This document shows, piece by piece, positions 1 to 32,000 of a stretch of 32,000 bases of DNA. The stretch comes from Microcystis aeruginosa NIES-2549 (GTDB taxonomy: Bacteria > Cyanobacteriota > Cyanobacteriia > Cyanobacteriales > Microcystaceae). Numbering within the stretch: the stretch's first letter is position 1; each line of letters begins with the position of its first letter. The position numbers were made by a program, and so were the translations under genes. The stretch lies in contig NZ_CP011304.1 in assembly GCF_000981785.2 (NCBI RefSeq), positions 2,520,001 to 2,552,000 on the forward strand, in the 5' to 3' direction. The notes below the pieces were generated by a model that saw only the letters and a program-made list of their open reading frames with translations, was not told the origin of the DNA and did not search any database.

Positions 1-1579
1 GAAAACTGGTGATGATAATCCCTCCTCGCGCCCCCGTTTTCGTCCCTACAAAAGTTTGTTAACTTGGGCTTTACGTCATCGAATCCTGACTTTATTGGCG
101 GCTTTGGCCTTTTTTATCGGTAGTTTACAGTTAGTTCCCTTGATTCCAAAAGGGTTATTTAGTTCTGGGGATACTGGATTAAGTACCATAAGCCTAGAAT
201 TGCCTCCCGGTGCGACTTTGAATGATACTGTTGCCGTGGCCAATCAGGTGAATAGTTTACTGCAAAAAAATCCCGCCGTCGCTAATGTTTTGGCTATTCC
301 GGGAGATTCGGGACGGGTAAATACGGGGTTAATATATGTTAATTTAGTTCCTAAGGAACAGCGATCGCTAACTCAACGGCAATTTGAGGAACAAACCCGT
401 CGGGATTTCCAGAAGATACCGGGAGCAAGAGTGACTTTTCGGGCGCAGGGGGGAGCAGGAAGTAGCAAAGATGTGGCTATTGTCCTAAAAAGTGAAAATG
501 GCGATATTTTAACCCAAACTGCCCAAAAATTAGAGCGAGAAATGCGGGCTTTACCCGGTTTTGTCGAGGTCAGTTCCGGGGTAAGTTTAGTTAAACCGGA
601 GATTATTATTCAACCGGATCCAGTCCGGGCTGCTGATCAGGGAGTCTCGGTCAGAGCGATCGCCCGTACTGCGTCTTTAGCTTTAATCGGCGATAATGAG
701 TTTAATTTAGCTAAATTTAACCTTGCTGACCGACAAATTCCCATCCGGGTAAAAATTGCCAACGATGGACGCAGTGAGATAGAAACCCTGCAAAATTTGC
801 GGGTTCCTAGCAGTAATGGGACGTTAGTACCGCTTAACTCGGTGGCGACAATTAGCTTAGGTAGTGGACCTGCGGAAATTCAACGCTTTAACCGTCAACG
901 TCAGGTTAATATTGGAGCTAATTTAGAGGGAGTTTCTTTGGGAAGTGCGGTGACACAAATTCGCACTTTACCAATCATGAAAAACTTACCCCCAGAGGTG
1001 ACAGAAGAACCCTTTGGTGATGCTCGCATTATGCGCGATATCTTTGCTCGTTTTTTGGGGGCGTTAAGTTTAGCAATTATTTCTATCTATGGGATTCTGG
1101 TATTGTTGTATAACAATTTCCTCTATCCCCTAGCGATTTTAACTTCCCTTCCTTTATCGATTGGTGGTACTTTAATCGCTCTTTTAATTACCCAAAAAGA
1201 GTTAGGTTTATACGCTTTAATTGGCATAGTTTTACTGATGGGATTAGTCACTAAAAATGCGATTCTGTTAGTAGATTTTGCCCTGAGTGGCATTGAGTCA
1301 GGGAAACCGCAATTTAAGGCGATGATTGATTCGGGAGTCTCTCGTTTACGACCAATTATTATGACCTCCGTTTCCACAGTTGCCGGGATGTTACCGATTG
1401 CTTTAGCTTTGGGTGCAGATGGGGAAATTCGCGCACCGATGGCGATTGCTGTTATTGGTGGTTTTACCACTTCCACCCTATTAACTTTGGTGGTTGTGCC
1501 GGTAATCTTTACTTACATCGATAGTTTTTACTATTGGTTGCGGGGATTATTTGTTAAACAAAAACCCAAGTCGATTTAG
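1..1579 (+). CDS. RND (AcrB/HAE1-type) efflux transporter, C-terminal part; 5' end lies outside the window
   Basis: Frame 2 is open from the window edge (no stop before the listed start at 56) to TAG at 1577-1579. The translation shows periplasmic porter-like segments followed by a hydrophobic multi-TM block (GIVLLMGLVTKNAILLVDF, PIIMTSVSTVAGMLPIAL) typical of RND inner-membrane pumps. Confidence 0.85.
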   Translation, partial: KTGDDNPSSRPRFRPYKSLLTWALRHRILTLLAALAFFIGSLQLVPLIPKGLFSSGDTGLSTISLELPPGATLNDTVAVANQVNSLLQKNPAVANVLAIPGDSGRVNTGLIYVNLVPKEQRSLTQRQFEEQTRRDFQKIPGARVTFRAQGGAGSSKDVAIVLKSENGDILTQTAQKLEREMRALPGFVEVSSGVSLVKPEIIIQPDPVRAADQGVSVRAIARTASLALIGDNEFNLAKFNLADRQIPIRVKIANDGRSEIETLQNLRVPSSNGTLVPLNSVATISLGSGPAEIQRFNRQRQVNIGANLEGVSLGSAVTQIRTLPIMKNLPPEVTEEPFGDARIMRDIFARFLGALSLAIISIYGILVLLYNNFLYPLAILTSLPLSIGGTLIALLITQKELGLYALIGIVLLMGLVTKNAILLVDFALSGIESGKPQFKAMIDSGVSRLRPIIMTSVSTVAGMLPIALALGADGEIRAPMAIAVIGGFTTSTLLTLVVVPVIFTYIDSFYYWLRGLFVKQKPKSI

Positions 1580-1630
1580 TAGTAAAATATCTTGCTGAAA
1601 GCTTGAGAAAAAACCCAGAGAAACTAACCC

Positions 1631-2623
1631 ATGAATCCCTTGACAGTCACACATCAAACTCTATCCCTTCCCCCCATGGGCTGCGGTACTTGGGCCTGGG
1701 GAAATCGTCTTCTCTGGGGTTATGATGAGAGTATGGATAGCCAGTTACAAGCGGTTTTTAATCTCTGCGTCGAGCGGGGTGTCACCCTATTTGATACGGG
1801 AGACTCCTACGGGACAGGCAAGCTCAACGGACAGAGTGAGAAGCTATTAGGACGCTTTACAGGGGAATATAGCGGTTATAACGCTGATCATATCCGTATT
1901 GCCACCAAACTCGCCCCTTATCCTTGGCGTTTAACCCGTCATGCCATGGTGAAAGCTTGTCAAGCTTCGGCAACCAGACTAGGCCGCCCGGTGGATTTAG
2001 TGCAAATGCACTGGTCAACGGGCAATTATGCGCCATGGCAGGAGGGAGGATTATTAGACGGATTGGGGGATTGTCTGGAAAAGGGGTTAGTTAAAGGGGT
2101 TGGTTTATCTAATTTTGGACCGAAAAGATTGAAGTCTGCCTATCAAAAGTTTGCCAGTCGCGGCATTCCTATTACCAGTTTACAGGTACAGTATTCTCTC
2201 CTTTCTACCTATCCTCTCACTGACTTAGGATTAAAGGAACTATGTGATCAATTGGGTATTAAAATTATTGCCTATAGTCCCCTAGCTTTGGGGTTATTAA
2301 CTGGGAAATATCGAGATAATAAAAACTTACCCCCAGGATTACGTCGCTTCCTTTTTGGTCAATTAATTCCCGCTATTTCTCCTCTGATAAGTTGTCTAGA
2401 AGTTATCGCCCAAGCTAAAAATAAAACTATTAGCCAAGTTGCCTTAAATTGGTGTATCTGTAAGGGAACAATTCCCATCCCCGGAGCTAAAAATGTTCGA
2501 CAAGCTGAGGATAATTTAGGGGCTTTAGGATGGAGTTTAGACAGTGGGGAAATAGCAGAATTAGATAAAATTGCCGCAGGTTTGGATAAAAAAATGGTAC
2601 AAAATATCTTTCAAACTCAGTAG
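1631..2623 (+). CDS. aldo/keto reductase family oxidoreductase
   Basis: 330-aa ORF with ATG start. It carries AKR-like motifs (LFDTGDSYG, VQMHW, GVGLSNF, IAYSPLALGLLTGKY, IPIPGAKN). Confidence 0.85.
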   Translation: MNPLTVTHQTLSLPPMGCGTWAWGNRLLWGYDESMDSQLQAVFNLCVERGVTLFDTGDSYGTGKLNGQSEKLLGRFTGEYSGYNADHIRIATKLAPYPWRLTRHAMVKACQASATRLGRPVDLVQMHWSTGNYAPWQEGGLLDGLGDCLEKGLVKGVGLSNFGPKRLKSAYQKFASRGIPITSLQVQYSLLSTYPLTDLGLKELCDQLGIKIIAYSPLALGLLTGKYRDNKNLPPGLRRFLFGQLIPAISPLISCLEVIAQAKNKTISQVALNWCICKGTIPIPGAKNVRQAEDNLGALGWSLDSGEIAELDKIAAGLDKKMVQNIFQTQ

Positions 2624-2837
2624 GGTTGGCTGAAAAAGTTTGTTGGTGGGGTGTGGAACGAACCACAAAGACACAAAGGACGCAAAGATTGATCGCTTAT
2701 AAGTTAAACTTATCAGACAAAGAATAAGAGAGCCAATTTCCCCCCGATTACTCCAAGAACTGGCAATTTTTGAGGTCAAAAAAGCCTAAAGATATTGTCC
2801 AACAAGGTTTTTAGATTTATTCAGCAAACCCTACTTA

Positions 2838-4519
2838 GGGTTTGCTGAATAATGGTAAAAACCTTACAGGAAAGGGCTTTTAGCTTGATTGAGAGCTTCC
2901 CAAATGCACTTAAATCTGCTAGAATCTCTTAAAACCCTTGCATCACCCTTGCATCTTCTCTAATTAGTGCTAATGTACCGTAAAAGCGAGTTACCCTCAA
3001 CCCCACCAGAAAACTTCGAGCTGCCCTTTGAGGGGAAATTATCCCAAGACAATCGTTGGGTAATTATGGCCAACCTCATTCCCTGGTCAGAATTTGAAGC
3101 GGAATACGCATCACTTTTTTCAGAAGAAATGGGCACACCCGCCAAAACATTCAGGACAGCACTCGGAGCATTAATTATTAAAGAAAAATTAGGAACAAGC
3201 GATAGAGAAACGGTAGAACAAATCAAAGAAAATCCTTATTTACAATACTTCTTGGGGTTTTCATCCTACAGCAATGAACCCCGGTTTGAAGCGTCAATGT
3301 TGGTTCACTTTCGAGAAAGAATCACTCTGGAACTAATTAATAAAGTGAATCGCTTTATGGTCAAAAATTCGAGAGAAATAAAAGAAGAAGAAAACACCGA
3401 AAAAAAGTTAGAGAGCGAAACCCAAAGTCAACCAGAAAATCGAGGTAAATTAATTTTAGATGCCAGTTGTGCGCCCGCAGATATTAGTTATCCTACGGAT
3501 TTAAACCTGTTAAATCAAGGAAGAAAACAAACCGAAAAAATTATTGATATTCTCTATGAAACTTTAAAAGGAAAACTTGTTCAAAAACCGAGAACCTATC
3601 GTCTTCTAGCCAGAAAAAGTTATTTAGAAGTAGCGAAAAAAAGAAAACCTACCGTCAAACAAAGACGAAAAGCTCTGAAAAGACAACTGCAATATCTGAA
3701 AAGAAATCTCGACCATATTGAACAACTTTTAGCAGAAGGAGCCTCTCTACAAAGCTTGAAAAAAAGAGACTATAAACTGTTGTTAGTAGTCACAGAAGTT
3801 TATCGTCAACAACTCTGGATGTACCAAAATAACAAACAGAGTATTGAAGACAGAATTGTCAGCTTAACTCAACCCCACATCCGTCCGATAGTCAGAGGAA
3901 AAGCTGGAAAACCCGTAGAATTTGGGGCTAAATTCTCAGCAAGCTGTATAGATGGTTACATATTTTTAGACCGAATTAGTTGGGATAACTTTAATGAATC
4001 AGGAGATTTAAAAGCACAAATAGAAGCTTATTATGACTATACAGGATACTATCCAGAATCAGTTCATGTGGACAAAATTTATCGAACCAGAGAAAACCGA
4101 GCTTGGTGTAAAGAAAGGGGAATCAGAATCAGTGGTCCCCCATTAGGAAGACCAGCCAAAAATGTTAGTAAAGAACAAAAGAAACAAGCTACCGATGATG
4201 AGAGGATTCGGAATTGTATAGAGGGCAAATTTGGACAGGGGAAAAGAAGATTTAGCTTAGGTAAAGTGATGGCTAAACTTCCTCATACTTCCTTTTCAGC
4301 GATTGCTATTACTTTTTTAGTCATGAATCTTTCTAACCTGTTGAGGCAGGTTTTTTGGGCTTTTTTATGTCTGAAATGGAAAAACAGCACTTTTTCTCGG
4401 TCAATGATTAGGATAAGTTATAACTTAAAAATTAATCAACAACTAAAGCTTATGCTTGTAGCTAAGTGAAATCATTGATTAAGAGACCTGTACTTTTCAA
4501 TGACTTTTTCAGCAAACCC
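2838..4519 (+). mobile_element. IS5/IS1182-like insertion sequence (about 1.68 kb) with 12-14 bp terminal inverted repeats
   Basis: GGGTTTGCTGAA at 2838-2849 and its reverse complement TTCAGCAAACCC at 4508-4519 bracket a single DDE transposase ORF. TACTTA occurs immediately outside both ends (2832-2837 and 4520-4525), which could be a target duplication. Confidence 0.6.
2973..4469 (+). CDS. IS5-family-like DDE transposase (InsH/DUF772-type N-terminal domain)
   Basis: ORF of about 498 aa from ATG 2973 (the track starts at GTG 2967). The N-terminus (NRWVIMANLIPWSEFEAEYASLF, FRTALGALIIKEKLGTSDRETVEQIKENPYLQYFLGF) matches the transposase N-terminal domain of IS5/IS1182-type elements. The C-terminal half has DDE-like segments (LDASCAPADISYPTD, VHVDKIY). 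Confidence 0.8.
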   Translation: MYRKSELPSTPPENFELPFEGKLSQDNRWVIMANLIPWSEFEAEYASLFSEEMGTPAKTFRTALGALIIKEKLGTSDRETVEQIKENPYLQYFLGFSSYSNEPRFEASMLVHFRERITLELINKVNRFMVKNSREIKEEENTEKKLESETQSQPENRGKLILDASCAPADISYPTDLNLLNQGRKQTEKIIDILYETLKGKLVQKPRTYRLLARKSYLEVAKKRKPTVKQRRKALKRQLQYLKRNLDHIEQLLAEGASLQSLKKRDYKLLLVVTEVYRQQLWMYQNNKQSIEDRIVSLTQPHIRPIVRGKAGKPVEFGAKFSASCIDGYIFLDRISWDNFNESGDLKAQIEAYYDYTGYYPESVHVDKIYRTRENRAWCKERGIRISGPPLGRPAKNVSKEQKKQATDDERIRNCIEGKFGQGKRRFSLGKVMAKLPHTSFSAIAITFLVMNLSNLLRQVFWAFLCLKWKNSTFSRSMIRISYNLKINQQLKLMLVAK

Positions 4520-5367
4520 TACTTATCTTGAGAGACCAATTTTAAGCTAGGACGGGGTTGGATTGTTCCCCCGTAAGCGACGGCAGTATGAGGAGATAGG
4601 ACAAGATGAGGAGATATACCCAGGGAAATTCGATAAATTTCCCCAGCTTTATCCATTAATTGCTGTTTAACTGGCTCTTTCGGCAAATTTTGCCGCCAAG
4701 CTAGGGGAATCCCCTCGATACCGTTGTATAATCCCGCCCAAATTCCCGCTAAAGTGCTGGTTAATTGCCGTTGATAGGGACTAGAATTAGCGCGACGCAC
4801 GCTCACGGCGAAATCCTCGCTCGTTTGCAGAAAGGTATAGAGAGAAGCTGCGATCGCAATTCCTAAAGGTGAGCTATCTTTCGCCCAAGCCGATAAAATG
4901 GACTCTAGGGGACGATTTTGCCTTAAAGCTGACTGAATCTGCTCTAATAGCTTATTCTTGGGGTTAATAGTTAGTAATTGCCCCATTAACTGATTTAAAG
5001 GCCTTTTTCCCTGTAATAACAGACCCACTGCCTCTCCCCAAATTATCGCTTCTTGTCGGGTTAACTCGGAAATTAAGCCCTTTTTTAGCCAAAAATTTAA
5101 TCTAGCTTGCCAACGTTCCCCATGGTCAGGCCAGGTTAAAATCTCCGGCAACAGCACAAATAATAACGCCGATTCCGACCGCTCCTTAGCTGCGATCGCA
5201 AGGGAAAAATCCTCCTGAGATTGCAGAGCTTGCAAAAGCAGGGTCGTCCTTGGTGTAGCCTCATAGTTAAAGGCTGGTATTAGGGGTTGATTATGCAAGG
5301 ATTCCCCAATATATGCCCCGATTAACCCTCCCTGAAGGCGATCAAGGGGTGAAAAGACCTTTTGCAT
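4519..5367 (-). CDS. hypothetical protein, ADP-ribosylglycohydrolase-family-like but with degenerate catalytic motifs
   Basis: 282-aa ORF. The N-terminal LDRLQGGLIGAYIGESL resembles the ARH motif (G-x-GDALG). The C-terminal LAGIWAGLYNGIEGIPLAW resembles the ARH C-terminal helix, but the GGDTDT metal-binding motif is absent. The stop codon TAG (4519-4521) overlaps the IS end. Confidence 0.45.
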   Translation of the reverse strand: MQKVFSPLDRLQGGLIGAYIGESLHNQPLIPAFNYEATPRTTLLLQALQSQEDFSLAIAAKERSESALLFVLLPEILTWPDHGERWQARLNFWLKKGLISELTRQEAIIWGEAVGLLLQGKRPLNQLMGQLLTINPKNKLLEQIQSALRQNRPLESILSAWAKDSSPLGIAIAASLYTFLQTSEDFAVSVRRANSSPYQRQLTSTLAGIWAGLYNGIEGIPLAWRQNLPKEPVKQQLMDKAGEIYRISLGISPHLVLSPHTAVAYGGTIQPRPSLKLVSQDK

Positions 5368-5375
5368 AAATTAGC

Positions 5376-6137
5376 TCAATTTGCCCGGTAGGTTACTTCC
5401 CCGACTTTGCCCGGTTGCCCCAGTTGTTTAGCATTGGCGTTATTAACGGCAACGTAAACCCCGCCAGCATTACCCGCTCTCACGGTTAATTCCCGGTTTG
5501 CTTGCCAAGTGCGATGGGTTCCCTGGGGCAGCACACCCTCAAATTCTGTCTTGCCATCCACCACCACCCGCAGCCAGCAGTCATCTTCCAGTTTTACCCC
5601 CACCACCAGCTGCTGATTATTACTGGTTTTGTTGGCTACCGGTTGAAGGGGATTGCTTTTCGGTTGGACAATTTGCTGTTGTGGCAAGGAAGGCGGCGGT
5701 AAGCGATTCGATTGCAGTACCGATTTTTGCAGGACGTGGGATAGGGTTTGTACGGAACCAATAACTAGGATTAAATAGAGAAAATAGAGATGAATCGGGC
5801 GAATTTGAAGACTCGGCAGCGATAAAGATGGTTTTGTTCCCCTAAAAAAGTTATTGACCTTGGTGGGAAAACGTCGGCTAACCGTCTCACCATCCAGGGA
5901 CAGACTATCAGCAAATTGTTTGATTAACCAACGAATATAAATCGGTTCGGGCAATGCCTCCAAATCCCCCGCTTCCAGTGCTTCTAGGCGATGGCGCGGG
6001 ATTAAGGTTTTCTGGGCAATTTCCTCGAGAGAAAGGGACTGTTCTAGGCGATTTTTTTGCAAATAAACGCCGATTTCCAGTAATTTGGTTCGCTGTTTAT
6101 GCTGGGGATCAAGTTGTGATTGGAGAAGGCGAAACAT
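5376..6137 (-). CDS. RodZ-like helix-turn-helix protein with C-terminal DUF4115-type domain
   Basis: 253-aa ORF. It has an N-terminal HTH region (LSLEEIAQKTLIPRHRLEALEAGD), a central hydrophobic TM segment (IHLYFLYLILVIGSV), a P/Q-rich linker and a C-terminal beta-rich domain (CWLRVVVDGKTEFEGVLPQG...VRAGNAGGV). Confidence 0.7.
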   Translation of the reverse strand: MFRLLQSQLDPQHKQRTKLLEIGVYLQKNRLEQSLSLEEIAQKTLIPRHRLEALEAGDLEALPEPIYIRWLIKQFADSLSLDGETVSRRFPTKVNNFFRGTKPSLSLPSLQIRPIHLYFLYLILVIGSVQTLSHVLQKSVLQSNRLPPPSLPQQQIVQPKSNPLQPVANKTSNNQQLVVGVKLEDDCWLRVVVDGKTEFEGVLPQGTHRTWQANRELTVRAGNAGGVYVAVNNANAKQLGQPGKVGEVTYRAN

Positions 6138-6163
6138 ATCGCTATTAGGGGCTGACTTTCAGC

Positions 6164-6910
6164 TTAGTTAATCTGGTTCTTTAAATATTTCAGTTCATCA
6201 AGGGTTAAAAAACGGTAATCACCCAAGGGTAAGGGGGAATTATTACCAGAGTTTAGTTGAATACGACCGATGGCACTGCGATGAAGTTTCAGGACGCGAT
6301 GGCCCAATTCTTCGGCTACAGAGCGAATCTGCCGATTTCTTCCCTCCACTAAAATAACTTCTAGTAGGGTTTTTTGGTCGGTTTGCTTGAGTATCTCAAC
6401 CTGTGCGGGTAAGGTTTTTTTTCCCTCTAAGAGGATACCTTCTCGCCAACGCTGGAGAGCAAGTCTATCAATCGCACCATCTAGCCAAACCCGATAGGTT
6501 TTGGGCAAATGATAACGGGGATGGGTGAGGGTGAGGGTCAGTTGACCGTCGTTGGTGAGGAGTAAAGCCCCAGTGGTGTTGATGTCCAACCTGCCTACGG
6601 GATGTAACCCTGTCTCGCTGGCGAGGGAGTCGGGCAAAAGGTCGATTACTGTCGGCCGGTTTTGTGGATCCTTACAGGTAGAAACCACGCCAATGGGTTT
6701 GTTGATCAGTATATACAATCTTTTGGGACGATTGGCCGGTTCAATTTTTTTTCCGTCTATCTCTAGGTGATCTTTTTCCGGGTCGGCTTTTTCTCCTAAC
6801 TGCACGATTTTGCCATTCCGTCTCACCCGGCCGGCTACGATCATCTCCTCCGCCCTTCTTCGGGAGGCAATTCCCCACTGGGCAAGGATTTTCTGGACTC
6901 TCTCCGCCAT
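6164..6910 (-). CDS. pseudouridine synthase, RsuA/RluB family (S4 domain plus catalytic domain)
   Basis: 248-aa ORF. It has an N-terminal S4-like region ([30 protein letters not shown]), the catalytic motif [17 protein letters not shown] and a C-terminal EGRNRQIR. Confidence 0.9.
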
Positions 6911-7059
6911 TTTTTTTTAGTTTTTAACCCTTTCTATCTCCTATTATAGGCATCCTAAAAGGGTTTTTTCGCCCAAATAGTGAAGAAAAACCGAATATCT
7001 CTGGCTGCCTCTTTGATTTTTTTTCTTTGAAAACTTCTCAAAAAAAGAGGAGTAATCCC

Positions 7060-7088
7060 TTGACTTGGGCGGCGGCTTCGGTTATACT
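7060..7088 (+). promoter_or_regulatory. near-consensus sigma70-type promoter, repeat unit 1
   Basis: TTGACT (7060-7065), a 17-nt spacer, then TATACT (7083-7088). An A-tract lies about 13 nt upstream of the -35 and could act as an UP element. Confidence 0.55.
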
Positions 7089-7253
7089 TTTCTTATAATG
7101 GGAATCTGTGCCTTTTTAGTTAGACTCTAACACTCCATTATATATAAAGTCTTATAAAAATATTATGGCAAAAAGCCCTGAAAAAAGCAAGCAAAATTTT
7201 GCCTCTTTGATTTTTTTCTTTGAAAACTTCTCAAAAAAAAGAGGAGTGACCCC

Positions 7254-7282
7254 TTGACTTGGGCGGCGGCTTCGGTTATACT
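7254..7282 (+). promoter_or_regulatory. near-consensus sigma70-type promoter, repeat unit 2
   Basis: TTGACT at 7254-7259, a 17-nt spacer, then TATACT at 7277-7282. The sequence is identical to unit 1. Confidence 0.55.
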
Positions 7283-7447
7283 TTTCTTATAATGGGGATT
7301 TGTGCATTTTTAGTTAGACTCCAACACTCGATTATATGTAAAGTCTTATAAAAATATTATGGCAAAAAGCCCTGAAAAAAGCAAGCAAAATTTTGCCTCT
7401 TTGATTTTTTTCTTTGAAAACTTCTCAAAAAAAAGAGGAGTGACCCC

Positions 7448-7476
7448 TTGACTTGGGCGGCGGCTTCGGTTATACT
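7448..7476 (+). promoter_or_regulatory. near-consensus sigma70-type promoter, repeat unit 3
   Basis: TTGACT at 7448-7453, a 17-nt spacer, then TATACT at 7471-7476. Confidence 0.55.
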
Positions 7477-7641
7477 TTTCTTATAATGGGAATCTTTGCC
7501 TTTTTAGTTAGACTCTAACACTCCATTATATATAAAGTCTTATAAAAATATTATGGCAAAAAGCCCTGAAAAAAGCAAGCAAAATTTTGCCTCTTTGATT
7601 TTTTTCTTTGAAAACTTCTCAAAAAAAAGAGGAGTGACCCC

Positions 7642-7670
7642 TTGACTTGGGCGGCGGCTTCGGTTATACT
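7642..7670 (+). promoter_or_regulatory. near-consensus sigma70-type promoter, repeat unit 4
   Basis: TTGACT at 7642-7647, a 17-nt spacer, then TATACT at 7665-7670. Confidence 0.55.
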
Positions 7671-7969
7671 TTTCTTATAATGGGAATCTTTGCCTTTTTA
7701 GTTAGACTCTAACACTCCATTATATATAAAGTCTTATAAAAATATTATGGCAAAAAGCCCTGAAAAAAGCAAGCAAAATTTTGCCGACAATTGTTAAAAA
7801 AGTCGGGCTAGTTTTGCTTACGGGGGGATATGACTTTAAACGGGTTATTTCTCGGTTATCCAAGCGGTTGAGAGAAGAAAGAGATCGGCAATTGATGGAA
7901 GAAATTGTAAATGAATAGAGAAAATCATGACTAATACATTTATCTGTGTTGATTTTAGTTTTATAAATT

Positions 7970-8066
7970 CTTGTAGGGTGAGTGTTTGCGGCGATAATCT
8001 CTGACAAAAAAACAAATTAATAATCGGCCGTAACGCCCAAATTTATCATCAAATTGGTGCGTTACG
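7970..8066 (+). repeat. partial copy of a MITE-like repeat (left flank of the hicBA cassette)
   Basis: CTTGTAGGGTGAGTGTTTGCGGCGATAATCTCTGACAAAAAAACAAATTAATAATC... aligns in direct orientation with 8550-8650. It ends at GGTGCGTTACG, just before the hicA stop codon. Confidence 0.7.
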
Positions 8067-8069
8067 TTG

Positions 8070-8276
8070 TCAAATATCATCTTCAGTTAATCCTGAATCT
8101 TTGAGAATACCTTTTAATGTTCCTATCGGTAAATCTCGATTTCCATGAGTTGGTATAACAATAATTGCAGAAACATTTTCTTTGATATAGATATAATGAC
8201 TTCCTTTAATTCTTGCCAATTTCCAGCCAAATCTTTCAACGACTTTACATAATTTTTTACCTGAGATTGACTTCAT
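8070..8276 (-). CDS. hicA: HicA-family toxin (mRNA interferase)
   Basis: 68-aa ORF with the HicA pattern (GKKLCKVVERFGW...KGSHYIY...IPTHGNRDLPIGTLKGILKDSGL). It overlaps the upstream hicB by 4 nt (8273-8276). Confidence 0.85.
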   Translation of the reverse strand: MKSISGKKLCKVVERFGWKLARIKGSHYIYIKENVSAIIVIPTHGNRDLPIGTLKGILKDSGLTEDDI

Positions 8277-8479
8277 ACAGAAATCTCCACTAATTGCTGA
8301 TTCTCTTTTCGATCAAGTAATTTTTTTTCATGAGAAACTTCTAACCAGCCTTCTATTGCCTCTTTAACCATGACCATCAAATCATCATAATTTTCTGCCC
8401 AAGTATGACAACCAGACAAAGCTGGTACAGTTGCACACCAAACATCATCTTCTTGCCAGACAACCACTTTGATATTCAT
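8273..8479 (-). CDS. hicB: HicB-family antitoxin (UPF0150-type fold)
   Basis: 68-aa ORF. Its sequence (VVVWQEDDVWCATVPALSGCHTWAENYDDLMVMVKEAIEGWLEV) matches the HicB N-terminal domain pattern. It sits immediately upstream of hicA and is translationally coupled to it. Confidence 0.8.
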   Translation of the reverse strand: MNIKVVVWQEDDVWCATVPALSGCHTWAENYDDLMVMVKEAIEGWLEVSHEKKLLDRKENQQLVEISV

Positions 8480-8552
8480 AATAAATATTTTTTATTGACT
8501 GAGATTTATTTTAATAATAACATAAACTTGTTTTTTTGTATAAGCCGATCTT

Positions 8553-8668
8553 GTAGGGTGGGTGTTTGCATCGATAATCTCTGACAAAAAAAACAATTAA
8601 TAATCCGCACCCCACGCAGCAACTTAATTATTAAATGGGTGCGTTAGCCAAAGCGTAACGCACCCTAC
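8553..8668 (+). repeat. MITE-like element with GTAGGGTG...CACCCTAC termini and an internal 10-bp stem hairpin (right flank of hicBA)
   Basis: GTAGGGTG at 8553-8560 is inverted at 8661-8668. GGGTGCGTTA (8637-8646) pairs with TAACGCACCC (8656-8665). The first roughly 100 bp are a direct repeat of 7972-8066. Confidence 0.6.
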
Positions 8669-8862
8669 GATTGATGTTTCTGTTTGTGGATAAATTGACA
8701 AAAGTTGCTCAAAATATAGCCTTAGCAAGATAAATCGGCCTATTCCTAGTTAACCTGAGTTGAGGATAAGCCGAAACCCTAATTTTACCCTAGCTGGTTA
8801 GCTCTATTCTTTCGTGGAAGTCATGGCAAAATCTCCTTAACCCGAACTAACTTAGCTTACAA

Positions 8863-9882
8863 TTAATTCTTTGTACCAATGCCATCACACAAATGTCTAT
8901 CTTCCTCCCTGACATTAATATTATTCTGCAAATAAACCCGCACCCAATCGCAACTACGCCCCATTAAAGCATCTAAATCCCAGCCATTGTTTCCATTCCA
9001 GAGTTTGATAGTCTTGTCCCAACTACCGCTCACCAAAGTCTTGCCGTCGGGACTAAAATTAACGCTTTCGACATAGCCCTCATGCCCCTTGAGGGTGCGG
9101 ATTTCTTTGCCTGTTTTTACATTCCAGAGTTTGATAGTCTTGTCAACACTACCGCTCACCAATGTCTTGCCGTCGGGACTAAAATTAACGCTATAGACAT
9201 AGCTATCATGCCCCTTGAGGGTGCGGATTTCTTTGCCTGTTTCTACATTCCAGAGTTTGATAGTCTTGTCAACACTACCGCTCACCAAAGTCTTGCCGTC
9301 GGGACTAAAATTAACGCTTATGACAGAGTCATCATGCCCCTTGAGGGTGTGGAGTTTTTCGCCTGTTTTTACTTTCCAGAGTATGATAGTTTTGTCATCA
9401 CTACCGCTCACCAATGTCTTGCCGTCGGGACTAAAATTAACGCTATGGACATAGCTACCATGCCCTTCTAAGCGATTGCGTTCACTTTTGCGGTTGAGAA
9501 GTTCCTGTAAGGCATTCATCACCTCCTTGTCGGATGCCTGCTGCTTTTGTAGAGTTTTTCCTGCCTTAATCGCTAAGACGAAAGCATCTAATTCTTTTCC
9601 TTTATCAAACAAAGACAAGGAAGAAAACCCGCGAGCATTTGTCAGATTAAGTTCCGCTTGTTGTGTTTTTTGCCAAGCCATCAAACCCAATCCCGTACTA
9701 ATCACCACCGCCACCAAGGAACCCGCCGCAATCCCCCAAGCGGTTCTAATTTCGCGCCGCCTGCGGGCTGCTTCGGCTTGTTTTATCCGTTCTCGTTCCT
9801 GAAGACTCCGCTTAATAAAATCCTGTTCACTTTGGCTAATATCTTCGGTTCTTCCGAACTTACACTGTAGAAAATTCCTCAA
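8863..9882 (-). CDS. TM segment plus WD40-repeat fragment; C-terminal half of a STAND NTPase-WD40 gene split by a MITE
   Basis: The 339-aa ORF begins at a TTG inside the inserted element. It contains one hydrophobic helix (AWGIAAGSLVAVVISTGLGLMAW) and four 42-aa WD40 repeats (GH..V.SVNFSPDGKTLVSGS.DKTIKLW). It becomes in frame with 9961..11433 once the element is removed. Confidence 0.85.
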   Translation of the reverse strand: MRNFLQCKFGRTEDISQSEQDFIKRSLQERERIKQAEAARRRREIRTAWGIAAGSLVAVVISTGLGLMAWQKTQQAELNLTNARGFSSLSLFDKGKELDAFVLAIKAGKTLQKQQASDKEVMNALQELLNRKSERNRLEGHGSYVHSVNFSPDGKTLVSGSDDKTIILWKVKTGEKLHTLKGHDDSVISVNFSPDGKTLVSGSVDKTIKLWNVETGKEIRTLKGHDSYVYSVNFSPDGKTLVSGSVDKTIKLWNVKTGKEIRTLKGHEGYVESVNFSPDGKTLVSGSWDKTIKLWNGNNGWDLDALMGRSCDWVRVYLQNNINVREEDRHLCDGIGTKN

Positions 9883-10009
9883 GCTCCCTCTCTGCCCAGC
9901 AAGGCTCTAAAGTTGATAAATATCAATCTAACAAAAACTCAAAAACTTAGTATACAAGCTTTACAAGCACAAGTTGTTGATAGTTTTACATGACAGGTTC
10001 GGTAGAGCC
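9847..10009. mobile_element. 163-bp MITE-like insertion with imperfect terminal inverted repeats and an 8-bp target site duplication
   Basis: ATATCTTC occurs at 9839-9846 and again at 10010-10017. The ends GGTTCTTCCGAAC... and ...GTTCGGTAGAGCC are inverted (12 of the first 15 nt match). The element has no coding capacity. Confidence 0.8.
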
Positions 10010-11433
10010 ATATCTTCTGGGCGTTTCTTCAGTTGTTCTTCCGCCTCCGCCAACGCCGCCCCGCGCAACAATGAGCCTTCATCCCCCTGCGTCTGCTGCC
10101 ATTGCCCCATCGCTCCCCGCAAACGCTCTTGCCAAGCGCGAAAAACCCTGTCTGTGTCCATCCAGCCCCGCAATTCCCCCCAATTGCGAATCAGTGCTTC
10201 ATGCACCACTTCCACCGTCTCCACCTGTGCCTCTTCACTGCGACTGGTGACAACTAAACGCGCATCCGCCAGTTGTTTCACCAGCGCCCAATTTACCGCC
10301 CCTAATTCCGCTTTTGTCGCCAGCCGCCGCGTATCTTCTGTGCCTTCCCCTGGGCGTACCAATTGGATGAAAATGCGCCGCATCTGTTCCCGTTGCGCCT
10401 CACTCAGCTTGTCATATTCTTCATTGGCATGGGGGGCCAAAGCACCCTGCACTTGGCCAATTTCTGTATATGCCAGATGGGTTAACTGTTGGCCCTGTCG
10501 CCGCTGCCACAATTCCGTTAAGGCAAACTCTAGTAATGGCAAATTCCCCGGCTCACTCTCCACATCATCGAGGATGCGCTCCACCAGTCCCGCTTCAAAT
10601 GTCACCCCCAATTTTTGCGCCGGTTTTTCAATAACTTCTGTGAGTTCTTCTCGGTTCATCGGCCCCAATTTCAAGTCAGTATTTTGTAAGACATCGGCAA
10701 AGGTACGATAGGAAAGAGCATTCCCCAAGAAATCGGCCCGCATAGTTAATACCAACACCATTCCTACCCTTTCAAAGGGGAATGTAGTTAATTTATCGAG
10801 AAAATTACGGCGGATTGTTTCATCAGGACAGAGGGTATAAAGTTCCTCAAATTGGTCGGCAATTAGCAGTACCCGTTCACTGGGATAATTGTGTTGGATT
10901 TGGGCAAAAACATCAGCTAAAGGAATGTCGCCATCACGCAAATAATTGGCTAACTGACGCGCTTGGGCGAGGCGGTCTGTCTCATTTAAATTAGTTGTAT
11001 AAAGGGGAACTAATGCCAAAGCTAGGGCATGAAAAGGGTCAGAACCGGGACGAAAATGGGTAAACTGCCAGTGACCTTCTTGTTGCAATTTAGGGACTAA
11101 TCCCGCAAAAACTACCGAGGATTTACCACTTCCCGACGCACCTAATAGGGGGATAAAATTACGGGTTTGGGTTTCCTGAAATAGGATTTTAATAAAGCTT
11201 TTGCGCCCAAAAAAGTATTCTGCATCTCCTGGCCCAAAATGAAACAAGCCACGATAGGGACAGGGCAGTTTATCATCGGCAACATCGGCAGAATCAGCAG
11301 GGGCTATTCTTGCTTCTTCTCGATAATAGTAATTGGTAATCGTGATGGTTGCATTGCCAGTCCCAGAGGTAGCAGCATATTGAGCTTTTGTAATATTTTG
11401 TTGAATTTCGCTTGGTTCTGACATATCAACCAT
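9961..11433 (-). CDS. STAND-type P-loop NTPase fragment (N-terminal half of the split gene) with an N-terminal G/N/S/T-rich motif
   Basis: 490-aa ORF. It has Walker A (LLGASGSGKSS), a Walker B-like segment (VLLIADQFEELY) and a helical arm. The last 16 residues (MALPNLSCKTINNLCL) are encoded by the inserted element. Confidence 0.85.
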   Translation of the reverse strand: MVDMSEPSEIQQNITKAQYAATSGTGNATITITNYYYREEARIAPADSADVADDKLPCPYRGLFHFGPGDAEYFFGRKSFIKILFQETQTRNFIPLLGASGSGKSSVVFAGLVPKLQQEGHWQFTHFRPGSDPFHALALALVPLYTTNLNETDRLAQARQLANYLRDGDIPLADVFAQIQHNYPSERVLLIADQFEELYTLCPDETIRRNFLDKLTTFPFERVGMVLVLTMRADFLGNALSYRTFADVLQNTDLKLGPMNREELTEVIEKPAQKLGVTFEAGLVERILDDVESEPGNLPLLEFALTELWQRRQGQQLTHLAYTEIGQVQGALAPHANEEYDKLSEAQREQMRRIFIQLVRPGEGTEDTRRLATKAELGAVNWALVKQLADARLVVTSRSEEAQVETVEVVHEALIRNWGELRGWMDTDRVFRAWQERLRGAMGQWQQTQGDEGSLLRGAALAEAEEQLKKRPEDMALPNLSCKTINNLCL

Positions 11434-11455
11434 CCTGATTAATTAAAATACAGTC

Positions 11456-11864
11456 TCAGTCATCCTTAGATGTGCCATGCTCGGTGATGCCGCTAATACT
11501 AGCATTACCCGTGCCAGAGGTAGCAGCATATTTAACATTACTGATATTTTGGGTGATAATTTGTTGTCCACCGGGTTGTTCTTGGAGCTTGTCTAGTAAA
11601 TCTTGGGCTAATTTAGTGATTTCATTATCTTTATCAACCCCGGCTTCGACAATTTTATCTTTTAACAAACCTTCAGCTTTCTTGATATCCTCTGGTTTTG
11701 CCTCTACCATGGCTTGTGCTAAAGCATCATTAGTAAACTTACGCTTAATCAAGGTTTTCAAACCTTGATATGTATCTATCTTTAACGCCTTTTTCCGCCG
11801 TATCCTTAGCCGCAGCAACCGCACCGGCAGTCAAGGCGGTGACAATCAGAGAAATTGGTTCCAT
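11456..11864 (-). pseudogene. small alpha-helical protein with a C-terminal motif matching the NTPase N-terminus (candidate Bell/HeLo-like effector); apparent +1 frameshift
   Basis: ATG at 11864 opens MEPISLIVTALTAGAVAAAKDTAEKGVKD..., which stops at 11745-11747. The body of the protein (YQGLKTLIKRKF...QNISNVKYAATSGTGNASISGI...) continues in the +1 frame down to 11456. Confidence 0.6.
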
Positions 11865-11881
11865 TGTTTGATGCTCCCAAT

Positions 11882-11910
11882 AAAATATTGCTAACTCAAT
11901 TTTAGATCAA
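11882..11910 (-). promoter_or_regulatory. candidate promoter for the small-protein/NTPase gene pair
   Basis: On the minus strand: TTGATC (11905-11910), a 17-nt spacer, then TATTTT (11882-11887), about 18 nt upstream of ATG 11864. A GGGAG ribosome-binding-like motif lies between them. Confidence 0.3.
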
Positions 11911-12113
11911 ATCAGTTTTTAATAGTAAGCCAAACCGCAATCAGCTAGAGAACTGGAATTTCACGGCCAAGGCACTAAACCTTAAAAGTATTGCTATATA
12001 AGAATCGTAGCTGAAAAAGCCAAACTACGGTTTTCCCTGTGGATGGGGTTTATCAGTTATCAGATTTGAGTTTTCAATTCACTGTTTACTGAACACTGAA
12101 AAAAACTCTCTGG

Positions 12114-14900
12114 TTATCGCCGATGATACCAACGGGTAAATAATTTTTCTAACTCCACCCAAACGAATAATAAGGTACTAAATCCCAAACAGATTAATAA
12201 TTCTTCTTTAGTTAAAAATTGAGTACCGAAAAAATCCCGCAGGGCAGGAACATAGATTAACATCAGTTGAAAAATTGTCGTCAGGGTTACTGCTACCCAG
12301 AGATAGGGATTAGTCAAAGGATTCATTTCTATGGTAAGATGATCGCTCGATCGCACGGAAATGGCATGACCCATTTGAGCTAAACAGAGAGTAGTAAAAA
12401 CCATAGTTTTCCATGAACCAGTATTACCAAAAAGTGGATCCAAGCGCACAGCGATCAACATTTGAGTGATATTAATAATCGAAAAAATAATCCCAATTCT
12501 CACAATATAACTGCCCAAACCGCGAGCAAAAATACTTTCTTGGGGACTAAAAGGAGGGCGACGCATAATATTAGGAGAAGCGGGTTCCACTGCCAAAGCT
12601 AACGCGGGTAAACCATCAGTAACTAAATTCATCCAGAGAATTTGTAGGGGAGTGAGAGGAGTAACTAAACCCAAAAGAGGCGAAGCGGCGATAGTAATCA
12701 CTTCCCCGATATTACTGCCGAGAATATATTTAATAAAACTGCGAATATTGTTATAAACCACTCGCCCTTCTTCCGTGGCAGCGACGATAGTGGCAAAATT
12801 ATCATCGAGGAGAATCATATCACTAGCCTCTTTGGTGACATCGGTTCCGGCGATTCCCATGGCAATGCCGATATCTGCTTGTTTCAGGGCCGGAGCATCA
12901 TTCACCCCATCTCCGGTCATAGCAACAAATTTACCCTTTTTTTGCAAGGCGCGGACAATAGTTAATTTATGTTCGGGAGAAACACGGGCATAGATGTTAG
13001 TTTTGTCAATGATGTTTTCTAGCTGAATTGGTGATAATTTATCTAATTCTTGCCCTGAGATGACTAAAGCTCCCGCTTGGGCAATACCAAGACTTTTAGC
13101 CACCGCTAGAGCGGTTAATTGATGATCGCCGGTGATCATAATCGGACGGATTCCCGCTTCTCGACACCTAGCCACGGCGATTTGTGCCTCTGGTCGCGGT
13201 GCATCGATCATACCGACCATTCCTAACCAAATTAGCTTATCTTCGCTGATTTCAGTTGATTCTGGCGGATAAATTAGTGTTTTATAGGCTAATCCTAAGA
13301 CTCGTAAACCCCTGTTAGCCATAGCATTGTTAGCGACTAAGACTTTTTCTTTTTCCCTATCCCCAAAAGGAAGACTTTCTAATCCCGATTGGTAGGAGAG
13401 ACACTGTTCAAGGATTAATTCCGGGGAACCTTTGGTAAATAGTACGCGATTGACTCCTTGACAAATGACCGACATTCGCTTTCTTTGAGAAGAAAAGGGG
13501 ATTTCAGCGATTCTAGGGAACTCTTGCTTGGTTAGGGATAAATTTAAGCCCGCTTTCGCCCCTAAAACTAATAAGGCTCCTTCCGTGGGATCGCCTAAAA
13601 TGCTATCGTGACCGTTATCGAGGTCTAAACTGGCATCGTTGCAGAGGATACTGGCAATTAAAAGATGATGTAATTCTAGATCGGTTTTGGGATCGATCGC
13701 CCGTTGCTCGGAGTCTAAAAATTGTCCTTTTGGACTATATCCTTCCCCAGTAACTAAAAAACTGCGATTAACTGTCTCTATCTCGCGTACAATCATTTTA
13801 TTTTCCGTTAGCGTCCCTGTTTTGTCGGAACAGATCACATTAACAGAACCAAGGGTTTCTACTGCCGGCAGTTTGCGAATCAAGGCCTGACGTTTGACCA
13901 TGCGTTGGGTACCTAGGGCGAGCGTTAGGGTGATAACTGCGGGTAATCCTTCGGGAACGACGGCTACTGCCATACTAAGGGAAACTTCGACCAATTCCTG
14001 TAGGGCCGACCAACCGGCATTGATCAGGCCGATGGTAATAGTCAGGGCCACTAGAATGAGAGAACCAGCAACAAGGACATTACCCAAGTGAGTCATTCTT
14101 TTTTGGAGAGGAGTGGGTTCATTGCCGACTGTTGCTAACATTTGAGCGATTTTGCCTAATTCCGTTGTCATCCCCGTATTGGTAACGATGACCTTGGCCC
14201 GGCCTTGCAGTACCTCTGTTCCAGTAAAGACAAAATTTAAGCGATCGCCAAGGGGAGTATCCCTGTCTAAGGGGTCAATGGAGGCGGATTTATTAACACT
14301 ATTTGCCTCTCCTGTCAAGGCCGATTCGCGAATTTGCAGGTTAAAAGCTTCGATAATTTGGCCGTCGGCGCTGATTTGGGTTCCCGCTTCAATCAGCATG
14401 ATGTCCCCGGGGACGAGATTAACCGCATCTATTTCTGTGCGTTGACCCTCGCGAATAACATTAACTTGGGGAGAGGAAAGTTTTTTTAAAGCGGCCAGAG
14501 CTTTTTCGGCGCGACTTTCTTGCAGATAGCCGAGGATACCATTGAGGATGACAATTGTTAAGATAGCGATCGTATCTTTGAAGGGAACACCAATTTTAGC
14601 CAGATGACCGCGCTGCAATTCCAGTAAATCTAGTCCTCCGGAAATTATGGCCACGGCAATTAAGAGGAGGAGCATAATATTGGTAAACTGATCTAGGAGA
14701 ATTTGCCAATTACTGCGCCCTGGACGTTCTTTTAGTTCATTTTTGCCATAATATTTAATTCTTTGGGCGATTTGCTCCCTATTGAGGCCATTAACAGCCG
14801 AACTACCGAGGATAGATAGGGTGGTTTCCACCGGATAGGTATGCCAAGGTTGTTGCAAGTTAAGGCTAGAATGGGCAGAATAGTCAGCATTAGCGGCCAT
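12114..14900 (-). CDS. pacL: cation-transporting P-type ATPase, Ca2+-ATPase (type IIA, PacL-like)
   Basis: 928-aa ORF with the P-type signatures [13 protein letters not shown] (phosphorylation site), [18 protein letters not shown] and PEGLPAV in TM4, plus about 10 predicted TM segments. Confidence 0.9.
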
Positions 14901-15049
14901 GGCAAGTGAAGATAGTTGATCTAAATAGATCTTAGCCCTTTCTTTCCAGGGTCACAGGAAAAACAAATGCTCAAACTGGCTCTTCCTGCTCATAGACAGT
15001 CTTAACGGGTAATTTAGATAAGTAGCTGGTTATAATTAAATTGAAGATA

Positions 15050-15116
15050 GATCCCCCCTGCCCCCCTTGATAAGGGGGGTGCCGATCCCCCCTTAATCCC
15101 CCCTTGATAAGGGTGG
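15050..15116. repeat. C/G-run palindromic repeat cluster (GATCCCCCC and CCCCCCTTGATAAGGGGGG units)
   Basis: CCCCCCTTGATAAGGGGGG at 15061-15079 (6-bp stem, 7-nt loop) recurs in degenerate form at 15098-15116. GATCCCCCC occurs at 15050 and 15084. The cluster lies between the kinase gene 3' end and the pacL 5' region. Confidence 0.7.
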
Positions 15117-15156
15117 TGTCTGAAAGTTTTTAACATCTACCTACTTAGTCAACAGC

Positions 15157-16263
15157 TTAGTAGGGCAAAGTAAACCAAAATTGTGAACCTTTTTCGTCAT
15201 TATTCATAATGCCAATTTCCCCTCCGTGAGCATGGATAATTTGACGACATAGATATAAACCTAGTCCTAAACTAATCTGATTATTATTGTTGCCTCGTTG
15301 ATAGCGATCAAATAATTTTTTTCTCTGGGTTTCGCTAATTCCCACCCCATTATCGGCAATAGTACACCGGAGATAATTGCCCTCTAGTCTAGCGGATAAA
15401 GTGATAATTATTCCTTGGGGATTGTGTTTAAGAGCATTGGCTAATAAATTCTCAAAAACTCGCCAGAGATGGTGAGCATCGGCATTAACTAAGGGTAAAT
15501 CGGGGGAAAAATTATTAATTAAAGTTGCTTGATTTTCCTTTAATCTTAACTCCCATTCCTGGCCGATCTGTTGACCGATTTCGTAGAGAGATAAAGGCTT
15601 TAGTGCTAGGGAAACTCCCCAAAGATCATTTTGTCGGGTTTCGACGAGAGAATCAATTAAAGTTAATTGTCGATCGCAACTGTTGGCCATCTGTTGTAAA
15701 ATCTTCAGGGATACTTCTTTAGTTTCTCCCTGAGAATTTTTAATTAAATTATTTAAGATCATTGACATCCCGATCACGGGATTGCGGAGATCGTGAGAGA
15801 CAGCATGAAGATAAATTTCTAAAGTTTCCTCAGTTTTTTGACGTTCTTTAATTTCGTTTTGTAGTTGTTTTTTTTGACGGCAAATAGTTAATTGATTTTC
15901 GATGCGTGCCATCACTTCTTCCCCTTGAAAAGGTTTAGAAATATAATCAACACCTCCCACTTGAAAAGCTTTGACTTTATCTAAGACATCATCAAGGGCG
16001 CTGATAAAAATCACGGGAATTTCTCTGGTTTTTTGATCAGCTTTTAACTGTTCACAAACTTGATAACCATTGAGATCGGGCATATTAATATCAAGGAGAA
16101 TCAGATCGGGAATTAGCGATCGCACTGTATTCAGGGCCATCTGTCCATTAATCGCTTTCCGTACCTGATATCCCTTCTCGGTGAGCATAATCGACAATAG
16201 CCGCACATTATTGGGCAAATCATCGACAATTAAGACACTAGGGCGCGGTGTGAGTTGAGTCAT
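15157..16263 (-). CDS. hybrid response-regulator receiver / histidine kinase
   Basis: The REC domain (VLIVDDLPNNVRLL...DLILLDINMPDLNG...ISKPF) is followed by a HisKA H-box (LHAVSHDLRNP) and HATPase_c motifs (NLLANALKHN, DNGVGI, GLGLYLCR). The start was chosen at ATG 16263 (MTQLTPRP) rather than the track start at 16329. Confidence 0.85.
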   Translation of the reverse strand: MTQLTPRPSVLIVDDLPNNVRLLSIMLTEKGYQVRKAINGQMALNTVRSLIPDLILLDINMPDLNGYQVCEQLKADQKTREIPVIFISALDDVLDKVKAFQVGGVDYISKPFQGEEVMARIENQLTICRQKKQLQNEIKERQKTEETLEIYLHAVSHDLRNPVIGMSMILNNLIKNSQGETKEVSLKILQQMANSCDRQLTLIDSLVETRQNDLWGVSLALKPLSLYEIGQQIGQEWELRLKENQATLINNFSPDLPLVNADAHHLWRVFENLLANALKHNPQGIIITLSARLEGNYLRCTIADNGVGISETQRKKLFDRYQRGNNNNQISLGLGLYLCRQIIHAHGGEIGIMNNDEKGSQFWFTLPY

Positions 16264-16367
16264 GCCGGTTATTTTATAACTCAAACTATTTAGTAAAAGT
16301 GTATAAAAAAACAGACGCGACACTCGCATCTGTTACAAAATTAACTATATTTTGAGGACAAGAACAT

Positions 16368-16805
16368 CTAAGGACTTTCACCACCCACAGCGATACCAGT
16401 ACCATAAATCTGAGCATTTGTCAAGTTAATTCTCTCCATTGATGCACCCGTCACATCGGCATCATAAATCACCGCGCTGGTGAAATTGACTCCATCGAGA
16501 TCAGCTTGATTCAAACTGGCATTAGTCAGAAAAGCTGCGGTTAAATTTGCGCCTTCTAGGTTAGCATCGGTCAAATCTGCGCCCTCTAAGTTAGCTTCCT
16601 CCAGATTAGCTCCCTGTAAATTCGCTTTTCTCAAATCGGCACCGATTAGATGCGCCCCTCTTAAATCTGCACCACGGAGATCACAGCCCGGACATTCCCG
16701 CGTATTCAATAACTCTTGTACCTGTTGAGGATTTTCGGCGCTGACGGGGTTAATCAGCAGTAAGGAAGCTAGGGAACCTAGAACAATCATTAAAGTCCTT
16801 TTCAT
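16368..16805 (-). CDS. secreted pentapeptide-repeat protein
   Basis: A signal-peptide-like N-terminus (MKRTLMIVLGSLASLLLINPVSA) is preceded by GAGGAGG. It is followed by tandem A(D/N)LxG pentapeptide repeats (ADLRGAHLIGADLRKANLQGANLEEANLEGADL...). Confidence 0.85.
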   Translation of the reverse strand: MKRTLMIVLGSLASLLLINPVSAENPQQVQELLNTRECPGCDLRGADLRGAHLIGADLRKANLQGANLEEANLEGADLTDANLEGANLTAAFLTNASLNQADLDGVNFTSAVIYDADVTGASMERINLTNAQIYGTGIAVGGESP

Positions 16806-16919
16806 CTTTTTCGCCTCCTCTTTCGTTTTCCTCTCTACTTTTAGGATAGGAAAAAAGCTGCTAACCAACTTCCCCCGATCGGGCTAATTCTCCTGTTATC
16901 TCACTTTTGCTTGCTGTTG

Positions 16920-18392
16920 CTAGTCGATCTCTCCTTTTATTACCGTTGCGATCGCTGCTCGGGCATTTTCCTTAAATTCCTTGACATCGACGCGACTTAA
17001 TAACCAAACTGCTAGGATCATTCCCAATGCTTGCACGAGGAAAACTAAGCCATAGGCTAAAACCGGGCTAGAAAAGACAAGTTTACCGATATTTAAAATC
17101 GTACCGCCTAAAACCGTGGCTAATCCCCGTGCGATCGCTTGGGATAATCCCCAAGCGCCGATAAAAGTTCCTGCGGTTTCGGCGGCGGTTAAATCTAACA
17201 TTAAACTGGTAGCCCCGGCGGTAATCATTCCCGAAGCTAAACCGAAAAAGAGCAAGCTTGATTTTAATAAACTTTGATTAGCAGAAAAGCCGGCAAAAAT
17301 CAAGAGAATAAAACAAATTGTTGCAAAAATACAGCCATATTTAGTGGTTTTTTGTTTACCGATGCGGGGAATGAGCATAAAACCCGTGGCAGCAATACCA
17401 AAAAGGGTTCCGGTTCCCCAAAAAGCGTTCAATTGGGTGGTTTGGGCGATACACATCCCAAAAACCTCGCCGCCAAAGGGTTCCATAATTGCATCCTGCA
17501 TAAATAAACTCAAAGTCATCATCAGCAGAAAGGTGAAAAATAAACCGGTTTGCCGACTAGCGGTGAGAACTTGTAGGGCATCTTTAAAGGTAATTTGATC
17601 CTCTCTTTGCACAAGAGTGGACCGACTACTAAAACGAGAATATTTTTTTTCTACGCCAAAAGTCGCTAAAATGCAGAGACCGAAAACGATAGCGGGCATA
17701 ATCGCGAACACGGGGTTAATATTCGCCTGTAGCTGCGGAATATTGGCTATAGGGGCTGATTGAGTCGGATCATAGGTCAAAATATTTGTACCGCAGATAT
17801 TGGGAGTATCCAGCAAACGAGAACTAACGATCGCCCCGACGACGATTCCCACCATCAGCATTGACCAAACTATAGCAACTAATTGCGATCGATTATCTTC
17901 ATCGGACACATCCACCAAGAGGGCAGCAAAAGGGGTGGAACTGGCGCTTAAAGCTAGTCCGTAGAGGGCGAAAATTAAAGCTAAGAGGGCAATCCAGGCG
18001 TAGGAAATGGTATTCCATCCCGAAGTTTGAATACTAAGTCCCAATTGCCAAACTACCTGCAAAGCAATAAAAGCTAAAGCGGTAAAAACTGCCGCCCCAA
18101 TCCAGACATAACCGCTGCGATGATGACCGAAAATAGTTTTACCGTCGGATCTTTGCCCAAACCAGATGCGTGCTGGACTAACAAACTGGTGCATAGCGAT
18201 CGCAGCTGCGGCGAGAAAGGGTAAAACTTTTAACTCATCAATCATAATCCGATTGAGAACCCCCAAAGTCAGCAGAGACATAATACCTAGTCCCATCTGA
18301 AAGAGTCCTAAGCGAAACATGGTAAAAAGCCCCAGTTTTGGCAGGGGTTTTGGGGATGAGTGAGTAGAATTGGAGATATCGCTGGTAGCCAT
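16920..18392 (-). CDS. MFS transporter, PucC/LhaA (BCD) family-like
   Basis: 490-aa ORF with about 12 hydrophobic segments. Its N-terminal region (FRLGLFQMGLGIMSLLTLGVLNRIMIDEL) resembles the PucC family signature. Confidence 0.7.
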   Translation of the reverse strand: MATSDISNSTHSSPKPLPKLGLFTMFRLGLFQMGLGIMSLLTLGVLNRIMIDELKVLPFLAAAAIAMHQFVSPARIWFGQRSDGKTIFGHHRSGYVWIGAAVFTALAFIALQVVWQLGLSIQTSGWNTISYAWIALLALIFALYGLALSASSTPFAALLVDVSDEDNRSQLVAIVWSMLMVGIVVGAIVSSRLLDTPNICGTNILTYDPTQSAPIANIPQLQANINPVFAIMPAIVFGLCILATFGVEKKYSRFSSRSTLVQREDQITFKDALQVLTASRQTGLFFTFLLMMTLSLFMQDAIMEPFGGEVFGMCIAQTTQLNAFWGTGTLFGIAATGFMLIPRIGKQKTTKYGCIFATICFILLIFAGFSANQSLLKSSLLFFGLASGMITAGATSLMLDLTAAETAGTFIGAWGLSQAIARGLATVLGGTILNIGKLVFSSPVLAYGLVFLVQALGMILAVWLLSRVDVKEFKENARAAIATVIKGEID

Positions 18393-18462
18393 GGTTAAAT
18401 CAATACAAAAAAAGCCAGTATTTAAAAATTTAACGCAGGACGAGCAGACATCTTCTGGGGAT

Positions 18463-19302
18463 TTAATTTTCTATCTCCAATAACCAAGTGGTCAGATCTG
18501 TCAAGCTGGTAAAATCGAGCAGCGCTTCTCCTAAAGTTTCTAATTGTTCTAGAGATAGTTCTTGGATTTGTTGGCCTAAAGTCGAGGATATTTCACCTAA
18601 ACGACGGTTAAGTAGCCGTAGAATCAAAGAAACCGCTTCTTCTCGTCTTCCTTCCTCTCTTCCTTGTGCTTTTCCACTTTCCCGGATATCCTGATAAATA
18701 ACTGATTCGCGCATAATTTCTTCCCTTAATAAGCTTCCGATGATTTCCTTACTTAATACTAACCCCGCCAGAATTGCTGTAGCGGCGGCTAAATTGCTTT
18801 TTTCAGTTCTACCCTCGATATTATCAATTTTTGCGGCTACTTGTCGTAGAATTTCGGGACGATTAGGGGTTTTTCCTAGATTGGCCAAGGGTAACAATCC
18901 TGATAATCCTAACATTTCCTCAGCAGCAATTTCCCAGAGACGAAGCACTTCATATTCATGACGGGTATTGGGAAGAATAAAAGCGTTTTCCTGCACCAAA
19001 GGTGATGAGGTTTCTTTCAGGTAAATTACCACTTGTCGCATGGTTTTTTTGGGGAAGCGACGATAGACTCTAGTGCGATAATCTAACATCCGAAAGGACA
19101 TTTTTGGGTCAGGTTCGGTCTGGAATTCGAGATGAAGAATCATCTGATCTGATTCTAACAAAATCAGGGCATCGGCCCGAATCGGTTCTAGAGACAGTTC
19201 CGAGGGACTCAATTGGGTGAAGGAGAGAGGTTCTCCTAATAACCATTGGGCGAAGTCACGACTATAATTTTCAGCGAGAAATTTACAGACATTATCATAC
19301 AT
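18463..19302 (-). CDS. Rpn-family recombination-promoting nuclease / putative transposase (PD-(D/E)XK with DUF4351-like C-terminus)
   Basis: 279-aa ORF. The N-terminus (YDNVCKFLAENYSRDFAQWLLG...EPIRADALILLES...ILHLEFQTEPDP..FRMLDY) matches this family, which is abundant in cyanobacteria. The C-terminal helical region (EGRREEAVSLILRLLNRRLGE) also fits. Confidence 0.75.
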   Translation of the reverse strand: MYDNVCKFLAENYSRDFAQWLLGEPLSFTQLSPSELSLEPIRADALILLESDQMILHLEFQTEPDPKMSFRMLDYRTRVYRRFPKKTMRQVVIYLKETSSPLVQENAFILPNTRHEYEVLRLWEIAAEEMLGLSGLLPLANLGKTPNRPEILRQVAAKIDNIEGRTEKSNLAAATAILAGLVLSKEIIGSLLREEIMRESVIYQDIRESGKAQGREEGRREEAVSLILRLLNRRLGEISSTLGQQIQELSLEQLETLGEALLDFTSLTDLTTWLLEIEN

Positions 19303-19465
19303 TTCTTGATTCTAATCAATTAGATATTTATAGCGTCTCTGATCAAGATAAAGTCTAACCTAATTTGGTATCGACGAGCGACTCCCCAAAACAAAAACTT
19401 TGTACCTCATCATTAAGATAACTGCTGTAAATTCGATCGAGAGATGGGGAGAGGAAAGTGTAGAT

Positions 19466-19500
19466 TACAATAAAACTGAGCCTCAAGGAGACTCAGTTTC
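19466..19500 (-). terminator. rho-independent terminator downstream of sigA
   Basis: On the minus strand, AAACTGAGTCTC-CTT-GAGGCTCAGTTT forms a 12-bp stem including one G-U pair. It is followed by TATTGT and lies about 22 nt after the sigA stop. Confidence 0.75.
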
Positions 19501-19521
19501 CAGTTTTTTAAGGACGGGAAA

Positions 19522-20772
19522 TTAACGAATGTACTCTTTGAGGATACTATTACGGTTAGGGTGACGCAGTTTCCGCAGGGCCTTGGCTTCTATTTGACGA
19601 ATGCGCTCGCGAGTAACGTTGAAAATCTGGCCGATTTCTTCGAGTGTTTTCATCCGGCCGTCATCTAAACCGTAGCGTAGCCGCAGCACATCGCGTTCGC
19701 GAGGACTAAGGGTATCGAGGACGTTTTCTAAATCCTCGCGTAATAAATTTTTAGAAACTTCATCTTCTGGGGTTTCCCCATCCGCTTCGATAAAGTCTCC
19801 TAAACGAGAATCTTCTTCTTTACCGATGGGAGTCTCTAGAGAAATCGGTAATTGAGCAGATTTGGCAATAAAACGCAGTTTTTCGATGGTCATCTCCATC
19901 TTGGTGGCGATTTCTTCCTCGGTGGGTTTGCGGCGCATTTCCTGAGAAAGAATCTTGGTGGTTTTTTTGATCCGGGAGATGGTTTCGTAGAGGTGGACGG
20001 GAAGACGAATGGTGCGGGATTGATCGGCGATCGCCCGGGTGATGGCTTGACGAATCCACCAAGTGGCATAGGTGGAGAATTTATAACCCTTTTCGTGGTC
20101 GAATTTTTCGGCGGCGCGGATCAAACCGAGGGAACCTTCTTGAATTAAATCTTGGAAGGAAAGACCGCGATTCATGTATTTCTTGGCGATCGAAACCACT
20201 AAACGCAGGTTCGATTGTACCATTTTTTCCTTAGCGCGACGACCATGGTACAATCGACGCTTAAAGGCCGATAAGTATTCCTTTGATTTCGCCAGCCATT
20301 CTTCCACCATGGGAGCCGTTAGCTCCGTCTTACCTAAATAAGCCTTAATATCCGATAATTTCGGTTCTTTTTCCGATTTTTCGGCGATAATTTTTTCGAT
20401 GCGCTCGAACAAGAAAACCTGTTTTCCCCATTCAGCATCGCTATAGAGGCGAAAATCTTCGCGAATGCGTTCTAATTTCAGTAGATCGGCGATTTTTCTC
20501 GCTAATTCGATCTCCTCCTCCGCTCTCAATAACCGAATCCTGCCAATCTCTTGCAGATAAATCCGAATCGAATCTTCCGTATAGGGTTTTTTTCTGGCCG
20601 CGTCGCGACGACGAGCGCTGGCAAGGCGGCGGGTTTTTTTGCCATCGTTGCTATCGCTGGTTTCTTCTAGCTCTAACTCGATATCCTCATCATCGAAGTC
20701 TTCGTCTAGGTCAATCAAATCTAAATCCAATTGCGGCTCGGTAAGGGTTAGTACATCGTGGGCCTGCGTCAT
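19522..20772 (-). CDS. sigA: RNA polymerase primary (group 1) sigma factor
   Basis: 416-aa ORF with an acidic N-terminus and conserved regions: 1.2 ([16 protein letters not shown]), 2 ([53 protein letters not shown]), 3 and 4 ([29 protein letters not shown]). Confidence 0.95.
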
Positions 20773-21346
20773 GCCGTTTTCCTCTTGCTCCTTCTGTGCA
20801 AAACTAGAAGATCGAATCTCAATCTAGGTGATACTGAACAAATTTGTGTCTCAAATCCGAGACGGGGAAAGACTTTTCCGATTGTAGCTTTAATTACAAC
20901 AAATGGGAGAAGATTTTTGCTTAAATTCTCTTGATTCTCTTGTGTCGATGCGATTTTAGCGACACGGAATGCTATTTTACCTCAGTCAACTCATAATCTG
21001 GCTCCTGCAAAAATTGGGTAAATGGCTGGAGGACTGAAATCCGACCGCCGGTTTGTCTGCGGTGTTGACCAGATAGCTAACAATCAAAGGAATTATTGGA
21101 CGGGTTAACTGTTCCCACTGGCAAGGGGAATAGCATCCCTATTTGCCTTGCTAATTCCTTTAGTCCTTAGCTATTGTATTTAATTTGATCAGATTCTTAC
21201 GTATAAATTTCATCCCTCATTAATTTTACGCGAATCTGTTTTTGGTACATTTGCACCATAATTAATCAGAGCGCAAGCTCATAATATTAACTTAGCAACA
21301 TTTTAGAAATTTGCGAGACAAATTTAAGATTTTCTCCAATAGCACC

Positions 21347-21390
21347 GTGGGGTGTGGGGTGTGGGGTGTGGGGTGTGGGGTGTGGGGTGT
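21347..21390. repeat. heptanucleotide tandem repeat (GTGGGGT) x 6
   Basis: Six contiguous perfect GTGGGGT copies plus GT, located in the leuA-sigA intergenic region. Confidence 0.95.
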
Positions 21391-21402
21391 TTTCTCAGTG
21401 AA

Positions 21403-21435
21403 CTGATAACTGATAACTGATAACTGATAACTGAC
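21403..21435. repeat. heptanucleotide tandem repeat (CTGATAA) x 4 (STRR-like)
   Basis: Four perfect CTGATAA copies plus a partial one, 12 nt downstream of the GTGGGGT array. Confidence 0.95.
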
Positions 21436-21473
21436 TCCTAACCCCACCGACCAAATTGTTCAGCAAACCCTAT

Positions 21474-23075
21474 CTAGACTTGTAGCATTTCTGGGGTTTT
21501 TTCCTTCTGCTGCAGTGCGACATGGAGACGGTTTAAGGCGCTGATGTAGGCGCGAGCGGAGGCGACAATAATATCGGTATCGGCTGCGCGAGCAGAGTAG
21601 GTGCGTCCTTCGTAACGGAGACGGATAGTCACTTCTCCTAAAGCATCGATTCCCTCGGTAACTTCTCGCACCGAGAAAGAAATTAATTCGTTAGGAATCT
21701 GCACCACTCGATCGATCGCTTTGCAGAGAGCATCCACCGGTCCTGTACCGATGGCCGCATCGGATAACTCGCTACCGTCGGGAGTGCGAATCGTTACCGT
21801 GGCCGTGGGTCTGGCACTATTTCCACAGGACACTTGTACTAATTCAAGGCGGAAGTGATCGGGAACCGTATCGATTTCATCGTTAACAATCGCTTCTAGA
21901 TCGCGATCGGTGATTTCCTTTTTGCGATCAGCCATTTCCTTAAACTGGATGAAAGCGTTATTAAGTTCCGTTTCCGAAAGCTCAAAACCCAATTCCTGTA
22001 AACGAGAGCGAAAAGCGTTGCGGCCGGAGAGTTTACCGAGGACGATCTGATTATGGGTCAAACCGATCGATTCTGCATCCATAATCTCATAGGTGAGTTT
22101 ATGTTTTAACACCCCGTCCTGATGGATTCCCGACTCGTGTGCGAAAGCGTTAGCACCGACGATCGCCTTATTCGGTTGCACGATCATGCCGGTCAGATTA
22201 GAAACTAGGCGAGAAGTGCGATAGATTTCCTTGGTGTTGATCTTGGTTAAAGGTTCCGTGGACTCTGCTGGACGACCGAGGAAAGGATTAAAATAGGAGC
22301 GCCGCACATGAAGAGCCATCACCAATTCTTCTAGGGAAGCATTACCCGCACGCTCACCGATACCATTAATAGTACATTCCAACTGTCGAGCGCCATTTTT
22401 AACTGCTTCGAGGAAATTAGCCACCGCTAACCCTAAATCGTCGTGACCATGGACGGAGATAATCGCTTGGTCGATATTGGGGACATTTTCCTTAATACCA
22501 CGGATTAAAGCCCCAAATTCGCTGGGGGTGGTATAACCGACGGTATCGGGAATATTAACGGTGGTGGCTCCTGCGGCGATCGCTCTTTCGAGGACTTGGT
22601 AGAGGAATTCCGGATCGCTGCGGCCGGCATCTTCGGGGGAAAATTCCACATCATTAAGGAAGGATTTGGCATAGGCCACCATTTCCGGCACAATCTCAAG
22701 AACTTCCTGACGAGTCTTCTTAAGTTTGTATTGGAGGTGTATATCAGATGTGGCTAGGAAGGTGTGAATTCTCGGCTTGGCGGCGGGTCTGAGCGCATCG
22801 GCGGCAGATTTTATATCTTTTTGGGTAGTGCGGGCTAATCCGCAAATAATCGGGCTATCAGCTTCGCCGCCGACGCTGGCGGCAATTTTCTGCACCGCAT
22901 CAAAGTCCCCCGGACTAGCGTGGGGAAAACCCGCTTCAATGACATCAACTCCCAGTCGTGCCAGTGCGCGGGCTATGGTTAGCTTCTCATCCACATTTAA
23001 AGCGGCACCCGGGGACTGTTCCCCATCTCGAAGGGTGGTATCGAAGATAATCACACGGTCTGGACTGGTATTCAT
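21474..23075 (-). CDS. leuA: 2-isopropylmalate synthase
   Basis: 533-aa ORF with [13 protein letters not shown], the HxH motif ([14 protein letters not shown]), [10 protein letters not shown] and a C-terminal LeuA dimerisation/regulatory domain. Confidence 0.95.
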
Positions 23076-23223
23076 AGTTTTTTTGTACCGTTAACGAACT
23101 TGGGAGTTGTTCCTCTGATTATAGCAGCCGAGGCCGAGGGGGTTATAAGGAAAATTGCCCTGAGAATTTCTCGACTTGCTCGCGCTTTTCCGGCTTGCCC
23201 TCTTTTTGGCTACCATAGAGGAT

Positions 23224-23586
23224 ATGGATAAATTGGCGAGGGAGTTAACAATGTTTGGCAAACCAGGGAAAGAACCGAACCCACCGGAGGTAAAAGACTT
23301 ACAGGAGGTGATGTTTTCGATTAAGCAAAATCTCGAACCAGATCAGGATAAAGCTGATATTAATCTTGTTGATCCTCCCACTCCAGAGGTAGTTACTGTA
23401 GTTGAAAATATTAGTAAAATTCTCTCTCCCTATTTTATCGTTTTGGTGGGTTTATTCCTCTATGATCGAAATAGTTTTATCGGTTTTTTATTAGTCTTTA
23501 CGGGAGTTTTAGCGATTTTTGGAGTTTCCCTCAAGGATATTAATAAACTCGTTGAAGAAGGGAAAAAGTTTTTCCAATCTAAGTAG
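23224..23586 (+). CDS. hypothetical small membrane protein
   Basis: ORF from ATG 23224 (MDKLAREL...), preceded by AGAGGA; the track start at 23176 is a TTG. The C-terminal half has two hydrophobic segments (YFIVLVGLFLY, FIGFLLVFTGVLAIFGV). No family was recognised. Confidence 0.5.
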   Translation: MDKLARELTMFGKPGKEPNPPEVKDLQEVMFSIKQNLEPDQDKADINLVDPPTPEVVTVVENISKILSPYFIVLVGLFLYDRNSFIGFLLVFTGVLAIFGVSLKDINKLVEEGKKFFQSK

Positions 23587-23604
23587 TTTTATCCTCTGGA
23601 TATG

Positions 23605-23660
23605 GTGATAACTGATAACTGATAACTGATAACTGATAACTGATAACTGATAACTGATAT
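23605..23660. repeat. heptanucleotide tandem repeat (CTGATAA), 6 perfect plus 2 degenerate copies
   Basis: GTGATAA, then (CTGATAA) x 6, then CTGATAT, ending immediately upstream of the ATG at 23667. Confidence 0.95.
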
Positions 23661-23666
23661 AAGATT

Positions 23667-25214
23667 ATGTCTTTAGTTGCATCTTTACTCGATCGAGTAT
23701 CTCCTCAGAGTTTACAACAATTGCGAGCCAGTGATCGAGCTTGGCAAGCTTTGCGTTTAGAAAATCCGCTTATTCCCACGGTAATTAATCAAAGTCAAGA
23801 ATCTTTAGGAGATACGGATTTTGATCTAGTTATTGCCGGGGGAACTTTGGGAATTTTCATCGGGGCTGCTTTACAAACCAGGGGCTGGCGTGTGGCATTA
23901 TTAGAAAGAGGTATTCTGCGCGGTCGTGAGCAGGAGTGGAATATTTCACGTTTAGAATTAAGCAGTTTTTTAGAGTTAGATTTATTGACCGAAGCTGAAT
24001 TGAATCAAGCGATAGCGACAGAATATAATCCTGCTAGGGTGGGATTTTATCAAGGTTATGAGCTTTGGGTCAGAGATATTTTAAATATTGGTGTTAATCC
24101 GGTTTATTTGCTAGAGACTTTAAAAACGAAGTTTTTAGAAGCGGGAGGAAAGTTATTAGAAAATTCGGGATTTAGTGGGGCGATTATTCATACCGATGGA
24201 GTAATGGTTAAAACGGGAGAAGTGACTTTAAAAACCCGTTTATTAATCGATGCCATGGGTCATTTTTCAGCAATTGCAAAACAGGCAAGAAAAGGAGAAA
24301 AACCCGATGGAGTTTGTTTAGTGGTGGGTAGTTGCGGTCAGGGTTTTCCCAGTAATGAAACTGGTGATTTGATTTATTCTTTTACCCCAATCTTGCACCA
24401 ATGTCAATACTTTTGGGAAGCATTTCCCGCTAGGGATGGTCGGACAACTTATTTATTTACCTATCTTGATACCCATCCCGATCGCTTTAGTTTAGAATTT
24501 TTGATGGAGGAGTATTTAAGATTACTGCCGGAGTATCAAAAGGTGGATTTAGAAGCGGTAAACTTTCAGCGTTTTCTAGCGGGTTTTTTCCCTGCCTATC
24601 GTCAAAGTCCTTTAAAAATGCCTTGGTCAAGAATTCTGGCAGTGGGAGATAGTAGCGGTAGTCAATCTCCGGTAAGTTTTGGTGGTTTTGGGGCAATGGT
24701 CAGACATTTAAAAAGGCTAACTTTCGCCATCGAGGAAGCTTTACAAATTGATGCTTTAAACCGAGAAGATTTAGCTATTTTACAACCCTATCAACCGAAT
24801 ATATCGGTAACTTGGCTATTTCAAAAAACCATGAGTGTTGCCATGTCTGCTAACCCTAATCCCAATCAAATTAATGACTTAATGAGTGGAGTTTTTCGGG
24901 TAATGGACAAGTTAGGAGATGAGGTCTTAAAACCATTTTTACAGGATGTGGTGCAGTTTTCTTCCCTCTCAAAAACTTTGCCTTTGGTTAATCCTCAATT
25001 AGTTTTACCGATGATTCCACAAGTGGGTATCAGTCCTTTTATCGATTGGACGGGACATTATTTGAATTTAGCTTTGTATAGTGGTTTATATCCCTTGGCA
25101 GCCACCTTAAAACCTGTTTTAGAAAAGTTACCCGACAGGCAAAAATATCTTTATCATCGTTATTTAGACAGTTGGAAATATGGCTCTGGGGGAGATTTTA
25201 TCAGTAATCAGTGA
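23667..25214 (+). CDS. FAD/NAD(P)-binding oxidoreductase, CruA/CruP lycopene-cyclase-like
   Basis: 515-aa ORF with a Rossmann dinucleotide motif (FDLVIAGGTLGIFIGAAL...VALLERG) and REQEWNISRLEL, which I associate with the cyanobacterial CruA/CruP family. The product assignment comes from recall, not from a search. Confidence 0.5.
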   Translation: MSLVASLLDRVSPQSLQQLRASDRAWQALRLENPLIPTVINQSQESLGDTDFDLVIAGGTLGIFIGAALQTRGWRVALLERGILRGREQEWNISRLELSSFLELDLLTEAELNQAIATEYNPARVGFYQGYELWVRDILNIGVNPVYLLETLKTKFLEAGGKLLENSGFSGAIIHTDGVMVKTGEVTLKTRLLIDAMGHFSAIAKQARKGEKPDGVCLVVGSCGQGFPSNETGDLIYSFTPILHQCQYFWEAFPARDGRTTYLFTYLDTHPDRFSLEFLMEEYLRLLPEYQKVDLEAVNFQRFLAGFFPAYRQSPLKMPWSRILAVGDSSGSQSPVSFGGFGAMVRHLKRLTFAIEEALQIDALNREDLAILQPYQPNISVTWLFQKTMSVAMSANPNPNQINDLMSGVFRVMDKLGDEVLKPFLQDVVQFSSLSKTLPLVNPQLVLPMIPQVGISPFIDWTGHYLNLALYSGLYPLAATLKPVLEKLPDRQKYLYHRYLDSWKYGSGGDFISNQ

Positions 25215-25256
25215 TCAGTGATCAGTAAACAGTGAACAGTGAACTGATTACTGATA
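25196..25256. repeat. degenerate heptamer array (CAGTGAT / CAGTGAA / CTGATTA variants)
   Basis: ATCAGTAATCAGTGATCAGTGATCAGTAAACAGTGAACAGTGAACTGATTACTGATA. It overlaps the stop of the preceding CDS. Confidence 0.8.
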
Positions 25257-25426
25257 GGGTGCATCTCTTATTGGTGACATTCTCTCACATATTGGTGAGC
25301 AGCAGAAGTTATTCCAAGAGGGCGAATGCAATTCGCCCCTACAATAATATTATCGCGTCAATGGTAGGGGCGCACTGCGTGCGCCCAAATGTAATATAGA
25401 TATTTCTACAAAATTGAGATGCACCC
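25257..25426. mobile_element. 170-bp MITE-like or structured element with perfect 11-bp terminal inverted repeats, embedded in a heptamer array
   Basis: GGGTGCATCTC (25257-25267) pairs with GAGATGCACCC (25416-25426). Internal GC-rich hairpins are GGGCGAAT-GCA-ATTCGCCC, CCCCTAC...GTAGGGG and GGGCGCAC-TGC-GTGCGCCC. Confidence 0.6.
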
Positions 25427-25429
25427 CAT

Positions 25430-25457
25430 CTGATAACTGATAACTGATAACTGATTT
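25430..25457. repeat. heptanucleotide tandem repeat (CTGATAA) x 3 plus a degenerate copy
   Basis: CTGATAACTGATAACTGATAACTGATTT, abutting the 3' end of the minus-strand CDS at 25456. Confidence 0.9.
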
Positions 25458-26964
25458 AATCTTTATCTTGAAAAAATTGTTGATCGAGATAATTAACTTT
25501 AGCATAGGGTTCTAAAGCGGAGAGAATTTGTCGGCCATAACTGCGGGCATTGACACGATTATCGAGGACAGCCACACAACCTTGACACTCCCGGAGAGAC
25601 TGGACAGATTGCTGAATTTCCCTTACTGCTGTGGGTAAAAGATAGGCACGAAACCAGTCGAGATGTTGTCGTTTATAGTAGGCAATTTTGCCAGCAACGA
25701 GAGGATTTTCGGGGGAGGGTAAGGGTAAAGTAGCGATAATTAATAAACTGGGAGTCGGAAATTTTTCTTGATGGGTTTGCCAGAATTGCCAACCACAAAC
25801 GAGAATAGTATTACTATTAATCTCAGTTTTTTCCACTTGCACTCGCGAACCGTAATCGGCTGCCATTTGGGTGGCAATTTGTGCCTTGAGGGGAACATCT
25901 TCAATCAGGATTACTATCGGTTGTTCACTGGTATGATTAGCACTAACTAATTCCCGCACTTGCTTTAATAACATCGGTTGAAATTCGGGGGTATTGGGGG
26001 CGCTGATGCGATCGGGTAGATATAAATGAATATATTCACTTTCGCGATCAGCTGCAAACTTTAGAGTTAAAATTTCTCCGATACCCTGATTTTGACGGTA
26101 TAAATTAGCGGATTTTTCGCTATCTAAAAAACTGCCGATTAAAACAAAGGGTTGCTGCTGCCAAATCGGTTTGAAAAAACTAGCCACCTCCAAAGGACTG
26201 ATTTTTAGGGTAAATTCTTCTCGATCTCGATCTACGGATGTCCAGAGGAGATAATTAAGCTCGGGGATTTTTGCCGCTAGAAGTTGCCAAACAGAATCAG
26301 TGGTTAAGTCTTGATCCAAGCGTTGCAGGAGAGCAATTATATATTCTTTTTCCTTGGCATCAATAAGATAGCAATTATAGGGATTAATTGGATGACCAAG
26401 AATACTTTGGCTAAGTTGTGCTTTAATTAAGTCTATAAACTCTCTATGCTGGGGATATGCTGACCCTAAAGCGAACCATTGTTCGGGAGTAATGGTGACG
26501 GTGAGATAATCTACTAGACAAGTTTCTAAATCTTCGGCCCGATCGATTATTGTGGGGATATTCTGGGGAAAATGACCGAGATTGCCCAATTTATCCTCTA
26601 ACCATTGTTGGGGTGTGGTGAGGAGTAAACCGGTAAAATTAGCGGGAAAGCGATCGCTTTTGAGGATATTTCGCTGAGTTTGTAACCATGCTTGCAGATG
26701 GGGGATTTCCACTTCTAAAAGTAGGTTTAGTTCCGACTCTGGGGCAACAATCAGAACAGGTGTATCACCCAAAAGAGCCGGGGTGAGATAACTGAGACAA
26801 TAACGGGATAGAGTAGTTCCAGTTTGTATGAGAGAGGAACGTTTTAAGCGTAAAGCTCTAGCCACCAGTCGCCCCATAGTGAGATGATGAGACCAGTAAA
26901 AGCGTCCTTGTTCGCGTAAAAAAGCGCGTAGGGAAGAATGAACCGCTGCTTCTAATAAAACCAT
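25456..26964 (-). CDS. DinG/Rad3-like helicase-related protein with a degenerate Walker A
   Basis: 502-aa ORF. The C-terminus (GCVAVLDNRVNARSYGRQILSALEP) resembles the helicase C-terminal domain of the DinG/XPD family. The N-terminal position where GxGKT is expected reads LIQTGTTLSRY. Confidence 0.5.
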   Translation of the reverse strand: MVLLEAAVHSSLRAFLREQGRFYWSHHLTMGRLVARALRLKRSSLIQTGTTLSRYCLSYLTPALLGDTPVLIVAPESELNLLLEVEIPHLQAWLQTQRNILKSDRFPANFTGLLLTTPQQWLEDKLGNLGHFPQNIPTIIDRAEDLETCLVDYLTVTITPEQWFALGSAYPQHREFIDLIKAQLSQSILGHPINPYNCYLIDAKEKEYIIALLQRLDQDLTTDSVWQLLAAKIPELNYLLWTSVDRDREEFTLKISPLEVASFFKPIWQQQPFVLIGSFLDSEKSANLYRQNQGIGEILTLKFAADRESEYIHLYLPDRISAPNTPEFQPMLLKQVRELVSANHTSEQPIVILIEDVPLKAQIATQMAADYGSRVQVEKTEINSNTILVCGWQFWQTHQEKFPTPSLLIIATLPLPSPENPLVAGKIAYYKRQHLDWFRAYLLPTAVREIQQSVQSLRECQGCVAVLDNRVNARSYGRQILSALEPYAKVNYLDQQFFQDKD

Positions 26965-27010
26965 CTCATCTCAGTTATTGGTTATCAGTAGTCAAACCTA
27001 CTCCCACGAG

Positions 27011-27038
27011 TTGACCGTGGATATTTTAAGTTTATGCT
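27011..27038 (+). promoter_or_regulatory. candidate psb28 promoter
   Basis: TTGACC (27011-27016), a 16-nt spacer, then TATGCT (27033-27038), about 80 nt upstream of the psb28 ATG. Confidence 0.3.
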
Positions 27039-27117
27039 GTTGCATCTGCTTTTTACTTGCGACTTGGTGTGAGATGATCTAGAGATGTCTATTTTATGAG
27101 AAGGATAAAGAAAAGTA

Positions 27118-27456
27118 ATGGCAGAAATTCAGTTTTCCAGGGGGTTAAAAGAACCGATTGTTCCCGATATCCGCTTAAGTCGCACTAAAACGGGAGAAAA
27201 GGGATCGGCAAAATTTTATTTTGATCAACCGACTATCCTGGGAGATCAACAAACCGAGGAAATCACGGGGATGTATCTCATCGATGAGGAAGGAGAAATC
27301 GTCACCAGGGAAGTAAAAGGCAAATTCATCAACGGTAAACCCATGGCGATCGAAGCTACGGTTATTTTTAATTCTCCCGCAGAGTGGGATCGTTTTATGC
27401 GTTTTATGGAACGTTACGGTAGCGAAAACGGTCTAGAATTTACTAAATCTTCCTGA
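27118..27456 (+). CDS. psb28: photosystem II reaction centre protein Psb28
   Basis: 112-aa ORF. Its length and sequence ([38 protein letters not shown]...[13 protein letters not shown]) match Psb28. Confidence 0.9.
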
Positions 27457-27484
27457 TTTTACCCTTAGCTTCTGGCAATCTGTC

Positions 27485-27513
27485 AAAAAACCCGCATTCA
27501 GGATCGATGCGGG
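27485..27513 (-). terminator. rho-independent terminator downstream of the FKBP gene (possibly bidirectional with psb28)
   Basis: On the minus strand, CCCGCAT-CGATCCTGA-ATGCGGG is followed by TTTTTTG. It lies between the convergent psb28 and FKBP genes. Confidence 0.7.
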
Positions 27514-27539
27514 TAGAAGTGAAAAATCAGAGGAAAAAG

Positions 27540-28058
27540 CTATTTAACTCCCAACAATTCCACATCGAAAAGTAAAGTCGCGTTGGGAGGAATTACCCCA
27601 CCGGCACCCCGCGCACCATAACCCAATTCTGGGGGGATAATTAAGGTACGCTGTCCACCGACTTTCATCGATGCGACTCCTTCATCCCATCCTTTGATCA
27701 CTTGACCCACTCCAATGGTAAAGGTAAAAGGTTGATTGCGATCCTTGGAACTATCGAATTTTTTGCCGTCTGTGAGGGTTCCCGTGTAGTGAACAGTCAC
27801 TTTTTGACCTTTTTGGGGAGTTTCTCCAGTTCCTTCCACGATATCGATGTATTTTAGTCCCGAATCGGTGGTAACTGCTTGATCTAAATCCATGGAGATG
27901 ATTTCCTTATTAATAGTTTGAGTGATAGCGGGTGGATCGATTTCTGCGGCGATCGCATTGGTTTTTTCCCCTCCACCAAAGAGGGAAGCAACGATTAAAA
28001 ATAAGCCACAAACCGCAATAATAGCAAAACTGAGCAAGATTTCGCGCATTGATTTCAT
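27540..28058 (-). CDS. FKBP-type peptidyl-prolyl cis-trans isomerase with an N-terminal membrane/signal anchor
   Basis: 172-aa ORF with a hydrophobic N-terminus and an FKBP_C domain ([21 protein letters not shown]...[32 protein letters not shown]). Confidence 0.9.
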
Positions 28059-28064
28059 AGTTCC

Positions 28065-28388
28065 CTAACGCCAGAGTTTATTCTCTAAGTCTCTCACCTG
28101 CCGTTCTAATCTATCAATCCTTCCTCGCAGTTCGTCCATTTCCGATTGTCGGGGAACCCCTAAATCCCGCAAGATCTGGCGAATATAGCGTTCTAAGTTA
28201 TTCTCGAAGTTTCCCTGTTCGGACTTCATCTGTGTCATCAGATCATCGACAAAGTTTTTAGCCTGATCGGAATTGATTTTACCGTCTTTTACTAATTCAT
28301 CGCTCACTTCTTTGATCTTTTCTGCCACCATGGAAGTAGTGCCAATACCCATCAGCAGCAATTGTTTAATCCAGTCGCTATTATCCAT
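28065..28388 (-). CDS. phasin-like coiled-coil protein (COG3937-like)
   Basis: About 107 aa from ATG 28388; the track start at 28406 is a TTG. It contains LLMGIGTTSMVAEKIKEVSDELVKDGK and a C-terminal SEMDELRGRIDRLERQVRDLE coiled coil. Confidence 0.55.
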   Translation of the reverse strand: MDNSDWIKQLLLMGIGTTSMVAEKIKEVSDELVKDGKINSDQAKNFVDDLMTQMKSEQGNFENNLERYIRQILRDLGVPRQSEMDELRGRIDRLERQVRDLENKLWR

Positions 28389-28402
28389 TGTTTTCACACT
28401 TT

Positions 28403-30226
28403 TCAAGGAGACGGGGATAAAAATATCCCTATTCCATTATGGACTTTTGCGGCGGTAACGGCAGAGCGATCGAGCAGATAACCCCCTAAGGTTATTCCAG
28501 TGGAACTCCCCCCATCTAGGTTTAAACCGTCTGTTGCCGCCATTAACAGCAAAATTCGAGCTAATTCGCCTAAAGTTGCCCCCCTTCCCCCGACGCGATT
28601 ATGGATAGCAACTAGCAGAATTTTTCCTTCTCGGCTAACTGCGATCGCACTGCGGGAAGCTTGTTGATTTTGGAATGCCGGACTAAATTTTTCGGCATTT
28701 CCATCTAAAACTATGCGCCCATTCTGCAATAATAGGGGGCCAGCACCTAAAATCTGAGGATAATTGGCAAAATCCCTCGGTAGGGTGACGCTATCGAGGT
28801 TGACTGTCTCACCAATATTTAAATTAATATCTGTCTTTCGGCAGATGACTAAATAGCCATTTTCTGGTACTTCTATACTATCCTGTGGCAAAAGATTATT
28901 TAATTTCTCCGTCACGCGATCGCCTTGGACGACTAACCCAGTTTCCCGCTCGGTGAGGGGATGATAATTACTTCCCCAATCGCGAGTATAACGACTGCAG
29001 CCGGCTGTTAGGAAGGCACTATTTAACTGGGTTAGGGGAAAACGTTGTCCGGTGGCAGTAATGAGAGTTTCCTCTAAACTGAGGCGATCGATCCTGATTT
29101 TACCACGATTATCCCATGCGATCGCTCCTCGGTTTAAAATTGGTCCGGATAACCATTTGCCATCCACACGAATTGCTCCCAAAGGTAACTGATTATTACG
29201 ATTAAAAAAGCCGCCATTAATCATCGCTACTGCGTTACTTTCGCTATTAATCGTGATCAGGGGATTAGTGCCGCGCATTGAGGTGGAATTAGCGGTAATT
29301 GGTTTAATAGTTATCTGAGGATTTCTAGGATCGATTTCTAACCAAGTCACGGGAAACCAATCTTTGTCTAACTGGATATATTTTTGATTCCAGATTAACC
29401 CTGGTTGCCAAACAATGCGCTTTTCATCCATAGCATCGGGACGAGAATCAATGATAATTCGGGGAGGATTAGCCACACTGCTGATCTGTAATCCGTAGGC
29501 AGTGGGAAGGTTAATTTTTAAACGACTGATCACTCCATTATTTTCTAAGGAAGTGATCTGAGTGGCTAAGTTATTATTGGAGTTGCCTAGATCATCTTCA
29601 TCGTTATTTTGATTACTGTTGCTGATAGTTTGGGGTTGAAACCTAGAGACGAGCGATTGCTGGGCATTTCCTTCTAGGGTAATCACAGCTTCATTTTTTG
29701 CCTGACTAACTTGCCAAAAGGTCGGGCGATCAAGTTGAATAATAATCCTTTGTACTGCTCCATAATTTTCTAGCTGAATATCTTGAATCTGGGGAGCAGG
29801 AAAGTTAATAGTTAAACTATCGCCATTAATAGTGGTTGTTGCCCCCATTTTTAGTAAAATATCCGTAACATCCAGCCAGCGATCGGAATTGATCAAATTA
29901 GCTGATAAAGTTTGTAAATTAAACCAGTTTATCGGTTGCTTTTTTGGATCATTTGTGCTAAGAAAATCCATGCCAAATAATTGTCTTGATCCCGTGTCAC
30001 TCATGGCGATTCTGGTACTATTTGCTGTTGTCCACTGTCGCCAAGAAACGGGCAAAGAACGACCATTAAGAATAATTTTTTTTCCCTGTTGCTGGTTTGA
30101 TAAATCCCTAGCAGCTAAAGTTATTGGTGATCTATGATCGGCTAAAGATATAGCTGGACTGCCGATAATTATCAAGGAAGTTACCGTTAAACAGATAGAT
30201 GATAAAGTCAGGTAATTTAACTGCAT
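28403..30226 (-). CDS. secreted phosphodiester glycosidase (NAGPA/DUF2233) family protein with an AMIN-like N-terminal region
   Basis: 607-aa ORF with a signal-peptide-like N-terminus. An AMIN-like segment (IQDIQLENYGAVQRIIIQLDRP) is present. The C-terminal domain contains AMINGGFF and GLNLDGGSSTG, typical of DUF2233. Confidence 0.7.
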   Translation of the reverse strand: MQLNYLTLSSICLTVTSLIIIGSPAISLADHRSPITLAARDLSNQQQGKKIILNGRSLPVSWRQWTTANSTRIAMSDTGSRQLFGMDFLSTNDPKKQPINWFNLQTLSANLINSDRWLDVTDILLKMGATTTINGDSLTINFPAPQIQDIQLENYGAVQRIIIQLDRPTFWQVSQAKNEAVITLEGNAQQSLVSRFQPQTISNSNQNNDEDDLGNSNNNLATQITSLENNGVISRLKINLPTAYGLQISSVANPPRIIIDSRPDAMDEKRIVWQPGLIWNQKYIQLDKDWFPVTWLEIDPRNPQITIKPITANSTSMRGTNPLITINSESNAVAMINGGFFNRNNQLPLGAIRVDGKWLSGPILNRGAIAWDNRGKIRIDRLSLEETLITATGQRFPLTQLNSAFLTAGCSRYTRDWGSNYHPLTERETGLVVQGDRVTEKLNNLLPQDSIEVPENGYLVICRKTDINLNIGETVNLDSVTLPRDFANYPQILGAGPLLLQNGRIVLDGNAEKFSPAFQNQQASRSAIAVSREGKILLVAIHNRVGGRGATLGELARILLLMAATDGLNLDGGSSTGITLGGYLLDRSAVTAAKVHNGIGIFLSPSP

Positions 30227-30228
30227 AA

Positions 30229-31779
30229 TTATCCCCCTAAATCACCTGAGTTAAGATGATAAAGAGCAATGATTTTTTCCGTGACTTCTGTAATAGTGAG
30301 ATGATCGGTATTAACTTCGATCGCATCTGTGGCTTTTCGCAGGGGTGCTAGGGAGCGATTACTATCCAAATAATCCCTTTTTTCAATCTCTTGGGTTAAT
30401 TCTGCGAGACTAATACCTCCATTTCCCTGCGCTTCTAAGTCTTTTAATCTCCTTCTGGCTCTTTCTTCGGGTGTCGCTGTCAAGAAAATCTTTAATTCCG
30501 CTTCTGGGAAAACATTAGTACCAATATCTCGACCTTCCACAACTATTCCCCCCGACATTCCCATCTGTCTTTGCAGGGTGACTAACTGCTGTCGCACCGC
30601 TTTTTGAGCGGCAATTCTGGACACTTGCGAGGTAATTGCGGGAGAGCGAATCTCTAAAGTCACATCCTGCCCGTTAATCTTCACTATAGTCACATTTTCG
30701 GGACTATCGGCCGGAATTATTTCTATCTTCGCTAAAGATAATAACTCGGCGATGGCCGCTTCTGCGGACAAATCCAGACCGGAATTCACCACCAACCATG
30801 TCACCGCACGATACATCGCACCGGTATCGAGATAGGTTAACCCCAATTTTTCCGCTACTAAGCGCGTTACCGTCGATTTTCCCGCTCCAGCAGGTCCATC
30901 AATAGCGATAACTGCCCGACGTTGACGCAAGATAATATTATCAATTAAACGGGTTTGACCGATCGATCCAGCGATCGCTAACAAGCCACCTGTCTCGATC
31001 TGCTCGATCGGTTGTAAACTCTGGGGATGGACTAAATCCAGATACTGAGGGCGAAATTCTGGCACTCTGTCGAGATTTTTTTGCACAATAGCCAGTAGTT
31101 TTTCCCTTTGTCTTTCCCCTAAACGAAAACTTTCGAGAGCTAATTGCAAACTTTGGGCGATAATTGTCGCTTTTTCCCTTTCTGTGGCCGATAGATACTG
31201 ATTGCGAGAACTAACTGCTAATCCCGATGTTTCTCGCACTGTAGCACAAGCGCGAATCTCGATCGCTAAATTTAAATCCCTGACTAATTGCCGGATAATC
31301 GCTAACTGTTGGGCATCCTTTTCGCCAAAATAGGCGATCGTCGGTGCAATTATATTAAACAACCGCGTGACAATTGTGGCTACTCCCTGAAAATGCCCCG
31401 GACGAAAAGCACTACATAACCCGCTAGTCAGAGAAATCGGGGGAACAACTGCGGTTATCTCCTCAGAATTACCAATTCCTAAAGTTTCCGCACTGGGAGC
31501 AAAAATAGCAGCAACTCCCAAAGATTCACACAATTGGCGATCGCTGTCAAGGCTGCGGGGATAGCGAGAAAAATCCTCTGTGGGGCCAAATTGTAGAGGA
31601 TTAACAAAAATACTGACCACCGTTACCTCCGCTTCCGTCACTGCGCGTCGAATTAGACTAGCATGACCTTTATGGAGAGCGCCCATGGTTGGCACGAGGG
31701 CAATACTATGATCATGGCGATAATCAGCCAAAAAAGTGCGTAAACCGGGGATTGTTGTGAATATTTGCACAGGGTTCAC
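30229..31779 (-). CDS. panC/cmk: bifunctional pantoate--beta-alanine ligase / (d)CMP kinase
   Basis: 516-aa ORF. The N-terminal PanC region has VPTMGALHKGH and FGEKDAQQL. The C-terminal Cmk region has the P-loop IAIDGPAGAGKST and YLDTGAMYRA. The fusion is typical of cyanobacteria. Confidence 0.95.
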   Translation of the reverse strand: MNPVQIFTTIPGLRTFLADYRHDHSIALVPTMGALHKGHASLIRRAVTEAEVTVVSIFVNPLQFGPTEDFSRYPRSLDSDRQLCESLGVAAIFAPSAETLGIGNSEEITAVVPPISLTSGLCSAFRPGHFQGVATIVTRLFNIIAPTIAYFGEKDAQQLAIIRQLVRDLNLAIEIRACATVRETSGLAVSSRNQYLSATEREKATIIAQSLQLALESFRLGERQREKLLAIVQKNLDRVPEFRPQYLDLVHPQSLQPIEQIETGGLLAIAGSIGQTRLIDNIILRQRRAVIAIDGPAGAGKSTVTRLVAEKLGLTYLDTGAMYRAVTWLVVNSGLDLSAEAAIAELLSLAKIEIIPADSPENVTIVKINGQDVTLEIRSPAITSQVSRIAAQKAVRQQLVTLQRQMGMSGGIVVEGRDIGTNVFPEAELKIFLTATPEERARRRLKDLEAQGNGGISLAELTQEIEKRDYLDSNRSLAPLRKATDAIEVNTDHLTITEVTEKIIALYHLNSGDLGG

Positions 31780-31980
31780 TCCTTTAATAGCCTATTCCAC
31801 TACTATTCGCCAGGGGATGCTGCCCGATGATCAATTCGGCTGCTTCCGGGGAATCGGCTTTAAATAATAACATCCCATCGCCTCTTTCTGTCCAATAACT
31901 CGTTTTTTGCCTCCTGTCGGCTCTCTTGGGTTTGGTGGGTAAAATGTATTTTATAAGATATATTCCCGCCAGCGAGCGAC

Positions 31981-32000
31981 TGGAACGAACCACAAAGACA
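31981..32000. repeat. dispersed repeat, second copy of the 20-mer at 2654-2673 (cut by the window end)
   Basis: TGGAACGAACCACAAAGACA is identical at 2654-2673 and at 31981-32000. Confidence 0.8.

Follow-up and report, generated by a model that had tools for sequence, protein, structure and literature searches.

Tandem arrays in which each repeat joins a promoter to a small RNA (sRNA) gene have been documented in cyanobacteria, NsiR1 and the Trichodesmium repeats being the examples named in the part of PMC6596454 drawn on here. The same part describes NsiR1 (Ionescu et al. 2010) as a tandem sRNA array of heterocystous cyanobacteria, sited upstream of hetF and dependent on both NtcA and HetR, and puts the length of the repeats of Trichodesmium erythraeum (Pfreundt et al. 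2014) at 736–973 bp, with transcripts of about 250 nt (PMC6596454). Yfr2 genes vary in copy number from one to nine and are sometimes fused to a downstream mRNA (PMC6596454, PMC2662882), and their RNAs are recognised by a conserved unpaired 5′ motif plus a 12-nt loop, with a bulged long stem (PMC2662882). Microcystis is a toxic freshwater bloom former whose regulatory RNAs are almost unstudied; our literature search for them yielded an anti-fur antisense RNA, homologues of Synechocystis sRNAs that had been predicted, and nothing else. The search for the 194-bp element reported here returned no description of it. A further point of comparison is Sib/Ibs (QUAD) of E. coli, type I toxin-antitoxin repeats in which the Ibs peptide is strongly hydrophobic and the Sib antisense promoters have been mapped.

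An earlier, sequence-only reading of this DNA had reported four tandem 194-bp units pointing away from a divergent pseudouridine synthase gene, and Tandem Repeats Finder bears out the units, with a period of 194, 4.0 copies, 97% matches and 0 indels over 7006–7785. No further unit copies were found by nhmmer in the window (the whole stretch of DNA that was analysed, 32,000 nt) or in the flanks of related loci. The gene, the units and their promoters lie as follows.

6164–6910, minus strand: RluB-like pseudouridine synthase with S4 and PseudoU_synth_2 domains, the syntenic anchor in all Microcystis loci
7007–7782, plus strand: tandem array of four head-to-tail 194-bp units (Tandem Repeats Finder)
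7007–7200, 7201–7394, 7395–7588 and 7589–7782, plus strand: units 1 to 4
7060–7088, plus strand: sigma70-type promoter of unit 1, with −35 TTGACT, a 17-nt GC-rich spacer and −10 TATACT
7254–7282, 7448–7476 and 7642–7670, plus strand: promoter copies of units 2 to 4

Units 3 and 4 do not differ from each other. Unit 2 departs from them by seven mismatches, all between +9 and +50 from the predicted start, as the earlier count of about seven positions near that start had it, and unit 1 departs chiefly in its 5′ part (T8/A7 runs against T7/A8, and AGTAATCCC against AGTGACCCC). Where one unit meets the next the sequence reads ...AAAATTTTGCC followed directly by TCTTTGATTTT, with a TGCC microhomology at either unit end.

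The promoter is the same in every unit, as had been claimed for TTGACT-N17-TATACT: the 29-mer TTGACTTGGGCGGCGGCTTCGGTTATACT occurs at exactly four sites with 0 mismatches (7060, 7254, 7448 and 7642), and it found no match in 100 shuffles. A promoter scan recovers them too, with 10 of the 12 consensus positions matched at each site, and the hexamers, near TTGACA/TATAAT with a 17-nt spacing that falls within 16–18 nt, are of sigma70 type. An A8 tract had also been described at the position of an UP element; a tract does lie there, at about −55 to −49, with A8 in units 2–4 and A7 in unit 1. From the position of the −10 element, 7 nt upstream, A7095 is the predicted transcription start. The promoter, spacer included, is unchanged in all intact Microcystis copies (nucleotide diversity, π, of 0.004), changes being seen solely in loci L006 and L007, which both carry cut-short units. 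The invariance of the 17-nt spacer is more than promoter function by itself accounts for.

An intact unit occupies this position beside the divergent rluB-like gene in 8 of the 12 other Microcystis species representatives (L002–L005, L008, L009, L012 and L013), while a rearrangement has truncated it in the other four (L006, L007, L010 and L011), and 20 additional metagenome contigs carry it. Since the intact unit has been lost in 4 of these 12 representatives, it is dispensable. The variation in copy number between strains that had been proposed as a check is indeed found: most loci have one copy, L004, L008 and L082 have two, L088 has at least three and the window has four, and the junction of the window array is identical in the arrays of L004, L008, L082 and L088. 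The single copy is the ancestral and commonest state, and the fourfold array is a strain-specific amplification of a conserved intergenic unit that is apparently confined to Microcystis. The array locus adjoins a rearrangement-prone island. No homologue of the unit was found by nhmmer where synteny would place it in Hydrococcus, Chroococcus, Snowella, Moorena, Okeania and further non-Microcystis cyanobacteria. Rfam gave only chance matches over the whole window at gathering thresholds, and on 6500–8500 nothing at E <= 10 beyond chance matches far under the gathering scores; no tRNA or tmRNA was found. Phage records held no real match to the unit, and an origin from phage was rejected, as the three viral-contig matches to a 22-mer were chance AT-rich, unrelated sequence and the promoter 22-mer was absent from viral contigs.

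With NsiR1 the Microcystis locus shares direct, intergenic tandem repeats that each have their own promoter and a short non-coding transcript, the transcript being predicted in Microcystis. It differs in showing no sequence or structure similarity (no Rfam match, and nothing outside Microcystis by nhmmer in the examined loci), in adjoining an RluB-like gene and not hetF, in having a plain −35/−10 promoter with no NtcA box, and in that the unit is usually single copy, the array being a strain polymorphism. Microcystis is unicellular and forms no heterocysts. The Trichodesmium repeats resemble it as highly similar tandem repeats with one sRNA of unknown function each (putative in Microcystis), but they are 736–973 bp long against 194 bp, and at the level of Rfam, which gave no match, no relationship between the two showed. 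Yfr2 offers a parallel in its very strong promoters, genes of the abundant sRNA type and variable copy number (the Microcystis RNA being putative), but the Microcystis unit lacks both hallmarks of that family, having an 8-bp stem and a 31-nt variable loop, and has no Rfam match. The suggestion of a tandem sRNA array stands in part: the invariant promoter, the hairpin with its T-run, the lack of a conserved open reading frame (ORF) and the synteny all fit it, but the locus is no dedicated multi-gene array of the NsiR1 sort, the single copy being ancestral and commonest.

The predicted transcript and its candidate ends comprise the following elements.

7095–7203, plus strand: core of unit 1 that would be transcribed (109 nt, ATAATGG through TTTTGCC), with its start at A7095 a prediction
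7289–7397, 7483–7591 and 7677–7785, plus strand: equivalent cores of units 2 to 4
7095–7141, plus strand: inverted repeat ATAATGGG (7095–7102) and TCCATTAT (7134–7141), a possible 8-bp 5′ stem with a 31-nt loop (RNAalifold)
7110–7131, plus strand: hypervariable block of unit 1, core columns 16–37
7304–7325, 7498–7519 and 7692–7713, plus strand: hypervariable blocks of units 2 to 4
7145–7203, plus strand: nearly invariant 3′ part of the core, AU-rich TAAAGTCTTATAAAAATATTAT and then the GCAAGCAAAATTTTGC hairpin region (π 0.018)
7783–7819, plus strand: terminal hairpin GCCGAC...GTCGGGC, then TAGTTTTGCTT (fold and conservation)
7239–7255, 7433–7449 and 7627–7643, minus strand: weak terminator-like hairpin AAGGGGTCACTCCTCTT followed by T8, overlapping the A tract immediately 5′ of the −35 (terminator scan)

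Thirty distinct variants of the unit were recognised across Microcystis. Beside the 0.004 of the promoter, π is 0.018 in the 3′ 59 nt of the core, 0.064 in the flanking intergenic sequence and 0.089 at the third codon positions of rluB, and it reaches 0.35 in the 22-nt block (+16 to +37). Relative to synonymous sites, diversity is thus 5- to 20-fold lower in the promoter and the 3′ part and about fourfold higher in the block. Conservation exceeds the neutral level (0.004–0.018 against 0.089) without a conserved reading frame, every frame being broken or short of a start codon in some strains. The core is 109 nt long in 30 of 30 variants, with no indels.

Covariation gives weak backing to the RNA fold. 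In the 5′ stem a single pair is compensatory (G6-C42 to C-G, in two sequences), with four G-G intermediates, and two G-U pairs are converted to Watson-Crick; the covariation score of the stem, from one pair and two cells, was matched by 18–19 of 500 shuffles. A single internal unit folds no better than shuffled sequence (z = −1.2). The inverted repeat of GGCAAAA (7167–7173) and TTTTGCC (7197–7203), followed by a T-rich run, is present as reported, though the terminator scan called no plus-strand terminator within the array, this hairpin included. The segment 7677–7822 (146 nt), which holds the predicted RNA and the terminal hairpin, folds at −32.3 kcal/mol (z = −3.06). That hairpin, conserved with its T-run in all loci about 150 nt 3′ of the promoter, is likely to serve the last unit, and single units elsewhere, as intrinsic terminator; the terminator scan passes over it because its 13-nt loop exceeds the limit of the scan. 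Among its variants, GTTGGGC and GTCGGGT pair only as G-U on the plus strand, and GTCGAGC breaks one pair. The minus-strand hairpin might terminate an antisense transcript or protect rluB.

We lean towards reading the units as an sRNA gene that had gone unrecognised, of the same kind as the NsiR1 array and outside that family, made fourfold by unequal recombination. Each 194-bp unit would then be one copy of a conserved transcription unit, intergenic and found only in Microcystis, in which a strong sigma70-type promoter and the A tract at the UP position would drive a short non-coding RNA from about A7095. In this RNA the 5′ stem (AUAAUGGG with UCCAUUAU) would close a U-rich loop of 31 nt, hypervariable across strains and units in its central 22 nt, and an invariant single-stranded AU-rich stretch would follow before the 3′ hairpins. 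Transcription of the last or only copy would end at the hairpin and U-run terminator, so that the RNA would be about 125 nt long, while that of internal copies would either stop at the weaker hairpin/T-run some 115–125 nt from the start or read on into the next unit. The transcribed strand is a prediction from sequence, as are the start and the ends. The four copies would have arisen by unequal homologous recombination at the junction common to other strains, and four identical promoters would be likely to give a higher dose of the RNA, with unit 2 adding a second variable-loop allele. The RNA may act in trans through the invariant AU-rich stretch, and a role for the variable loop is conceivable. 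If transcribed, the unit would represent an sRNA gene specific to the genus, its promoter among the most consensus-like of the region, and its copy series of 0, 1, 2, at least 3 and 4 would constitute a natural dosage experiment; if not, it would be merely a tandem duplication beside a toxin-antitoxin island.

What lies downstream of the array bears on whether the unit serves another gene.

7869–7965, plus strand: remnant of a PIN-associated toxin-antitoxin pair, with the last 15–16 codons of the antitoxin (7869–7918) and then the PIN toxin's first 13 (7927–7965)

This remnant is 95.9% identical to L013 (BLASTN), and the antitoxin gene is whole in L002, L003 and L013. The 45-codon ORF that had been noted past the last promoter does exist (7781–7918), but it is not a gene: conserved non-coding sequence has been joined by a deletion to the antitoxin C-terminus, and the ORF has no Pfam match and no such protein recorded in assemblies. 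We accordingly rejected it, as a chimeric deletion scar, as a gene driven by the array. A 30-codon ORF inside the unit fared no better, with ATG in only 5 of 30 variants and ATT or ATC otherwise, and its protein is not on record; the alternative idea of an amplified promoter or leader of a small gene finds no support in either ORF. A GTG/CTG/TTG frame running through the terminator was also discarded, as a 1-nt indel (GGGGGGAT against GGATGAT, sequences read by eye) shifts the frame between strains.

A broader version of the leader idea survives best among the alternatives, although we think it unlikely. Here the unit would be a cis-acting promoter and long 5′ leader of a downstream cassette, ancestrally a toxin-antitoxin operon, and its copies would be incidental. 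Some 400 nt downstream, in the same orientation, L002, L003, L009 and L013 do carry an antitoxin/PIN pair, and L004, L008 and L012 a different pair; the conserved non-coding block, moreover, extends about 190 nt past the terminal hairpin, and Yfr2b/Yfr2c of Synechocystis provide a precedent for a start site common to an sRNA and a downstream mRNA (PMC2662882). Yet the downstream genes vary by strain while the unit is constant, two hairpin/T-run elements stand between the unit and the pair, and the pair has a palindromic upstream region of its own with a TATAAT. In the window and in L005 the pair has been deleted and the next genes, hicAB, are convergent, but the unit has been retained, and in the window amplified.

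Two other alternatives turn on a short frame near the predicted start.

7098–7157, plus strand: 19-codon frame of unit 1, its ATG (7098–7100) 3 nt past the predicted start; a TAA leaves 10 codons in units 1, 3 and 4
7292–7351, plus strand: the same frame in unit 2, the only unit in which it is full length (MGICAFLVRLQHSIICKVL)

Among the 30 variants the frame is intact in 23, has a premature stop in 5 (at least three independent nonsense alleles) and has lost its start (ATG to ATC) in 2. The five stops compare with a column-shuffle expectation of 4.2 ± 1.3, so that stop avoidance is not significant, and these stops and lost starts lend the frame no support as a conserved peptide.

We consider it decidedly unlikely that the unit works as a sense/antisense module, perhaps a decaying pair similar to type I toxin-antitoxin systems, in which a plus-strand RNA with the nearly leaderless 19-codon ORF would face a minus-strand RNA starting from a TATAAT (reverse complement, core columns 43–48), crossing the variable block and the promoter and ending at the minus-strand hairpin/T8, the overlap giving pair specificity as in Sib/Ibs. 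The likeness to Sib/Ibs extends to units of about 150–200 bp that are sometimes tandem, an ORF of about 19 codons and short variable regions that separate copies. The hairpin with T8 lies about 110 nt from the minus-strand TATAAT, the frame is of fixed length and mostly whole, and no indel has entered despite 35% pairwise divergence; divergent blocks inside one array (L082, L088) and a spacer as invariant as though transcribed on the opposite strand would also suit such a module, and nonsense alleles are the expectation for a toxin under inactivation. Against this, the minus-strand TATAAT lacks an acceptable −35, the promoter scan found no minus-strand promoter in the units, and shuffled sequence folds at least as well as the putative antisense RNA (z = +0.8). 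Whereas Ibs is strongly hydrophobic, the peptide MGICLSFLECHHSIIYKVL has charged and polar residues, no clear transmembrane helix and a frame that is often interrupted; the ORF has no Shine-Dalgarno sequence, its stop avoidance is the non-significant one given above, the strongest conservation is 3′ of it, and Rfam gave no match to Sib or another antitoxin RNA.

The same frame would, quite improbably, encode the product itself, a 19-aa micro-protein read from a nearly leaderless mRNA with diversifying selection on residues 5–12. An ATG in 28 of 30 variants, an invariant TAA, the fixed length and some synonymous alternatives at the hot spot (Leu TTG/TTA/CTG, Phe TTT/TTC) speak for it, but three of the four window units are among the copies with premature stops, whose number equals the shuffle expectation, the start can be lost, there is no ribosome-binding site and conservation peaks outside the ORF. 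Least probable of all, the array would be satellite-like, a silent duplication of intergenic sequence with neither transcript nor function: tandem duplications at microhomology junctions do occur spontaneously, the neighbouring island is prone to rearrangement and four species representatives lack an intact unit, but neutral DNA would not hold its promoter and 3′ part 5- to 20-fold under synonymous diversity, nor keep a consensus-like promoter unchanged in almost every copy (the exceptions being L006 and L007).

The preferred sRNA reading leaves the variable block to be placed. The window's allele is strain-specific, as a search of 185,579 species genomes with its variable-block 23-mer gave no exact match, and within single arrays (L082, L088) very different blocks occur side by side. 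The variation sorts into linked allele classes and not into scattered changes at A sites; with this, and with no further copy of the unit in the window or in the flanks of related loci to act as template, we rejected the variable region of a diversity-generating retroelement. A conserved hairpin within the block was likewise rejected, many alleles having none. The palindrome GTTAGA-C-TCTAAC that had been pointed out is present (GTTAGACTCTAAC, 7119–7131) and falls inside the block, but it is not conserved, being absent from other Microcystis; confined to the allele of this strain, it is not a conserved operator. Among the examined loci, a search for targets complementary to the block gave nothing over shuffled controls. 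So fast a 22-nt block inside such slow sequence is unusual, the candidate causes being co-evolution with a target, antisense specificity or a mutational hot spot. It is an unlikely but possible reading that the block is a specificity determinant under diversifying selection, in the RNA or in a sense/antisense pair, and that arrays collect specificities (L082, L088 and unit 2), making a recognition module individual to each strain, aimed, for instance, at a mobile element, at phage or at the mRNA of a cognate toxin. The fixed 109-nt length and the hypervariable block together are a poor fit to a simple free loop. This block of fixed length, missing from the sequence-only reading, is the most unusual feature of the locus.

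Tandem Repeats Finder delimits a single array at 7006–7785 (period 194, 4.0 copies, 97% matches, no indels), and the 29-nt promoter string TTGACTTGGGCGGCGGCTTCGGTTATACT has four perfect occurrences in the window and none in 100 shuffles, which bears out the four tandem 194-bp units with identical promoters described in the sequence-only reading. A promoter scan scored each of the four sites 10/12. Units 3 and 4 show no differences, unit 2 departs from both at seven sites confined to the interval +9 to +50 relative to the predicted start (about seven clustered positions had been reported), and unit 1 diverges chiefly in its 5′ homopolymer runs, plus AGTAATCCC vs AGTGACCCC. Every one of the seven unit 2 sites is also polymorphic between strains. 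The GGCAAAA/TTTTGCC inverted repeat, T-rich run and GTTAGA-C-TCTAAC palindrome noted earlier were all found in the sequence.

Features in the window around the array
2967–4469: DDE transposase ORF (DDE_Tnp_1_2 and DUF772 domains), within segment 2838–4494
6164–6910, minus strand: pseudouridine synthase gene, divergent neighbour of the array, termed RluB-like on account of its S4 and PseudoU_synth_2 domains
7781–7918: 45-codon ORF, starting within the terminal hairpin, crossing conserved non-coding sequence and ending REERDRQLMEEIVNE
7927–7965: PIN gene remnant, 13 codons left
8070–8479, minus strand: HicA/HicB toxin-antitoxin pair, with direct repeats either side
8990–9465: 126-bp tandem repeat (3.8 copies, 90%), inside a 339-aa ORF (8863–9882, minus strand)

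The RluB-like protein has counterparts of 95–100% identity in twelve Microcystis species representatives (loci L002–L013). In these, BLAST searches and inspection by eye of the sequence upstream of the rluB-like gene located the unit copies. The unit occupies the same site as a single copy in L002, L003, L005, L009, L012 and L013, and as two copies in L004 and L008. The locus of the unit borders a variable island and is a hot spot for rearrangement; unrelated rearrangements curtail the unit in L006, L007, L010 and L011, with break points that all differ (two before the −35, one inside the −10 and one after core column 50). A metagenome scan for exact matches to a 22-mer from the promoter added 20 contigs, every one from the rluB-like locus, with two units in L082 and at least three in L088. 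The variation in copy number that the sequence-only reading had proposed to look for is thus present, at one, two, at least three and four copies. All arrays have in common the junction ...AAAATTTTGCC|TCTTTGATTTT, and TGCC borders the single-copy unit on either side, which points to an origin by duplication at this 4-nt microhomology and later unequal crossing-over. The amplification is polymorphic, the element itself being conserved and single-copy, and the window shows the highest copy number yet seen. A 255-nt model recovered all Microcystis copies with nhmmer and none in syntenic loci of other cyanobacteria; absence outside the genus refers to these syntenic loci and the exact-match metagenome scan.

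Counted from the assumed start, the first A of ATAATGG, which follows the −10 by 7 nt, to TTTTGCC, the core is exactly 109 nt long, with no indel, in 30 of 30 distinct variants. Nucleotide diversity (pi) across 25 loci was 0.004 in the 35-nt promoter, including its 17-nt GC-rich spacer, 0.018 in core columns 51–109, 0.043 in the 5′ part of the unit, 0.064 in intergenic DNA adjoining rluB, 0.089 at rluB third codon positions and 0.35 in core columns 16–37. The unit thus joins strongly constrained segments with a 22-nt block roughly four times as divergent as synonymous sites. All four bases occur at columns 24–28, directly past a T-run in this variable block, and columns 16, 17, 30 and 31 are completely linked, giving two allele classes. 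The class can differ between units of one array (L082), and units differ strongly in L088. The window's allele had no exact match among 185,579 species genomes, and no complementarity to the block beyond chance was found among the collected loci.

On balance, we read the unit as a genus-specific sRNA gene, amplified to four copies in this strain, given its invariant consensus-like promoter, conserved putative terminator, strong conservation, fixed syntenic position and lack of a conserved ORF. Four copies would most plausibly provide a higher dose of the predicted RNA and a second variable-loop allele. The sRNA reading leaves the fixed length, the variable block and the invariant promoter spacer unaccounted for, and we therefore keep four rival models alive.

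A cis-leader appears rather unlikely, and the amplified promoter or leader of a small gene suggested in the sequence-only reading is not supported. The 45-codon ORF downstream of the last promoter exists, but we rejected it as a gene. Its REERDRQLMEEIVNE codons are the C-terminal end of an 83-aa protein in L002, L003 and L013, encoded directly upstream of a PIN-domain protein and so part of a VapBC-like pair. In the window and L005, GGTTATCCAAGCGGT is joined directly to TGAGAGAAGAAAG and most of the antitoxin gene is missing; the ORF is an antitoxin remnant fused by deletion, a scar. L013 carries a second copy of the 7798–7901 segment, 99% identical, downstream of the intact pair, and this duplication of the linker (the non-coding DNA 3′ of the last unit) offers recombination between linker copies as a likely route to the deletion.

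The 146 nt running from the predicted start of the last unit to just beyond the T-run (7677–7822) have a predicted fold of −32.3 kcal/mol (z = −3.06), owed chiefly to the long stem that forms around GCCGAC...GTCGGGC and precedes the T-run. Two of three variants of this stem, GTTGGGC and GTCGGGT, stay paired only through a G-U on the plus strand, which favours a plus-strand RNA; the third, GTCGAGC, breaks a pair. Within the array, a terminator scan found no plus-strand terminator and the fold of a lone internal unit is unremarkable (z = −1.2), so internal copies may read through into the next. RNAalifold also proposes 3′ hairpins and an 8-bp stem (columns 1–8 with 40–47) enclosing a 31-nt loop, inside which many alleles lack a stable hairpin. 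The 8-bp stem shows one compensatory pair (G-C to C-G in L088b and the metagenome contig L090, with four G-G intermediates), a G-U pair changed to A-U or G-C in three sequences and a pair broken in one; its covariation score, reached in 18 of 500 shuffles, is not decisive. The invariant AU-rich stretch from the 5′ stem to the 3′ hairpins is the candidate interaction surface. On the minus strand, a TATAAT (reverse complement of core columns 43–48) and a weak hairpin with T8 directly upstream of each −35 in units 2–4 might together delimit an antisense RNA some 110 nt long. The TATAAT has no −35 and the putative RNA folds no better than chance; a sense/antisense or type I toxin-antitoxin-like arrangement seems distinctly unlikely.

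A micro-peptide is less probable still. A 19-codon frame beginning 3 nt past the predicted start survives undamaged in 23 of the 30 variants, with premature stops in five (window units 1, 3 and 4 included), as many as column shuffling predicts, and ATG changed to ATC in two; the most conserved portion of the unit falls beyond it. We conclude that the unit is in all likelihood not primarily protein-coding, though a micro-peptide or a decaying toxin keeps a small probability. A 30-codon ORF within the units was also discarded, its ATG being replaced by ATT or ATC in most strains. Silent duplication we consider the most improbable model.

No Rfam family matches the unit, no phage or viral relatives were found, and our literature search on cyanobacterial sRNAs returned no description of the unit. 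Tandem sRNA arrays are published for Nostoc (NsiR1) and Trichodesmium, and the Yfr2 family is multi-copy (PMC6596454). The array resembles those of NsiR1 in that each repeat carries its own promoter and short transcript, here a predicted one; the unit belongs to neither the NsiR1 family nor Yfr2.

Several other observations concern the neighbourhood. The linker AAAGTCGGGC...GGTTATCCAAGCGGT (within 7798–7965) recurs with 99% identity 3′ of L013's intact antitoxin/PIN pair (reverse-complement coordinates 8007–8110) and also in L002; toxin-antitoxin cassettes at this locus seem to be bordered by repeated linkers. The HicA/HicB pair is missing at the corresponding position in L013 and so looks like an inserted cassette; direct repeats of roughly 100 nt (7969–8064 and 8549–8646, 81–90% identical) stand on either side. 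Segment 2838–4494, absent from L002, L005, L009 and L013, is a strain-specific IS insertion. In L004 and L009 the linker carries two different insertions of about 130–150 bp at an identical TTA (GGTTA|TCCAAGCGG), one G/C-rich and palindromic, which look like miniature mobile elements sharing one target site. The 126-bp repeats code for WD40-like units (…SPDGKTLVSGS.DKTIKLWN…), and a 490-aa ORF (9961–11433) lies upstream of the 339-aa ORF. Perfect intergenic heptanucleotide tandem repeats (GTGGGGT, AACTGAT, TGATAAC, CTGATAA and related) occur at 21347–21434, 23606–23659 and 25200–25455. A 37-nt repeat, GATCCCCCCTTAGCCCCCCTTGATAAGGGGGGTGCC, is present in nearly two copies at 15050–15118, with similar sequence in L010.

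Follow-up and report, generated by a model that had tools for sequence, protein, structure and literature searches.

A decayed two-gene locus in Microcystis aeruginosa NIES-2549, probably of the Bell/BASS-NLR type, with one motif at both partner termini

A small effector gene and a transmembrane nSTAND1 receptor gene

The DNA analysed here, referred to as the window, is a stretch of 32,000 nucleotides from M. aeruginosa NIES-2549 (contig NZ_CP011304.1, positions 2,520,001 to 2,552,000). Two co-oriented genes lie on its minus strand, a small gene and, immediately downstream, a gene for a large NTPase, with the following features.

11456-11864, minus strand: Bell-type small effector gene, a pseudogene here; ATG at 11864, stop at 11456-11458, repaired product of 134 aa
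11790-11864, minus strand: hydrophobic 'MEPIS' helix at the N-terminus, MEPISLIVTALTAGAVAAAKDTAEK, predicted to insert into the membrane as helix 1
11773-11780, minus strand: 4-bp GATA duplication GATAGATA, which frameshifts the effector gene
11486-11551, minus strand: effector-side motif QNISNVKYAATSGTGNASISGI (window translation), followed by a 9-residue tail
11434-11455, minus strand: intergenic spacer of 22 nt
11335-11400, minus strand: receptor-side motif QNITKAQYAATSGTGNATITIT (window translation), followed by NYYYREE
10078-11259, minus strand: nSTAND1 STAND NTPase domain, receptor residues 59-452, with the P-loop GASGSGKSS (Pfam PF20703, E = 2.5e-122)
9847-10009, minus strand: 163-bp MITE-like insertion splitting the receptor gene
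8863-9846, minus strand: 3' part of the receptor gene, comprising linker, TM helix, WD40 repeats and C-terminal tail; stop at 8863-8865
9676-9732, minus strand: single TM helix IAAGSLVAVVISTGLGLMA, preceded by RRRREIR (Kyte-Doolittle 19-mer score 2.03)
8990-9465, minus strand: four near-identical WD40 repeats in 126-bp units (TRF period 126, 3.8 copies, 90% matches; four Pfam WD40 stretches)

Once repaired, the 134-aa product of the small gene shares 98% of its residues, end to end, with the intact Microcystis proteins P0001 and P0002, and 96% with P0003. It matches Pfam HetE-N with 26.3 bits (cut-off 25) and is 42% identical (E = 1e-24) to the protein of locus L041, which we matched by organism and by both motif strings to the Sphaerospermopsis NIES-73 pair BAZ82063.1/BAZ82062.1 in Table S2 of Dyrka et al. 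By homology, this product is a helical effector of the Bell type. AlphaFold2 (AF2) predicts a confident helical bundle for residues 1-105 (pLDDT 82-94) and scores residues 108-134 below 50, so that the motif-bearing tail is disordered in the monomer model. The all-helical fold proposed in a preliminary description of this DNA is thus borne out by prediction, as is its hydrophobic N-terminal helix: the protein begins with a MEPIS region that contains a hydrophobic 17-mer and is modelled as a helix over residues 3-19 (pLDDT ~87). The MEPIS region is kept in Bell, Hell and Bab proteins; Bab cell death requires it, and mutating it abolishes Bab cell death and lowers the antiphage activity of Avast2 (10.1101/2024.11.07.622273). 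The 'HetE-N1' domain of Kaur et al. sits before TPR+GreAB-C+PIN genes in E. coli, which is the architecture of the Bab/Agp pair. Neither a PDB sequence search with the small protein nor a Foldseek search of the confident model against the PDB gave a meaningful match or a structural tie to HeLo, MLKL or Bab, and the assignment to the Bell fold therefore rests on homology; Bell folds are described as varying widely in topology (10.1101/2024.11.07.622273). PADLOC and NCBIfam have no model for either the effector or the NTPase. We also considered EACC1 (Kaur 2020) as an identity for the small protein and rejected it, as EACC1 is a single-TM domain paired with caspases.

The spacer between the two genes measures 22 nt, as given in the preliminary description, when counted to the first ATG of the receptor gene. 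The receptor homologues start at the second ATG (MSEPSEIQQ), which lies at 11424 in the window; with this start the spacer is 31 nt and the motif occupies receptor residues 9-30. The match to PF20703 scores 409.6 bits against a cut-off of 27.1 and covers model positions 1-378 of 379, and is thus full-length; the Pfam search gave no significant NACHT or NB-ARC match in the receptor. Excising the 163-bp insert with one target-site duplication restores a 799-aa frame of motif, nSTAND1 domain, TM helix and four WD40 repeats, in agreement with the earlier proposal that a P-loop STAND NTPase had once continued into a TM helix and WD40 repeats. The intact orthologue is an nSTAND1 and WD40 protein of 1256 aa. 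A hydrophobic segment comparable to the TM helix occurs within residues 420-620 in 31 of the 42 nSTAND1 partners of at least 600 aa, and application of the positive-inside rule suggests that the WD40 propellers lie outside the cytoplasm. Judged by its domains, the receptor appears to conform to the spirit, if not the letter, of the published NACHT/NB-ARC definition, being a STAND NTPase with WD40 repeats that belongs to the nSTAND1 clade and has an intervening TM helix.

Disruption of both genes

Neither reading frame is intact in the window, as the preliminary description had half noticed. In the effector gene the GATA duplication GATAGATA replaces the single-GATA form GGCGTTAAAGATACATATCAAGG found at the equivalent place in two other Microcystis loci, L001 and L002 (the latter from M. 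aeruginosa NIES-4325); it lies in a region that aligns to L002 with one gap in 1987 nt. The receptor gene is split by the MITE-like insertion. L002 and the other Microcystis loci lack this insertion, and their alignments are interrupted at 10010 and 9846. Target-site duplications of 8 bp (GAAGATAT) flank it at 10010-10017 and 9839-9846, while its terminal inverted repeats (GGCTCTACCGAAC / GGTTCTTCCGAAC) are imperfect. The insertion introduces a stop 15 codons into the insert and parts the NTPase from the TM helix and sensor. No further copy of this element was found in the window or in all 159 loci.

With the effector frameshifted, the receptor split and only four WD40 blades left, the module cannot work in the window. 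We consider it improbable that it still functions in this strain, which would mean that the duplication is an error of assembly or sequencing or is overcome by frameshifting, and that the receptor halves act as split proteins. One observation lends this some weight: another Microcystis contig (L082) has a MITE-free, short-WD40 receptor of about 812 aa, so four blades alone need not signify lost function. However, a tandem duplication from GATA to GATAGATA is atypical of homopolymer error, the insertion has the repeats, target-site duplications and early stop described above, and related Microcystis contigs have several other independent disruptions at the same locus. These independent disruptions make decay the pattern in Microcystis. 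As a pair of pseudogenes, the copy in the window plays no direct part in physiology. Repeated independent decay in bloom-forming Microcystis is consistent with a suicide module that is costly or dispensable, and bears on the balance of altruistic death against autoimmunity in colonial cyanobacteria. Two deletion variants (L003 and L005) were considered as products of recombination between the motif copies; this was rejected, as their junction joins the window equivalents of 11540 and 10160 and does not fall in the receptor-side motif.

Partner motifs agree by class across related loci

The two termini of the pair share a motif of 22 residues. Without gaps, QNISNVKYAATSGTGNASISGI and QNITKAQYAATSGTGNATITIT are identical at 14 of 22 residues, with the identical core YAATSGTGNA, and at 47 of 66 nucleotides, including an exact run of 19 nt; the wider segments are QPGGQQIITQNISNVKYAATSGTGNASISGI (effector residues 96-125) and MSEPSEIQQNITKAQYAATSGTGNATITITNYY (receptor residues 4-36). 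Their local alignment score of 77 is reached by none of 5000 whole-protein shuffles (best 71) and by none of 5000 shuffles that preserve the local composition of both termini (best 48). Every detail of this motif in the preliminary description is confirmed.

The effector-tail consensus, I-x-Q-x-I-S-N-V-K-Y-A-A-T-S-G-x-G-N-A-S-I-S, is kept in 66 of the 120 homologues listed. Across its 22-24 residues the motif alternates polar and hydrophobic positions around a G-x-G-N turn, and 84% of its residues are A, T, I, S, N, G, Q or V (P 0.2%, L 0.1%, K 2.9%). BASS motifs favour Q, N, G, V and I and avoid K, P and L (Dyrka et al., 10.1101/2020.01.06.895854), and the composition found here appears typical of amyloid signalling motifs. 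Codon positions 1 and 2 of the motif are 81-88% identical against 53-55% at position 3, and on this comparison the motif is under constraint at the protein level.

An exhaustive HMMER search with the motif alone against 1.84 billion representative proteins returned 41 matches, nearly all at the extreme C-terminus of proteins of about 130 aa or within residues 1-39 of long proteins. All but one of the 15 long matches are nSTAND1 proteins, the exception being a NACHT protein; among the 41, two are apparently spurious and a few more are partial or uncharacterised sequences (P0141 BACON, P0154 URO-D). With a 48-column profile of both sides, no more than 11 short fragments came back among 49 candidates, and this profile is uninformative on long proteins. 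The concern raised beforehand, that the motif might be a common low-complexity segment, is at odds with this rarity and terminal placement.

Both partners carry the motif in 30 pairs, which come from several lineages of cyanobacteria (Microcystis, Nostoc, Dolichospermum, Anabaena, Microcoleus) and from metagenomes and have diverged at synonymous sites; in most of these class-A pairs the two copies are spaced 149-157 nt from start to start. We regard as effectively refuted the explanation that the two copies are a chance low-complexity resemblance or a relic without function, left by a recent gene conversion or local duplication. The segment is indeed rich in S, T, G, N and A, and the Microcystis copies, with their exact 19-nt run, resemble one another more closely (13-15 of 22 residues) than those of other genera (8-12 of 22), which suggests some local homogenisation. 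Against this stand a score that no shuffle reaches, conservation of both sides across cyanobacterial lineages and metagenomes, positional restriction in the exhaustive search, and a pairing rule that five other motif classes follow too.

This pairing rule was examined across related loci. Among the 80 genomic loci that encode a relative of the small protein, 58 have an nSTAND1-like ORF, in the majority on the same strand and with a start no more than about 30 nt downstream; gaps are typically 3-31 nt. In 60 of 68 genomic pairs the score between effector C-terminus and receptor N-terminus beats the maximum of 1360 shuffles. Motif classes were set by explicit signatures, single-linkage clustering of the C-termini having lumped unrelated motifs. 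With six classes scored, the genomic set contains 53 concordant pairs and the metagenomic set a further 29, with no discordant pair in either. One Bell subfamily occurs with different motif classes; the classes are thus shuffled relative to the Bell-domain subfamilies. The expectation that partner motifs co-vary is therefore upheld at class level, but within the YAATSG class co-variation is weak: own-pair identity is 11.3 against 11.0 for cross-pairs, and the result of partner shuffling (p = 0.03) is driven by Microcystis and disappears when that genus is left out (p = 0.37). Since co-variation is weak at the residue level, the argument from co-variation rests on class-level concordance. In the window the two genes are likewise adjacent and collinear, with a very short spacer and the motif at both termini, and on these features the pair would belong with the Bell/BASS-NLR pairs.

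A shared terminal motif could also serve as a homotypic adaptor that is not amyloid. As has been suggested for effector-associated domains (EADs), the two copies would then pair by beta-strand augmentation into a stoichiometric complex, and the effector would be recruited with no prion-like templating. Adjacent genes bearing the same short adaptor are the substance of the 'EAD-coupling principle' of Kaur et al.; one short match of the exhaustive search, P0132, joins an EAD1 domain to the motif; and each side has its own flavour, the effector copy being S-rich and the receptor copy T-rich, as for a heterotypic interface. We nevertheless consider this explanation unlikely. The length of about 22-24 residues, the avoidance of P and L and the alternation around G-x-G-N follow the length and bias reported for BASS motifs, and the motif is disordered in the AF2 monomer. 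Furthermore, fibril formation is reported for every BASS motif examined to date, and the same holds for BASS11 in Bab/Agp (10.1101/2024.11.07.622273).

Proposed mechanism and relation to known systems

Taken together, the locus is probably a degenerate Bell/BASS-NLR-type module for cell death or immunity, built from two genes in the same orientation. The effector/receptor pairing put forward in the preliminary description is supported by the domain architecture, by Bell homology, by the pairing rule, by positional specificity and by constraint on the motif, with amyloid templating proposed by analogy. The intact form would be that of M. aeruginosa NIES-4325 (L002). There, gene 1 would encode an effector of about 134 aa, a bundle of five to seven helices that buries the MEPIS helix and ends in a flexible C-terminal tail with the motif, and gene 2 would encode, from N- to C-terminus, the motif, the nSTAND1 NTPase, one TM helix and an array of WD40 propellers. 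Sensing of a ligand by the WD40 array would lead to NTP-dependent oligomerisation of the receptor; the N-terminal motifs so gathered could adopt a cross-beta (beta-arch) fold, which would template the motif of the effector tail in identical register. The effector bundle may then open and release the MEPIS helix into the membrane, killing the cell. We infer this sequence of events from the Bell/BASS and HET-S/NWD2 paradigms. Amyloid signalling from an NLR-type receptor to a pore-forming effector is established in fungi. If the WD40 sensors are extracytoplasmic, such a prion-like relay would bring an outside signal to a cytoplasmic executioner; we know of no such relay described for any NLR-like system.

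The closest systems are the Bell/BASS/NLR pairs of Dyrka et al. (10.1101/2020.01.06.895854; J Mol Biol 432:6005), in which a helical effector of about 130 aa with a hydrophobic N-terminal helix and a STAND NTPase with WD40 repeats are encoded, in a cyanobacterial host, by adjacent, collinear genes that only a few nucleotides separate; a G/N/Q/S/T-rich, P/L-poor motif of about 22 aa sits at the effector C-terminus and the receptor N-terminus. The window effector is homologous to Bell proteins listed there, and Microcystis already appears under BASS5 and BASS10. In contrast to those pairs, the window receptor is nSTAND1 with a TM helix between NTPase and repeats, and its motif strings are absent from Table S2. 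NACHT and NB-ARC are the sole classes with tested NLR-side BASS behaviour, and we counted the receptor's position outside them against the proposed reading.

Bab/Agp (BASS11) of E. coli, an abortive-infection system (Ibarlosa et al. 2024, 10.1101/2024.11.07.622273), likewise uses a small helical effector. Helix 1 of this effector is of the MEPIS type, and its C-terminal motif recurs where the neighbouring sensor begins; the HetE-N / HetE-N1 label covers this effector and that of the window. Bab/Agp is the only in vivo demonstration of such a pair signalling by amyloid conversion and killing the cell, and the same work calls the function of cyanobacterial Bell/NLR pairs still to be elucidated. 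[quoted passage not shown] Bab/Agp also lies in a prophage defence hotspot, whereas none was seen at the window locus. The genes around the pair, a P-type ATPase, hicAB and housekeeping genes, do not obviously make up a defence island, and this too was counted against the reading.

In the fungal HET-S/NWD2 and HELLP/PNT1 systems the N-terminal motif of an NLR templates the C-terminal prion-forming motif of a membrane-targeting HeLo or Hell effector encoded by its neighbour, to which the window case would be analogous. However, the HRAM, sigma and PP motifs are unrelated in sequence, HET-S has two pseudo-repeats against one in the window effector, and the fungal NLRs are cytosolic NACHT/NB-ARC proteins. 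The window receptor itself belongs to the NTPase clade of the nSTAND1 conflict systems (Kaur, Iyer, Burroughs, Aravind 2021, eLife 10:e70394, PMC8195603), where supplementary file 1 has 278 listings of the nSTAND1+TM+BetaPropeller architecture. In the accessible part of that survey the upstream partners are TIR+DrHyd, caspase, EACC and similar proteins, as opposed to the Bell-type partner found here; the table hints that TIR+DrHyd partners, too, may be coupled in this manner.

The strings YAATSG, SGTGNA, TSGTG, AATSG and AATSA have no occurrence in Table S2 of Dyrka et al. (all 346 pairs, unassigned ones included), from which GEVKG, GVAG and APVQ, strings of three other motif classes, are also absent. 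The example motifs of eight of the ten families (BASS1-10, all but BASS3) differ by eye from the window motif, and BASS11 was defined in E. coli with Q92, D99 and N100 as key residues (10.1101/2024.11.07.622273). On strings and inspection by eye, and for BASS11 on its description, the motif appears to lie outside the published families 1-11, though it may be remote kin of one of them, for example of BASS9/10 'N-x-T-A-x-[DG]-x-S'. As far as the accessible part of the nSTAND1 survey goes, neither published survey (Dyrka et al.; PMC8195603) contains the motif family or this type of receptor. A pipeline that accepted only Pfam NACHT or NB-ARC neighbours (10.1101/2020.01.06.895854) would have missed such pairs, and in the single matched row of the other survey, that of the Cyanothece UBA12306 receptor HAC65097.1 (781 aa), the upstream gene is given as '?' (PMC8195603). 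Locus L014, from the same organism and with an equal receptor length, has a Bell-like upstream gene with a matching motif.

We tentatively propose that Bell effectors tied by terminal motifs to transmembrane nSTAND1 receptors may form a large set of cyanobacterial amyloid-type modules with at least five motif families (YAATSGxGNA; QTQTNxxSGxxVGGxxFxPVQ; FQGEVKGxQVGDxN; GDVxGVAGxxxGTVN; DIKGxxGD...GIAGDISGG) found in neither survey, insofar as the latter is accessible. This locus and the roughly 100 related pairs widen the pairing rule, which now also covers a third STAND clade (nSTAND1), membrane-anchored receptors and several motif families that the published catalogue lacks. They also offer larger training and test sets for amyloid-motif predictors, and concrete intact pairs, such as those of M. 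aeruginosa NIES-4325 and Nostoc punctiforme.

Organization and decay of the gene pair

The small-protein (effector) gene and the neighbouring receptor gene share a 22-residue motif, and each gene carries a lesion.

Features of the effector/receptor locus
11551..11486, minus strand: effector-side motif (translation) QNISNVKYAATSGTGNASISGI, ending nine residues before the small ORF's stop
11400..11335, minus strand: receptor-side motif (translation) QNITKAQYAATSGTGNATITIT, residues 12-33 of the downstream ORF
11780..11773, minus strand: 4-bp tandem duplication GATAGATA, which causes the effector frameshift
9847-10009: 163-bp MITE-like element within the receptor gene, after residue ~478, with an 8-bp TSD GAAGATAT and 13-bp imperfect TIRs

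Without gaps, the two motif copies are identical at 14/22 residues and 47/66 nucleotides, and both contain the core YAATSGTGNA and an exact run of 19 nt. Re-derivation of the motif coordinates and counts, including the 22-nt gap between the ORFs, returned the values of the preliminary description throughout. Homologues of the receptor begin at its second ATG (MSEPSEIQQ...), and the true gap may therefore be 31 nt. The local alignment of the two proteins scores 77, which was reached by none of 5000 whole-protein shuffles and by none of 5000 shuffles preserving the composition of the two termini alone (maximum 48). Within the window, Bell and motif profile matches are confined to this locus.

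The effector gene is split over two frames because of the tandem duplication: MEPISLIVTALTAGAVAAAKDTAEKGVKD reaches a stop and the remainder lies in the +1 frame, with a single-GATA version present at this site in two Microcystis genomes. The repaired effector has 134 residues and, over its full length, shares 98% identity with the intact Microcystis proteins P0001 and P0002 and 96% with a third, P0003. In the receptor gene, the MITE-like element is absent from every related locus and has no second copy in the window or the 159 collected loci; its excision gives a 799-aa frame of motif, nSTAND1 domain, TM helix, four WD40 repeats and tail. Given the frameshift and the insertion, the pair is therefore pseudogenised and non-functional in the NIES-2549 genome.

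Alleles on related Microcystis contigs range from intact to decayed. The pair of M. aeruginosa NIES-4325 (L002) is intact, with a 1256-aa receptor containing many more WD40 repeats, and that at L081 is probably intact; the L001 receptor is cut off at 613 aa. Three receptors (P0121, P0122, P0126) have shrunk to stubs of 43-56 aa that retain the motif alone, and next to such ORFs the effector gene is intact. At five loci (L003, L005, L087-L089) a deletion takes the end of the effector motif and nearly all of the NTPase, fusing the Bell domain to the C-terminal part of the receptor. The frameshift-plus-MITE allele of the window is one more independent lesion, beside several independently decayed Microcystis alleles. 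WD40 copy number also differs strongly among alleles, with four near-identical 126-bp units in the window (8990-9465) and receptors elsewhere of ~812 aa (the short-WD40 form at L082) or 1256 aa (L002 6428-10195). Such variation is reminiscent of the unstable repeats in fungal NLR sensors of the HET-E/D type; assembly collapse could also account for it.

Domain assignment of effector and receptor

Several results place the small protein in the Bell / Babybell / HetE-N assemblage. Its repaired form scores 26.3 against Pfam HetE-N, narrowly above the gathering score of 25, and it shares 42% identity (E = 1e-24) with the L041 product, which by organism and both motif strings matches Sphaerospermopsis NIES-73 BAZ82063.1 in Table S2 of the survey that defined the motif families BASS1-10 (Dyrka et al., 2020; 10.1101/2020.01.06.895854). 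By the same means, the Bell-like ORF at L052 matches PSB32048.1 of Leptolyngbya frigida ULC18 in that table. These sequence comparisons indicate homology to Bell proteins. The protein literally begins with MEPIS, the 'MEPIS-motif region' of the E. coli Bab/Agp study, where it is conserved among Hell, Bell, Bab and some antiphage NLRs and forms a buried, predicted pore-lining helix 1 needed for cell death (10.1101/2024.11.07.622273). Kaur et al. (2021; PMC8195603) give the label 'HetE-N1' to the E. coli gene that precedes TPR+GreAB-C+PIN, an arrangement that corresponds to the Bab/Agp architecture. AlphaFold2, run with 111 homologues, models residues 1-105 as a confident helical bundle (pLDDT 82-94) and leaves the tail, residues 108-134 with the motif, at pLDDT < 50, a predicted disordered extension. 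Neither PDB sequence search nor Foldseek returned a structural relative.

The receptor matches Pfam nSTAND1 from end to end (E = 2.5e-122), with no significant Pfam match to NACHT or NB-ARC, and its 3' ORF is WD40. Between the NTPase and the repeats lies a hydrophobic 19-mer preceded by RRRREIR; a comparable segment occurs in 31/42 long nSTAND1 partners at related loci, and 'nSTAND1+TM+BetaPropeller' is listed 278 times in published source data (Kaur et al., 2021; PMC8195603). Together with the repaired frame, these results bear out the order first noted from the DNA: a P-loop STAND NTPase running into a TM helix and WD40 repeats. The strongly positive flank upstream of the TM helix suggests an N-in topology, which would put the WD40 array outside the cytoplasm.

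Motif specificity and pairing across related loci

A shared Gly/Asn/Ser/Thr-rich stretch might be a generic low-complexity segment. HMMER was used to search 1.84 billion representative proteins with a profile of 42 positions derived solely from the two window copies plus four short database fragments; 41 matches were obtained at E <= 0.001. In nearly all of them the matched stretch either sits right at the C-terminal end of a protein of ~125-160 aa (for example residues 99-134 of 134) or falls within residues 1-39 of one of 700-1300 aa; the remainder consists of short fragments plus two probable false positives, one a BACON-repeat protein and the other a URO-D chimera. The 15 long matches comprise 14 nSTAND1 proteins, 10 of them also with WD40, and one NACHT protein. 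This distribution argues against a low-complexity origin. Across orthologues, codon positions 1 and 2 of the motif are identical at 81-88%, against 53-55% for position 3, and the constraint is therefore on the peptide and not on DNA or RNA.

One of the short matches, P0132 (157 aa), joins an EAD1 (effector-associated domain 1) adaptor domain to a C-terminal motif of the window's class, class A, so the motif also occurs outside Bell effectors. Interactions of the EAD type underlie the main rival reading, in which the shared motif would serve a non-amyloid, stoichiometric adaptor contact; we consider this improbable, at roughly one chance in five. The composition of the motif is BASS-like, with 84% of residues being A, T, I, S, N, G, Q or V, 0.2% P and 0.1% L.

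One genome per GTDB species was scanned with a degenerate pattern, which gave 80 loci with a gene for a relative of the small protein; 58 of them have an nSTAND1-like ORF, mostly co-oriented and beginning no more than about 30 nt downstream. Where the downstream ORF had 150 aa or more (68 loci), we scored the last 50 effector residues against the first 80 of the neighbour; this own-pair score exceeded the maximum of 1360 shuffles in 60 pairs.

Motif classes
A: YAATSGxGNA; the window locus
B: QTQTNxxSGxxVGGxxFxPVQ
C: FQGEVKGxQVGDxN; the commonest, found in Nostoc
D: GDVxGVAGxxxGTVN
E: ISGGxVQG; partners are NACHT
F: DIKG...GIAGDISGG; Microcystis

By explicit signatures, 53 genomic pairs were concordant in class and none discordant; a metagenome scan added 79 loci, with 22 A/A and 7 B/B pairs and again none discordant. 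Bell domains of the MEPISLIVTALTAGAVAAAKDTAEK type are joined to class A at the window locus, to class B in P0027 and to a further motif in P0080; those of the MDPITTAI type are joined to class A in P0106 and P0113 and to class B in L131 and L137. Motif class thus does not simply follow effector phylogeny: effector tails have been swapped, and receptor N-termini have changed with them. The expected within-pair co-variation is accordingly present at the level of motif families (53+29 concordant, 0 discordant). It is not seen at residue level within class A, where partner shuffling gave p = 0.03 for the full set and p = 0.37 once Microcystis was left out, because the motif is too conserved. Likeness within class-A pairs is 13-15/22 in Microcystis versus 8-12/22 in others, which hints at local homogenisation of the Microcystis copies.

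Among the receptor N-termini of L001-L159, a conserved asymmetry marks two of the nSTAND1-linked classes, A and C: an N-Y-[Y/F]-rich run (ITITNYYYREE, NIIYNYF) closes the receptor-side copy and is missing from the effector side.

Relation to described systems and surroundings of the locus

The architecture, Bell homology, pairing rule and terminal position of the motif support the proposal, made from the DNA, of an effector/receptor cell-death or immunity pair. By analogy with HET-S/NWD2, BASS and Bab/Agp, oligomerisation of the receptor would cluster its N-terminal motifs, which would take on a cross-beta fold and template the effector tail; the bundle would then open and the MEPIS helix attack the membrane.

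This kind of system is already known, and the locus is of the Bell/BASS-NLR kind, new in its motif family and receptor clade. BASS1-10 were defined from Bell C-termini matched to the N-termini of Pfam NACHT or NB-ARC neighbours, and Microcystis is represented by BASS5, BASS10 and one unassigned pair (Dyrka et al., 2020; 10.1101/2020.01.06.895854). String searches of Table S2 of that study gave zero occurrences of YAATSG, SGTGNA, TSGTG, AATSG and AATSA, and likewise of GEVKG, GVAG and APVQ (classes C, D and B); the class E pairs, with NACHT partners, are present as unassigned or BASS9-related. Most simply, this suggests that the pipeline could not see motif families linked to nSTAND1. The study that introduced nSTAND1 also catalogued the gene neighbourhoods of this clade (Kaur et al., 2021); in rows of its supplementary file 1 (PMC8195603), the genes upstream of the 781-aa Cyanothece UBA12306 receptor HAC65097.1 are marked '?', and many other nSTAND1 rows have TIR+DrHyd upstream. 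At L014, from Cyanothece sp. UBA12306 and likewise with a receptor of 781 aa, a Bell-like gene lies upstream, and the motif at the C-terminus of its product matches the N-terminus of the receptor. Full-text literature searches, of incomplete coverage, found neither nSTAND linked to amyloid signalling nor BASS12/BASS13. The class-A family and the Bell-nSTAND1 pairing thus appear undescribed, the family being set apart from BASS1-10 by string searches of Table S2. The principle will not surprise a specialist; the gain lies in several new motif families, in a class of receptors anchored in the membrane and in a set of intact orthologues.

Immediately downstream of the receptor gene lies a toxin-antitoxin pair.

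8070-8276, minus strand: hicA toxin gene
8273-8479, minus strand: hicB antitoxin gene

It is flanked by direct repeats of ~100 bp (7969-8064 and 8549-8646, 81-90% identical), so that the region (7969-8646) looks like a mobile or recombined cassette. At 7006-7785, a 194-bp unit is repeated in 4.0 copies at 97% identity, and three of the units each hold the same 30-aa ORF, MAKSPEKSKQNFASLIFFFENFSKKRGVTP.
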